From NCBI GenBank assembly GCA_963758525.1, contig CAVWVQ010000003.1:1-64000 (forward strand): a DNA stretch of 64,000 nucleotides, given 5' to 3'. The DNA is from an uncultured Phycisphaerales bacterium. Lineage in GTDB: Bacteria; Planctomycetota; Phycisphaerae; Tepidisphaerales; Tepidisphaeraceae. Under the pieces are notes generated by a model. The model worked only from the letters and a program-made list of their open reading frames with translations, was not told the origin of the DNA and did not search any database. A program made the position numbers and the translations under genes. Below, in pieces: positions 1 through 64,000 of this stretch (its first letter is position 1; each line of letters starts with the position of its first letter).

Positions 1-2
1 GT

Positions 3-134
3 GTAACTGTTTACCGTGCCGGAAATACCTCGAATTATGGGGCGGAAATTCAGAGAAGTCGAACTTCCTGCCCGTGGGCGGCGAAAATCATCGGGAAAAT
101 ACTGTTGGACAGTGACCGCACGGTAAACAGTTAC
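3..134. repeat. 17-bp perfect inverted repeat pair (possible MITE/IS ends)
   Basis: GTAACTGTTTACCGTGC (3-19) is the exact reverse complement of GCACGGTAAACAGTTAC (118-134). Confidence 0.7.
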
Positions 135-174
135 GCCCTCGTTTCTTTGAATTGGCTTATGACCCCTTATCCGA

Positions 175-701
175 CCCTTTGGTCGGATCGGAACGGGTTC
201 CGACGGAAGCAGGAATATCCTCCTGAACCGACTTCATCGATTCCCGACAATCATTACCTCCCTGATGCGAGCGTGGGAGCGCGAATTGGCACGGATGCCA
301 TGACCTTGGCGATGCAGACCGTCTATCGTGGACGGGGCAGTCATGAAGGCATTTTTCACGTTCACATTCATGGCCACAAAGGCCGGACGCCCATGAGCGA
401 AACCGACTCGCGAGAGATCCCGAAAATGATCTCAGGATTTCAGTCCGCCGGACCACACGCCGCGCACGGAATACTGATTCTGAGTCTGGATCACGGGTCG
501 TGCTGGATCTGGCTGCCGGGTGCCTCTGATCCCGTCCTGGCCAGCGTAATTCACGTATCGGGTCCGCCAATTCGCGTGTTCGAACAGGTCCAGCCACACA
601 AGCCTCTGGCGACCGCCAAGTCGGCCAGCCCGGTCACGCCGCCGGTGCAACACGGATTGATCCGGGGCGCATGGGGATGGTTGAGGAAATGGTTTCTGTG
701 A
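175..701 (+). CDS. Prokaryotic JAB/MPN (JAMM) metalloprotease, deubiquitinase-like; 5' end apparently truncated or frameshifted
   Basis: JAMM-type motif HIH-x8-S-x2-D (HIHGHKGRTPMSETD); directly upstream of a ThiF/E1 gene; no convincing start or N-terminal Glu motif seen. Confidence 0.7.
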
Positions 702-709
702 AAGGGCAA

Positions 710-1516
710 ATGAATAGAGCCCGATATTCAAGGCAGTCGTTTCTGGGGCCTGATTCCGAGGGGCGGCTTGCGGCCTGCAAGATTGCCGTAACCGGTTTGG
801 GCGGCGGCGGATCTCACATTGTTCAGCAACTGGCCCATCTGGGATTTCGGCGATTTGTGATTTACGATGACGATGTCGTGGAGGATTCGAACCTCAATCG
901 TCTCGTGGGGGCTACGAGTTCGGACGTCCGTGCGGCAACGGCGAAGGTTGACACGGCCATCCGAATGATCAAGGGACTTCAACCCGATGCCATGATCGAG
1001 GATATGCGGCCTGCAAATGGCAGGAAAGACCGGAGGCAATGCGCGAGTGTGACATCGTGTGCGGCTGCGTCGACAGCTATAAAGGGCGGGAAGAACTTGA
1101 AGTGTCGTGCCGACGGTACCTGATACATTACATCGACATCGGGATGGACGTTCACGGGCAAGAAATCCGATCATCGGTGGTCAGGTGATACTCTCATCCC
1201 CAGGCGGTCCCTGCATGAAATGCATGGGATTTCTGACCGACGAAAAACTCGGACGGGAGGCTGCGGCGTTTATGGGAAGGCAGGAATTCGGCCGCAGGTA
1301 GTTTGGTCCAACGGGATGCTGGCTTCGGCAGCGGTGGGATTGGCCGTCGATCTCGCGACCAACTGGACTCAGAAAAGTCGGCAATATGCGTATCTCGTTT
1401 ACAATGGAAATGACGCATTGATGGCGGACAGTCTCACACTGCGAAAAATTCAGAACACTACCTGCAAACACTTTCCGCCGGACGGTATCGGCGATCCGGT
1501 TGTAGTCGAACTGTGA
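710..1516 (+). CDS. ThiF/E1-like ubiquitin-activating adenylyltransferase (several frameshifts)
   Basis: RYSRQ, GLGGGGS nucleotide-binding loop, DDDVVEDSNLNR, CVDS, CMKC and a C-terminal CKH, spread over ORFs 671-1123, 1107-1301 and 1220-1516. Confidence 0.85.
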
Positions 1517-1584
1517 TTTCCAATTGGCGGTGGATTCTGGCGGAAACGCTGATGATCTACAGTGACCTAACCAACGGAGGATCT

Positions 1585-1795
1585 ATGAAAGAACCAGGAT
1601 TAGACAATCGTCATCGTGACCAAGCGTTGCCGAAGTCTGGGCAGATTCAACGGAAGCGCGGCGACACGCTCAATAAAAACTTGCCAAAGCCGATTCCGCA
1701 GTTTTCGCCCAATGCGAAACTTGACACCATGCCGCAAGGAAACGGGCAAAGTCAGCGTCGAAGGCGTGCGAGGTGCAGCAGAAAGCCGCCGTTGA
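1585..1795 (+). CDS. Small basic hypothetical protein (~70 aa after one inferred 1-bp correction)
   Basis: GGAGG RBS before ATG 1585; MKEPGLDNRHRD...QIQRKRGDTLNKNL...; the alternative frame continues MRKETGKVSVEGVRGAAESRR*. Confidence 0.55.
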
Positions 1796-2231
1796 CCCCT
1801 TGGCTCGCGTGCGGGACAGTCGCCCGGAAGGCGCGGCGGCAGGTGGGGCGCGGCTGGCGATCTTAACGGCTGATTTGGCGTCGGACCGATGCGATGTCAG
1901 ATACTGTAGGACCTAATGAGCGAAGGCGGGTAGACTACTATCCCACCTGCCGATCGTCGGAAGTCAACGAGTTGCTGGTCGAGGTGTTGGCTGGGTAGAT
2001 CACCAGACAGGAAGGTACCGCCACTTCCTGCCCCACGTCACCCATGACGCCATTGCTGGCGGATTTTCGGCTGAAATGCGACCGGCCCAGGCATCAAGTT
2101 CGACGAACGATGGGCGTGAATTGTTCGGATCGATTGTCTCAAGCAAAGGCATTGGTAGCTAGAGGTCGGCGCGGTTATTACACGAGCACCAGCTTTGACA
2201 AGCTGTTTTCTCTGGCGAGGTGAATGTTGCG

Positions 2232-2956
2232 ATGCATGGCACCAGTAAAGACGTGAGGATCGAAAGGATCTTGACGCGGCTGAAGTTCATCGACCGAGAT
2301 TTTTCGGAATCTATTGAGCCCTTGCCGGAAAGGTGGAATGGCTCTGGTCAGAGCATATGGCCGGCAGGTTAGACGAATCGAAGGCGTCGCGCTGCATGGC
2401 GACCGACATCGACATGTTTCATGTTGAATTCCGATCGCTATTCGATTACGTGGCTACATTTGTTCACATCATCGCAATTGCCCCAGGTGAGGTATCGGCC
2501 AACAACTTTGGATCGCTGCTCGGGCTTGTCGCGGCAAAAGATAAGCCGCGTGTGCGTCCGGCACTCGGTCCGGACCTCGCGGACCTCCTCCTAACATGCG
2601 ATTGGTTTACTAGGCTCCAGCAAGCCAGGGATGCAGGCGTGCATCAAGGGGGATTTGCCATCGTTTTCCCCGCGCAACTTGGTATTGATCAGGTCGCTTT
2701 TCAAACCTACGAGCAGAACGGCAATCCACTGATCGATCTACCGGAGGTCATGTTCAATCCGCAGGTCGTTTACTTCTCCGGTTATGCTGCGGTGCTGATT
2801 GCCTACCTCGCGCTGTTTTTAGATCAACTTGCGAGACCGTTCTGCCGAGGCTCACTCTCCAACAGGTCGATAGCGAACCCAGGTCTTATCATCCCGACTG
2901 GGCCACGCTGCTGGCGCCAGTACCATCGGTTGATTCAGAAATCGGAAGGCAAATAA
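2232..2956 (+). CDS. Putative HEPN-domain protein (Cthe_2314-like); start uncertain, frameshifted
   Basis: Helical ORF with EFRSLFDY and an R-x4-H motif (RDAGVH). Confidence 0.5.
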
Positions 2957-3080
2957 AGATATCCGCTTCACGCCGCCCGATCCGGATTGTTCCGTCTCGG
3001 GTCGATCGGCGGCGATGCTGCTGATAGCGAAGCAATTCCTCATGACCGATCGCCGCTCTCCCTATTCAATCCCGCGGCCA

Positions 3081-3783
3081 TCAAGTGAACCGTTCCAATA
3101 AGCGAACTTCGGCAGCGCCGGAAACCGGCCGACCCAAGTAAGTTCGGATAAGTTTTGCAACTTCCTTGGGCTTTCCGCTGGTCTCCACCGTAACGTCCGC
3201 CGCCATTTCCAGCAGATGGTCGAGACCCGCTTCGATGAGGAGTTTCCGAACTTCGATGTCCGCGTTCAAATCCGCAAACACGAAGCTCTCGATCCGATCG
3301 AGGGTCATCGTCTCGATACCGTGCCGGTTGACGCGAAGTCGCTTACGGATCTTCTCGTGTTCGGGCGTACCTGCCATCGTGGCGAAGAGGAACGTGCGAA
3401 TAACAATGCCCGACGGTGTCAACTCAGGGACGAAGTAGCCAATTCGGTGTGGGCCAACCCGGAATTCGATCAGGGGACCGTCGGCGATCCTCGGAATGAC
3501 CACGGGCTCCTGGAGCGAATGTAGATCGCCACCCACGGTAAAAAGGTATTGGCCTCCAGTCGGGTGTCGCTCAAAAAATCTGCGTATCGCGTGACTCTGC
3601 ATTTGTACGGGGATCGGATCAACGGAATCTGAGAGCCCAAATGCTTTCGGCGTGCCCTGCACCCAGTCCCCTTCAGGATCGTCGAAATTAGTCAGGCCCA
3701 CTTGAAACACCGGGCGGCTTTCTCGGTCAATGATGACATTCTGTTCGCGGGCTGGGAGCTGGCGGCGGCGGAAAAGGGGACAT
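3081..3783 (-). CDS. Hypothetical protein (5' part frameshifted or truncated)
   Basis: 209-aa ORF 3081-3710 with normal globular composition; family not recognised. Confidence 0.5.
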
Positions 3784-3849
3784 CCAACATTATTGCGAAT
3801 CGGGTGTCATCTCCGTTTTGCTTTGCGTTCCGTCGACGTGCCCTTGCCG

Positions 3850-4130
3850 CGATCGGCGCCGCGTTTGGGCTTGGGCGGTCTGCCGCGCGGACGAAGCGTG
3901 AACTCCAGTCCGAGCCGCTTGGCCGTTCGCTGGACCCATTGCGGCTCGCCAAAAGGCCTGCCCCGCTTAAGGCTTAGACGCACCGCGTCAAGCTCCGCCT
4001 GAGGGGTATCGCATCGACGATCGGTTGCCAATCGGCCGGGCGATCCACCGGCGAATCGGAAAGCAGCTCCATTACTTTCCCGGCGGCACGATGGGCAAAG
4101 CTCGTCCATCGCCATCCCAATGCATCGCGG
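3850..4130 (-). mobile_element. C-terminal relic of a REP-associated/IS200-like tyrosine (Y1, RAYT-type) transposase
   Basis: WRWTSFAH and ELDAVRLSLKRGRPFGEPQWVQRTAKRLGLEFTLRPRGRP match the C-terminus typical of this class; HUH catalytic part absent. Confidence 0.6.
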
Positions 4131-4449
4131 GCGAGCTTCGCGCAAGGCGAAAGATTGCACGGTGGGAAACAATTGCGCTGTGGAAGAAGTATTACACCGA
4201 CAGCGTGATGAAATCGTCCTTCGCCACATGTTTTGCATGGAATGCGGTCTCGGTCGCCGCGGCGGCGCTGATGGCGTCCGCCGCGTTCGGATGTCCCCGA
4301 CGACGGCAGGTGGCCGTCCTCTGCCCCGGGAGCAGTCGGCCCGGCCCGTGCGAGCAGATCCGAAGACGGCTCGGGGGCGAGCCGGCTCTCCCAGCGTGCC
4401 GCACACATGAATTCCAATACAGATGATTTACCGACCGCCATCCACCTTA

Positions 4450-5337
4450 AATTGAAAATCGAAAAATGACTGGATGCTATCGAGCCATCCGAACCGGTTG
4501 ATCATGTTTTCGCCATGATCCTTGCCGGGGCGCTCGACGAGCGTTGCCGCGACGCCGACTTTGCGTAAGGCGTCAGCGAGCTCGCGGCTCTGGGCGATCG
4601 GGACGACCGGGTCCCCAGAAACGTGCTCGATCAGGAAGGGGGGGTTGTCCCTGCTGACATAATGAATTGGACTGGCGGCGAGCGAGTTGCTTATGGTCGG
4701 CGATGGGGCCGCCGAGGAGTTTGTCCACGGGGTTGCCGGGCCGGTCCGCGTGAAGCGAATCGTTGGGGGTTGCCTGGGAGAGAATAGTGAGCAAATCAGT
4801 CGGCCCGTACCAGTCGACCACCGCCTGCACGCGGTCGCTCTGCTGCTCGTTTCCGCCTATGGGAGTGAAGGCGTGCTTTCCGCCAGCGGTGCCCAGCAGA
4901 GCAGCTCAGGTGCCCGCCGGCGGAGTCGCCCCAGACGCCGATGCGATTGGAGTCGAGATTGTATTTCGCGCTGTTGGCACGGAGGAACCGGATCGCGGCC
5001 TGGCAGTCCTGAATCTGAGCGGGAAATTTCGCCTGCGAGCTCCATCGGTAGCTGATGCTGACGGCGGCATAACCACGATTGGCCTCGGCCAGCACCAGCA
5101 TCCGTCCTTCGTGCCGGCTTCCCATCCGCCGCCATGAATGTAGACGATGACCGGAAGCGGCCGGTCGCGCTTTGGAAGGTAGAGGTCGAGCGATTGGGCA
5201 GGCCCGCCGCCGGGGACGTATTCGATATCGCGCACAATCGTGACGTCGGGGTTTAGCTCTACGGGTTGACCTTTGTTCCCGATGAAGGTGATTGCCGCCG
5301 ATGCGAGGATGCAGATAGAGATTCCTACTGAGGACAT
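4450..5337 (-). CDS. Alpha/beta hydrolase (HSL-like esterase/lipase), frameshifted
   Basis: LDLYLP, HGGGW oxyanion motif, GDSAGGH nucleophile elbow, VVDWYGPTD across three frames. Confidence 0.85.
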
Positions 5338-5387
5338 GCGTCACTCCGATATGGGCGGCTTCGCGCGGCTCCCTTTGCGGTTGAAAC

Positions 5388-6170
5388 TTAAAGCGTTCGC
5401 GTCAAACCCCCGTCAATATCGATGATCGTTCCCTGTAAATACGCCGAACGCTCGCTGGCGAGAAATGCGACCGCGTCGGCGATCTCCTCCGGTTCGCCGA
5501 ATCGGGCGATGCCCATCGCATCCGTCATTTTTTCCGAAGCGGCGTTCACGCTCAAACCGGAATCCGCCGCAAGTTTCTCGATTCGTGCCGTCAGGCGATC
5601 GGTACGGATGGAGCCGGGGTTGATGGCGTTGACGCGAACATTTTCTTTCACGCCTCGGTCGGCGAGGCACTTGGTGAAATTGAGCATGGCGGCGTTGACC
5701 GATCCGCCGATCGTGAATTCAGAGCTGCCAGTCCGGCCACCGACGCCGGCAATGTTGATGATTGTCCCGTGCGATGAGATGAGGTGTGGCCAGGCCGCGC
5801 GACTCAATCGGACGGCGCCGAAGAATTTCAGCGCGAAGCCGTCGGTCCAATCTGATTCGGTGAGGTTCAGGAAATCGCCGCGTTTTGTAGCGCCGGCATT
5901 ATTGACCACCAGGTCGATTCGACCGAATTGTTTGATCGCCGCGGCGACCAGTTGCGCCGGCGCGTCCGGCTGGCGCAGGTCCGCCGGAAAACTGAAGGCC
6001 CGCCCTCCTTCGGCTTCGATTTGCCGGGTCACATCCGCGAGTTTCGCCGCGTCGCGCGCTGTGACCCCGATCGACATTCCCTCACCCGCCAGGCGGAGTG
6101 CAATGGCGTGGCCAATTCCACGGCTCGCGCCGGTGACCAAAGCGATTTTTCCATTCAGGTTAAGATTCAT
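5388..6170 (-). CDS. SDR family NAD(P)-dependent oxidoreductase
   Basis: TGASRGIG, NNAG, VNAINPG, IDIDGG motifs. Confidence 0.92.
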   Translation of the reverse strand: MNLNLNGKIALVTGASRGIGHAIALRLAGEGMSIGVTARDAAKLADVTRQIEAEGGRAFSFPADLRQPDAPAQLVAAAIKQFGRIDLVVNNAGATKRGDFLNLTESDWTDGFALKFFGAVRLSRAAWPHLISSHGTIINIAGVGGRTGSSEFTIGGSVNAAMLNFTKCLADRGVKENVRVNAINPGSIRTDRLTARIEKLAADSGLSVNAASEKMTDAMGIARFGEPEEIADAVAFLASERSAYLQGTIIDIDGGLTRTL

Positions 6171-6384
6171 GGAGCTCCATGGAATTTACCGGCGGCTCGC
6201 CCCTGCATCGTGGCCCAGGCCCGGGCCAGGCGGGCAATGCCGCCAGCCTGGATGATTTTATATCTTCATGACCGCCGGATCGGGCTGCCGTTTGCGCCCT
6301 GTTGTGCTTCTGATCGGCGCCCGCGAACAAATCCGTGTCGAGCCATTTCGGTTCCTTGCAGTGCTCCGCTATGTTACTGCCCCC

Positions 6385-8268
6385 ATGGCTGCGGCGATTA
6401 CGACGGTTGGTTTGCGAACCCGGTTACTGCTCACCCATACGCTGCAGCGCCTTGGTTTCAGCGAGAACTCAATTCTCCTGCCCCTTGCGCTGATCGTCGG
6501 GGTGATCACCTCCGCCGCCGCCGTCGGGTTTCACCTGCTCATCGACGGCATCCGCGATTTTCTTTATCAAAGCCCCGGCCCCGACTTCCTGTACGGAAAG
6601 GGAATCCTGCTGCTGGCGCTGTTTCCGACCCTGGGGGGGCTGGTTGTCGGGCTAGTCACGTCTTACGTGTTGCGCACTCGTGAAGGACATGGCGTCGTCG
6701 ATGTCATGGAATCGGTCCTGCGAAACAGCGGGGTGATCCAGCCACTGTCGGCACTCGAGAAAATTCTCACCAGCGCGGTGACGATTGGGAGCGGCGGCTC
6801 TGCGGGCGCGGAAGGGCCGATCGTACAAATCGGCGCGGCGATCGCCTCCGGCGTCGGAATGCTTTTCCAGGTTGCCCGGCCGCATATGCCCGTATTAATT
6901 GGATGCGGTTGCGCCGCCGGAATCAGCGCGATTTTCGATTCGCCAATCGGCGGCGTCCTTTTCACCCTCGAGATCATCCTTCTGGATTTTTCGATCCGCA
7001 CGTTTGCGCCAGTAGTTCTGGCCAGCGTAATTGCCAATGTCTCGACGCACGCCATTCTTCTACACGTGGCTCCCCATTCGCCGAATGCCATTTTTGCACT
7101 GCCGCCCAGTGCAATCCTCGATATTTCTGCTCTTGCCTGGCGGAGCGTTCCCAATTTTCTGGTGTTGGGGCTCTTCTGCGGAATCGCCGGCATGGCTATG
7201 ACGCGGCTGATGTACTGGACCGACGATTTTTTCCACCATCATCCGGTCCCCCGTCCCATCCGCCCGGCGCTGGGAGGCGCGGCCGTTGGGATCGGTGGTT
7301 TGATCTATGTAATCGGATTCGGGTGGCTGATGCTGGGGCGCGCTAAGCCCTTCGATTTTCCCAGTTATCCGATGCCCGCGTTCTACGGGGACGGATATGG
7401 CGCTGTGCAGCAATTGTTCGGCGCAGCCTTTTACGGCCGCTTTCACCTGGCGCAGGTCCTTCTGCTCCTGAGCTTCTTATGCGTCGCCAAGATCATCGCC
7501 ACCTGCCTCACGCTCGGAAGCGGGGGAAGCGGGGGAATCATTGCCCCGTCACTCTTCCTGGGAGCGACGGCCGGTGCATTGCTTGGCGTGGTGCTCCGCG
7601 CGCTTCATCTCAATGCCGGTGTCGAACCCGGACTCTACGCGCTGATCGGAATGGGAGCGGTGCTCGCCGCGGTGGTCCATGCGCCGCTGGCATCCGTTCT
7701 CATTCTCGTCGAGGTTACCGATCGCCATAATATCATCGTGCCGGCAATGCTCTCTTCGGTAATGGCGACGGGCACCGCCCGGCTTTTGTTTCCCGATTCC
7801 ATCTACACGCTTGCCCTGCGCCGTCGCGGCGTTCGCGTCGGCAGCAGCGCCGACCTTTCCATTCTTCGCCGCATGATCGTCGAACAGGTCCCTCTCGAAC
7901 CGGTCACTGCGCTGCCCATCGATGCACCGTTCGAGCGGCTGCTGGTGCTCAGCGAGGCCACGTCGACCACGGATATCGTCATTCTCGATAAGAACGGCAA
8001 TTACTACGGCATGGTCACCGCTAACGACATCAATACCGCGCTGGTTCAACGCGAAGCGATACCGCTTCTCCTGGCAGGAGATGTGGCCCGCGCCGAGTTA
8101 CCCCTGGTTCATACCGGGGACGATCTGGCCGGTGTTCTCGAAACTTTCTCACGATTCGAGGTTGGAAGGCTTCCCGTCTCTTTCGCCCGGAATTCCGCGA
8201 GGGTGGTTGGCGTCATCAGCCGTGGCACCTTGATGAGCAAGTATCACGATGCGCTCTCGCAATCGTGA
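6385..8268 (+). CDS. ClC family chloride channel/H+:Cl- antiporter with C-terminal CBS pair
   Basis: GHGV, GSAGAEGP, GGIIAP and SIY motifs, many TM helices, CBS-like tail. Confidence 0.92.
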   Translation: MAAAITTVGLRTRLLLTHTLQRLGFSENSILLPLALIVGVITSAAAVGFHLLIDGIRDFLYQSPGPDFLYGKGILLLALFPTLGGLVVGLVTSYVLRTREGHGVVDVMESVLRNSGVIQPLSALEKILTSAVTIGSGGSAGAEGPIVQIGAAIASGVGMLFQVARPHMPVLIGCGCAAGISAIFDSPIGGVLFTLEIILLDFSIRTFAPVVLASVIANVSTHAILLHVAPHSPNAIFALPPSAILDISALAWRSVPNFLVLGLFCGIAGMAMTRLMYWTDDFFHHHPVPRPIRPALGGAAVGIGGLIYVIGFGWLMLGRAKPFDFPSYPMPAFYGDGYGAVQQLFGAAFYGRFHLAQVLLLLSFLCVAKIIATCLTLGSGGSGGIIAPSLFLGATAGALLGVVLRALHLNAGVEPGLYALIGMGAVLAAVVHAPLASVLILVEVTDRHNIIVPAMLSSVMATGTARLLFPDSIYTLALRRRGVRVGSSADLSILRRMIVEQVPLEPVTALPIDAPFERLLVLSEATSTTDIVILDKNGNYYGMVTANDINTALVQREAIPLLLAGDVARAELPLVHTGDDLAGVLETFSRFEVGRLPVSFARNSARVVGVISRGTLMSKYHDALSQS

Positions 8269-8311
8269 GATCGGCGACTCGTTGAATCACGCAATTCGTT
8301 GAAAGTTAAGC

Positions 8312-8352
8312 GTTGGACGTTGAACGTTTAGATCGGACCCTCAACGTCCAAC
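8312..8352. terminator. Hairpin between convergent genes
   Basis: GTTGGACGTTGA (8312-8323) / TCAACGTCCAAC (8341-8352), 12-bp perfect inverted repeat between the ClC and coaB stops. Confidence 0.45.
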
Positions 8353-8375
8353 TTCAACGGTTCAAACTGTCGACG

Positions 8376-9011
8376 CTAAAACAAGCCGTTTGCCCGCGCG
8401 AGCAGGATTTCTGCGAAGGCGGACTTGGCCTGTTCGGGCAGTGCTTCCTCCCGGCCGTCGCGCCAGATCAGGACCGGGCGAATGCCTGGACTGTTCATTG
8501 TTTCAATCGGATTATAGACGATCAGGTCGAGCTGTTTGCGCCTCGAGTTTCTCCCGCGCCCGCTGGATGTTTTCACCCGATTCGAGGCTGAAGCCGACAA
8601 TTCGCTGATCCGGACGCCGAGTGCGGGCGGCTTCAGCCACAATATCCGGCGTCGCTTCGCATTCGATCACGAGCTTTCCCGCGCGATCCATTTTGCCGGT
8701 CTGCGCCGAGACGGGGCGGTAGTCGGCGACGGCCGCCGCCATGATCAGCAGATCGTGATTCGGAAATTCGCCCAGCACTGCCGCGTGCATCTGCGCGGCG
8801 GTCTGGAGATCGATGCGGCGTATCCCGGTTGGCATGGAGACCGTCAACGGGCCGGCAATGAGCGTGGGAAGATGCCCTCCGGCAATGGCCGCGCGCAGAA
8901 GCGCTGCGCCATCGCGCCGCTGCTGCGGTTGCCGATGTACCGGACCGAATCGATAGGTTCAAAGGTCGGGCCAGCGGTAATCAGGATTCGCATCGCTCGA
9001 TCATCGCTCAT
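8376..9011 (-). CDS. coaB: Phosphopantothenate--cysteine ligase (stand-alone CoaB domain), frameshifted
   Basis: [49 protein letters not shown]. Confidence 0.85.
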
Positions 9012-9042
9012 AGCCGTTACCGGCGAAACTGCCAGGGACGGG

Positions 9043-9610
9043 CTATGCGGTTCGTGTCGCGTCGTCATTGACGCCAGAGCCACGGCGCCACGACTGGGTC
9101 ACCGACTGCAGCCGGTTCGCAGTGGCGCGTAACCAACCAGAAGCCGCTACGGCCTCGACCGGCTTCTCGTTGCCAATGCTGGGTTTGCTTCCTGAATCGC
9201 CTTCCTCCGCAGCCGCCGGATTAAGTCCTGCTGACGGCTGAGCGGGATGGATCACGATCTCGAATGTCGCGCCGACAATAAATTGACTTCCGCCAAATCC
9301 GCCGGGCTCGCAACGGGCGACTTTGCAGAGAATTCGCGCCGCCAACCCATGCTGCCCCGAGAACTGGATGACGAATTCCTGCCCAACCTCCATGGCTTCC
9401 GGGCAGAGCAGCCCGACGCCAGCGATGGAAATGTCGCGACACGATCACGACTTCGTCCATGCCTTCCAGGCCACGACTCAGTGTCGAAACCGTCGCCCGG
9501 GCGGCAAGTGGAACACGCTCGTGCTTCCGCTTATCGTTCGTGGTCTGACGGGCTGACGCAACAGCACGCAAACCTGCAATCTCCGAAAATAGTTCCGCGG
9601 ACAACTCCAT
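9043..9610 (-). CDS. PilZ-domain protein, frameshifted
   Basis: DKRKHERVP (RxxxR) followed by a DISIAG-like strand in the shifted frame and ILCKVARC...VGATF. Confidence 0.65.
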
Positions 9611-9785
9611 AAAATCCCATTCCTCTTTACTGGCTGGAACAGGTATCAAATATGAATCGTTCCAATGCAAATGGCCCAGACGGCGCCGTAGTACACAAAC
9701 CGCCTGCGGCAGAAAAAAACCGCCACCCGCATCCTCACAATCGAGTTTTTGGCGGTAGGTCCTAATAGGTACAGAGGGTAATTCG

Positions 9786-10985
9786 ATGAAAAACATTCGG
9801 ATTGTTTCGAATGTGCGGCGTGTAATCGTCCTGCTGGTTGTGCTGTTTGGCCCAAACCGCACTTTTGCGGCCGACGCGCCGTTTGGCGGGAATGTGCGGT
9901 TGCGGGGAAATCTCGATCACTGCCGGCGTCAATTCCTCACGGAGAAAAAAGGGACCATCGCATTCCTGGGAGGTTCGATCACCGAGATGAACGGTTATCG
10001 GCCCATGGTTTGTGACATCCTTCGACGGCGTTTCCCCCAGACAGACTTCAAGTTCATCAACGCCGGCATTTCCTCAACCTGTTCGACGACCGGCGCGTTC
10101 CGGCTGCTATCAGATGTCGGGCCGGTCGATTTATTGTTCGTTGAATTTGCGGTCAATGATGACCAGGATGCCGCCCACACGCGCGTCGAATGTATCCGTG
10201 GCATGGAAGGCATCATTCGCCATGCCCGGCTGCTGAATCCGAACGTCGACCTCATCGTCACTCATTTCGTGAACGAGGGAATGCTTCAGACGCTTCAAAC
10301 CGGCGGCACCCCACTGACGATCGAGGCGCATGAGACTGTCGCCAGCCACTATGAGGTGCCGACGATTCGGCTGGCCGAGGAAGTGGCCGGGGAAATCACC
10401 GCGGGAAAACTGACGTGGCAACAATACGGCGGCGTTCATCCCGCGCCGTACGGAAATGCCATTTGCGCCGGCATGATCGATGAGCTGCTGAATCGAGCCT
10501 GGCGCGATGTGCCGGACGCCAGCGGAAAGCCCCCACCCCGTTCACTTCCGCCACCGCTCGATCCCTTCAATTACGAGCATGGGCGCTTTATCGATCCGAA
10601 AGAAGCCCGGGCCGGGCAAGGTTGGACAATCGGCATTCCCGACTGGCCACACCTGCCCGGCGGCAAGCGCGACCGATTCACATCAATCCCAATGTTGTGC
10701 GCCACCGAGCCGGGGAGGCAACTGACGCTGGAATTCGAGGGGACGGCGATAGGCGCTTATGTTGTAGCCGGGCCTGATGCCGGAATCGTCGATGCAAGTA
10801 TCGATGGCGGAGAATTTAATCCATCGATCTTTATCATCGATTCAGGCGCGGGCCTGCATTATCCTCGAACGGTGATGTTTGCGGCGGAATTGAGATCCGG
10901 AAAGCATCTGCTGACGCTTCGCATTTCCCAGCAGACGCGCAGCGCCGGCCATGCCGTCCGCGTGATGCAGTTTGTCGCGAATTGA
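9786..10985 (+). CDS. SGNH/GDSL hydrolase family protein, secreted
   Basis: Signal peptide; FLGGSIT, NAGISST, VEFAVND, GVHP blocks. Confidence 0.9.
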   Translation: MKNIRIVSNVRRVIVLLVVLFGPNRTFAADAPFGGNVRLRGNLDHCRRQFLTEKKGTIAFLGGSITEMNGYRPMVCDILRRRFPQTDFKFINAGISSTCSTTGAFRLLSDVGPVDLLFVEFAVNDDQDAAHTRVECIRGMEGIIRHARLLNPNVDLIVTHFVNEGMLQTLQTGGTPLTIEAHETVASHYEVPTIRLAEEVAGEITAGKLTWQQYGGVHPAPYGNAICAGMIDELLNRAWRDVPDASGKPPPRSLPPPLDPFNYEHGRFIDPKEARAGQGWTIGIPDWPHLPGGKRDRFTSIPMLCATEPGRQLTLEFEGTAIGAYVVAGPDAGIVDASIDGGEFNPSIFIIDSGAGLHYPRTVMFAAELRSGKHLLTLRISQQTRSAGHAVRVMQFVAN

Positions 10986-10997
10986 TGCGCCAATCCA

Positions 10998-12191
10998 ATG
11001 TACCGTGTACGCACTGCGCTTCTGCTTGTTTTGTTTGCGACCTGGGCTCGGGCGTGCGCAGGTGCGATATCGTCCCAGGCAATTGCCGCCCTGAGCAAAA
11101 CCGCCTCCGGCGATGATCCGATTGCATCGCTCGCAGCGCTTTATCAACTCGCCGATTCCGGCGTTGCGGGAACCGCGGCGCTTCGGCAGATCGCTCCACA
11201 ACTGCTGGCGCGGGATTCAACGGCTGTTGCCGTGGAGGCGGACAACGCCGCGGCATCAATTCCCCGGCTTCGGGGGATCGAAAATCAAATGCAGCCGCTT
11301 CGAACCAGCGCGTGCAAATGATCGAGAGCCTCACGGAAGATCCCGAGTCGCTCAAATCCGCGCGTTCCGCCTATGCGCGGCTCGCGGGGTTGGAGGCTCG
11401 GTTGTCAGCGGAATACGCCCGCGAGGCGCGTGTTGCGTCCGCTGTGGCGCGAAAAATCGAATTCGCGAAGTTGCAACTCTCGCCGCTCGCCGCAAAAGAA
11501 GACGATCTTTTCGAGAAATCCGCAACGCGGGCCCTGGCGATGCCGAGCGCCGTGGCGGGGGATTTTTATCCGGCCCCCTCGATCCGCCGGCCGAGGCCGA
11601 TCGCCGCGGCGTGTGGCTCTATCTCGCCAGCAGGCGCATCGACGCATGGAATAAAACAATCGAGACATCGATGAATTTCGGCGAGATCGCTCACGCCCGC
11701 AAAGTGAATTCGTATCGCGAAATGCTCGGCATGCCGCCGTTCGAGCTTGACGCACGCCTGATTCAATCCGCCCGGCGGCACAGCAAGGAGATGATCGATC
11801 TCTGGTATTTTTCGCATTGGTCTCCGACTCAATCGGAGCGCAGCCCGTTTGCCCGCATGGCCCACGCCGGCTACGAGTTGGGCAGCAATGAGAACATTAC
11901 GATGGGACCCTTCGCGGCCGACGATGCGTTCTGGAATCTCTTTAACAGCCCCGAGCATCATCGCGCATGGGTTCTGCCTCAGAACACCACGTTCGGCGTC
12001 GGCAAATGGGAAAATGCCTGGACGGAAGATATCGTCGCGCGCCGCGGCTGATGACCGCATCCGCGGAAGAGCGGGCCGCGGCGGTTGTTCGTGGTGATGA
12101 ACTAAAGGCTCAAACACAGGTCCTGCACAGGCGTCCGCGCGATCTGAGCGATATCAAAATTTACGATGAATCCGGTCGGGAAATTGGGTGA
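10998..12191 (+). CDS. Secreted CAP (SCP/Allergen V5) domain protein, frameshifted
   Basis: Signal peptide; VNSYR...LIQSARRHSKEM..YFSH..ENI..SPEHHR. Confidence 0.75.
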
Positions 12192-12242
12192 ACCTTCCAT
12201 GACCTGCATTAATCGTCGATTGTGATGAAACGAACTTCCTTT

Positions 12243-12626
12243 TCAATGCAACCCGAGACTCTCGCGGATTATGGACCGGATTCGGCCCGTCGCTTGAACG
12301 AGTCTTTGCGTTTCGGCTGGGCCAGCCGAACGCCCAGGATACCGGACCTCAACCGCGTAATCAGTAATCGCTGCCAACGCCGCGCGGAGCGACGCCCAGA
12401 GCGGTTCGATGGACATCGCGAGGTCGAGAAGCCGCTCAAGATCGTGCGTCTTCGGAAACACGATGGCCGCTTCTTCGAGCCGAGCTTTCAGGTATTTCTC
12501 CACACACTGTTGCAGGTGAAAGCAAACAATGTCTCATGCAAACTTTTTGCGCGAGCGGCGCAAAATTAGTGCCGCCGCGAAGTCGGCTTCGGCCTTGTCA
12601 ACCCACTCGCGCGTTGTCGCTTTCAT
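12243..12626 (-). CDS. HEPN-domain toxin (HEPN/MNT pair), one frameshift
   Basis: MKATTREWVDKAEADF...FTCNSV/EKYLKA..FPKTHDL..VEVRYPG. Confidence 0.85.
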
Positions 12627-12945
12627 GGAGCATAATTCCCTTGGACGTTACTTCACACAGGAATGGATCGCCCATTCGCACGCGTCGGCGAACTTCCGCG
12701 GGAGTGCGCACGAGAAGATCCATCGGGAATGCGCGCGGACAGGCGAGCCGAATTCGGGTTGCCGCCTCAGGGCCCGAACCGCGATGAGGCATGATTACCA
12801 TGAGGTCGACGTCCGAATTCTCCGTCGGACTGCCATAGGCGTATGACCCGAAGAGTATGACTGATAACGGATGGAACCGGCGCACGACCTGATCTACGAA
12901 GGCTTGGATCTCACGACGAGAGATAATCGTTTGCGCCCGGCTCAT
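12598..12945 (-). CDS. Minimal nucleotidyltransferase (MNT) antitoxin
   Basis: VILFGSYAYG...SDVDL motif; overlaps the HEPN start. Confidence 0.9.
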   Translation of the reverse strand: MSRAQTIISRREIQAFVDQVVRRFHPLSVILFGSYAYGSPTENSDVDLMVIMPHRGSGPEAATRIRLACPRAFPMDLLVRTPAEVRRRVRMGDPFLCEVTSKGIMLHESDNARVG

Positions 12946-13059
12946 TCCGCGACAGACTAACCTCATTTTGACCGATATCGCAACAACAGGCTGGCCCGCC
13001 GCCGAGGGATTTTACGTGATCGAGTTTTTGGAGCGGGCGACGAAGGAGAATAAGCGGTG

Positions 13060-13081
13060 AGTGTCCAATCTAGTGTCCAAT
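13060..13081. repeat. Tandem 10-bp direct repeat just 3' of tRNA-Arg
   Basis: AGTGTCCAAT at 13060-13069 and 13072-13081. Confidence 0.6.
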
Positions 13082-13108
13082 GAAAAGCCGAAAACGTCAT
13101 AACTTCAT

Positions 13109-13182
13109 TACCCGCGACAGGATTCGAACCTGTGACCTGCGGTTTAGGAAACCGCCGCTCTATCCAACTGAGCTACGCGGGC
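13109..13182 (-). tRNA. tRNA-Arg(CCT)
   Basis: GCCCGCGTAGCTCAGTTGGATAGAGC GCGGT-TTCCTAA-ACCGC ... GGTTCGAATCC; full cloverleaf, CCA not encoded. Confidence 0.95.
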
Positions 13183-13265
13183 GTGAGATTTGAACGCTAT
13201 CGCGGTTTTCATGCCGGGGCAAGTTGGTGGTATAATTCGAATCAGCCGTTGAAAAGGAAGCCGCA

Positions 13266-13365
13266 ATGCAACAAGTGCAATGAGATGACCGACTCTACAA
13301 GGAAGCCCAGCGCCGCGCCGCGGAAGCTGGGTTTGCCAGTGTTGACGAGTACGTTGCCGGAGTAA
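13266..13365 (+). pseudogene. Truncated ribbon-helix-helix antitoxin-like gene
   Basis: TGGTATAAT extended -10 and AAGGA RBS; MQQVQ..DRLYKEAQRRAAEAGFASVDEYVAG, then breaks off. Confidence 0.5.
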
Positions 13366-13785
13366 CAGCTCAAATTGAGTGCTACGAGCCTTGGAGTCGG
13401 CCTTATCCAGCAAAGGGTCGAGGCATCCGCCGGTCGCTGTCACAATGTCGGGGATCAATGATGGGAAATGCGTCGCCCGCTTTAGGAAACGGTGAATAGC
13501 CTTGAACTGCAATATTTCGAGCAACGCCATGTCCAGCTTGGAGTGAATTTCGCCGCTGCATTCTCCAACGTGACTTGAGTCGAACAGTGCTGCGTATTGG
13601 ATAAGGCGTGACGAGGAATTAACCGGAACACCGCAGGCCTGAAAGTCGCTGAGCATTCCGCGGATGAGTTTCGCAACAACGTCGTTGCCAGCAATTTCGC
13701 CCGCGTCAATCCGCTCTAGACGGCGCGAATGAGTCTGAGATGGCTTCAATATTCCACATTGTGCACCGGTAGCCGGATCGCGCAA
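13365..13785 (-). pseudogene. 3'-truncated hypothetical gene
   Basis: Protein-like sequence up to KARSTQFELL, after which the ORF runs through antisense RHH sequence and the tRNA. Confidence 0.45.
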
Positions 13786-13869
13786 TTCTGAGGTGCGTTC
13801 CCACCAGCGATGTGCGGAAACCTCATGCAGTCGCGGCTAGGAACCACGGGGCGTGGTCAAAGTGAGATT

Positions 13870-15256
13870 TTACGCGGACAAATTCGTCAACATCCCCGTA
13901 CTATCCCCAAATCGCGGGATCTTCACGCCCATCCGATCCAGAACCGAAAGATGCAGATTGCACAGCGGCGTGCCGCGCGGATAGCGGAGCTGGCGGCCGG
14001 GAGTGATTGATCCGCCGCCGCGGCCGGCCAGCAGCACGGGTAGCTCGTCGTGGTTGTGGCGGTTGCCGTCGCCGATGCCGCAGCCGTAGACCACCATGCA
14101 ATTGTCGAGAAGCGTGCCGGAACCTTCCTTGGTTTCGTGCAGCTTCTGGATGAAATAGGCGAATTGCTCGGCGTGAAAAAGGTCGATCCTGGCAACGCCT
14201 TCCAGCTTTTGTGGATTTCCGCCGTGGTGGCTCAGGGCGTGATGGCCATCGGAGACGCCGAGCTGCCGATAGACGCGGTCGCTTCCGTCGGCGGCGACCA
14301 TGAAGGTGCTTACGCGCGTCAGGTCCGTTCGAAATGCGAGCACCATCATGTCGCACAGCAGCCGCATATGCTCGGCGAAATCGTCCGGCGTGCCCGCGGG
14401 ACGTTTCGCGTCGGCGGGGGGCGGCACTTCCTTGAGAATCATCGCACGCTGCACGCGCTGCTCGATTTCGCGGATGGCAGTCGTGAATTCATCAAGCTTG
14501 TGCTGATCGCCCCGGCCCAGACGGCTGGAGAGCGCGCTCGTGTCGTCGGAAACAAAATCGAGAATGCTCTTCTTTTCCCGCAGCCGGCGCTCGCATTTGC
14601 GGATTATCGTCTGCATCGTCAGATCCGAAGAGACGGGAGAAGACGGCGGCGGGATTCACCTCGTGCGGTACTGGATTGCTCGGCGTTCGCCAGGAAATGT
14701 TGGAGACGTAGGCGCAGCTGTAGCCGGAGTCGCATTGGCCGGCGAGGCCGCCTTTGTCCATGCCCAGTTCGAGGGAAGGCAGCCGCGTCTCGAGCCCGGT
14801 TACCTGTGCGGCGACCTGATCAGCCGAGATTCCCAGATGAATATCCTGCCCGGCGGTTTTATGCGGATGCGCGCCGGTAAGGAAGGCGGCGCACGAGCGG
14901 GCATGATCGCCGGGCCCGTCACCCTTCGCCCGGGCATTGTCCAGCGCCAAGCCCTGCAAAAGCGTAAGCTGATCCTTGAACGGACGAAGCGGCTCGAGCG
15001 TCGGCGAGAGATCGAATGATTCGCCGTTTGAACTGGGGAGCCATTGGTCCATGTTCATGCCGTTGGGGAGGAAGAACGTGGCCATGCGCCGCGGGAGCGC
15101 GGCCGGGTCGGCGCCAGCGGCGAATGCGGATCGTGTCAGACTCGGCGCCATCGCGTCGAGCAGCGGAAGGGCGATGGTGGCGCCAATGCCTCGAAGGACT
15201 GCGCGACGGGAGATCGCCGAATTCCGGGAACGAACAAAATCGATCCTTCGGGTCAT
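13870..15256 (-). CDS. DUF1552 family protein, frameshifted
   Basis: Tat-like SRRAVLRG..ALPLLDAM, LPNG, CDSGYSCAY, HHALSHH, GDGNRHNH. Confidence 0.9.
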
Positions 15257-15268
15257 CGTGGGGTACTT

Positions 15269-17631
15269 TCATTCCGTTTTCCCGCGGCGTTGGGTAAACG
15301 GAGCACTTTCAACAACAGCTTCGATCAGGCTGTCAAACCGATAATCTGAGTCCTGCACCTTGCGGCTGATGTCTTTGATATAGGGCCGGTCGCCGGGCGT
15401 CGGCCCGCGACCGATGGCATAAGTCATCACCTTTTCTACCAGACATCGCACAAATTGTTCCTTGTGCCCCAGAATGACCTTCTTGAGTCCCGCGGCCCCG
15501 TCAATCGCCTCTCCGCTGGGAAGCGTGCCGGTAGCGTCGATCGGAAATTCCCCGGTGGTGGTTTTTTCGATCTCGCGCCAGTTACCCGTCGCATCGAAAT
15601 TCTCCAGGGCAAATCCGATCGGGTCGATCCGGGCATGACACGATGCGCAGACCGGATTACTGCGATGTTCTTCCAGCCGTTGCCGGACCGGCAGCGATGC
15701 TTTGGTCCCTTTGCTCGGCAGGGCGGGCACGTCCGGCGGCGGAGGAGGGGGTGGGGTCCCGAGAATCTGCTCAAGAACAAACTTGCCGCGCTTGGGCGGC
15801 GATGTGCGATAAGAGGTTGACGTCACCGTCATCACGCCGGCCATCGTCAAGACGCCTCCGCGCCGACCGGCGGCGTCGCCGGTCAAAATTACTTTGCGGA
15901 ATTCGGAGCCGGAGACTCCGTCGATTCCATAAAATCGGGCGAGTCGATCGTCGACAAAGGTATAGTCGGCGTCGATCAGTTCTAACAGGCTGCGTTTTTC
16001 ACGCAGCACGTTTCCAAAAAACAACTCTCCCTCGCGTCGCATGGAAGCCAGAAGCCTCCGGTCGGCATTCGGAAAAAGGCGATGGTCGGGAAAAGCACCC
16101 TCTAAGTTTCGCAGTTCGAGCCACTGCCCGGCAAAATTGGAGACGAACGCGGATGAGCGCGGATCGGCAATCATGCGCCCTACCTGTTCGCGCAACACAT
16201 CCGGCTGATGAAGCGTCCCCGCGCCCGCCACGGCAAGGAGCGCACCGTCCGGCATGCTGCTCCACAGGAAATAGGAAAGGCGCGTCGCCAGCTCGTAATC
16301 GCTCAGCGGGTGCGGCGTCTGCGGATGGTCAGTGGGATCGATCTCGATCCGGTAAACAAACTGCGGTGAAACCAGCGCCGCCTCCAGCATAAGCTGGCAC
16401 GCGCGCTGGAAGCTCTCGTTCTCGCTTCGAGCGTTCTGGTAGACCTTCACCAATCTTGCCACTTCCGCGTCGGTCACAGGGCGCCGATAGGCGCGGGCGG
16501 CAAACCGCTCGGCGATCTGGGCAGCGCACTTCTCTCCCTCAACGCCGTCTGCTGGGCCGCAAAACAGCAGGCGTTTTTCGATTTGACTCGGCCCTGGCGG
16601 CCTGGCGTCGATCGGGCCGCGAATTTCGATCCAGTCTATGTAGAGATTTCGATCGCCGCGATCCTTTGGATCGGCGCATCGGTGTTGTAGTAATCGTTAA
16701 TGAATGCGGCCGAAACGCGATGCTCACCGGCGCTGGCCTGCACGCGTAAGGTATAGGTCTGCGGCGTGCCGTGTACGGCTTCGACGTCGAAGGTGCGTAA
16801 TTCCCGTCCGTCCAGTTTAACGGTCATCTTCGCCGGCTCGCGACCGGCCTGGTCAGCATCAGCACCGATTCGCAATTCATATTCGGCGGTCGCAACAAAT
16901 TCGTGCCGCGTGCGCACCGTGCCGTTGGTGTAAAGCAGGCGTGCGCCGGCGCTCGGACGTCCGTCTCCCTCCAGCGCGTCCCCGTCAATGCGAATGACGC
17001 GTTCGCGGTACGGGTTTCCAATGGTGATTGCTTTTTCCATCACCTGCTCGGCTGCGGTGAGATATTTCTCCGCCAGCAGCGGCGACATGCTCAGGACGTC
17101 GGCGATATTGTCGAATCCATACCCGCTGTCGTCGGCGGGAAAATCGGCAGTGGGATTGAGATCCACACCGATCAGATCGCGGACGGTGTTGTTGTATTCC
17201 GCGCGGTTGAGCCGATGAATTGCGACAAAACCCGGATCGCGTGGTTCGGAGCTATCCAAAAAATCCATCGCCTCGCCCACCCATCTCACGATGCGCTCCC
17301 GTTCGGCGGGAGCTGGCTGCTCCGCCTTCTTCGGCGGCATCCGCCCCTCACGCAGCACCTCCTGGACATCATCCCATGTTGCGCGATCCGCCTTAAAAGA
17401 ATCAAACGATGAAAACTGATCGAGCGTGACATCCCCTTTATGCTTGCCGTTGCCGTGACAGGCAAAACACCGGGCTTGAAGGAAGGGGCGCACGTCGGCA
17501 ATGAATTGCTGATCTAAAGCGGCCGCCGGCGCCGGTGCCACCGTCGCGGCCAGGCTCTGAGGGCGCGAGCCGCACGGCTCGGCCAAGCCGATACCTATGG
17601 CGAGAATCAAAGCAAATTGTTTCTTCACCAC
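15269..17631 (-). CDS. Planctomycete cytochrome c / DUF1587-1592-1588-1585 (PSD) protein, frameshifted
   Basis: CFACH and CASCH heme motifs, HRLNRAEYNNTVRDL, ELATRLSYFLWSSMPD; adjacent to DUF1552. Confidence 0.9.
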
Positions 17632-17731
17632 GACTTCAAATGCACGATATTCTGACGCTGTGGCTGCTCCACTGCCCGCAGATAATAGTCGCAACCCGGC
17701 AAGAAGTTCGCGAAGATGGGGCAATTCTCAT

Positions 17732-18238
17732 ATGAACGAATTTGAATTGGATGCCGACCCGTCAACTTCTTTGCCGCCCCTGGCGATACCGGCCCGGCCC
17801 CTGACGTATTTCGGGGATTCGGAGGATCCCTGGCGACTTCTGATTCGCGCAATCGGTATCGTGTCAGTCTTGTTGGGCGGTTTAAATCTCACTCAATCAT
17901 TGCTCAATCTTCGAAATATCTTTGTACCTGCAGGCTCAAATTTAGAGATCGCATGGGGTTTGGCTCGAGTCGCGTGCGGCATGTCAGCGGCCGTCCTGGG
18001 CATTGCCGGGATCCGCTTGCTGCTCACGCCGCCGCGCGGAAGAAAAACCCTGATCATAAGTGTTTCGACATTCGTCGTTTGTTTGATCATCACGCAGGCG
18101 CTTTATTGCGCCCATGTCATTCATCTCATCCGCGCGACCCTTGGAAAGAGCCAGTTCGTAGCGAGTTGCTCGGTCTCGCTCGCACAGAGTTTAATCGTGC
18201 CGGCGTTCATTCTCTGGCTGGCCGCGCGCCGCAAGTAA
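17732..18238 (+). CDS. Hypothetical membrane protein (about 4 TM)
   Basis: Four hydrophobic segments after the planctomycete-like PLTY lead-in. Confidence 0.6.
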   Translation: MNEFELDADPSTSLPPLAIPARPLTYFGDSEDPWRLLIRAIGIVSVLLGGLNLTQSLLNLRNIFVPAGSNLEIAWGLARVACGMSAAVLGIAGIRLLLTPPRGRKTLIISVSTFVVCLIITQALYCAHVIHLIRATLGKSQFVASCSVSLAQSLIVPAFILWLAARRK

Positions 18239-18377
18239 GGCGAATACTTTCCGCCTAGCCACCTGTTGGACTCCAGCCGCTTGAGCCCGCCGAACCGACC
18301 CGACATTTCCTACCGCGTTCCCATTTCGAGGGCTAAGATACGCAGACTCGGCGCTCAACAAACGATCGGCGGTACCG

Positions 18378-19330
18378 ATGAGATTCCAAAGAACGGCCCT
18401 TCCGCTTTTGCTCCTGATGCTTTTGCCGGGCGTGCCGGCACGTGCGGCGGATGAAAATTCACCGCCAGATGCCGCGACCATCCGCAAGCAAATCGATGTG
18501 CTGATCCTGAGCTTCACAGATCACAGGAAGCCGGTGACCGCGGGCATGATCCAGCAGGCGATCGGATTATCCATCTCATTCGCGCGCCCACCTATAACAA
18601 AGGTGATCACGCGGCGTGCGCGCGGTTTTATTCCAGGACCGCCGAATCGCTCGTCGCGGCATTTGCCGGCAAGGATGCCGCCACGTTGGGTGGCCGGGCT
18701 TCGCTCAATGATCTGAAGTCCGCGCTCGATCGGTCCGCCGGTTTAAAGGACCCGGATCGCATTGCCTGGGCGATGCGGTTTGCCTTCGACAAGAATCAGC
18801 TCGCCTGCACGCTCTACGCGCAGCGCGCCCAGGGGCTGGTGGCAATGGGAGAGGAATATTTCAAGCGATCGGAATTTGCCGAGTCTCAGGATGCCTTTGA
18901 ATCGGCCGTCGTTGCTTTGGATGAGCTGGACGGGCAACTGATCGACACGATTCCACTCGGTTGCCGCTACGCGCCGCTGGCACTGGCCAATGCCCTTTTC
19001 GCGCAGAAGAAATTCGGCGATGCAAGCTCCGCCGTTCTTAAGGGGTTAAATTATCTTCCGCAATGGCCCGGCGTTACCATTGACCTTCGCAGCTTCCATC
19101 ACGACCCGGTGGAGTACGAAGCAATTCTTTCCGTTCTGGAGAATCAGGCGAAAGACGATCCCGCAAACGCATCGCTGCAGTTTCTGCTCGGATATGAGTA
19201 TTGGTTTACAGGGCGGCGGCTGGACGCGAAAATCGCCTTCGAGCATACCCTCAAGCTTGAGCCGCAGCACGCCGGAGCAAAGCGATTCATCGATGCGGCT
19301 CATCCATCAGCGGATACCCCGCGAGTGTGA
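18378..19330 (+). CDS. Secreted TPR-repeat protein, frameshifted
   Basis: Signal peptide (VPARA-ADE); TPR-like GEEYF..., ALANALFAQ, FLLGYEYWFTG...LEPQH. Confidence 0.65.
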
Positions 19331-19338
19331 GGCGCGGA

Positions 19339-20518
19339 TTACTTCGTTTCTCCGCCAACCGAATTCGGTACCAGCAGATGCATCGAACCGATGCTACCGA
19401 TGTTGCCGCAGGGAAGGTCCAAGGCGAGCAGATGGGGCATGGGATTTATGGGTGCGTAGACGAGTACATCGCGCACCTGGCCATGGGGTGAGACCGTCGC
19501 CTGCTGCGGATGATTCAACAACGTTCCCTTTGGAAACATGATCGGCGACAGCTGCACGCCGTTCATCGCGGAGAGCGTGGCGATCCGGCCGCCCGGCCCC
19601 CACGACAGGTAGTCGAGCGGGCGATTACCCAGATTCGTAATAGTGAAGTAAATCAGCAGCCGCGGCGTTCGATCAGGATTGGCGAGGTCGCGCCGAAATT
19701 CCGGCGGCCCAATTCGGATCGCATCGACCGTAATGCGCGCGCGATCCGGCACCACCGCCTCAAGCACCGCGGCGGGGCGCGGAAATCCACCGGATGAGCC
19801 GGCGCCGGCGCTGTGATCGCTACCGCTGGCGGAGCTACTGCAGTTGGCGAAGAGCCGCGAAATGCGCCAACCGCATAGGCTGCGCCCAATGCAACGACGC
19901 TGAAGGATATTCCGACTATTGCCGACCATTGTTCCCAATGTTTGGAGGTCATGCCCATTAACAGTCCGGCGCCAGCGAGGATCACTCCCGCGCCGGCGAT
20001 GGATACCGTGACCATTGAAGCGCCCCGACCGCCACAAGACACCCTGCGATCACCGCGACAAAGCCCGCGGCAATGCCCGGCCAGTTGGCCACTTTGTAGG
20101 TAACTACGTCTTCGCCGGCAGAACCTTCCGCGCCGGCGGTGGCGTTCGGGTGGTTCGGATCTTTCGCGCAATCGTGCTGGCTGTCCTGGCGTCAATTCCC
20201 GCAAGTGTGAGCAGGCTCGATGGGGCGGCCTTGGGCACCGGCGGAGTTTCCGGTTCCTCCTCGGCGCTCGGCGGGTTTGTCCTCCAGATCCAGCGTCTGC
20301 CCGCGCAGGATTCGCTCCGGCTGCGCCGCAGACTCGGTGGCCGACGCATCGGCGACCGTCTTCTCGGCGGCCAACAAGGCCGCGACCGACCCAGGCGCCG
20401 GTCCCTCGGCTTGCACGAGCTGACGATGTTTACAGCGCGGACACTTGACGTGGCGGCCGATCAACTTCTCCGGCACGCCGATCTTTTGCCCGCATTGTTC
20501 GCAGCGAAACTTGATCAT
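19339..20518 (-). CDS. Zinc-ribbon membrane-anchored hypothetical protein, frameshifted
   Basis: MIKFRCEQCG...VKCPRC N-terminus, TM segments, C-terminal beta-rich domain. Confidence 0.6.
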
Positions 20519-20620
20519 CCGGCCGCCCTCACCCCTGTCAGTGCACTTTCCCATCATCGCGGCTCAGCGGCCGCCGGTAAAGATCGCAGCAATCAATGTG
20601 GGTAGCAAACGAATGCCTGC

Positions 20621-21115
20621 CTAAGCCGCTTCCCGCAGTCTTTCGTTGACGGCGTTTCGGATGACGCGCAAATCATATTCGGCTGCCGCCGACACCCTCA
20701 GAATGGCGATACCCGCCGCCGCCAATGCTTTATCCACGAACCGGTCGCGCTCGCGCCGGTCGGCGGCGAGATGCGTTTTGTCATCGAGTTCGATCGCCAG
20801 GAGAATCGCGCTAGTCTCCGCATCGACGAGCACGAAATCGACATGTTTTTGCGATATTTTACGCGCCAAATCCTTCGCGCAACCTTGCGCCGAGCAGCCG
20901 ATGAGATCCGAAAGACGCACTTTGAAAGATACGGATACCCCCTTGGGAACCGCGTGCCGGAGGTATCGGTAAAACGCCAGCTCACCCCGGCTCAGAAGCG
21001 TTTCTTTTGAATAATAAGGGAGAGTTGCCGGGCCGATCGTCCTCAGCAGATGGACAGCGAGAATGAGCAAAGCCGCTGCGATCCCCACCCCGATCACGAT
21101 CGCTGGATGAGACAT
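20621..21115 (-). CDS. DUF2726 domain protein
   Basis: LLSRGE..FY, KVRLSDL, KHVDFVL, AIELDDKTH, RDRFVD. Confidence 0.9.
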   Translation of the reverse strand: MSHPAIVIGVGIAAALLILAVHLLRTIGPATLPYYSKETLLSRGELAFYRYLRHAVPKGVSVSFKVRLSDLIGCSAQGCAKDLARKISQKHVDFVLVDAETSAILLAIELDDKTHLAADRRERDRFVDKALAAAGIAILRVSAAAEYDLRVIRNAVNERLREAA

Positions 21116-21127
21116 GATTGGATGATC

Positions 21128-22621
21128 TCAAATGACCGCCAAACTGCGTGATCTTTTCTTCATCACTTCAGCCACCAGATCGTAAGCCTGATAATCGACG
21201 ATCTTCACGTCGATCAGTTGCGCCGGGATGAAGGTCGGCATTTCGAACATAGGTGACGGAATCGATATCCGGCGCCTGCAGCGCTGCGGGCGACGAAGCC
21301 GTCTTCGGCGTCGCGGCCGGCGGGGCGGTCGATCAGCACTTCGATCGTCTTCCCCTTCATCGACTTGGCTTTGGCGAAGGCGACTTCCTGCTGGGCGAGC
21401 ATCAGTTCTTCGACGCGCTGTTGCTTCACTTCATCGGGGATCTGTCCATCCATCCGGCCCATCGGCGTGCCGGGCTCCGGGCTGTAGGGGAAGACGCCCA
21501 TCATGTCGAAGCCGAAATCCCTGCACGAACTGCACCAGCTCCTCGTGCTGGGCGTCGGTTTCGCCGGGCGATGCCGGCGATGAACGTCGTGCGGATCGCG
21601 ATGCCCGGGACCCATTTGCGCAGCTTGTCGAGCAGCGTCTCGATCTGCTTGCGCGTCACCCGCCGTCGCATCGTCGTCAGCATCGCGTCGTTGATGTGCT
21701 GCAAGCGGCATGTCGATGTACTTCACGACCCGATCGCTCGTCGGCGATCGCGTCGATCATCTCGTCGGTGAAGCAGGACGGGTAGGCGTACATCAGCCGA
21801 AGCCAGTGGACGTCTTTCAGCTCGCGGTCGAGCGTGCGGAGCAGGCCCGACAGGCCGGCGGCGTAGCCGATGTCGGTGCCGTAGCTGGTGGTGTCCTGGC
21901 CGATGAGATTCAGCTCGACCGCGCCGTCGGCGGCGAGTTCCCTGCGCCTCGGCCAGGATCTGCTCGATCGGCTTGGACCGCATCGGCCCGCGGATCGAGG
22001 GGATCGTGCAGAACGCGCAGCCCTGATTGCACCCTTCGCTGATTCGCAGATAGGCGTAATGCCGCGGCGTCAGGCGCAAGGCGGGCGCGGTCGTCTTCGA
22101 AGACGGGCAGGCGATTGGTTTTGGTTTCGCGGACGGACCTGCGGTCGCGCCGCTACGCTCGAATCCACCGAATCCGCTGCCGCGCTAGTTCGCGCGAGAG
22201 ATCGTGATATTTGCCGAGAAAATGCCCGTGCTCCTGCCGGGGATTGTCTTTGCCCGCGGACGGCTTCGACGATGTGCTCGCGATCGAAGACGCCGACCAG
22301 GCGATCGACTGCCGGGCACGTCGTCCAGCAGCTTGGTCTTGTGCCGCTGCACCAGGCAGCCGGCGACGACCACGCGCTGGCAGCGGCCGGTCTTCTTCAT
22401 GCTCGATCGCTTCGCGGATCGCCTGGAGCGATTCGGTCTTGGACGCTTCGAGAAATCCGCAGGTGTTGATGACGATCGCATCGGCCGCGGCCGGCGTCGG
22501 ATGTGACGGCCAGCCCGTCGGCGGCGAGCAGGCCGAGCATCCGCTCGCTGTCCACGAGGTTCTTCGGGCAGCCGAGGCTGACGAACGCTATTGATTTGAT
22601 TTGACGGGCCGCTTTGGCCAT
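21128..22621 (-). CDS. rimO: Ribosomal protein uS12 methylthiotransferase RimO (heavily frameshifted)
   Basis: [37 protein letters not shown] radical-SAM CxxxCxx[17 protein letters not shown]-terminal TRAM. Confidence 0.9.
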
Positions 22622-22701
22622 GACATTCCGCTCTTTCAACAAAACTCTTCCTACGCTATCGGTATGGAGGCGGAAAGTAAAACCTTGAGGTACAGGAAAC
22701 G

Positions 22702-23491
22702 ATGATGTCCAACGCCAGGCCCACTACCGAACACGACCGAATCATTGTCGATCAGTTCACCCGCATGGCTGCGCCTTTTGCCCAGATGCCGGCACATTCG
22801 GAACAGGCGTCCCTTCGCCTCCTCGGCGAGGTCGCGGCAATCGGGCGCGAGGATCGCGTGCTGGATGTCTGTTGCGGCCCCGGAATCGTCGCCTGCGCTG
22901 TGGCGCCGGACGCCGGTCATGTAACAGGCATTGATCTTACCCCGGCGATGATCGATCAGGCCGGTCTGCTCCAACGAAAGAAGGGGCTGACGAACCTCGC
23001 CTGGGAGATCGGCAACGTGACGGCGCTTCCGTTTCCGGAGGGCGCGTTCTCGGTTGCGCTCAGCCGCTATGCCTTCCATCACCTGCTCGATCCATCGCGT
23101 GTCCTGGCCGAAATGGCCCGCGTTTGCGATCCAGGCGGGCGAGTTGTCATAACGGATGTTTTCGTCACGAGCGCCGATCAGGGCGCCGCGTATGACCGGG
23201 TCGAAAAACTGCGTGATCCCTCGCATGTGCGAGCGCTTCGCCTCGAAGAACTTCAAACGATGTTCACAAGTGCCGGGCTGGAGCTCACGGCGCACGGAAT
23301 TCTATCGCCTCGCGGTGGACCTCGACTCGATTCTCACCGCCTCGCGCACGCCTTCGGACGCCGCGGAACAAGTCCGTCGGCTCGTGGGCGCCGACATCGG
23401 CAGGAACAAAACAGGGTTTGAGCCCGAACATGCCGGCTCTGGGATTCGGTTCTCATTTCCCGTTGTGATCCTCGCGGGGAAGAAGAGCTGA
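22702..23491 (+). CDS. Class I SAM-dependent methyltransferase, C-terminal frameshift
   Basis: VLDVCCGPG, GIDLT, LPF, AFHH, RDPSH. Confidence 0.9.
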
Positions 23492-23572
23492 TCACCGGTT
23501 CTTTTGGCCCGGCATCCGAACGTGGCAGGGCGTCTGGCCGATGTCAATGCGTTAGCGGTTTGCTCTGCGACT

Positions 23573-24027
23573 TCACAACCCCTGTTCCTGCAATCGTTGA
23601 AGCCGCGCCGTGCGACCGAGCGCATCAACGACCAGGACGCGGGGCTGAGGTTTGCCAAGGATATGCGTGGCGGGAGCGTAGACGAAAACGTACATCTGGT
23701 CGGCGGTGTAAATTGCGATCGGCTTGCCCCAGTTGGTCAGATTGTTGCCGGCCAGGATCTGATTGGCCTGCGCGATCACGGAAGTCGGCACGGCCAGCAA
23801 AGCGATCTGCTCAGCGCCCTGCAAGACCGTCTGCGCCGCCTGGGCACTCGTTTGCGCCGTGGTTTGGGCGGCGCTGGTCGCCGCCTGCGCGGTGGTTTGG
23901 GCGGCGTCAACCGATGTCTGGGCGGCCTGGGCCGCCACCATCTGCTGACATCCCGAGTTCAATGTGCAAAGGGATGCGCCGAAAAACAGGGCGCTCGCCG
24001 CGTGAATGAGCGCGGGTATCGTCTGTA
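23573..24027 (-). CDS. Putative lipoprotein with Ala/Gln/Thr-rich repeats
   Basis: Lipobox-like NSGC followed by (AAQTT/AQAA) repeats and a globular C-terminus. Confidence 0.5.
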
Positions 24028-24176
24028 AGCCCGAGCGGGTCAGGCGTAGAACCGATTGGGGCAAGAGGTCTCCGTCAACATCCGAACGACTTACCGCCAA
24101 GGTATCCATTTCACGGCCAAAATGCAATTTTTTGGACAAATCCGTTCGCCTTCGTATGCCAGACGTTCCTCGATTG

Positions 24177-25965
24177 TCATGCGATCTGCTTCAGTCGGTT
24201 TGCCTTGCTGGCCCGCTGAATACCCGGAACGACGTATTCTCGCGCGACTGCGTCCCAGCTCATCTTGTTCGCCAGTGCAAAGCCGCGCTCGATGTATTTC
24301 TCGAATTCAGCGGGGTTGCGCGGGAGGCGCTCGAAAAGTTCGGCCGCCACTTTTTCCGCCACGACGTGCTCGATCTGATCTCGCTCGGCCTGGCCGATGT
24401 TCATGAGCTGCTCGGGGCGCAGGGCTTTGTCGGGAAGGTCGGTGTAATCGGCGACGATCACATTGGGCGTCGGCGCCGCCGGCGGCTTTCTCGACGAAAC
24501 CGGCGCAGCCGCAGACGTTGGTGAAGACGCAGATCCCGCCGAAGCTGATCGGCTCGACCTGGGCGATGCCGAACGGCTCGTAGATGCTCTGGCCGAACTC
24601 GGCGTCGGAGCCTTTGCGGATGTCCATGAATTCCATGTCGGCCGGCATGCGGTTGCCGCAGAGCTTCTGCTCGAAGCCGAACTGGTTGATGAAGACGACT
24701 TTGACGTTCCGGCTCTGGGCGTTGAACTCCTGCACGCCCTGGTAGTACGCGGCTTCGCCGCCGGACAGATCGGGCAGGCCTTCGCGATGGGCGACCGGCC
24801 AGTGGTAGGCGTGCTTCCATCCGGCGGATGTCGTCGCGCCGGCGCGCGGGGACTTCGGTGCTCAGCGTGAACAGCACGGCCGTCTCGTTGCGCTGCCGCA
24901 GGCAGCTGCTCGACGATGCTCCAGCACGCGCAGGTCGCGCCACAGCCCTTTGCTGGGGACCAGCCGCGTGACGTGGGTGAAGACATAATCCGGCTCGAAT
25001 TTCAGCAGCGTTTTGCAATAGCTGCCGCAGCTTGTTGCGGCTGGCCATCTTCTCATCGACGCTGATCTTCCAGCAGCGGCACGCCGTTGTAGGCGACCTG
25101 CGCATCGACGTGGACGAAATCCGGCCCGAGGAAGCGGATTTCCTTCAGCGTGTAATCGCCGACGGCGAAGATGCCGTCGCAGATAGCGGGCGGCCTTCAC
25201 CAGCGCGTGCTTGTAGAAGTCGCTCTGGTCGCCGAACACGTCGTCGACGTAATGTCCCTGCGGTCATGGCGGCGCGCATCACGTTGTAAAACATCGTGTC
25301 GTGGCCGGGATGGCCCTCGACGATCCGGCGCATCGTCGCGCACTTCGTGGGCGTAGAAGATCGTGCGGAAGTTGGCCGCGTCTCCTTCCAGGATGGCCGC
25401 CAGCGCGGTCGGCATGCCCATGTATTCGTGGCGAGAGGATCACGCACGGCTCGGCCGCGCTGGCCGCGCCGAGCGCGTGCAGCGCCGCGATGGCCGGCTG
25501 CGGCCAGCCGCATGTACTGCTCGAAATCCCAGATGTGTTCGTACTTGCCGCTTTCGATGCCGAACGTTTCCCAGAGCGCGAATTTGAACGCGCCGATCTT
25601 CGCCGCGTCGTAGCGGCTCGACGTCGATCAGCAGCACTTCCGGCGTGCTGATCGACGCCGGTGTCCTTGTCGACGAATCGCCGCCGGCCGTAGACGATGC
25701 CGACGTCGAACGTCTGCTCGATCTCGCGGAACCGCGCGGCCAGCGGCGAGCGATAGAGGCTGATCCAGGCTGCTGTAGAGCACTTCGCCCGTCGGCGCCG
25801 AGGCGCTGCTCGCCGTGTTCGTCGCTCGGCCAGAACGGGCCGACGAGGATGTTGCGCGGACGCTGGGCCGAGATAGACCTTGCTGGTCAGCAGCCCCTGC
25901 AGGACCGCGCCGATGCCGCCGATTTTTTGAATCGCCTCGTGCGTGACGTGAACGACTGTTTGCAT
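24177..25965 (-). CDS. GT-B glycosyltransferase, glycogen synthase-like (heavily frameshifted)
   Basis: HEAIQKIGGIGAV, HEYMGMP, TIFYAHE, SIYEPFGIAQVEP, SWDAVAREY across frames. Confidence 0.7.
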
Positions 25966-26117
25966 GATGGGCTTCTTTCCTGAGGATTAAAGCCGCGCCG
26001 CGGCGGAGTATCGAGCCGGCGTTGAGCGAGCGACTTACACTGGTCGGCAACGGTCTAACAACGCGCTATTCGCGCGTCAATTGCCGGTGGACACGATTCG
26101 ACTACGATTGCGCCGGC

Positions 26118-27001
26118 ATGGCCCGCACGCGCACAGGATCATTTCCTATTGGATTTCGCCGTCTTCGAAGCGACTGGCAGCAGGACCTCGACCGGCTCAT
26201 TGAATTCGCGCGAGAAATGATTTTCCACTGGTGGATGTGGGACCGGTCGCGGCGGCGGATTTGCGACGCCTTCTCAAAGCCGGGATTGCCATCGGTTCGG
26301 TGGATCTGCTGCGGTGGACGGACCTGGCGTCACCGGATCCCGCGAAGCGCGCGGATGCTGTCCAAGCCAATGTGCGGCACGTGCGCAGCACAGTGGAACT
26401 GGGCGTTACACTGTTTATGGCCGTGATGTTGCCGGAGGAGATGGCGTGCCCCCGATCCGAAAATTTTCAGTTTGCCGTGGATGGATGGGGAAAACTGACG
26501 CGGGCGATCGAGCCCATCGGTGTGCGCATTGCGTTGGAAGGATGGCCCGGACCGCCGCCGCATTTTGCGGCGTTTGCCTGTACGCCCGCCGATTGCCGGG
26601 CAGTTTTCGATTCGATCGGATCTGAATCGCTCGGCATCAACTACGATCCGTCACATCTGGTCCGCATGGGGATCGAGCCGCTTCGGTTCCTGAAAGAGTA
26701 TGCGTCGCGCGTTTTTCATGTTCACGCAAAGGACACCGCGATGTTCGAAGAGGGGCGCTATCAACATGGCACGCTGCAATGCGCCACTTTCGTTCAGCCG
26801 CCACGATGGAGCGGGCATTTCTGGCGCTACGTCCTTCCGGGTCGTGGCGTGATTCAGTGGGAGCAAATACTTAAACATCTTGTCGAGAGCGGATACGGCG
26901 GAGCCATCAGTATCGAATTGGAAGATATGGATTATTTCGGCAGCGAGTTGGGGGAAAAGAGCGGATTGATCGAGGCGAGGAATTTTCTGACAGGGATTTG
27001 A
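26118..27001 (+). CDS. Sugar phosphate isomerase/epimerase (xylose isomerase-like TIM barrel), one frameshift
   Basis: IALEGWP, GINYDPSH, HVHAKD, ISIELED. Confidence 0.88.
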
Positions 27002-27282
27002 ACGAATCAGGGCATCGATCTTTCGAATTGAATGACAGAGATCACTGAGGGGCACGGCGATTACCGAGAAGCAGCAGTAGGGGGTTGGATCGCTCATCCG
27101 GCGCAATGGCGCGCTTTTTCACTGCCGCCTGGGGGCTGAACAATCGGACGTTGGGCGCCCCGTGCGGAGAAAAAAGCACCGCATCCTGAATTGCGGCATT
27201 CAGAACCGCTCACCCATCAGAAACTCGGAAATGTGAGGGAGCCGTCCCAACATAACAATGATGATGAGTGACGGATGTGAAC

Positions 27283-27316
27283 AAAAAAAGCCCGGTCTCT
27301 TTCGAGACCGGGCTTT
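27283..27316 (-). terminator. Intrinsic terminator downstream of the 16S gene
   Basis: Minus strand AAAGCCCGGTCTC-GAAA-GAGACCGGGCTTT followed by a T tract. Confidence 0.85.
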
Positions 27317-27446
27317 CGCTTAATCAAGTGAATCGGAAGCCGTCCCGCAATGTCGCCATTACGATCCCGCTTCGGTTTCCCGAAGCGACGAGGCTGTGCT
27401 GACAAGATTTTTTGGCAGATCGCTCTGACAAAATTTCAAAGATTGA

Positions 27447-27469
27447 TCTTTGACAAGTGAATAGTCGGA
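27447..27469 (-). other. 3' arm of the 16S processing stem
   Basis: Exact 23-nt reverse complement of 29590-29612. Confidence 0.8.
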
Positions 27470-27585
27470 AACCATTCGGCGACGTCGCCGTCGCAAAACA
27501 TATCTACCGAGTGAACGACAGATTGAACGAGGTTGTGCTGACAAGTTTATCTCATAGTTTGCACTATGGGAGATTCTAAGAAATC

Positions 27586-29095
<1,510 letters not shown>

Positions 29096-29589
29096 TATTT
29101 CTAGGCACGACACTCTCCTCATGCCGGATGTGGATCCCAAACCCAAAATTTCAAATTGAAATCTCAGATCTGAGACTTGACCCGGACTGACAGTTTCAAG
29201 GCCGTGTTTATCCACGAAATGAGTTTGTCCACCTCGCGAATTAAGACAACTCGCGAGGCTGTTACTGCCCACTGGCCGGCAAAGACCAGCGGGTCAGCCC
29301 GATCGATTCTCGCTTGCGCTTGAACCGATCGAGATTGCAAGGCTCAAACATTCTTCGATGGCTTTAGCTCCCGGCAATAAGACTATCACCGGGAACCGTA
29401 TACTCAAACTTATGATCAAGGAAGATCACTTTACTTGCGTGCACCACGAAGACGTTTGAGATTGACTCGACAGGCCTGAAACCAACCCCTTTCTTGCGAT
29501 CAGGGCGAGTCCCAAACTTTGCCGAGCTTCGTATCAAATCATCTGGACAACTCTGTACACAGAGCTTCCAGACACACATCCTCGCGGCG

Positions 29590-29615
29590 TCCGACTATTC
29601 ACTTGTCAAAGAGCA
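29590..29615 (-). promoter_or_regulatory. boxA-like antitermination site / 5' arm of the processing stem
   Basis: TGCTCTTTGACAAGTGAATAGTCGGA on the minus strand. Confidence 0.75.
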
Positions 29616-29718
29616 ACAAACTGCAAGATCAACCTGCATACGTCAACGACCACTTTCGTCATCGCCGGCGTCAATTTTCTGCCCATCCGGAAGACTCAGG
29701 CTCCGTCAGGGAGGGGGG

Positions 29719-29746
29719 ATGGTAGCGACCATTCCGTCCTTGTCAA
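29719..29746 (-). promoter_or_regulatory. Sigma70-type rRNA promoter (proximal)
   Basis: TTGACA-16 nt-TACCAT. Confidence 0.75.
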
Positions 29747-30020
29747 CTGGCGGCCTCACACAAAACAGGCCGCATCTTTTTCGTTCGCTCACAACCCGGC
29801 CAACAGCAGAAACGCGTCGCAAAAAGCGACCGCCATCGGAAAAATCCGACGGTGGACCTTCGCGACAGGCGTACTCCAAAAGAGTGGCAGCCTGTCAATT
29901 GGATTCGCCAGCACTTCTAAAAGAGTGTTGCAAACCGCAATACGCGACCCGAATCGTCTCTAACCGCTGCAGTTCAGTCACCGCAGCCGATCCGGGCCTC
30001 TGGTAGGTGAACGAGGAGAT

Positions 30021-30049
30021 AATATGCACTGCGACCCCAACATTGTCAA
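30021..30049 (-). promoter_or_regulatory. Sigma70-type rRNA promoter (distal)
   Basis: TTGACA-17 nt-CATATT. Confidence 0.55.
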
Positions 30050-30176
30050 TCCCGAGGAAAGATTTTTCCATTGCGGGGTTGCAAGTGCTTTGTGGAATTG
30101 GCGATAGGAGGCGCATTTTATTTGGTCCGCGAAGGGTAAACCACTGCGAAGATTGGTCCGGAAAATCGAAGTAGCG

Positions 30177-31445
30177 TTAAAACGGCGTTGGAATTCCCAG
30201 AAGCCTGAAACGCAGCAGGGCCAGCGCCATTTTCGCGGCCCGGTCGCGCACCATTTCGCGATCGCCCGCGAGGAGAAAACGGCGCGCGAAATCTCCGTCG
30301 GCAGCCGCCAGTCCGATCCAAGTCGTACCGACTGGCTTTTCCTCGCTGCCACCATCGGGACCGGCCACCCCGCTGATTGCCAGCGCATAGGTCGCCCCCG
30401 CCTGCTCGCGGGCGCACTGTGCCATCGCCAACACAACGGGTTCGCTCACGGCCCCGTGCAGGTTCAATATTTCCTCGCTCACCCCCAGCAGTTTCTGCTT
30501 TGCTTCGTTTGCGTAGGTCACCCAGCCATAGGAGAAATAGCTCGATGACCCAGGAATGTCGGTGAGCATTTTTGCAAGCAGTCCGCCGGTGCATGACTCA
30601 GCGGTGGCGACGGTTCCCTTTCCCTTCAAAAGCGCCCCCACCACTCCCTGCAGCGTCTGCGCGTCCTCCCCGAAAATGATGTTGCCCAACGCTTCGTAAC
30701 ACGCGCGGCTCGTCTGCTCAATTTGCTGCAAAGCCTCCGCCGGGGAGATGAACCGCGCATTGACGCGCAAAGAGACAATACCTCCGGAAACCGTCGTGCC
30801 GACCGAAGGGTTACGATCGCGGCGCATCAGCGGACCCAGCTTTTCCGCGACATGGCTCTCGCCCAGCCCAAAGGTGTGGAGCGTTCGGGAAAGGATGACC
30901 GCCCCCCCGCCAGCCGACCGCATGTTCGGGAGCACATGCCCCTCGAACATCCGCTTCATTTCCTTCGGGACGCCCGGAAGGACGAAAATTCGACAAGCTG
31001 AGTCAGTCCCCGCCCCGCGTGAAAGCCGCGCGTCGATGCCGAGCGCCGTTCCCGCGTCATTGTGAATTGGCAACGCGCCGCGCGGGATCATCGCCTGAAT
31101 CTGATTCGACGCCGGCATCTCACGGCCGCGCGAGCGGAAAAATTTCCGTAACTCATCGAGCCAACCTTGGTGAAGCTCGAGCGGCTCGCGCAATACCGCG
31201 GCAAGCGCCTGGCGCGTGAGATCATCCTCCGTCGGCCCCAAACCGCCCGAGACAATCAGCCAATCGCAATGGGCAGACGCGTCCGCGATGGCGCGTTCGA
31301 TCTCCTTCTGGTCATCCGGCACCGTGACATGTGCCAGGACTGCGACGCCGATGCGTGCCAATTGCTGACTGAGCCAGGCCGAATTGGTGTCGACGGTCTG
31401 GCCGAGAACCAGCTCGTCGCCGATGGAAAGGATGATTGCCTGCAT
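30177..31445 (-). CDS. cinA: Competence/damage-inducible protein A (CinA, MocF plus PncC/NMN deamidase)
   Basis: IGDELVLGQTVDTN, GGLGPTEDDLT, LPGVPKEM, AESCTGG, SGVAGPDGG. Confidence 0.95.
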   Translation of the reverse strand: MQAIILSIGDELVLGQTVDTNSAWLSQQLARIGVAVLAHVTVPDDQKEIERAIADASAHCDWLIVSGGLGPTEDDLTRQALAAVLREPLELHQGWLDELRKFFRSRGREMPASNQIQAMIPRGALPIHNDAGTALGIDARLSRGAGTDSACRIFVLPGVPKEMKRMFEGHVLPNMRSAGGGAVILSRTLHTFGLGESHVAEKLGPLMRRDRNPSVGTTVSGGIVSLRVNARFISPAEALQQIEQTSRACYEALGNIIFGEDAQTLQGVVGALLKGKGTVATAESCTGGLLAKMLTDIPGSSSYFSYGWVTYANEAKQKLLGVSEEILNLHGAVSEPVVLAMAQCAREQAGATYALAISGVAGPDGGSEEKPVGTTWIGLAAADGDFARRFLLAGDREMVRDRAAKMALALLRFRLLGIPTPF

Positions 31446-31522
31446 TGTTATTTATTGGTATTGCAAAGATCATTGCGAATTAGCTACGGACCCGGTCGCC
31501 GTCATTGGCGGATCTCCCGCGA

Positions 31523-31900
31523 TCAGTGGGGCTCGTGGTGGAAGTCGACTTTTATCGCTACGCCGCCTCGAAATCCAATGCAGCAGTCACCTGCCCATGG
31601 GTCCTCATAGCAGAAATAACGGTCCACGATACCGTAGGAGCTACCGTCGCCCAAGGTGTCGCACACCGGCTTACCGAGAACGGTGGTAACCTGCTGCGGC
31701 GTCTTTCCGATGAGATTCAGTGCGTTAATCTGCCGCTCGAATCTGGCGTTTTCCCTAGACGTAAAATAGTGGGTGATGCAAGCGACGGTGACGATCCCGC
31801 TGACAGTGATCCCCACGGCAATTAGCAAGAAAAGCTTAGCGCGCCGAAGCCAACGCTTTGTCGAATGGGCTTTCTGAATGGGTTCGTATTCGAGTGTCAT
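31523..31900 (-). CDS. Hypothetical single-TM protein (SmpA/BamE-like C-terminus possible)
   Basis: MTLEYE lead-in, TM helix, LIGKTPQQVTTVLGKP. Confidence 0.5.
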   Translation of the reverse strand: MTLEYEPIQKAHSTKRWLRRAKLFLLIAVGITVSGIVTVACITHYFTSRENARFERQINALNLIGKTPQQVTTVLGKPVCDTLGDGSSYGIVDRYFCYEDPWAGDCCIGFRGGVAIKVDFHHEPH

Positions 31901-31971
31901 GGTCAAACTTGAGCAGGACGAGAGTGTCGCCCTCATCCTTTTCGACGCGATCGCGCGAACCTCGCGGTCAT

Positions 31972-34248
31972 CTATCCCTTCGCGACGGGGACATGCCCCA
32001 AGCTGCTATTCAACTGACTCAATACCGTCTCCAGTCGCTTGCGCTGTCCGATACTCAGCTCGGCACCCCCGTAGCGCACGCGGTAGAACAGCTTGGTTAG
32101 ACGATTGATAGTATCGTACACGTCGCTTGGGAGAAACAGAAGTGATTCGACGAATTCGAGCGGTGTTAGATAGTTTGGACGGGTGAGGTTGTGTCGGCCG
32201 AGCAGCAGGATGAGGTGATCATAGAACGCAAGTTGGCGCGCCAGCCGCTCTTGCTCTGCAGCGGGTAAGCCGTCGATCCCGATACGATGTGCTCTGCGTC
32301 GAAGTCGCCACTTTTCCCAGAAAAAACCCACGAAAGCAGCAAACATGGCGGCCAGCATCAGCCAGACGAACGCGCCAAGGACATTGGAGCTGATATTCCA
32401 AAATCGGACGGTGTGCGCCGCATCGCCGAGCTGGCCCAACAGGCCGTGCGAGGTGGATGACGCATGATACATGGCCGATTCGGTGGACTGCAGGATATTT
32501 TGCCGATCTTCGTTGTCGTAGGCGATCACATGGCTCGCATAGGTGAACTCAAGAAAGTCGGCGACATGAACCACGCTCTGCCACAGCCCCCCTTTGGCGC
32601 GCGTTGCCAGGTCGGCGGGCGTTCCACTGGTGGGATCGAAGCTCTTCCATCCATCTGACGTCCGCACTTCGACCCATGAATGCGCGTGCGATTGCCGCAC
32701 GATGAACTGCCCGTCTACCGCGTTGTATTCGTCGCATTTGAAGCCGACGACCATCCGCGCCTGCATTCCCAGGCTCTGGCACATCAGGGTCATCGCTCCG
32801 GCGAAATACTCGCAATGCCCCCGCTTGAGATCGTAGAGAAACGCAACCAGCGGGTCGCGCCCCTCGATCTGCTTTGCGTCGGTCAGATCCAGCGTGTAGG
32901 TGAAGTTGGTGCGCAGATACGTTTCGATATGCGAGGCGATTTCACCGTCGAGCGGATCGACATCGTTGGGGAAATGCGTGCGCTGGCTCGCGAGCGAGCC
33001 GCGGGCATTGCTGCCGCAGACCTCGGGCCGGCTGGCAAACGCCAGGATCTGCGGGTCGGCGAGCCAGTTGGCAGGCGTCGATACATTGGCGTCGGTAGGC
33101 GGCTCGAGATTGTTCGAGGAAAGGACCTCATATTCCAGCGGCTCCATCAGCGCGCCGCTAGACCGCAACGTTCCGCTTGCCGGTGAATAGTCGATGCGCG
33201 TCGGGCGGTGGGTTGCGATCGAAAACGGGCCGGCCAGTGCGAACAAGACGTTGGTTCCCGTCGGCCGAAGGGTCACCTTTTGCCGCCAGACGTCGGCCCC
33301 CTCGGCCGGGCTGTCGCGCAGCTTCGCCGCCTCGTCAGCGCCGCTGGTGTACGATTCCTCTTCATCGTGGACGTGCTCCCACTCCCATTTACGTCGCATC
33401 GGATTGGGCGAATTTCCCTCGTATCGTTCCAGGGTCAATCCGCGGAGCAGGAGCGTCTGCCCTCCCTTCACGGGGCGGTCGTTGTGCCAAACCTGGACAT
33501 ATCCGACGATTTCGTTGCTCTGGGTGATGCGGGCGACCTGCTGAAAGCTGACTTCCGTGCTGAAGCCCGTCAGCGCCGGTTCTGCCCCGAGCTGCCTTTG
33601 TCCCAGAAAGCTCTCGCCGGTGGGGCGCGGACAGAAGAGGAAGACCACAACGGCAAAAAAGATCGCCACCGACGCGACGAGTAACGTGATGCGTCGCATG
33701 GACCGGCTCATGTAGCGCTGGTCCTGGCGAAGCGTGGCCGGGTTGAGCTTCTCCGTCGGGATGGAGAGCGCCGCCTTGGCGAGGTCCGCTTCGGTTTTAA
33801 GATAAAACAGAAGGCAGCAATACAGGGAGAGAAAAAGATAGACGATCAAGAGCAGCCCGAAGGCAAGGCTCGCGGTATTGATCGACGCGGCCACGACCAG
33901 AAGCAGGCCGAGCACCAGCAACTGTGCGTAATCACGATTGCCGCGCTGCTCGTAAAGCTTCACCAGCTGCAAAAGGACGATGTATTGGCCGATCCAGACC
34001 ACTTCGTCAGTCATTGCCGCCCCCCGGCTCTGCAGCAACACCCACGGCACGCCCGCCAGCAGGATGAGATTTGAAATCCAGCGCGAGATCGGCTGAAAAC
34101 GACCGGTCTTGACGAGCCAGGCGTTAAAGAGCGTCGCGGTCCACCCGATGACAAGGATACCCGGTGAGTTTACCGCCAGCGCGAAGCCCGCCATTCCCAT
34201 CAGCAGGAGAACGTAGAGCGCGGGTTTGAACTGGCGGATGTCGTACAT
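31972..34248 (-). CDS. DUF3488/transglutaminase-like (TgpA) membrane protein
   Basis: N-terminal TMs; GHCEYFA, ARMVVGF, HAHSWVEV, FDPT catalytic motifs. Confidence 0.92.
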   Translation of the reverse strand: MYDIRQFKPALYVLLLMGMAGFALAVNSPGILVIGWTATLFNAWLVKTGRFQPISRWISNLILLAGVPWVLLQSRGAAMTDEVVWIGQYIVLLQLVKLYEQRGNRDYAQLLVLGLLLVVAASINTASLAFGLLLIVYLFLSLYCCLLFYLKTEADLAKAALSIPTEKLNPATLRQDQRYMSRSMRRITLLVASVAIFFAVVVFLFCPRPTGESFLGQRQLGAEPALTGFSTEVSFQQVARITQSNEIVGYVQVWHNDRPVKGGQTLLLRGLTLERYEGNSPNPMRRKWEWEHVHDEEESYTSGADEAAKLRDSPAEGADVWRQKVTLRPTGTNVLFALAGPFSIATHRPTRIDYSPASGTLRSSGALMEPLEYEVLSSNNLEPPTDANVSTPANWLADPQILAFASRPEVCGSNARGSLASQRTHFPNDVDPLDGEIASHIETYLRTNFTYTLDLTDAKQIEGRDPLVAFLYDLKRGHCEYFAGAMTLMCQSLGMQARMVVGFKCDEYNAVDGQFIVRQSHAHSWVEVRTSDGWKSFDPTSGTPADLATRAKGGLWQSVVHVADFLEFTYASHVIAYDNEDRQNILQSTESAMYHASSTSHGLLGQLGDAAHTVRFWNISSNVLGAFVWLMLAAMFAAFVGFFWEKWRLRRRAHRIGIDGLPAAEQERLARQLAFYDHLILLLGRHNLTRPNYLTPLEFVESLLFLPSDVYDTINRLTKLFYRVRYGGAELSIGQRKRLETVLSQLNSSLGHVPVAKG

Positions 34249-34251
34249 GAC

Positions 34252-35497
34252 TTATTTGGCGGGGTTCTCAGCTTTTTCGATGAACGGCCGCGGCATGGCG
34301 GTCCTGAAGTTGACGCCGGGATCGAAACGGAACCATGCGCGGGCGGATGCGATGGACGAGGAGATCACCAGCATTCCGCCGCGAGCTTCCTCGATCAGCC
34401 CAAGCTGCACGTTCCGCGGCGTAAAAAGCACCGGCGTCACTCCGGGTCGAATCAATGAGTGACATTCATCCAGCAGCTCCGACAACTCCCTTTCGCGATT
34501 CTGAGGAAGCCGCGCCAGCGCAGATAGAACGTCCGTGCGATGTTGCTTCCCGCGCCGGAGTCAGCGCCAGCCAATGATCGGCCCAGGCAACCATCCCAAC
34601 CTGCATCCCCTGCGCCAGCGCTGCCGATGCGAGCGAGCCGGCCATGGCAATGGTCCGCTCGACCAGCTCCGCGGAGGCAATCGTCTGCTCGGCGAGAAAA
34701 GTATCGACCAGCAGAAGCAGCCGGGGCGGGGCGACGCGAGTCATTTCCCTGGCGACCAGAGTCCCGGTGCGGGCGCTGCGCCTCCAGTAGATCAAACGCC
34801 TGTTCTCGCCGGAGCGGAATTCCTTCACACCATAGAATTCGTCGGAGCCGCCCGGTTGCGGGCGCACCGTGGATCCGGTCAACTCCGCCGATCGGCACAT
34901 CGCGACAAGGCGCTCATCAACTTCCGCCAGCGCGGGATAGATCAGCACACGGTCAGGATGGGCGTTAATGATGGCGCGCTTCACAAACCCGAAAGGAAAG
35001 CCGGTTCCGAGTTGGTAGCGCGCCAACTCGTGGAGGCCACGACGCTTCGGCAGGAGATCCGCGGGAACCGATGCGGTCATTCCCGCCGCTGCATGCAGAA
35101 GATAGCACTGCGGCTGCCTTGCGAAGCCTTCCACACCGTCCAGCTCGGCCAGGGAAACCGAGAGACTGGGCCAGAACCGCTTGGCGTTGGTGATCTCGTA
35201 AACCGCGCACATGGTGACGCCGACCACGCCGTGCTCGGGGAATACCCGGCGCACCTTCAGGCGGCGCACCACCAGCCGGCTGATGACGCCGCTGACCAGC
35301 AGCGTGCCGATCATCAGGCCGAAAATCCCAAAGAGCACGTTGGCGCGATTCTGCATCGCGGCCACGCCCATGAACAGCATGATCGCGGCGTAGATGAAGC
35401 CTGTCAGCGAAACGTCAATTCCAGGACGCTGCCGGACGATGGTTAATTCGTCCCACTTCTTTTCAAGCGCTGCAAGCGATGATCGCCGGAACATCAC
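34252..35497 (-). CDS. DUF58 domain protein, frameshifted near the C-terminus
   Basis: FPFGF, EFYGVKEFRSGE..IYWRRSAR; lies between MoxR and transglutaminase genes. Confidence 0.9.
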
Positions 35498-35510
35498 TAC
35501 CTCATTTGAA

Positions 35511-36442
35511 TCATCGCGGCGTAGACGCTTCGTCGAGAATTTTCTTGAGTATCACTTCCGTCCCCCCGCCGTCCCCGTTTTGCAGGTAAGACTTGCCGAG
35601 CACGCGATCGGCGCAAACCGCAATGAAGAGCGACTTCACGTCGTCAGGGGTGACGTAATCGCGGCCGTTCAAGACTGCCGACGCCTGGGAAGCCTGCGTC
35701 AGCGCCAACGCCCCGCGCGGCGAAACGCCCAGGCGCAATTCATCGCTCTCTCGCGTCGCCTCGATCAGGTCCATCACGTAGTCCAAAATCGCCGCGTCGA
35801 GTTTCACCTGCGGCACACCATCCTGCAGTTCGACCACCTCAGCCCCGCTCATCACCGGGTGCAACTGGCTCAGCGCATCGCGCCCAGGCTGAGTCAGGAG
35901 GATCTTTTGTTCGGCGCGGCGCTCGGGATAGCCGACGCGCACCTTCACCAGAAAACGGTCCATCTGGTTTTCCGGAAGATGATAGGTTCCCTCAAACTCG
36001 AACGGATTCTGCGTGGCGACCAGCATGAAGGGGCGCTGCAGAGTAAACGTCTGGTTTTCGACGCTGACCTGCTCTTCGCTCATCGCCTCCAGAAGCGCCG
36101 ATTGCGTTCGCGGCGTCGTGCGATTCACCTCGTCCGCCAGCACGATGTTCGCGAACACCGGACCCGGCTTGAAGTCGAACGCCTGCGTCTGGTTGTTGAA
36201 GATTGAAACGCCCAGGACGTCGCTGGGAAGCAGATCCGGCGTCAATTGGATTCGGCTGAATTTGCAGTCGATACTTTTGGCCAGCGAGCGAGCCAGCACC
36301 GTTTTGCCAACTCCCGGCACATCCTCGATGAGCACATGACCGCGCCAATCAACCCCACGATCAACAAATCCACCGCCCGGACATCGCCAAGAAACACTCT
36401 CCGGATATTCTCCCGAAGAGTGTCAAGTTTTGTTCGCGACAA
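35511..36442 (-). CDS. MoxR family AAA+ ATPase, one 5' frameshift
   Basis: IEDVPGVGKT, TPDLLPSD, LADEVNR, ATQNP. Confidence 0.95.
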
Positions 36443-36514
36443 GATTGCGCTCCATCGCCGGCCAATGCTGGCGAGTCATTTTAGCACGAGCCCGCCTGAT
36501 TTACACGGCGGCGG

Positions 36515-36820
36515 GTGAGGTCCGGTGATTGGTGCACGGAACGTGACAAGACGGGGGGAGGAGCAAACGTGAAGAGCGTCTCGGGCTCGCCGATGTTGCT
36601 CGGAGTCGCTTGCGTCGTCGCGGATGACAGATGAGCCTGTAAGGCCCGCGAAGGGCAAGCAACGCTCGACCCGTCGGCGAGCCCGATATCCTCCTCACGT
36701 TTCACGTTTTCACGTTTCATCCCCCCCTCTTGTCACGTTCCAATCACCAAATTCACGTTTCATCCCCCCTTTCTCACGTTCCAATCACCAGATTCACGTT
36801 CCAATCGTTCCAATCACGAT
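36515..36820. repeat. Degenerate heptamer-based tandem/inverted repeat tract
   Basis: Repeated TCACGTT(T/C) and TCACGTTCCAATCACC units (36695-36820) with an inverted arm at 36524-36572; related units at 51354-51430. Confidence 0.7.
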
Positions 36821-37731
36821 TCGACGTTCTTGGATCTATACGGCGTCATATCCATCCTCGGATACCGCCGGGCCACACCGGCGAGCGTCTCTTGATTCCA
36901 ATAGGGGTGACCCTGAGCGGGGAAACCGATCGCCTCTCGTTGTCGTGGCGTCGCCTGTTCCAGAAAGCGGCGCATCTCCGGCTTCTCCCCAAACCGCGAC
37001 CACTGGTTATATCCGGCAAAGGGAAAGCGTGCGCTGCGGTAAACCAGATGATGCGTAAACCGCACGCCATGCTCGGCAAGCATCTCCGACGCCCGATGGA
37101 ACGTACTCATGGAAAAAATCAGCAAGCCTCCGGCGTCGATCAGCACCTTCTTCTCACGCCGATAGAGTCCGGAATATTGTGTGCGCGGACGAAACGGCGG
37201 CCAAAGCTCGTCCGGCTTCCGCCCCGTTGGCACAACGCAGGTGGGCCCCATCGTGTCATCCACGTCAGTGTAATACAGAATCATGTTCACCTGGCGGAAC
37301 GGGCCGTCGTCGCGCGGATAAACGAGCGTGTTTCCCTCGAAATCCACGTGCATCGGCTGCTCGAAACTCCCCGTGCCAGCGTATTTCGCCCAGATGGCGG
37401 ATTGCGAAAGCATTATTTCGCGATCACCCAGAAGCGATTCGACAAATGAGATGATGCGCGGATGCGTCGCAATGTTGTTCAGGGCATCGCCAGCGTAGGG
37501 AAACTCTATCTGCTGATATTCCGCCTCCTCGAGAATAGCGCCATACCGCTGCGGCGCGGCCGCCAGTTCCTCCGGCGACGGAAAATATCGCAGCATATTG
37601 GCGCGAGCCGCCGCAATCTCGACCGGCATCAGAAACTTCGGAACAACCGTGTAACCCTGCCGTTTGAGTTGGGTTCGATGCTTCGCATCAATTTCGGGAT
37701 GAGGCGCCATGCGACGCGGTTTTCGCGTCAC
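36814..37731 (-). CDS. Phytanoyl-CoA dioxygenase (PhyH) family 2OG-Fe(II) oxygenase
   Basis: QGYTVVP, HVD facial-triad motif, GPTCVVP, FHRAS. Confidence 0.88.
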   Translation of the reverse strand: MTRKPRRMAPHPEIDAKHRTQLKRQGYTVVPKFLMPVEIAAARANMLRYFPSPEELAAAPQRYGAILEEAEYQQIEFPYAGDALNNIATHPRIISFVESLLGDREIMLSQSAIWAKYAGTGSFEQPMHVDFEGNTLVYPRDDGPFRQVNMILYYTDVDDTMGPTCVVPTGRKPDELWPPFRPRTQYSGLYRREKKVLIDAGGLLIFSMSTFHRASEMLAEHGVRFTHHLVYRSARFPFAGYNQWSRFGEKPEMRRFLEQATPRQREAIGFPAQGHPYWNQETLAGVARRYPRMDMTPYRSKNVES

Positions 37732-38291
37732 GAGCGAACCTCCAGGTTGGAGAGCAGTCCCTCGAACAGATCCGCGGTCTGATGCTGTGCGGTCCAGTGA
37801 CGGATGTACGCGAGGTCAAGTTTCGACTTTTGCAACCGAATCACGTCCGCGGCGTCGGAGATATCCTTGGCACGCTTCCCGCTTCGCGACCACCGGAGCT
37901 TTTGGATGATCACGTCTTCCGCGGTGGGCAGCCAGGTAGGATGCCCTTCGAAATTCACCTGTTGCCGACGGGCAAAGCGTGATTGGTCGTGCGGATCATT
38001 CGTCAGCAGGAACAGTTCGATCTTGAACGCAGTCGCCGGGTGGTGAATGAGGTAGCGAGTGGTCATCGTGATGGTTTCAAATGATATTTGCGGGTCGAAT
38101 TGAAAGTCCGGGCCGAGGGCACCCCGAAGAGCACCGAGTTGGTCTTCAGAGAGGAGCAGTACGAAATCCGCATCCTGCGTCGATCGCGGGCGTCCATAGT
38201 AGTTGCTGGAATAGGAGCCGACCAACATGTAGGGAATGGCAAGTTGGTCGAAGATTCCGAGCAGGTAGAGTACGAGGTCGGTCGCGCTCAC
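37728..38291 (-). CDS. Nucleotidyltransferase-fold protein (putative TA component)
   Basis: PYMLVGSYSSNYYGRPRSTQDADF, TAEDVIIQKL, KDISD. Confidence 0.75.
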   Translation of the reverse strand: MSATDLVLYLLGIFDQLAIPYMLVGSYSSNYYGRPRSTQDADFVLLLSEDQLGALRGALGPDFQFDPQISFETITMTTRYLIHHPATAFKIELFLLTNDPHDQSRFARRQQVNFEGHPTWLPTAEDVIIQKLRWSRSGKRAKDISDAADVIRLQKSKLDLAYIRHWTAQHQTADLFEGLLSNLEVRS

Positions 38292-38518
38292 TCCACGTTC
38301 TCCTCGGCCGCTCTCGCGTCATCAAGGCGCCGGCGAAGCTCGGCCATCGCCTGCTCCGGTGTGAATTCCGGATGCTGATTGCGAATCCCCGCAAGCGTCC
38401 ACCTGCAGGCATCATCGAACAAGTCACCGCCAGCCCGCAACTTTTGGGAAGGGGTCATCAGCCGGGCCTGCTCGATGTCTTCGGCATCGAGTTTCAAGAT
38501 CAGTTCGTCCAGGGACAT
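38288..38518 (-). CDS. Small partner protein of the nucleotidyltransferase
   Basis: ARLMTPSQKL..LAGIRNQHPE; 4-nt overlap with the downstream gene. Confidence 0.7.
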   Translation of the reverse strand: MSLDELILKLDAEDIEQARLMTPSQKLRAGGDLFDDACRWTLAGIRNQHPEFTPEQAMAELRRRLDDARAAEENVE

Positions 38519-38615
38519 ACTCGACGGAGTATATCCCCCGATGCGCGTTGCGCGAATCGCGAAGCATGGAGGACGATCGACGATTTACGTCAGTGAGCGA
38601 AAACCGCTGAAGTAC

Positions 38616-38730
38616 CCAGGTTAGCCGCGACGCGCCGCGGAGCGCGTCCAGCGGCGCGTCCTGACGAATGCCGTCCGAGCCGCTATTGCGCCGTTAGACG
38701 CGCTTCGCTGCGCGTCGCGGCTAACCCTGG
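38616..38730. repeat. REP-like palindromic pair (TTAGCCGC family)
   Basis: GGTTAGCCGCGACGCG (38619-38634) / CGCGTCGCGGCTAACC (38711-38726); related copies at 40760-40866 and 60969-61046. Confidence 0.75.
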
Positions 38731-38752
38731 CGGTCGGTCAGGCAAGTTTGAT

Positions 38753-39493
38753 CTATCTGGGCGGCTCCGGTGGCGATGCGTCGGGGCCGCCTGCATCTGG
38801 TCGAGGAACACCCGGACGACCCGGCTCGCCGGGAGGTCCGACAGGTGGGCCGTCATCTTCTCCGCGGAAGTCACGACCGGGAGGGCCGGGGGAATGGCGA
38901 TGTTCATCGGCTCCGTCGCCGGGCCGATCGTCTGGGCCGTCCGGCCCGTCGGGACCGGGGCCATGCCGCATCCCAGGCATTCTTCCAGGTCCGTCCGGCG
39001 GCCCCATTTCTCCGCCCGGGCCTCCGGGATGATGGAAATCGCGCCACGGCGGAGCGTCGGGCATCATTCGCGAACGCATCGCCTCGAAGTGCTGGTCCCA
39101 CTGCGCGAACTGCACGTCGGTCAGCGTCTTCTTCATCGCCGCCCGCAGCTTTTCGTGTTCGGCCGTCAGCTTCACGATCATGTCCGAACGCAGCTTTTTA
39201 ATTGCCGCAAGGCTCTGAGCATAGGCATCCGTCACCTGCTGGCTCTGCTCTGGCGTGAGGTTCAACTCACGCGTCATGTGTGAGACAATCGGCGCGGGAC
39301 TGAAATTCGGAACGCCCGGCGCCGGCCCCGCATCTGGCAGCGTCGCATCAACCGGGGTCGGCGGCTTATGGAAAAACAACGCCCCGCCGGCTCCGATTCC
39401 GCTCCCGCTCAATACGAGAACGGCGCCCCAGAGAATCAGGGCTCGCCGACCAGATTGATCGCGCCGCGACGAGATGGCTTCCGAAGTGCTCAT
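38753..39493 (-). CDS. Periplasmic Spy/CpxP-like protein with a Pro/Gly-rich tail
   Basis: GGAGG RBS, TM anchor, ELNLTPEQ and LTDVQ motifs. Confidence 0.65.
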   Translation of the reverse strand: MSTSEAISSRRDQSGRRALILWGAVLVLSGSGIGAGGALFFHKPPTPVDATLPDAGPAPGVPNFSPAPIVSHMTRELNLTPEQSQQVTDAYAQSLAAIKKLRSDMIVKLTAEHEKLRAAMKKTLTDVQFAQWDQHFEAMRSRMMPDAPPWRDFHHPGGPGGEMGPPDGPGRMPGMRHGPGPDGPDGPDDRPGDGADEHRHSPGPPGRDFRGEDDGPPVGPPGEPGRPGVPRPDAGGPDASPPEPPR

Positions 39494-39566
39494 GATCCTC
39501 CCTCGGGGTGCCGGGGGAGGGGACAATCCGGACAAGACTCATGCAGCGCGTACCTGATCACGCTCA

Positions 39567-39845
39567 TTAGTTCACTCCCATCTTCAGGGGAGAAAATAAA
39601 ACGCTCATGCTATCCGACGAAGACGCTGCGGGAGTCGTCGTCGTGCTTGAGATGTGCTGTGCATGAAGTCCCAACGCCAGCAACAAGCACGCGGCAACGA
39701 GAGAACCGATCGCCGACAGCGAAAGCGCCGTCTTTGGCAGGCGATATGCCAGCGGTTCAACGCGGGGCGCGACAACGCGCACCATCGGAATAATTTCCTG
39801 GCGCGCCCGCTCGGCCAGTTTGTCAATCCACTGCAGCGATTCCAT
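39567..39845 (-). CDS. Probable single-TM anti-sigma factor
   Basis: Overlaps the ECF sigma stop; one TM helix. Confidence 0.6.
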   Translation of the reverse strand: MESLQWIDKLAERARQEIIPMVRVVAPRVEPLAYRLPKTALSLSAIGSLVAACLLLALGLHAQHISSTTTTPAASSSDSMSVLFSPLKMGVN

Positions 39846-40410
39846 CGGACAGACTCCCAAATCTTTGCGGAAGCTCGCTGGCGTCGGCAATTGCTTTCAG
39901 TTTACGCCTTGCGCGCACCAATCTCATCTTCACCACCGCCCGGTTCCATCCGGTTCGCTCGGCGATCTGCAGCGTGTCGCATTCCTCGAAATACATCAGC
40001 GACAATACAAGTCGATCCGCAGCCGGCAACTTCGCCAGAAGCTCGTGCAGCATTCTTGCCGCATCAGATGCCTCCAAAGACTCGACCGGGCCTGGCGCTG
40101 CGCTTTGCCATTGATCATGCAGCGCGACTGCTCTTTCCCGGCCCTTGCGTTTCCAATGCCGATAGCCGACGCGGGTTGCGATGCGCCGCAGCCAATGTTC
40201 AAACGGGACGCCCTGTCGTCGATACCGCGGAAGTGAATAAAACAGTTCGACGAAAACGTCCTGAGTCAGCTCTTCCCAGACCACCCGGTCGCGGCTGAAA
40301 CGCCACATCTGCCGGCCCACGTCCTTCTCGTACTGCTTGACCAGCGATGCCCAGCAGCGCTGGTCACCAGACAGGCAAGCTTGAATTGCCAGCTCAGTCG
40401 GCTCCGACAC
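39823..40410 (-). CDS. ECF RNA polymerase sigma factor
   Basis: EELTQDVF, FEHWLRRIA (region 2); LPAADRLVL..IAERTG..VKMRLVRAR (region 4). Confidence 0.92.
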   Translation of the reverse strand: MSEPTELAIQACLSGDQRCWASLVKQYEKDVGRQMWRFSRDRVVWEELTQDVFVELFYSLPRYRRQGVPFEHWLRRIATRVGYRHWKRKGRERAVALHDQWQSAAPGPVESLEASDAARMLHELLAKLPAADRLVLSLMYFEECDTLQIAERTGWNRAVVKMRLVRARRKLKAIADASELPQRFGSLSDGIAAVD

Positions 40411-40717
40411 CCAGCCTCCGCACCGATCAACCGTCGCTCACACGAATCCATCGGAACCGCCTACCATATCCTCTCAACTCAATTCCTGAAAAGCCTTTGC
40501 AAAAGGTTCGTATTCACAAAGCTAATGGCCGCAGACAGTTCTGTGGTAACCGGTATTTCAGCAACTGCGATGATTGCTGCAAGTTGTTAATTGAATACGA
40601 GTTACGGCGGCGCCCGGTCGATGGAGCTTCCCGCGAAGCGGCGACGCCCGCCGAAGTGTGTTCGTGTTGAGCGTACCGAACGCTCCGGTGCGCATCGCTA
40701 ACCCGGCTACCCGCGGC

Positions 40718-40888
40718 TAAGAGCCCGTTTCAGAACCCTAAAGGCCTTCCGTCACCTGCTTAGCCGCACCGCGCAGCAAAGCGCGTCCAACGGCGTTTTC
40801 CGCCAGTTTTGACGCAATCTGTCAATACGCGCTCTCGGACGCGCTTCGCTGCGCGGCGCGGCTAAACAGGCTCTGAAACCGCCTCTAA
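40718..40888. mobile_element. MITE-like element with TAA target duplication and an internal REP pair
   Basis: TIRs GAGCCCGTTTCAGA (40721-40734) / TCTGAAACCGCCTC (40872-40885), 12/14 match, flanked by TAA on both sides. Confidence 0.55.
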
Positions 40889-41194
40889 ACTGCGGGCTTC
40901 TCGGAAGAAATTATTTCCGTCGTTGCCGATCAGCGACGTTGGTCCATTCATCCGGTGCACGGCCGGGATGGCATACCCTGACTCCTCAATCAGGTGCCGC
41001 GATTGAACGCCGAGCACTCTTTTCAACGTCTTCAGCGCCTCAGAGAGGGACGGCCAGCGTGGCCGTCCCTCTCCAATGCGCCGTCAGTGTTCGCAACTCC
41101 TTGCATCCGACTGCGGACTGAACAAGCCGGCTGTCGTCCAACAAGCGACGTTTGACGCATTTTCTGCCAACCGATACGTTAGCATCACAACCCG

Positions 41195-41281
41195 GGAGGA
41201 GTGGCAGAGTGGTCGAATGCGCCGGTCTTGAAAACCGGTGGGCCCGCAAGGGTCCCGTGAGTTCGAATCTCACCTCCTCCG
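41195..41281 (+). tRNA. tRNA-Ser(TGA)
   Basis: GGAGGAG acceptor, CCGGT-CTTGAAA-ACCGG, long variable arm, G73; upstream TTGACG-17-TACGTT promoter. Confidence 0.95.
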
Positions 41282-41311
41282 ATTTTGCCGAAGGCAAATT
41301 GAGCAACTCCC

Positions 41312-41662
41312 ATGGCGGCAGAACTCAATTATTCCGTGCCCGAGCGTCGGTCTCGCCGGTTGGTGGTCGATATGAGTTATCTCGTCGGCTCTTGCATGTG
41401 TTATGTCTCCGCAATAGTTGGAGAGGTAATCATGCCAGGTTCGCCGCATCGATGGGACCCCGCGGTGCACTGGGCAGTCTTCTTCGCACATGTCTCAGCC
41501 GGAACTTGCGGCCTGTTGTTCTGTTGGGGACTCCTGGACATCGTTCGATGCGGCTGGGCGTCGATGCCGCCTCTCGTGAGGGCAGTTTGGGTCGCCAATG
41601 GCATTCTTCCGTTTCTAAGCTTCTGCTTCACACGCAGCGGGCTTCCTATTCTGTATCGATGA
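41312..41662 (+). CDS. Hypothetical membrane protein
   Basis: 116-aa ORF with three hydrophobic segments. Confidence 0.45.
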   Translation: MAAELNYSVPERRSRRLVVDMSYLVGSCMCYVSAIVGEVIMPGSPHRWDPAVHWAVFFAHVSAGTCGLLFCWGLLDIVRCGWASMPPLVRAVWVANGILPFLSFCFTRSGLPILYR

Positions 41663-41826
41663 CGCCAACTGGACGGTACACATGGCACGCACCTATATCT
41701 ATGAATCGGGCCGTGGCTATCCAAACCGCTCCCGTTTCGACGCGCACATCCCTCGTGCAAGGATCCGGTCCTGCCGAACAAATCGGCGCGCAGTGCGCGC
41801 ACCGGCAGGAGTCCACGTGGCGACTG

Positions 41827-42666
41827 CTACCGCACAGCCCGAAACGCGACCGACAGAGCAAAGAGAGTCGCCGCCAAGGCGAGATTCAGCCCGAGAACAA
41901 GCAGCATCGCGGCGTACAAAACCACCGACCCCTGCAACAGTCGCTGGCATGCCTGCAGCGAAAGCTGCCCGGCAAACGTCAATGTGAGCAGATTGAAGAG
42001 AAACACAAGGGCCACCAAAGCCACGAATCCCCCGGCGGCCCCGTTCATGTCCGATCTGCTCAAAGTGATATGGCTCCCGATGCAAAACAGCAGATAGGCG
42101 AAAATCCAGAATTGCCACGATGAGACAACCGATGGGCGGAACAGCAGCATCAAAAGCTGCAACACCAAGGCGAAGACTTTGGATCCGATCGCCGCCAGGC
42201 CCGCGGAATTATTTGAAGGGGCGACGTTGCGAATTGCATCGCTCGCCGATGAACCCAGAAGATACCAAGCCAACAGGCAAACCAGCGTGGTCCCGAACCA
42301 GATCGGGCCGGTGCCGATGAAGAAGTTGCCGATTCTCTGGTAGATGCTTCTGGGGTTGTATGAATGCTGAACGGAGCCGAGCGTGCCGTCGCTGCCCGGC
42401 TTGAACAAGTGCATGCTGACGATCCGATGTCGGAAGATCACGCAGAAGAATGCATGCCCCAATTCGTGAACCATCACTCCCGGAGCGGTGAGATACGTGT
42501 AGGCATTTCGGCCGAGAATTCTCGCCGCTCGACCTCGCACGACTTGCGACAGATAGTCCAGCATGAAGGCCAGGACCAGTACTGGCCCCAGTACGATCAC
42601 GACCTGCTTCAATGTCAGCAGCACGCTCTGCCCCACATAATCGAGAATCGGCTGGATCACGGACAC
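41827..42666 (-). CDS. M50-like membrane metalloprotease
   Basis: PGVMVHELGHA (HExxH), GTLGSV, FIGTGP, LSRSD; multiple TMs. Confidence 0.8.
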   Translation of the reverse strand: MSVIQPILDYVGQSVLLTLKQVVIVLGPVLVLAFMLDYLSQVVRGRAARILGRNAYTYLTAPGVMVHELGHAFFCVIFRHRIVSMHLFKPGSDGTLGSVQHSYNPRSIYQRIGNFFIGTGPIWFGTTLVCLLAWYLLGSSASDAIRNVAPSNNSAGLAAIGSKVFALVLQLLMLLFRPSVVSSWQFWIFAYLLFCIGSHITLSRSDMNGAAGGFVALVALVFLFNLLTLTFAGQLSLQACQRLLQGSVVLYAAMLLVLGLNLALAATLFALSVAFRAVR

Positions 42667-42840
42667 CGGCTACTTCCCGAAGAACCTGCGCAATCCCGCC
42701 CCGATCCGCAGTGACCAAGAAACGCGGTACACGAATCGACACGAATTTCGCACGAATCTTCACGAAGCAGATTCGCCGAGCATCATGTTGATCACCGAGC
42801 GGTCACTTGCGCTTCGACCGCGAAAATCCGACAGACTTCT

Positions 42841-43213
42841 TCAGCTCTCCATCACCTCATAAACGATTGGACACGTCAACGTCCGGTCGACCATTGCCAT
42901 CGTGCGGAAGACAAAATCCGGCTCGTACAGATACGGATATCCCCGGCAATTGGCTGGTCGGTCTTCGTAAACGCTGCAGCGGTTGTCCTTCAGAAATGGA
43001 CACGGCGTCATTCGCGTTCGCCACGGGTTCTCGGCTCCAAATTCGGTCGGTTCGAGATAGGCGTCGATGAATGTCGGCTTAACCTCCTTGCAGCAGTTTG
43101 CGCAGCTTGTGCAATCGATTCCCGCCCAGACTCGCTTGGTCAGCTCAAGGACACGCTCATCCAACTCCGCCGGGTCCAACTCGCACCGATCCTTCAAGAA
43201 CGGCGGAATCTCC
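42841..43213 (-). pseudogene. YkgJ/CxxCxxCC cysteine-cluster protein, apparently eroded
   Basis: CTSCANCC, CPFL..CSVYEDRPANCRGYP; no clean start and a short linker. Confidence 0.6.
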
Positions 43214-43382
43214 AGTTCTCATCTTTCTTTTGTTGGGCCAACACGCGCAGCTTGAGTGGTTCGACGGGCATCGAACGCAGGATACAAAATCCTGGCAGTT
43301 TTTGCAGGCGAGCAATCGTCGTCATCGACCTTTCTCGCCTTTGGAGTGTCGTTTAAAAAAGGGCGCAGCACATAACGCTCGG

Positions 43383-43525
43383 CCATCCGTCTTCTTCTTG
43401 AATCGCTGGAAGATGGCGGTTTCGTGGCGGCCAGCGCCGATATGCCGGGCCTTGTCACCGAGGGCCGATTAAGCACCGGAACCGTTGAGATTGCACAAGG
43501 GCTGGCGCAAAATTACCAAATCGCG
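43383..43525 (+). pseudogene. HicB-like antitoxin fragment
   Basis: Manual translation: AIRLLLESLEDGGFVAASADMPGLVTEGRLSTGTVEIAQGLA; no start, no hicA. Confidence 0.6.
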
Positions 43526-43527
43526 TT

Positions 43528-43619
43528 TTCCGGACCGAGGGTGCAAGCACCACTCGGCGTTCAAAATCGCTAAACGCTCTTCGCGAACGCCGAGCGGTGC
43601 TTGCACCCTCGGTCTGGAA
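43528..43619. repeat. Long palindrome (REP-like pair) downstream of the tRNA trio
   Basis: 35-nt arms 43528-43562 and 43585-43619, 33/35 complementary. Confidence 0.75.
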
Positions 43620-43672
43620 GCTGTGTGCTGCCGACGCATGATCACTCTCGTCCCCATCCGCCGCTCCCGAAG

Positions 43673-43745
43673 CGCGCCGCGCAGGGATCGAACCTGCCGC
43701 TTCTCGATTTGGAATCGAGCGTTCCGCCATTGGAACTTGCGACGC
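43673..43745 (-). tRNA. tRNA-Trp(CCA), non-canonical
   Basis: GCGTCGC/GCGGCGC acceptor, CTCGA-TTCCAAA-TCGAG, GCAGG-TTCGATC-CCTGC, G73; A8 instead of U8. Confidence 0.8.
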
Positions 43746-43760
43746 GAGGTGAATGCGCTT

Positions 43761-43846
43761 GGAGTCCGGCGACAAGTCGCTCGGCTCTGCGCTGACGCGA
43801 CGAATGCGCCCCCTTGGTATAAGAGACATCGTCAACACCGGACTCT
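43761..43846. repeat. REP-like element between tRNA-Tyr and tRNA-Trp
   Basis: 43766-43800 is 34/35 identical to 57798-57832; ends GAGTCCGG/CCGGACTC. Confidence 0.7.
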
Positions 43847-43850
43847 CTGA

Positions 43851-43936
43851 TGCGCAGGGAGGGATTTGAACCCCCGTAGGGTCGTGGACCCGTCGGTTTT
43901 ACGGACCGATGCGATTAGCCGCTCTGCCACCTGCGC
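43851..43936 (-). tRNA. tRNA-Tyr(GTA), non-canonical
   Basis: GCGCAGG/CCTGCGC acceptor, TCGGT-CCGTAAA-ACCGA, long variable arm GGGT/ACCC, A73; C33 instead of U33. Confidence 0.8.
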
Positions 43937-43974
43937 GAATTTCATTTTCTTGCTCCATCTCAAAACCGTCTCGA

Positions 43975-44047
43975 AGCCGCGTGCTGGAGTTGAACCAGCG
44001 ACCGGTCGCTTACGAGGCGACTGCTCTGCCAACTGAGCTACCGCGGC
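43975..44047 (-). tRNA. tRNA-Thr(CGT), slightly non-canonical
   Basis: GCC start, GTCGC-CTCGTAA-GCGAC, GCTGG-TTCAACT-CCAGC; G7-A66 mismatch. Confidence 0.85.
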
Positions 44048-44054
44048 GATGTTT

Positions 44055-44101
44055 TCAATTCACATGGGGGCTTGCTACGTTCAAACGCCAGCTTTTGCCA
44101 T
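44055..44101 (-). pseudogene. Remnant/mini-ORF matching the EF-Tu N-terminus
   Basis: ATGGCAAAAGCTGGCGTTTGAACGTAGCAAGCCCCCATGTGAATTGA reads MAKAAFERSKPHVN* after removing one G and one C; AAGGAG upstream. Confidence 0.6.
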
Positions 44102-44566
44102 GACGATTCTTCCGATGCTCCTTCCTGAAAACGGACTAACCGATGCGCAGACGCTCAGCCGGCATTTTGCCGTGCAGACGTTCATCCGCTTGGCGAAATA
44201 CAGAACGAACGCGCTTCAATGCGTCTAACTTCTTCCCAGTTTTATAGTAGTGATTACTGTTGACCGGGAAGAACTCCCGGCCGACACAGGCGAGGAGCTA
44301 CGAGCGCGTGGTGACGCCCAATGTCGTATACACGAATCGCCCTTCGGCGAACGTGTTACTTGTAGATGTATACCAATATTGCCGCATAGTTTTCTCCATC
44401 GACACAACGTGCCGAGTGAATGAATTATTCCATCGTGATTAGGGAATTGCAACTGCAAAATTGGAGAGAGAGATCGCACTGCCGCGGCGCCGTTGAAACG
44501 AACGAGCAGCCAGGACCGCGGTATATTCAATTGGCGGTTAGGGCTGTTCCTCGAACAAGGCGAGTC

Positions 44567-45388
44567 ATGATGAACCGATGTACATTTCTGACGGCGATGA
44601 TATTCGCATTTTGCGCGGCGCTCTCGACGGTTCGTGCCGAAGAGACTTCGGCAACGCAGCCCGAGGAGCCGGGACAGCATCCGGGAAGTTTCGAGGCGAC
44701 GATTACCTTCAAACTCAACTACCTGTTGTTTCTCCCTGAGGATTACTCGAAGGATCCGGAGAAGAAATGGCCGCTGATCGTTTTCCTGCATGGTTCGGGA
44801 GAGCGCGGCAATGACGTCAATATGGTCAAGGCGCACGGGCCGCCGAAGATTGTTGAGACGAAAAAGGATTTCCCGTTTGTGGTGCTCTCGCCGCAGTGCC
44901 CGCCGGATACGGGGTGGAAGCCGTTCGAGTTGAACGCGCTGCTCGATAAGATTCTGGCCAGCTATCGCGTGGATCCGGATCGCGTTTATCTCACCGGGCT
45001 GAGCATGGGGGGATTTGGCACGTGGGACTGGGCGTCGCAGAACGCGAATCGCTTTGCGGCGATCGCGCCGATGTGCGGCGGGGGAAACACCTCATTGGCG
45101 CGGCGACTGAAGAATCTGCCGATCTGGGTGTTTCATGGCGAAGCCGATCCTGTCGTCCCGATTGCGCGCAGCCAGGAGATGGTCGCGGCTTTGCAGAAGG
45201 TCGGCGCCGATGTGAAATTCACGCACTATCCCGGCGTCGGTCACAATTGCTGGACGCAATCGTACGACAATCCGGAGCTTTACACATGGTTCCTCTCGCA
45301 TCATCGCGGAGAAGTGAGAGTGCCCCAGACGCAGCAAGCGGCACAACCGCAAACGACGCAGCCCGAAACGCAACCCTCGCGGAACTGA
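44567..45388 (+). CDS. Secreted alpha/beta hydrolase (carboxylesterase/peptidase S9-like)
   Basis: Signal peptide, FLHGSGERG, TGLSMGG, FHGEAD, GHNCW. Confidence 0.9.
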   Translation: MMNRCTFLTAMIFAFCAALSTVRAEETSATQPEEPGQHPGSFEATITFKLNYLLFLPEDYSKDPEKKWPLIVFLHGSGERGNDVNMVKAHGPPKIVETKKDFPFVVLSPQCPPDTGWKPFELNALLDKILASYRVDPDRVYLTGLSMGGFGTWDWASQNANRFAAIAPMCGGGNTSLARRLKNLPIWVFHGEADPVVPIARSQEMVAALQKVGADVKFTHYPGVGHNCWTQSYDNPELYTWFLSHHRGEVRVPQTQQAAQPQTTQPETQPSRN

Positions 45389-45405
45389 TCGGGCCGCGAT
45401 TTGTC

Positions 45406-47022
45406 TTGCGCTGGTCCGCGATCGCGATTCTCCTCTTCGGGCAAATCGCACGGGGTGAAGAGCCAGCGGATGTTGTGGTGTACGGGGGCACCAGCGCGGG
45501 CATCATCGCGGCGGTGCAAAGCGCCCGTATGGGCAAACATGTCACCCTGATCGAACCGGGGAAATACCTGGGCGGAATGACCGCCGGCGGTCTGGGCGCG
45601 ACCGATATGGGCAACGAAAAAGCAATCGGCGGCGTTGCCCGCGAGTTCTATCGGCGAGTGCTCGCATACTACCGGCAGCCTTCCGCATGGACCGGCGAGA
45701 CACTGGAGCAATACCAGAAGGGTGAGCATTATTTGCATGAAGATGCGCTTTTCGGCTTCGAGCCGCATGTCGCCGCGAAAATCTTCGGCGACATGCTTGG
45801 CGAGGCAAAGGTGACCGTGGTCCTCGGCCGAAGGCTCGATCGAAACCACGGCGTTCGGAAGGATGGGCCGCGCATCGTTTCCATCGCAATGGAGGACGGC
45901 AGCGTCTTCGTCGGCCAAATGTTCATTGATGCTACCTACGAAGGTGATCTGCTCGCGACAGCGGGCGTGTCTTACGCCATTGGACGCGAGGGCAACGCGC
46001 AATACGGCGAAACCTACGACGGCATTCAGACGGCTCAGGCACACGGACACCAATTCATGCTGCCAGTGGATCCGTTCGTGCAGCCGGGCAAACCCGAAAG
46101 CGGCCTGGTTCCTGGAATCCATCCCGGCGGCCCGGGAGTCGATGGAGAAGGCGATCGGCGCGTCCAGTCGTACAACTATCGCATCTGCATGACCAATGTT
46201 GCCGACAACCGCATTCCGTTTCCCAAGCCGGCCGGTTACGACGAAAGAAATTACGAATTGTTGCTCCGTTATTACGAAGCCGGCGCCAAGAGTGTGCCGT
46301 GGGGATCGCGGGGGATGCCGAATCACAAGACCGACTCGAACAATTCCGGCGCCTTCTCCACGGACGCGATTGGATTGGCCGATGCGTACCCTGAGGCTGA
46401 CTATCAAACCCGCGAGAAGATCGCGGCGCAGCACATCGACTACACCCAGGGGCTTCTCTGGACCGTCGCCAATCATCCGCGCGTGCCGGAGAAGATTCGA
46501 CGCGAAGCGAGCCAGTGGGGCCTGGCGAAAGATGAGTTCATCGATAACGACAACTGGCCCTGTCAACTCTATGTGCGCGAGGCGCGGCGAATGATCGGAG
46601 ACTACGTGATGACCCAGGCCGACATCACGCACCAGCGCAGCGCCGATGATCCGGTCGGACTGGGCTCTTACACTATGGATTCACACAACACACAGCGATA
46701 CGTGGACGCGGGCGGCCACGCCCGCAACGAGGGCGATGTGCAGATTCACGTGGCCAAGCCGTATTGCATCAGCTACCGCGCATTGACTCCCAAGGCCGCG
46801 GAATGCACGAATCTGCTGGCGCCCGTGTGCGTGAGCGCGACGCATATCGCCTACGGATCGATCCGAATGGAGCCGGTCTACATGATCCTTGGACAGGCGT
46901 GCGGAACGGCGGCTTCCATTGCGATCGACGAAAATGCCACTGTTCAAGGGATTCAATACGAGAAGTTGCGCGAAAGGTTGACGGCGGATCATCAGTTGAT
47001 CGCGTGGCCCGCGGGGCGCTGA
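45406..47022 (+). CDS. FAD-dependent oxidoreductase, secreted
   Basis: VVVYGGTSAG, IDATYEGDL, YVREARRM, SIRMEPVYM. Confidence 0.92.
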   Translation: MRWSAIAILLFGQIARGEEPADVVVYGGTSAGIIAAVQSARMGKHVTLIEPGKYLGGMTAGGLGATDMGNEKAIGGVAREFYRRVLAYYRQPSAWTGETLEQYQKGEHYLHEDALFGFEPHVAAKIFGDMLGEAKVTVVLGRRLDRNHGVRKDGPRIVSIAMEDGSVFVGQMFIDATYEGDLLATAGVSYAIGREGNAQYGETYDGIQTAQAHGHQFMLPVDPFVQPGKPESGLVPGIHPGGPGVDGEGDRRVQSYNYRICMTNVADNRIPFPKPAGYDERNYELLLRYYEAGAKSVPWGSRGMPNHKTDSNNSGAFSTDAIGLADAYPEADYQTREKIAAQHIDYTQGLLWTVANHPRVPEKIRREASQWGLAKDEFIDNDNWPCQLYVREARRMIGDYVMTQADITHQRSADDPVGLGSYTMDSHNTQRYVDAGGHARNEGDVQIHVAKPYCISYRALTPKAAECTNLLAPVCVSATHIAYGSIRMEPVYMILGQACGTAASIAIDENATVQGIQYEKLRERLTADHQLIAWPAGR

Positions 47023-47102
47023 AGCTCTTTCGAGCCGCCGCGCCTCCTGGGATTTCAAGCTCCGTAGGCATTCAAGAGCGACGGCGGCTTGGAACGTTTC
47101 AT

Positions 47103-47213
47103 TACCCCCTCTCCCGGAACTCCGGGAGAGGGTTGCGGTGAGGGTGATTTTTGAGTACCGGTGGCGCCCGACGTTCGAGATCACCCTCACTGCGGGAGTA
47201 CCGGGAGAGGGGG
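47103..47213. repeat. REP-like palindromic pair between convergent genes
   Basis: CCCTCTCCCGGAACTCCGGGAGAGGG hairpin plus GTGAGGGTGA/TCACCCTCAC arms. Confidence 0.65.
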
Positions 47214-47261
47214 CAAGTCGCGCTCGAAGTTCTGAACCGGCTCTGAACTGCGTAACTTGGG

Positions 47262-49645
47262 TTAGCGCCGTTTGCGCCCCGCCGGCGCCTTGCGGCCGCC
47301 GCGCAGGGCGCCTTTTTGCCGCCGCCGCGAAGCGGCTGCTTCGCCTTGCCCCCCTTGAGCTTCTTCTTTCCTTCGGGCTCGACAGGAACGTCGGTGGTGG
47401 CGGCCGCACGCGCGCGACCAATGATCCTTTTGATGCTGAGATCCAGCTCGCGGCGCACGACGTCCACCCGCACGACCGCCACGTCGGCGACGTCGCCGAT
47501 GCCGATGCGCTGGCCCGTGCGCTGGCCGCGGACGACGCCGGCTTTTTCGTTCACATCCCACCAGTCGTCCATCAGGTTTTCGTAGCGGATCAGGCCGTCG
47601 ATGAGCCAGGTGGAAAGCTGGACGAAAACGCCGAAGTTGGTGATGCCCGTGACGACGCCGGGGAATTCTTCGCCGATCCGCTCCTTGAGCAGTTCGAGAA
47701 TCTTCACCTGCCGAAGCTCGCGCTCGGCGTCCTCGGCGCGGCGTTCGGTGAAGCTCAGTTGCTTGCCGAGCGCGACCAGATCGTCGTACGACGGCACGCT
47801 GTCTTCATCAACCTGCGGTTTGCCCTTCCCCGTCCGCTGGCGCGCTTCAAAGTAGGCATCGAGCAGACGATGAATCGTCAGATCGGCGTATCGCCGGATC
47901 GGGGAGGTGAAATGGCAGTATTGTTCGCTGGCGAGCGCATAGTGCCCGATCTGCTGCGGAGAATATTCCGCGCGGGTCAGACTTCGCAGCACCGCGATGT
48001 TAATGGCAAATCCTTCGGGCTTGCCGTGCGCCGCGAGGAGCAGGGCCTGGATCGCCTGGCGATCGAGCACCTTGGGAATCTTGAACCCCGCGACCGTCAC
48101 GAACTGGCGGAGACGATCTGAATCGCCCCCCTCCGGCTCGGGGTGAATGCGGCGCAGAAACGGGAGGTCCTGCGAATTGAGCAGCCGGGCGACGGCTTCG
48201 TTCGCCTCGACCATGAACATCTCAATCAGCGTGTGCGTGAAGCTCTGATCTTCCGGCACGGCGTCGGCGACCTTGCCATTCTCATCGAGCACCAGCTCGA
48301 CTTCCGGGAGATCGAGAACGATCTGTCCGTCGGCCAGACGTCGCTTCTGGAGACGGCGGGCCAGGACGTTCATCTGCCCCAGCAGCTCGATGATCCGAGG
48401 CTCATAATCGCCGACACGACGATCGCCGTCGGGATGCGGCACCACTTTGCCCAGATCGGGCCCGGCATTTCCGCCGGCGTCGATCGCGTCCAAAATCGCC
48501 TGCGCCTCACGATATCGCATCCGCTTGGCGCTGGTGATGATGGTGTTCGCGAACTTTGCGGAGACCGGCTTGGCGCCGCCGTCATAGGTGATGAACGCGC
48601 TCTTGCAGAAGCGCGGCACTTTTTCCTGCAGCGAGCAGACGCCGTTGCTGAGGATTTCCGGCAGCATCGGAATGACATGGCCGGGGAAATACGCGCTGTT
48701 GCCGCGCTTCCGCGCCTCTTCGTCCAGGGCGCTTCCCTCCGGCACAAAGTGCGAGACGTCGGCGATATGAACCCCAAGCTCCCAGCAGCCGTTGTCCAGC
48801 GCCCGCAGGCTGATGGCGTCGTCGTAGTCCTTCGCGTCGTCTGGATCGATCGTGCAGACGGTCTGGTCCGAGAGATCGATTCGACGGGACCGCTCGTCAT
48901 CAGGATTGAATCGATCGACCGACGCCCGCGCCTCGTCGAGAACGTCCTGCGGAAATTCGCCGGGCAGGTTGAACTGCACGATCACGCTCCGCAGATCGAC
49001 GTCTTTCTCTCCGGCTTCACCGAGCACTTCGGTGATCACGCCGACCGCGCGCTGGCCGTTGGCTGGATATTCGGTCATCTCCACGACGACCTTGGTTCCC
49101 GGCTGCACGTGCCGGCTCGCGGCATCGGGCGTGAGAATCGGCTCAGTGATGGAGTTGCCCTCCGGCAGCACCATCCATTGCGTTCCCTGACGCACCAGTT
49201 GTCCGACGAAGCGCTTCTGCGTGCGCTGCAAAATTTCGGTGATGCGACCACTGTAGATCGCCTTGCCGTCGCGGTGCCCCTTGCTCATGATCTTGGCGCG
49301 GACGATGTCCCCGGTGATCGCGCCGGAGTTCTGGCCTTCGGGGATGTACAGATCTTCCCGACTGCCCGGATCCGTCGGCACGACAAATCCGAATCCGCGT
49401 TTGTTGTGCCGATACGATCCGACAAACTCGTCGCGGCTGTGATGCTGGGCGGGAAGCACCACGGCTCCGCGCGCTCCCAGAACCACGTGTCCCCCGTGCA
49501 TAAGCTCCTTGAGCGCGTCACGGAAGGCGTGATACTGCTCTTCACCGTCCACGTTCAATTCGCGCGCTAACCCCCGGGCCCTCAGCGGGCGGTACTGCTC
49601 GCTCTTGAGGTGCTCAATAATCCGATTCTCTAACTGCTCTGCCAT
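47262..49645 (-). CDS. rnr: Ribonuclease R (true stop probably 47262 after a tail frameshift)
   Basis: GFGFV CSD, TIDPDDAKDYDDA, HIADVSH, HFTSPIRRYADL, S1 domain, basic tail. Confidence 0.95.
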
Positions 49646-49877
49646 AAACCTTTCAACCAAAAGACCGATTCCCCAGACGGCACATGCCGCCCGAAAATTT
49701 CCGGAAGCCGAATCAACGATAGGAACAGAAAACAGGTGTGTTCGCTAGGAAAACTGCGGGCTGCGGACAAGGAATCAATATCGTGATCGGCTGAAAACCT
49801 ACCGAAGGTAAGGAACAAAATCCGAACAACGACAGCAGGATAATACGAGATCGGGCTGGAATTGCAACTGCTGCAGG

Positions 49878-50135
49878 ATGACGTTGAGTCTGTCGATTTC
49901 GCCTGAGGTGGAAATGAAGCTGCGAGAAAAGGCTGCAGCTGCCGGTTTCGACCTGCCCACTTACGCAATCAAGACTCTTGAGCGGGTCGCATATCGTCCG
50001 ACGCTCGAGGAGGTGCTCGCCCCGCTACGCGAGGATTTTGATAGAAGCGGAATGAGCGAAGACGAACTGACGGCACTTCTTGAAACCGCAAAGCACGAAA
50101 TGCGAGCGGCACGTCGCGCGCGAAGTGCATCGTGA
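49878..50135 (+). CDS. Ribbon-helix-helix antitoxin-like protein
   Basis: MTLSLSISPEVEMKLREKAAAAG; GTGA overlap with a PIN relic. Confidence 0.7.
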   Translation: MTLSLSISPEVEMKLREKAAAAGFDLPTYAIKTLERVAYRPTLEEVLAPLREDFDRSGMSEDELTALLETAKHEMRAARRARSAS

Positions 50136-50306
50136 GATCCACCCCCTCGGCGGTATTTGATTGCAACGTTTATCTCAAGGTGATGCTGAGAACTCATGAG
50201 CGATGCGAACGCTGAGGGCAAGGAGCTTCGCCTGATCCACCCTGACTTCAAGGTGCTCACTCCGCCGCAGTTCCTGAACATGATCCGGCCACCCTTGTCA
50301 CCGTGA
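50132..50306 (+). pseudogene. PIN-domain toxin with a large internal deletion
   Basis: N-terminus AVFDCNVYL joined at ~50190 to C-terminus ...FKVLTPPQFL in another frame. Confidence 0.7.
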
Positions 50307-50460
50307 ATTTCGCAGCCGCGCGCCCGCATTTCCCCGCAATCTTCTGGATTTAAGGGCCGCCGTTCGCTAAAACTACCCTCATCGCAGCCTGGACGGTCGG
50401 GAATTTGGCGGCTGTTGTGCTGACGATTGGGCGTTCATTCATCCGATAAAGAGGCCAAGG

Positions 50461-51228
50461 ATGGCTAAACTCTTCGCTACATTTACGCTTGGTCTGATCG
50501 TCCTCGCCACTGGCTGCGAGGTGGCTCCGACCGTTTCCATGGTCGATCGACTCCCGGCGCCGTCGTTTGGCGGGCCGCCGAATCCGGACCTGGCGCCGAT
50601 TCCTGCGCCCGTGCCTCCGCCGGCGCCGGTCGCGGTGCTTCCGCATCGCAGCAATCGACCTGATCCAATTGCCAGCGCCGGGGTTCCGCGAAGCTGGATT
50701 CCAATCGCGGCCCCCAACGAATGGTATTGGATCGTCGTGCACCACAGCGCCACCGCTACCGGCGGTGCCGCCGCCTTTGACAAAATGCACCGAGCCAAGG
50801 GATGGGATGAGCTGGGGTATCACTTCGTGATCGGAAACGGGACCGATACGGGCGATGGCCAAGTTGAGGTCGGCTCGCGCTGGCCGAAGCAGAAGTGGGG
50901 CGCGCATGCGAAGACGCCTGACAACCGCTACAACGAACACGGCATCGGTATCTGCCTGGTCGGCAACTTCGATATCACTCGCCCCACCGCAAAGCAAATG
51001 GCGTCACTGGAACGCCTGGTGTCGTATCTGATGAAGACGTACCACATTCCGGCGGATCACATTCTGGGCCATCGCGATACCAAGAGCACGGATTGTCCGG
51101 GGCATAATATGAATGTCGCCGCGGTGCGGTCTGCGTGTGTGCGGATGCTGGCCCAGGCGGGTGAGGCAGTGCCGGAAGAGAACCGAACGGCGACTGCGGA
51201 GCTGATGGTCGATTCGCCGACGCGATGA
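50461..51228 (+). CDS. N-acetylmuramoyl-L-alanine amidase (Amidase_2/PGRP-like) lipoprotein
   Basis: Lipobox LATGC; IVVHHSAT, LGYHFVI, GAHA, GICLVGNF, GHRD..TDCPG. Confidence 0.92.
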   Translation: MAKLFATFTLGLIVLATGCEVAPTVSMVDRLPAPSFGGPPNPDLAPIPAPVPPPAPVAVLPHRSNRPDPIASAGVPRSWIPIAAPNEWYWIVVHHSATATGGAAAFDKMHRAKGWDELGYHFVIGNGTDTGDGQVEVGSRWPKQKWGAHAKTPDNRYNEHGIGICLVGNFDITRPTAKQMASLERLVSYLMKTYHIPADHILGHRDTKSTDCPGHNMNVAAVRSACVRMLAQAGEAVPEENRTATAELMVDSPTR

Positions 51229-51436
51229 TCGGGCGTTTTTGACGCTCCGCGAAGGGGCAAGCCACGGCGATGCCGATTGGTGAATTGCGGCATTCTCCTT
51301 TGGCGTCAGTCGTTCCGTGCTCGGAAGATCCTCGGCGATCTCGTATCGATGTTGTCACGTTTCACGTCTTCAAGTACCGATCTTCGCTGCTCCCGTCACG
51401 TTCCAATCACCAATCACCAAAGATCACCAGTCCCAT

Positions 51437-51464
51437 TTGACACTTTCTCTTCACCCCGCATAAT
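51437..51464 (+). promoter_or_regulatory. Sigma70-type promoter immediately before atpG
   Basis: TTGACA-16 nt-CATAAT ending 8 nt before the ATG; no SD. Confidence 0.65.
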
Positions 51465-51472
51465 CCCGCGAT

Positions 51473-52378
51473 ATGGCTAAGGCTCGCGCTATTGTGAAAC
51501 GCCGCAAGGCGGTTCGGAACATCCGCAAGATCACCAAGACGATGCAGATGATCGCGACGGCCAAGTTCCAAAAGTCGCTGAAACGAGCGGTTGGAACCAA
51601 GCCTTACAGCCTGAAGGTGCGCGAACTGGTGAAGGAGCTGGCGGCAAGCGTCGGAGACGTGGACCATCCGCTGCTCCGTCGTCCGAGCGATGCCGATCGC
51701 AAGAAGAAGATCGCACTGGTCGTCATCACCAGCAATCGGGGGCTGGCGGGCGCCTACAACGGGAGCGTGCTTCGGGCGGCGAACGTATTCATCCGACAGC
51801 AGACCGCCGAGGGAAATGCGATCGATCTCTACGTTGCCGGGAAAAAGGGTATCTCGTTCTTCAATTTCCAGAAACGCCCGATCGCGCAGCGCATCGAAGT
51901 CGCCGATCCAGTGCAGTTTGCCGACGTGGAAGTCCTGGCGAATCAGTTCATCGAACAGTTCGTCTCGGGCCAGGTCGACGCGGTTTACGTCGCGTACATG
52001 AACTTTTTGAGCGCGTCCAACCAGAAGCCCGACGTGATGTCGCTGCTGCCGTTGGCTGGTGTTGAGGCGCCCGCGGCGGCCGGGCAGACGGCGCCGTCGG
52101 CCGGCCTCGCGAAGCAAGTGGTCTACGAGTTCTCGCCCGACCCGATCAGTCTGTTGGATGATCTGCTCCCGCGCACTGTTCGCACGGCTCTCTTTCAGGC
52201 ATTCCTCGATGCGACCACCAGCGAGCATGTCGCCCGCATGATCTCGATGAAAAGCGCCACCGATAATGCCGACAAGATGGTCAAATCGTTGACCATGCGA
52301 TACAACCGCGCCCGACAGAGCCAGATCACCACTGAGCTATCGGAAATCATGGGCGGCGTAGAGGCGATGAACAAGTAG
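51473..52378 (+). CDS. atpG: ATP synthase F1 subunit gamma
   Basis: KITKTMQMIATAK, SNRGLAGAYN, SEHVARMISMKSATDNA, RARQSQITTELSEI. Confidence 0.97.
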   Translation: MAKARAIVKRRKAVRNIRKITKTMQMIATAKFQKSLKRAVGTKPYSLKVRELVKELAASVGDVDHPLLRRPSDADRKKKIALVVITSNRGLAGAYNGSVLRAANVFIRQQTAEGNAIDLYVAGKKGISFFNFQKRPIAQRIEVADPVQFADVEVLANQFIEQFVSGQVDAVYVAYMNFLSASNQKPDVMSLLPLAGVEAPAAAGQTAPSAGLAKQVVYEFSPDPISLLDDLLPRTVRTALFQAFLDATTSEHVARMISMKSATDNADKMVKSLTMRYNRARQSQITTELSEIMGGVEAMNK

Positions 52379-52404
52379 GCCGCCAGGGCCGCCACTTCGG
52401 GCGG

Positions 52405-52650
52405 AAATCCGAATTCCGAAACCCGAAACCAGAATTAAACCAGAATGACGAATGACCGAATGTTGCGCCGAGAGCCGCAGCTCATGTCGTTGGTCTGATG
52501 GCAGGTGCGAGCTAGCTAGCTCGTGGGGATGGGATCACAGAACTCCGTTTCAGTCATTCGTCATTCGGGTTTCGGGTTTGATTCTGGTTTCTGGTTTCGG
52601 AATTCGGATTTCTGCCCGAAGTGGCAGTTCTGGTTTCGGAATTCGGGTTT
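52405..52650. repeat. Heptamer-based long inverted repeat
   Basis: (A)ATCCGAATTCCGAAACCCGAAACCAGAAT...GAATGACGAATGAC mirrored by GTCATTCGTCATTC...TTCTGGTTTCTGGTTTCGGAATTCGGAT. Confidence 0.75.
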
Positions 52651-52817
52651 CCTCTTGCGACTGGTTCTCAGTTTTGCTTGATACCCCATCGTCCGGCCCC
52701 TATATTAATACAAGCCACCGGCCCTGCGGCTTGGTGGCAATCGTTCAGGACTCATACACAACGCCCTGTAAATCGAACACTTAGCGTTCGGCGTGGGCTT
52801 TGGGAGGCTTTAGTATC

Positions 52818-53153
52818 ATGGCAATCATGCTCACCGAATTCGCGGCCAACAAGATCAAACAGATCATTTCCGAGCAGGGCCTGCCTGACGCGGCGACGAA
52901 GCTGCGCGTCGGGGTAAAGGGTGGCGGCTGCTCCGGTTTCAGCTACATGCTCGACCTCACCGAGGAAGCCAAGAGCGAGGGCGACGAAGAAATGGACAGC
53001 CACGGCGTGAAGATTCTCGTCGACATGAAGAGCTATCTCTATCTCAACGGAACCGAGATCGACTTCAAGAGCGAGAACATGAGCGAAGGTTTCGTCTTCA
53101 AGAACCCCAACGCCACCAGCTCCTGTGGTTGCGGCAGCAGTTTCTCCGCCTGA
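52818..53153 (+). CDS. iscA: Fe-S cluster A-type carrier (IscA/SufA/HesB)
   Basis: GGGCSGFSY, NPNATSSCGCGSSF; GGAGG RBS. Confidence 0.93.
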   Translation: MAIMLTEFAANKIKQIISEQGLPDAATKLRVGVKGGGCSGFSYMLDLTEEAKSEGDEEMDSHGVKILVDMKSYLYLNGTEIDFKSENMSEGFVFKNPNATSSCGCGSSFSA

Positions 53154-53323
53154 TGACGCAGGAAGCTGTTCCGATTGCACGAACCCGCAGAGCACGCCGA
53201 GCCAAAGTTACTGGGAAGGCTCGGATCAAACGGTAGCGATCCGGGCCTTCGGAGTGCCTCAGACCTCGGCGTGGACACGCAAGTGCAGCCGCGCCCCGCC
53301 GCAGCGTGATGTAAAGGCTACGC

Positions 53324-54763
53324 ATGCCCACCGAAACCAGCGAAATCGAAACCCTGGCCAACCAGGAATATCGATGGGGATTCATCACCGATATTGAAGC
53401 GGATTCCGCGCCCATGGGGCTGAATGAAGAGATCATTCGATTCATTTCGCTCAAGAAGGCAGAACCCGACTGGATGCTTCAGACCCGGCTGAAGGCGTTT
53501 CGGCATTGGCAGACGTTGTCCGAGCCAACCTGGGCCGCTGTGCATCACCCCCCGATCGACTATCAACGGACGATTTACTACTCCGCGCCAAAACCGAAGC
53601 TCAAGAGCCTCGACGAAGTCGATCCGGAGTTGCTGGCGACGTACGAAAAGCTCGGCATCCCGCTTCAGGAGCGGGCGATCCTGGCGGGCGTTGCCGTCGA
53701 CGCGGTTTTCGACAGCGTCTCGGTCGCCACCACGTTTAAGGCCAAGCTTGCGGAATTGGGCATCATCTTTTGTTCCTTCAGCGAGGCGGTTCGCGAGCAT
53801 CCCGACCTGATCAAGAAATACATGGGATCGGTCGTCCCCTACTCCGACAATTTCTTTGCGACGCTCAACGCGGCGGCGTTTACCGACGGCTCTTTTGTCT
53901 ACATCCCCAAAGGGGTGCGCTGCCCGATGGAGTTGAGCACGTATTTCCGCATCAACGCGCAGGGGACCGGCCAGTTTGAACGGACGCTGATCATTGCCGA
54001 TGAAGGTGCGTACGTGAGCTATCTGGAGGGGTGCACCGCCCCGGCGCGCGATGAGAACCAGCTTCATGCGGCGGTCGTGGAACTTATTGCACTCGATAAC
54101 GCGCAGATCAAATATTCCACGGTGCAGAACTGGTATCCGGGTGACAAGGAAGGCAACGGTGGCATCTACAACTTCGTCACCAAACGCGGCGCCTGCCGGG
54201 GCGTGAATTCCAAAATCTCCTGGACGCAGGTCGAGACCGGCTCAGCCATCACCTGGAAATATCCAAGCTGCATCCTGCAGGGAGACAACTCGGTCGGCGA
54301 GTTCTATTCCGTCGCGCTGACAAACAATTGGCAGCAAGCGGACACCGGCACGAAAATGATTCACATCGGGAAGAACACCCGCAGCACGATCGTCTCCAAG
54401 GGAATCTCCGCCGGTCACGGACAAAACACGTATCGCGGGCTGGTGAAAATCCTCAAGGGTGCGACAGACGCGCGGAACTACACGCAATGCGACTCGCTGC
54501 TGCTGGGCGACAAGTGCGGCGCCCACACCACGCCGTACATCGAGGTCCGCAATACGACGGCGCGTGCCGAGCATGAGGCGTCAACGTCGAAGATTGGCGA
54601 GGATCAGCTTTTCTACTGCAAGCAGCGCGGGATCTCTCTCGAGGACGCCGTGAGTATGATCGTGAACGGCTTTTGCAATGAAGTCTTCAATGAACTGCCG
54701 TTTGAATTCGCCGTTGAGGCGCGGAAGCTGTTGGGGGTGAGCTTGGAGGGGAGCGTCGGTTGA
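53324..54763 (+). CDS. sufB: Fe-S cluster assembly protein SufB
   Basis: [46 protein letters not shown]. Confidence 0.98.
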
Positions 54764-55341
54764 TGAAAGCCGTATTCGATCCGGCTCCGCCCTGGGAAGG
54801 AGCGCGACGCGAGTTCCTGATACTCTGGCATGGTTGCACGCATCTGGATTCCGAAGGCGTAGGCGCTGGAATCGATCTGACCAGGAGCAGGACCAACTTG
54901 GATTTCGGAAGAGGATTTTATACGACGACACTGCGGCGTCAGGCTGTACACTGGGCGGTACGGCGATTCGATTCGCGTTTCGTTGCGAAGTTGAATAACT
55001 GGCCGGTTGTGCTGCGATTTACGGTTCGGCGGGCAGAACTTGCGGAACTGAAAAGCATGAGTTTCGTTTTGGCCGCGTACGAACACGAAGATTACTGGAG
55101 CTTGGTGCAACATTGTCGCAGGAGTCGGGCTGGCAAGGTGAATGATCATCTTGGGCCGGTGAGCGACGACGGGCATTGGTATGATGCCGTGTCCGGGCCA
55201 GTTGTAGCCGACTGGCGGCAGCGTGCGGCACTGATAGGAATGGACCAGGTGAGCTTTCACACGCAGTCTGCCGTCGCACTGCTGGATGGCGCGATCCGGT
55301 CTGGAAGTGCGGAAAGGTACGAATGCGATATCAACCTGTAG
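54763..55341 (+). CDS. DUF3990-like protein (ADP-ribosyltransferase-like fold)
   Basis: LWHG..IDLTRSRTNLDFGRGFYTT..QA..WA, YDAVSGPVV, QVSFHT; TGATG coupling to sufB. Confidence 0.75.
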   Translation: MKAVFDPAPPWEGARREFLILWHGCTHLDSEGVGAGIDLTRSRTNLDFGRGFYTTTLRRQAVHWAVRRFDSRFVAKLNNWPVVLRFTVRRAELAELKSMSFVLAAYEHEDYWSLVQHCRRSRAGKVNDHLGPVSDDGHWYDAVSGPVVADWRQRAALIGMDQVSFHTQSAVALLDGAIRSGSAERYECDINL

Positions 55342-55370
55342 CACGCAAGGCGGCTGAAGCCGACGGTGGT

Positions 55371-55613
55371 GTGAAGTTGCCTGTCGTTATCCGACAGTTC
55401 TGGGCTGACGTCCAAGCGCGGCTTCATCGCCACCACAAGCTTCCGATGACACAGGCGCGAAACGCCGTGCGCACCTACCGGCGACGCGTCGGAAACGTCG
55501 CGATGAATCAAGGGGAAATTGAAACTGCAGCCGATATTGCCGCTGCGGTTCGAGCTGGCGGATTCGCGTCTCTTTCGGGTCCGCGGCCGGCGCGGGTTGC
55601 GGTCGAGGTCTGA
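55371..55613 (+). CDS. Small hypothetical protein (possible partner of the DUF3990 protein)
   Basis: GTG start; helical FWADVQARL...AVRTYRRR...IETAADIA; fills the gap before sufC. Confidence 0.5.
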   Translation: MKLPVVIRQFWADVQARLHRHHKLPMTQARNAVRTYRRRVGNVAMNQGEIETAADIAAAVRAGGFASLSGPRPARVAVEV

Positions 55614-55658
55614 CGGCGGCGCCGACGACGGTTTTATTTATCTTTTCGGATGCCAAGA

Positions 55659-56429
55659 ATGCGTTTGCTCGAAATCAAGAATCTGCACGCAAAAGTAGCT
55701 GAACGCGAGATCCTCAAGGGGATCAATCTCACGGTCAACGCCGGCGAAGTGCACGCGATCATGGGCCTGAATGGCTCGGGCAAGAGCACGCTTGCGCAGG
55801 TGATTGCTGGTCGCGAGACCTATGAGGTCACCGAAGGCGAAGTTCTGTATAACGGCAAAGACATACTCGATCTGTCTGCCGAGGAACGGGCCCGCGAAGG
55901 CGTCTTCCTCGCGTTTCAGTATCCGGTGGAGATCCCCGGGGTCAGCACCAGCTACTTCCTCAAGGCCGCGGTCAACGCCATTCGCAAGTATCGCAACGAA
56001 TCGGAACTCGATGCGGTCGCGTTTCAGGCGCTGGTCAAGGAAAAGATGAAGCTGCTGCAGATGGATTCGAGTTTGATGCGGCGCGCCGTGAACGAAGGAT
56101 TCTCGGGCGGGGAGAAGAAGCGGAACGAAATCTTCCAGATGGCCGTTCTCGAACCCCGTCTGGCGATCCTGGACGAAACGGATTCGGGCCTGGACATCGA
56201 CGCGCTCAAAACGGTCTCGCACGGCGTCAATTCACTGCGAAACCCCGATCGCGCCATCGTTGTGGTGACGCACTATCAGCGCCTGCTGGATTTCATCGAG
56301 CCGGATTTCGTTCACGTGATGCTCAAGGGCCGGATCGTCATGTCGGGCGACAAGAACCTCGCATTGAAGCTCGAAAAGCAGGGATACAAATGGGTCGAGG
56401 ATCAACTGCCCCCGCCCTCGGCCGCCTGA
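55659..56429 (+). CDS. sufC: Fe-S cluster assembly ATPase SufC
   Basis: GLNGSGKST, FQYPVEIPGV, NEGFSGGEKKRNE, DETDSGLDID. Confidence 0.98.
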   Translation: MRLLEIKNLHAKVAEREILKGINLTVNAGEVHAIMGLNGSGKSTLAQVIAGRETYEVTEGEVLYNGKDILDLSAEERAREGVFLAFQYPVEIPGVSTSYFLKAAVNAIRKYRNESELDAVAFQALVKEKMKLLQMDSSLMRRAVNEGFSGGEKKRNEIFQMAVLEPRLAILDETDSGLDIDALKTVSHGVNSLRNPDRAIVVVTHYQRLLDFIEPDFVHVMLKGRIVMSGDKNLALKLEKQGYKWVEDQLPPPSAA

Positions 56430-56446
56430 ATTCGTGAGTCATCTCC

Positions 56447-57793
56447 ATGACCCAACTGATGGAACACAAGGACACGTATCTCAGCAGTTTCGCCCGTCTC
56501 AAGGACGAAGCGGGCAATGGCGCGCACCCCTGGTTGGAAAAACTGCGGAAGAGCGCCATCGACCGCTTCGCCACCGTCGGATTCCCCTCGACGCGCAGTG
56601 AGGAATGGCTTCATACCAACGTCGCGCCCATCGCACGCACGCCCTTCCGCCCTGCCGGCGGGCAGGCCGATCTCGCGCGTAGCGCCTTCTCGCAGTATAG
56701 CTTCGCCGACCAGGCAGCCGTCGAGCTGGTTTTCGTCAATGGCCATTACCGCTCTGAGCTTTCAACGGTGCGCCCTCTGGCCAAGAACGTGCGCGTGTTG
56801 AGTCTCCCCGACGCGCTGCAATCGCATGGCGAGCGCATCGAGCAGCACTTGACGCGATACGCCGACATCAATAACAACCCGTTTGTCGCTCTCAACACCG
56901 GCTTTTTGCAGCACGGGGCGTTCGTTCACATTCCGCGGGGCGCTGCGCCGGACCGGCCGATTCACCTGCTGTTTCTCTCGGCTCCCTCCAGCGAGCCGGT
57001 GGTCGCGCATCCGCGCGTGCTGATCCTCGCCGACGACACTTGCGAGGCGTCGATCGTCGAGACATATGCTGCCACTGAGCCAGGCGTCTATTTCAATAAC
57101 GTCGTGACGGAAATCGTCGTGGGGCATGGCGCTCGCGTGGAGCATTGCAAGGTGCAGCAGGAATCGCTGGCCGCTTTTCACGTCGCGACCACCGAAGTCC
57201 GCGTCGGGCGGGCCGCCTATTTCCTGTCCCACTCGGCTTCACTCGGGTCGCAACTGACGCGAAACGACCTCAACGTCGTTCTCGGAGGCGCAGGCGGCGA
57301 AGCGATGCTCAACGGTGTAACGCTCATCACCGGCAATCAGCATGTGGACAACCACACCGTGCTCGATCATAAGGAGCCCCGCTGCCCGAGCCACGAGCTC
57401 TACAAGGCGGTTCTCGACGGCAAATCGAGCGGCGTGTTCAAGGGCAAAATCCGGGTCCGACCCGGCGCGCAGAAAACCGATTCGAAGCAGAGCAGTAAAA
57501 CTCTGCTTCTCTCGGACGACGCCCTGATGCACTCGCAACCGGCCCTGGAAATCTACGCCGACGACGTGAAATGCACGCATGGCTCGACCACCGGCCCCGT
57601 CGACGATCAGCAGATCTTCTATCTCCGCTCCCGCGGCGTCAGCCTCGAAGCCGCCCGGCATCTGCTCACGTACGCTTTCCTCGCCGAGGTCACCTCGCGC
57701 ATCCGCATCCGCCCCGTCCGCGACCGCCTCGAAGCCATCATGGCGGATCGTCATGGGTTGCCGCAGGATTTGCGGGTAGCAGATATCGGGTAA
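56447..57793 (+). CDS. sufD: Fe-S cluster assembly protein SufD
   Basis: EEWLHT, AQKTD, PALEIYADDVKCTHGST, FYLRSRG. Confidence 0.97.
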   Translation: MTQLMEHKDTYLSSFARLKDEAGNGAHPWLEKLRKSAIDRFATVGFPSTRSEEWLHTNVAPIARTPFRPAGGQADLARSAFSQYSFADQAAVELVFVNGHYRSELSTVRPLAKNVRVLSLPDALQSHGERIEQHLTRYADINNNPFVALNTGFLQHGAFVHIPRGAAPDRPIHLLFLSAPSSEPVVAHPRVLILADDTCEASIVETYAATEPGVYFNNVVTEIVVGHGARVEHCKVQQESLAAFHVATTEVRVGRAAYFLSHSASLGSQLTRNDLNVVLGGAGGEAMLNGVTLITGNQHVDNHTVLDHKEPRCPSHELYKAVLDGKSSGVFKGKIRVRPGAQKTDSKQSSKTLLLSDDALMHSQPALEIYADDVKCTHGSTTGPVDDQQIFYLRSRGVSLEAARHLLTYAFLAEVTSRIRIRPVRDRLEAIMADRHGLPQDLRVADIG

Positions 57794-57797
57794 GACC

Positions 57798-57914
57798 CCG
57801 GCGACAAGTCGCTCGGCTCTGCGCTGGCGCGACTTCTCACGCCCCACGCGCGACCAATTTTTCTGTGGGGTCCCCGGCCTCGCGCCAGAGCACAGCCGAG
57901 CGACTTGTCGCCGG
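57798..57914. repeat. REP-like palindromic pair between convergent sufD and PfpI genes
   Basis: CCGGCGACAAGTCGCTCGGCT / AGCCGAGCGACTTGTCGCCGG arms. Confidence 0.8.
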
Positions 57915-57971
57915 ACTCATCGCGCGACCCTCTCATTCCCGAAAGCCGTCCGATCGGTACCCGCGGATGCC

Positions 57972-58559
57972 TTACCCCCGCGACTCCGGCGGAATCGTCT
58001 CGATCACCCAACTCGGCGCAATCGGCTTCCCCTTCACCCCGGCGGGACTTTTGCCGCTGACGAGTTGCAGAATTGCATCACTGAACGCGGGAAGATCGTC
58101 GGGGCACCGGGCGGTGATGATCGGGCCGTCAACGACACATTCTTCGTCCACCCATTTCCCCCCCGCGTTGACCACGTCGTGGACGATCGACATGTAGCTC
58201 GTGCAGCGCCGGCCGCGCAGAGCGTCGGTGGAACAGAGCATCCATGGGCCGTGACAGATCGCGGCCATGGGGATCTTCTTCGCGGCCGCGTCCCTCACGA
58301 GCTTGATCATGGCTCCGTCGCGCCGCATGTGATCGGGGCTGCTGCCGCCGGGGATGACGATCAGGGCATAGTCCGCGGCTTTCACATCCACGGCAGCCTT
58401 CTCCGATTTCTGCGGGTAGCCGTGTTTTCCGACGTACGTTTCCCCGGCTTTCGGTCCGATAACGTCGACGGTGTGGCCGGCTTCCTTCAGCCGCAGGCGC
58501 GGGTACTGCAGCTCGAGGTCTTCGTAGACTTTTTCGACAAGGATTGCGATTTTTGCCAT
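57972..58559 (-). CDS. PfpI/DJ-1 family (type 1 glutamine amidotransferase-like) protein
   Basis: YEDLELQYP, IPGG..PD, AAICHGPW, DDLPAF. Confidence 0.93.
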   Translation of the reverse strand: MAKIAILVEKVYEDLELQYPRLRLKEAGHTVDVIGPKAGETYVGKHGYPQKSEKAAVDVKAADYALIVIPGGSSPDHMRRDGAMIKLVRDAAAKKIPMAAICHGPWMLCSTDALRGRRCTSYMSIVHDVVNAGGKWVDEECVVDGPIITARCPDDLPAFSDAILQLVSGKSPAGVKGKPIAPSWVIETIPPESRG

Positions 58560-58828
58560 GGCGCAATTATCCCCTGATTATCTCCCCCTTTCCACTAGCT
58601 CGACTCCCCGCCCCGGGGTGCCCGAAGATCCGGAAGTAATGAATTCGGCGCTGTTCGGCAGCGCTGACGGCGCCGCGCCCTGATTTCTCCTCCACAATGC
58701 TCCGGCGTCAGTGCCGCCAGCTACCCAAGGATTCGACCACAATTTCCCGGAAACACACGCAAGCCCGAAACCGCAAATTCCCGCCCCGGCGCTTGGCGGT
58801 TCAAGTGCGGCTAGCGTACTATTCGACC

Positions 58829-59057
58829 ATGCAGCGGGACCTGCTCAATCGGATCACGTTCGAGCGGGAAGTGCGGCGGCAAACCGTGCATACGGGGATT
58901 GCGGATACGGGTAAGCGATATTCTCGACTTGCTCGCCGCGGAAGCGACCGTTGACGAAATCCTGCGTGATTACGCATTTCTGGAACGCGACGATCTATTT
59001 GCGGCCCTCGCATATGCGGCGCATGAAACGGATCATGTGGTCCTTCCGACCTCATGA
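58829..59057 (+). CDS. DUF433 antitoxin, frameshifted
   Basis: LLNRIT..GKCGGKPCIRGLRIRVSDILDLLA..EILRDY..L..DDLFAALAYAA. Confidence 0.85.
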
Positions 59058-59382
59058 AGAGAATGGTAGACAATCAGTTGCCGCTGCAACTTGCTGTCCA
59101 CCTGCGCACTTGGGGGCTGGATTCCATTCACGTTCTCGAGAATTCCTGGAACGGGCGTCGGACTTGGAAATATGGGCCCATGCCCTGAACGAGGACCGGG
59201 CCGTGATCAGCAAGGACGAAGACTTCGTCATTCTTGCGAGCCGGCCCGGTGACTCCGGACGATTGATCTGGGGACGGCTGGGGAACTGCCGCAATTCCGC
59301 ACTCCTGGCCGCATTCGACGCTGCGCGAATCGGGATTATTCACGCACTTAACATCCGTCAGCGCGTTACCGAGGTTCGGTAG
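59054..59382 (+). CDS. DUF5615 PIN-like toxin, frameshifted or eroded
   Basis: ATGA overlap; VDNQLP, ASDLEIW, VISKDEDF, RLGNC. Confidence 0.8.
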
Positions 59383-59515
59383 AGCGCCCGAGCCGACCGA
59401 TAATGCGCCATTGCCTGCACACCTGCTCAGAATGCAGCCGCGATCGCCGAAGAAGATAGTCGGAGAGTACCGCGGGCATGCCGGGTCCGGTACATTCCCC
59501 GCGGAGAAAGATTGA

Positions 59516-60748
59516 ATGGGCCTGACATTGCGATGGGTTGGCGAGAGCGACTACGACCGCGTGGCGGACGTGCGCCTGCGCTGCTATGCGCACTCGCTCA
59601 AGGACGCCGCGCGGTACCGCGATGGCATTCGCGCCGACCGCCGCGCGGTGGGGAATGCGTATCTGCTGGCAGAGCAGGACGGAACGGCCGTCGGCACCAC
59701 CGCAAGTCTGACCTTGCAGATGTGGGTGCGCGGGGCGCGCGTCCCTTGTCAGGGAATCGCTTACGTCGGCACCATTAAAACGCATCGGCGCGGCGGCAAA
59801 GCTGCGGGCGGCGGGATCGCGACGCAACTGATGAACGCGGCGCTGCGCCGGGCGCGCGACGAGCAGCTCGCGGCGACGGCACTGATGCCCTTTCGATCCA
59901 GTTTTTACGAGCACTTCGGCTACGGCACCGTCGAGACGCGACACAACTGGACCATCCCGATGTCGCTGCTCCCGGCAGGAGCGTTTGACGGAATGCGGTT
60001 CTATGAGCCGCAGGATCGCGCCGCGATCGAAGCGGCCCGGCAACGCAGCGCGGAGCGCGGGCAATGCGATATCGAACGGCCGAGCCATTATTGGGACTGG
60101 GTCCTGCAACGCGCTGAGGACGGTTTCATCGTGATCGATCGACCTTCGATCAACGGCGATATCGCCAGCTATCTGTGGCTGCAGCACCATCACGAGAGCG
60201 GACAGGAGCAGCTCAAAGTGATGGACGCCGCCTTTGATGATGTTGCCGCCCTGAAGCGACAGCTTCATTTCCTCGGCAGTCTGCGCGATCAATACAGTTC
60301 AGTGGTCTATCCCTTCCCGGCGGATTTCCAGGCCAACTGGCTGCTCCGCGAAGTACAGCTCCCCCACCGCCCGGTGACGCACTCGACAGCAGAAGTGCGC
60401 ATCGCCAATCGCCTGCAGGTTCGCGTGCTGGATCATCAGAAATTCATCGAGCCAATGCATCTGCCCGCCGGCGCCAAGGGGCGGGCGGTGATCGGCGTGC
60501 ACGAGACGGAGGGTCACGTCAGCCGATTTGCGATCGACGTGGTTGCTGGCCGAGCCTCGGTGAAACCCACTAACGCAACGGCCGAATTTGAGGGTTCTGA
60601 TCGGATTTGGGCTGCCATTGTCTGCGGAGAACTGCCGGCATCACAGGCAGTTGCCCTGGGGTTGGCCACGTCCGCTACGCCAGCCTGCGCAACGTTCCTC
60701 AGCGTCTTCTCCGACGGGCCCCGTCCGTTCTGCCGTGAAAACTTCTAA
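59516..60748 (+). CDS. Eis-like GNAT acetyltransferase with SCP2-like tail
   Basis: GIAYVGT..HRR..GIATQLM, LMPF..SFYEHFGY, C-terminal PFCRENF. Confidence 0.88.
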   Translation: MGLTLRWVGESDYDRVADVRLRCYAHSLKDAARYRDGIRADRRAVGNAYLLAEQDGTAVGTTASLTLQMWVRGARVPCQGIAYVGTIKTHRRGGKAAGGGIATQLMNAALRRARDEQLAATALMPFRSSFYEHFGYGTVETRHNWTIPMSLLPAGAFDGMRFYEPQDRAAIEAARQRSAERGQCDIERPSHYWDWVLQRAEDGFIVIDRPSINGDIASYLWLQHHHESGQEQLKVMDAAFDDVAALKRQLHFLGSLRDQYSSVVYPFPADFQANWLLREVQLPHRPVTHSTAEVRIANRLQVRVLDHQKFIEPMHLPAGAKGRAVIGVHETEGHVSRFAIDVVAGRASVKPTNATAEFEGSDRIWAAIVCGELPASQAVALGLATSATPACATFLSVFSDGPRPFCRENF

Positions 60749-60785
60749 TAAAGATTCGCCTCGCTCGTGATCGTTTATAGCCGCA

Positions 60786-60930
60786 CTAGTGGTGCATTCC
60801 ATCTGAATTCGCGGTTCGGTCGCCTGTAGGGCGATTCATCCCGCCGTGCCTTCTGTGAGACGACAGACCACGGCGGGATGAATCCCGCCCTACGTTGTCC
60901 GCCCGAATTTCGACGGGAATGATCCACTAG
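60786..60930. mobile_element. MITE-like element with CTAG ends carrying a GTAG-type REP pair
   Basis: CTAGTGGTGCATTCC / GGAATGATCCACTAG (13/15); internal GTAGGGCGATTCATCCCGCCGTG...CACGGCGGGATGAATCCCGCCCTAC (60826-60893). Confidence 0.6.
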
Positions 60931-60968
60931 CTAGGCAACATCAGCCCAGAGTCTGTCGCGATCCCGCT

Positions 60969-61046
60969 GGTTAGCCGCGAGGCGGAGCGGAGCGTGTATT
61001 CGGCGCCGACGTAGAATACGCGCTCCGCTGCGGGTCGCGGCTGACC
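60969..61046. repeat. REP-like palindromic pair (TTAGCCGC family)
   Basis: GGTTAGCCGCGA..GCGGAGCG / CGCTCCGC..TCGCGGCTGACC. Confidence 0.7.
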
Positions 61047-61145
61047 CGGGGGAACAATCGCGAACCGATCCGTGGCGCAAAAAATGATTTTTCATTGACT
61101 CAACTTGACACCATGCTATAGATGCACGTGCATCAGGAGTGGTTC

Positions 61146-62375
61146 ATGGCAATCCAGCCGATCGTCCCCTCGCCGCTTCCCCAGCAGCCCGGAGGTGTTA
61201 AGCCCGCCGGCCCGCCAGCGCCGCGCTCCGCGACGGCGTCGATTCCGGCGAAGGACGCGAAGGGCAATCCGCTCCCTCCCGGCGCTGTGCCCGTCGGTGC
61301 GCCAGTCGAAGGCCCGCCGCCCGCGGACGCGAATCGCGATCAAGCGGTGCCGCTGAACTTTTTCCAGCAGCCGTGGGTCCAGAACGTCTTGCCGTTCGTC
61401 ACGTCGCTGATGCTGCACGCGACGGTGATCATCATCGCAGTCCTGACGGTGAAGGCGATTCAGATCATCAAGGCTCCACCCGCCGAAGAGCAGATCATCA
61501 TTCCCGATTCGAACATGGTTGAGAATGGGCCGCCCGGCGGCGTGCCCAATGTGGGTCTGGGCGATAATCCATTCAAACAGGCGCAGCAGGATACGACGCC
61601 CGACGGCGGGACCAAGTCGGGCTGGGCGGAGAAGGCCGGTCCGTCTGCCAATATTGAATCGGCTGGCGGCGGCAGTGGCGATTCCAGCGATTCGGTTATC
61701 AGCGTCGGTCCCGGCGGCGGCTTCGGGCGCGGCAAGGGGCTGGGCTCGGGCAATGGCGGGAGCGCTGGATCTGGCGCCGGTGATGGCTCGGGGGCGCTGG
61801 CGGCGTTTGGAACCCCGGGGGGCGGCGGGATCGGGCCGCAGGGGCCCGTCTTTGGGCATGGCGGAAACGCCCGGACGATCCTCTTCGTCTGCGACTGCAC
61901 CGGCTCGATGATCAATAAGATCGCTCAGCTGAAAATCGAACTCAGCCGGGCCGTCCAAAACCTCAAACCCATTCAATCGTTCAACATCGTATTCTATCAG
62001 GACGAGAAGGTGCTGAAGCTCAGCGGCGCGCTGATTGCCGCAACCTCCGAGAACAAGCGAAAGGCCGAAGCATGGCTGGGTGACATCGTTACCGCGGGCA
62101 CCACCGATCCCGTGCCCGCGCTGGCCTTTGCGCTGGGAGAGAAGCCTCAACTGATGTATTTTCTCACTGACGCCGCAGACTTCCCCGATGTTGCGGCGGT
62201 CCAGAATGTCTTCCGAAAGCTGAACGGCGATCATAAAACCAAAGTGAATACGATCCTGTTTGTCGAGTCGAAGGAAGAGCAGGAAGCCAATAAGGAGTCA
62301 GAGCCGCTCATGCGGGGGATTTCGGGCGAGAACGGCGGCGTCTTCAAATGGGTAAGATTGGATCAATTGAATTAG
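61146..62375 (+). CDS. Membrane-anchored vWA-domain protein (TonB/ExbBD-associated)
   Basis: AGGAG RBS; SLMLH TM anchor, Gly-rich linker, MIDAS-like DCTGSM, GTTD, FLTD. Confidence 0.8.
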   Translation: MAIQPIVPSPLPQQPGGVKPAGPPAPRSATASIPAKDAKGNPLPPGAVPVGAPVEGPPPADANRDQAVPLNFFQQPWVQNVLPFVTSLMLHATVIIIAVLTVKAIQIIKAPPAEEQIIIPDSNMVENGPPGGVPNVGLGDNPFKQAQQDTTPDGGTKSGWAEKAGPSANIESAGGGSGDSSDSVISVGPGGGFGRGKGLGSGNGGSAGSGAGDGSGALAAFGTPGGGGIGPQGPVFGHGGNARTILFVCDCTGSMINKIAQLKIELSRAVQNLKPIQSFNIVFYQDEKVLKLSGALIAATSENKRKAEAWLGDIVTAGTTDPVPALAFALGEKPQLMYFLTDAADFPDVAAVQNVFRKLNGDHKTKVNTILFVESKEEQEANKESEPLMRGISGENGGVFKWVRLDQLN

Positions 62376-62671
62376 CCGAAGGAGGCCCTGGCCCCTGCAA
62401 GGATCAGCGGTGACAGAGACGCGATTCCGGCCGCCGGATGCTTGCAGAACAAGCCAGCCTTTTTCAACCCTCAGACCCCGCGCAGAGGCAGCGAGATCGG
62501 CTCCAGCCCTGGTGCGTGGCGAGGGAGAATTTGTAGGGTTGATGACTTGCGATTCGCGATTGTCGATTGAGGCCGACAGACATCTCCATTTTTGCTCGCC
62601 ACCTCCATCCAAACAATCCGGCTCAGGTCGGAGATCCGGTTTCTCCGCATCGCGGAGGAAGGACTTCTAAC

Positions 62672-63619
62672 ATGCGTCGTTGGTATCGATCCGCCAGGAT
62701 CAGAATTGCCCTGCTCGTCCCGGTGCTGCTGGGATTCTTCTTGGTTGGCACCACATTCGCTCAGGATGCTGCCGCCCCCAAAGTGGAACCAGAGGGTCTG
62801 TTTTCTCTGCTGATTCACAGCGCTGACCCGGTGACCTACATCATCCTGCTGCTGTCGGTGGCCGGGCTGACGCTGATCATGCAGGGCTTTCTCAAGAATC
62901 GGGCTTCGGTCTTTATGCCTTCCGAGAGCACGGAACATATCCGGGAGCTGATCGGCCAGAAGAAGTTCAAGGAGCTGATTGAATACACGGAAACGGATCC
63001 GAGTTTCGTGAGCAAGGCGCTGAATCCGGCCCTCAAGCGTGCCCCCAGCTTCAGCAGCATGAAGGAAGCCATGGAAACCGCGATCGGCGAACAGACCGCC
63101 GAGCAATTTCGACGAATCGAGTATCTCAACATCATCGGCAACCTCGGCCCTCTGCTGGGACTGCTGGGAACGGTGCTTGGCATGATCGTGGCGTTCAGCG
63201 CCATGAAGGCGGCGGGCGGCAGCGCCAATCCAGGCGATCTGGCCGGCGGTATTTCCAAGGCGCTGTGCCACACGTTCGAGGGTCTGGCACTTGCCGTTCC
63301 GTGTCTGGCTTGCTTTGGAATCCTGCGCACGATCGTGGACCGGCTCACCGTGCAGGGGGCGTTGGTTGCCGAGGAACTCCTGCTGATGGTCAAGCCGGCG
63401 GATAAGCCCGCCGTGGCACCGGGCGCTCGCCCGCAGGCCGGCGTGCCCCAGCCTCAGGCGCCGCGCAAATGCCGGCGCCGCCGGTTCCGGCCCCGGCGTC
63501 TTGATCAGACGATTCTTCAGTCGTCGCGGCACGGCGCCGGAAAGTCGGCCGTCGCTGCGCGGCATCGAAACGGCAGAGCCGCTGCGCCAGAATCACGCCG
63601 CAATGGTGACTGCATCTAA
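62672..63619 (+). CDS. MotA/TolQ/ExbB proton channel family protein
   Basis: GPLLGLLGTVLGMIVAF, LAGGISKALCHTFEGL. Confidence 0.92.
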   Translation: MRRWYRSARIRIALLVPVLLGFFLVGTTFAQDAAAPKVEPEGLFSLLIHSADPVTYIILLLSVAGLTLIMQGFLKNRASVFMPSESTEHIRELIGQKKFKELIEYTETDPSFVSKALNPALKRAPSFSSMKEAMETAIGEQTAEQFRRIEYLNIIGNLGPLLGLLGTVLGMIVAFSAMKAAGGSANPGDLAGGISKALCHTFEGLALAVPCLACFGILRTIVDRLTVQGALVAEELLLMVKPADKPAVAPGARPQAGVPQPQAPRKCRRRRFRPRRLDQTILQSSRHGAGKSAVAARHRNGRAAAPESRRNGDCI

Positions 63620-63661
63620 GAAAACCCGCGGTCGTCCGTCTGCAATCAAAATAGGTGAGCG

Positions 63662-64000
63662 ATGAAAAAGCACGTCATGCCGGAGATGAAGGAAGGCGGC
63701 GTTAACGTCACGCCGCTGATCGACATCGTCATGTGCCTGATCATCTTCTTCATGCTGGTTGCGAAGATCGGCGTGACCCGCGGGGATCTCAAGAGCGTTG
63801 TTCTGCCCAAAACCATCCTCGGCAAAGAGATCAAGGACTTCAGCAACACGCTGACGCTGAATGTGCTGCCGACCAACCTCGATGATCCGCAGGTTTCCAC
63901 GCTCGTCGATGGCCAGCCGCGCGACATCAAGATTTACGATCACCTGGGCGGCCAGACGGATCAGCCGTTGTTGCGCATTCTCAAGGAGTTTAAGGCAACC
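63662..64000 (+). CDS. ExbD/TolR family biopolymer transporter (runs off the window)
   Basis: Manual translation MKKHVMPEMKEGGVNVTPLIDIVMCLIIFFMLV. Confidence 0.9.
   Translation, partial: MKKHVMPEMKEGGVNVTPLIDIVMCLIIFFMLVAKIGVTRGDLKSVVLPKTILGKEIKDFSNTLTLNVLPTNLDDPQVSTLVDGQPRDIKIYDHLGGQTDQPLLRILKEFKAT

Follow-up and report, generated by a model that had tools for sequence, protein, structure and literature searches.

The DNA analysed here, referred to as the window, is a 64,000-nucleotide stretch from the genome of an uncultured Phycisphaerales bacterium of the family Tepidisphaeraceae. On its minus strand, genes for tRNA-Thr, tRNA-Tyr and tRNA-Trp follow the remains of a gene for elongation factor EF-Tu (tuf). 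A predicted leader, comprising a short upstream open reading frame (uORF) and a four-segment RNA element, is located 200-340 nt upstream of this EF-Tu stump (Table 1).

Table 1. Features of the leader, tuf stump and tRNA genes in the window
Feature	Position	Strand	Description and basis
Sigma-70-like promoter, predicted	44424..44452	-	9/12 matches, extended -10
Small 5' hairpin, predicted	44400..44414	-	directly ahead of the Shine-Dalgarno site; fold
Shine-Dalgarno site	44394..44397	-	6 nt before the uORF start
Leader uORF	44298..44387	-	29 codons, with 7 Thr, 3 Tyr and 1 Trp; stop overlaps segment 1
Four-segment RNA element	44230..44299	-	segment 1, 44299-44289; segment 2, 44282-44273; segment 3, 44272-44264; segment 4, 44240-44230
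Accessory tuf 5' stump	44055..44101	-	14 codons, two +1 frameshifts; ATG at 44101, TGA ending at 44055; tuf alignments
Spare tRNA-Thr(CGT)	43975..44047	-	ARAGORN; Rfam 60.6 bits; long-array type
Spare tRNA-Tyr(GTA)	43851..43936	-	ARAGORN; Rfam 48.2 bits; long-array type
Spare tRNA-Trp(CCA)	43672..43745	-	ARAGORN; Rfam 33.1 bits (low); long-array type

The three tRNA genes named in the original prediction were borne out by ARAGORN and Rfam (the Rfam gathering score for tRNA is 29), with one G.A mismatch in the acceptor stem of tRNA-Thr and a weak D arm in tRNA-Tyr. Thr, Tyr and Trp tRNAs had been named as the usual neighbours of tuf; by sequence identity the trio is of the long-array type and differs from the housekeeping neighbours of tuf. 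The median identity to the same isotypes in the arrays of relatives was 81% (Thr), 73% (Tyr) and 85% (Trp), and the bases shared with the housekeeping copies of the same genome amounted to 51/73, 53/86 and 45/74, respectively. Housekeeping Thr(CGT), Tyr and Trp genes are encoded elsewhere in the genome, making the trio redundant to them. The view of the trio as housekeeping neighbours was rejected, as the single intact tuf of the genome is located on another contig than the window's and has other flanks, namely Thr(GGT) and a short gene, which by its motif we take to be rpmG, followed by Trp. In relatives, arrays of 25-29 genes carry Thr(CGT), Tyr and Trp in the same order as in the window. 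Being supernumerary, redundant and of array type and order, the trio would thus belong to the class of long tRNA arrays (L-arrays). Short palindromic repeats of two families, both present in many copies in the genome, were also observed at the locus, one between the Tyr and Trp genes (43755-43816) and the other directly past Trp (43528-43619).

The stump reaches its stop codon after 47 nt, and tRNA-Thr starts 7 nt further on. When the first 45 nt of three tuf genes were compared with the 180 nt between the leader and tRNA-Thr, scores of 32, 46 and 52 were obtained; none of 4000 random genome windows reached any of them. The best score (52) was given by an accessory tuf and the lowest (32) by the tuf of this genome. 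The frameshifted 14-codon EF-Tu start that had been described is thus real, its likeness to tuf being above chance. Without correction the frame meets a stop after 6 codons. The extra bases had been described as one G and one C. Alignment with two orthologous accessory tufs upheld their number and the C, which lies in a C5 run (44070-44066), and replaced the G with an A in an A4 run (44096-44093); residue 4 of the corrected stump would be Leu, not Ala. The AAGGAG proposed as the ribosome-binding site of the stump ends 16 nt ahead of the ATG. Where the Shine-Dalgarno site of the ortholog is located, the window sequence differs by a single mismatch.

The orthologous locus (L146 and L154, one sequence in two assemblies, whose upstream flank is 79% identical to that of the window) consists of the leader, an intact EF-Tu gene of 400 codons and then Thr(CGT)-Tyr-Trp. 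The distance from the tuf start to tRNA-Thr is 1372 nt there versus 54 nt in the window, where about 1.32 kb of the accessory tuf is missing. This intact syntenic gene supports the proposal of an eroded accessory tuf-plus-tRNA operon. The alternative offered with it, in which the stump itself is a retained, EF-Tu-derived leader peptide sensing translation, appears very improbable. In the window, the stump carries two frameshifts and a weakened Shine-Dalgarno site, conserved RNA structure was not noticed at it, and a full leader lies upstream. The tuf N-terminus is also kept in two other relatives, which would suit a retained peptide, but breakpoints differ from locus to locus. At L259, tuf was deleted internally after about codon 33, and its N-terminus is joined to the last codons, as in a plain internal deletion; a stump of about 14-21 codons remains at L059; at L103, tuf is full-length but frameshifted, which may be a sequencing error. 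The same short ORF with its stop was not kept in relatives, apart from the junction shared with two close strains. As the extra A is absent from these strains, their stump may be in frame, which is the other point in favour of a leader peptide. The closing TGA of the stump aligns to the spacer before tRNA-Thr and is therefore a by-product of the junction. Judged by these comparisons, the stump is a relic of a deleted spare tuf, not a leader. Homology above chance, an intact ortholog and disabling lesions in the window together point to an accessory-EF-Tu pseudogene.

The missing tuf or the two indels could in principle be assembly errors. In a comparison with a congener covering 68.7 kb, frame changes were found in 9 of 61 conserved genes and stops in 2 more, although this comparison cannot tell which of the two genomes is wrong, and both indels of the stump lie in homopolymer runs. 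However, contigs of the two junction-sharing strains, obtained in two other studies (X3 record 20 and X5 record 28), bridge the junction between the stump and tRNA-Thr; therefore, the tuf deletion is not an assembly fault. Moreover, two independent errors within 47 nt would have a chance near 3e-5 at the measured rate, a value that homopolymers raise. A second placement of four sequencing runs on 44020-44150 yielded no matches. We therefore give assembly error hardly any weight as an explanation of the locus; that at least one of the stump indels is a sequence error is improbable to a lesser degree, and such an error would not restore tuf.

Second tuf genes were found repeatedly in the family. 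Two tuf matches were present in 10/141 family genomes, and two full-length genes in 8/141, the full second tufs being 64-70% identical to the housekeeping ones. All eight genomes with two full-length genes belong to the 48 that carry the RNA element, counted as kin and not as independent cases, and in four of the eight (4/141 family genomes) the second full-length tuf lies within about 5 kb downstream of the element. The stump would thus be the debris of a recurrent passenger, a divergent spare EF-Tu, in parallel to Streptomyces tuf3; the WblC regulon is described as including the spare EF-Tu tuf3 and six tRNAs (PMC7157823).

The idea that a leader peptide couples the tRNAs to translation looks right, with the reservation that the peptide was misidentified: the candidate is the uORF at 44387-44298 rather than the stump. 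Thr, Tyr and Trp account for 11 of its 28 residues, compared with 3.4 expected (binomial p = 2e-4). The uORF of the ortholog L146 contains 12 such residues out of 29, and its frame is kept through a 3-nt indel. The four differences between the two uORFs in 23 colinear codons are all residue-changing; therefore, it is the content that is kept, not the exact sequence. In 121 of the 136 non-redundant leader loci, a uORF was assigned under a start rule that favoured 22-42 codons and SD-like sites, and some of the 15 loci without a call are short of upstream DNA or are chance matches. The uORF stop lies 3-7 nt ahead of segment 1 in 118/136 loci. Of 102 uORFs, 67 are preceded by a promoter-like site similar to that of the window, the distance being exactly the same in 37 cases, in comparison to 0.6% of random windows. 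SD-like sites were present in 71/102 loci, their number being favoured by the choice of start, and a hairpin of -5 kcal/mol or better occurred in the pre-SD zone of 80/102 loci, as a raw count without a control. A short uORF with a ribosome-binding site and a stop fixed relative to an RNA element has the layout expected of an attenuator, and the leader is accordingly classed as a putative one.

The RNA element was detected with an RNA model (R1) in 48 of 141 Tepidisphaeraceae genomes, mostly heading spare tRNA arrays, and in none of 149 other genomes of the phylum; the strict pattern had no match in 257 genomes of the class outside the family, and Rfam contains no family for the leader. One of the two congeners searched had no element match, and many of the family genomes are incomplete. 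Pattern scans retrieved 35 stretches from genomes, 117 from metagenomes, of which 80 had long flanks, and 8 from viral contigs, and the named records with the element were assigned to Tepidisphaeraceae or Phycisphaerales in 33 of 35 stretches. The eight viral matches, near-identical core hairpins with a plain U-tract behind and without tRNA or tuf, were taken as chance, as were two matches inside coding sequence (L069 and L107). In relatives, the element heads arrays of 18-29 tRNAs, in which any Thr(CGT), Tyr and Trp genes keep the order seen in the window.

Two mutually exclusive folds of the element were predicted, either 1:2 plus 3:4 or 2:3. For the window leader, the predicted fold is 1:2 plus 3:4 (-30.2 kcal/mol, z -3.1); taken by themselves, segments 2 and 3 pair into a hairpin of 8 bp (z -4.0). 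For the free RNA, 1:2 plus 3:4 was predicted in 99/99 loci; upon removal of segment 1, hairpin 2:3 was predicted in 99/99 before segment 4 is made and in 61/99 with segment 4 present. Among 50 aligned leaders, a compensatory signal was not found: 0/18 and 1/8 pairs had changed on both sides, which is no better than shuffles; the test is weak both ways, as the search pattern had a fixed element core. By eye, divergent loci showed a changed 2:3 loop with the stem kept and one two-sided change in helix 1. The nearly invariant, palindromic core would also fit a DNA operator for a repressor, with an incidental uORF, as at the trn promoter of Anabaena, whose long tRNA arrays are reported to be controlled by promoter repeats (PMC8421152). 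We give this explanation very little credence. The promoter-like site lies about 130 nt upstream of the element, whose variable paired positions almost exclusively swap G-C or A-U for G-U, and a DNA site would not explain the fixed stop codon and peptides that track tRNA content.

The relation between peptide and cargo was evaluated across the family. In 107 leader peptides less than 80% identical to each other, a mean of 16.8 distinct residues was found in 29.7, in comparison to 13.5 in proteome segments, 14.4 after nucleotide shuffling and 14.6 (sd 0.13) after pooled shuffling, for which the maximum in 1000 was 15.0. The uORFs ahead of full arrays contain 17-20 amino acids in 26-34 codons, and the seven loci with at least 15 amino-acid types in the array have leaders of 17-20 distinct residues. 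An apparently complete array was assigned to 41 loci, an assignment that may fail for arrays interrupted by a long insert; 11 loci with more than 12 amino-acid types were set aside, and the other 30 were permuted. The summed z for the match between peptide and array was 56.5 versus 3.3 (sd 5.3) on permutation and, with one locus per 45% cluster (22 loci), 38.9 versus 3.7 (sd 4.6); none of 20000 permutations reached the observed value in either set (p < 5e-5 for both), in a test that was devised after examples had been seen, has no held-out loci and treats kin loci as separate. The amino acids of an array were found in its own leader peptide in 161/162 cases versus 131 expected, and no enrichment (z at most 0.5) was seen in 9 of the 30 partial arrays. 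Examples of strong enrichment include 9 Gln in 28 residues before two Gln tRNAs and 9 Ala in 27 before an Ala tRNA. Among the divergent loci, which were inspected by eye, a Gln tRNA was preceded by a leader with a run of Gln and full arrays by broad leaders, and about seven leaders had no tRNA behind them.

In the genome studied, the best score of each leader peptide was obtained with its own cluster (z 4.5, 1.6 and 2.6), and the leader of the largest cluster contains no Thr, Tyr or Trp. In the ortholog of this largest array, the leader retains one Thr and one Tyr codon, and the array lacks those tRNAs. Matching at the anticodon level was not seen in the 10 loci inspected, the match being by amino acid: ACG accounts for 3/7 Thr codons in the window uORF, and GTC for 3/5 Val codons in the leader before a Val(TAC) gene. 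Leaders favour codons that are rare in this genome, e.g., 18% versus 1% for Leu CTA. The leader would thus be enriched, at the amino-acid level only, in the residues that its cargo serves, as in an attenuator. No tRNA was detected behind the leaders L133, L141, L151, L253, L261, L262, L263 and L265, which are followed by small unknown ORFs, a xylose-isomerase-like TIM barrel or a GNAT acetyltransferase; these loci may represent arrays that have decayed, or further members of the response.

The genome (6.47 Mb in 6 contigs, 91% complete) carries two further clusters of unusual tRNAs on the contig of the window, and a 70-nt stretch, 44300-44232, recurs ahead of both. The three clusters have no isoacceptor in common and together comprise 25 isoacceptors, in comparison to about 30 in two full arrays. 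In this genome, the spare array is divided among three pieces that do not overlap, and each piece has a leader of its own. The largest cluster (C3:3763840-3764850) contains decayed remains of Val and Leu tRNAs and a short unexplained ORF; judging from the decayed remains, arrays therefore lose parts piecemeal. A gene for the tRNA ligase RtcB is located about 150 nt past the second spare cluster on the same strand (C3:3600677 onward; L250:2348), and an RNA ligase gene was found within another array.

Our main reading, to which we assign a probability of roughly 0.7, is that the locus is one third of a split spare-tRNA array, with its passenger tuf deleted, and that its expression is likely turned on through ribosome-coupled attenuation in the Thr/Tyr/Trp-rich leader. 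In classic attenuators, alternative hairpins form among segments 1-4, and 3:4 plus a U-tract is the terminator. In the leader studied here, the uORF would be translated, and a ribosome reaching its stop codon would cover segment 1, letting hairpin 2:3 form, while slowing of the ribosome at Thr, Tyr or Trp codons would leave 1:2 and 3:4 to form. The 2:3 state would then halt transcription ahead of the tRNAs, and 1:2 plus 3:4 would allow read-through into the tRNAs, formerly together with the spare EF-Tu. The likely purpose is the replacement of lost or damaged tRNAs under translation stress; RtcB after the second cluster and the RNA ligase of another array hint at damaged tRNA as one of the triggers.

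How transcription would stop is the least certain step. A U-tract was not found after hairpin 2:3, with a mean of 1.4 U in the first 8 nt, and the spacer past this hairpin is A-rich and then U-rich 14-19 nt on; U-tract terminators are present after some housekeeping tRNAs of this genome. Because of the missing U-tract, Rho-dependent termination is proposed as the most likely mode, tentatively and at slightly less than even odds. C/U-rich, G-poor RNA is a feature of Rho loading sites. The helix 1 loop is 76% pyrimidine, the later spacer is 9% G, and an exposed C/U-rich segment 1 together with the G-poor spacer would serve for loading. Rho is encoded in the genome, together with a paralog, a second and shorter Rho-like gene (C3:3994036-3995112) that scored below the family cut-off. 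Alternatively, the same Thr/Tyr/Trp-sensing uORF could set the processing or stability of the tRNA precursor, with the 3:4 hairpin protecting it or guiding a nuclease. Such a role would account for the lack of a U-tract after hairpin 2:3, for the conservation of segment 4 although it is made past the presumed decision point, and for first tRNAs that can begin 3-8 nt after segment 4 (9/112 loci). Nevertheless, we consider it unlikely, as a stop codon placed on segment 1 and mutually exclusive folds are reminiscent of transcription attenuators as described in PMC10274678, and Rho is available. The locus thus has a well-supported cargo-matched leader, which would work like an attenuator under the transcriptional reading but fails the test for an intrinsic terminator.

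The closest known parallel is the uORF attenuator of whiB7/wblC in Actinobacteria, likewise a short uORF of variable sequence, in which the amino-acid content determines the signal that is sensed (PMC10274678). According to the same account, the whiB7 uORF senses the amino acids that it encodes, that of M. smegmatis has all but Cys, and stalling gives read-through (PMC10274678). In contrast to the present case, a transcription factor is controlled there, via a Rho-independent terminator (PMC10274678), whereas here the uORF lies directly ahead of tRNA genes, lacks a U-tract terminator and has a content that tracks the cargo locus by locus. The classic trp and leu attenuators have a leader rich in the cognate amino acid (PMC10274678), and the predicted leader shares with them both this trait and the alternative hairpins among four segments. 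Unlike in those systems, which control biosynthetic enzymes, the cargo consists of tRNAs, the stop codon is on segment 1, and the predicted off fold is 2:3. L-arrays, including the trn operon of Anabaena, similarly contain supernumerary tRNAs that are redundant to the housekeeping set, patchy in distribution and linked to rtcB (PMC8421152). The Anabaena array is reported to be induced by translation stress via promoter repeats, with rtcB co-regulated and TrcR as the repressor (PMC8421152; PMC10272220); in the genome studied here, by contrast, the array is in three parts, each with its own uORF element. The main texts on the Anabaena array (PMC8421152; PMC10272220) do not mention a leader or attenuation. 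Leader-peptide control of tRNA genes was not found in the literature searched, whose scope excluded most subscription journals.

We propose, with a confidence only a little above even, that Tepidisphaeraceae possess a modular tRNA thermostat. It would consist of a single RNA switch and a test peptide that can be rewritten freely and is re-spelled when an array splits or shrinks, so that each spare block, at times with a divergent spare EF-Tu or an RNA ligase, would be made only when the decoding of its own amino acids fails, without a U-tract terminator. The regulation of individual bacterial tRNA genes has been described as largely unknown (PMC8421152), and the worked-out array case that we found, Anabaena, uses a repressor. 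If the proposal is true, tRNA genes can sense their own shortage directly via a leader peptide. The family would also provide a natural series from all-amino-acid to single-amino-acid leaders, in which codon swaps give sharp predictions.

Further observations concern the arrays of relatives and other parts of this genome. One genome (G327) has four leader copies (L050, L067, L068 and L083), the peptides of which are still similar and mostly broad; they perhaps represent an early stage of re-tuning after duplication. A protein of 270-280 aa without a Pfam family recurs in or near arrays (L058:2391-3227 and 17 other loci, some of them overlapping), and the proteins resembling it are hypothetical ones from Planctomycetota and tailed phages; a query with this protein gave no match in the genome studied. 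Finally, five overlapping tRNA-Ser(GGA) calls spaced by about 78 nt were obtained at C3:4444824-4445528, probably a tandem repeat misread by ARAGORN.
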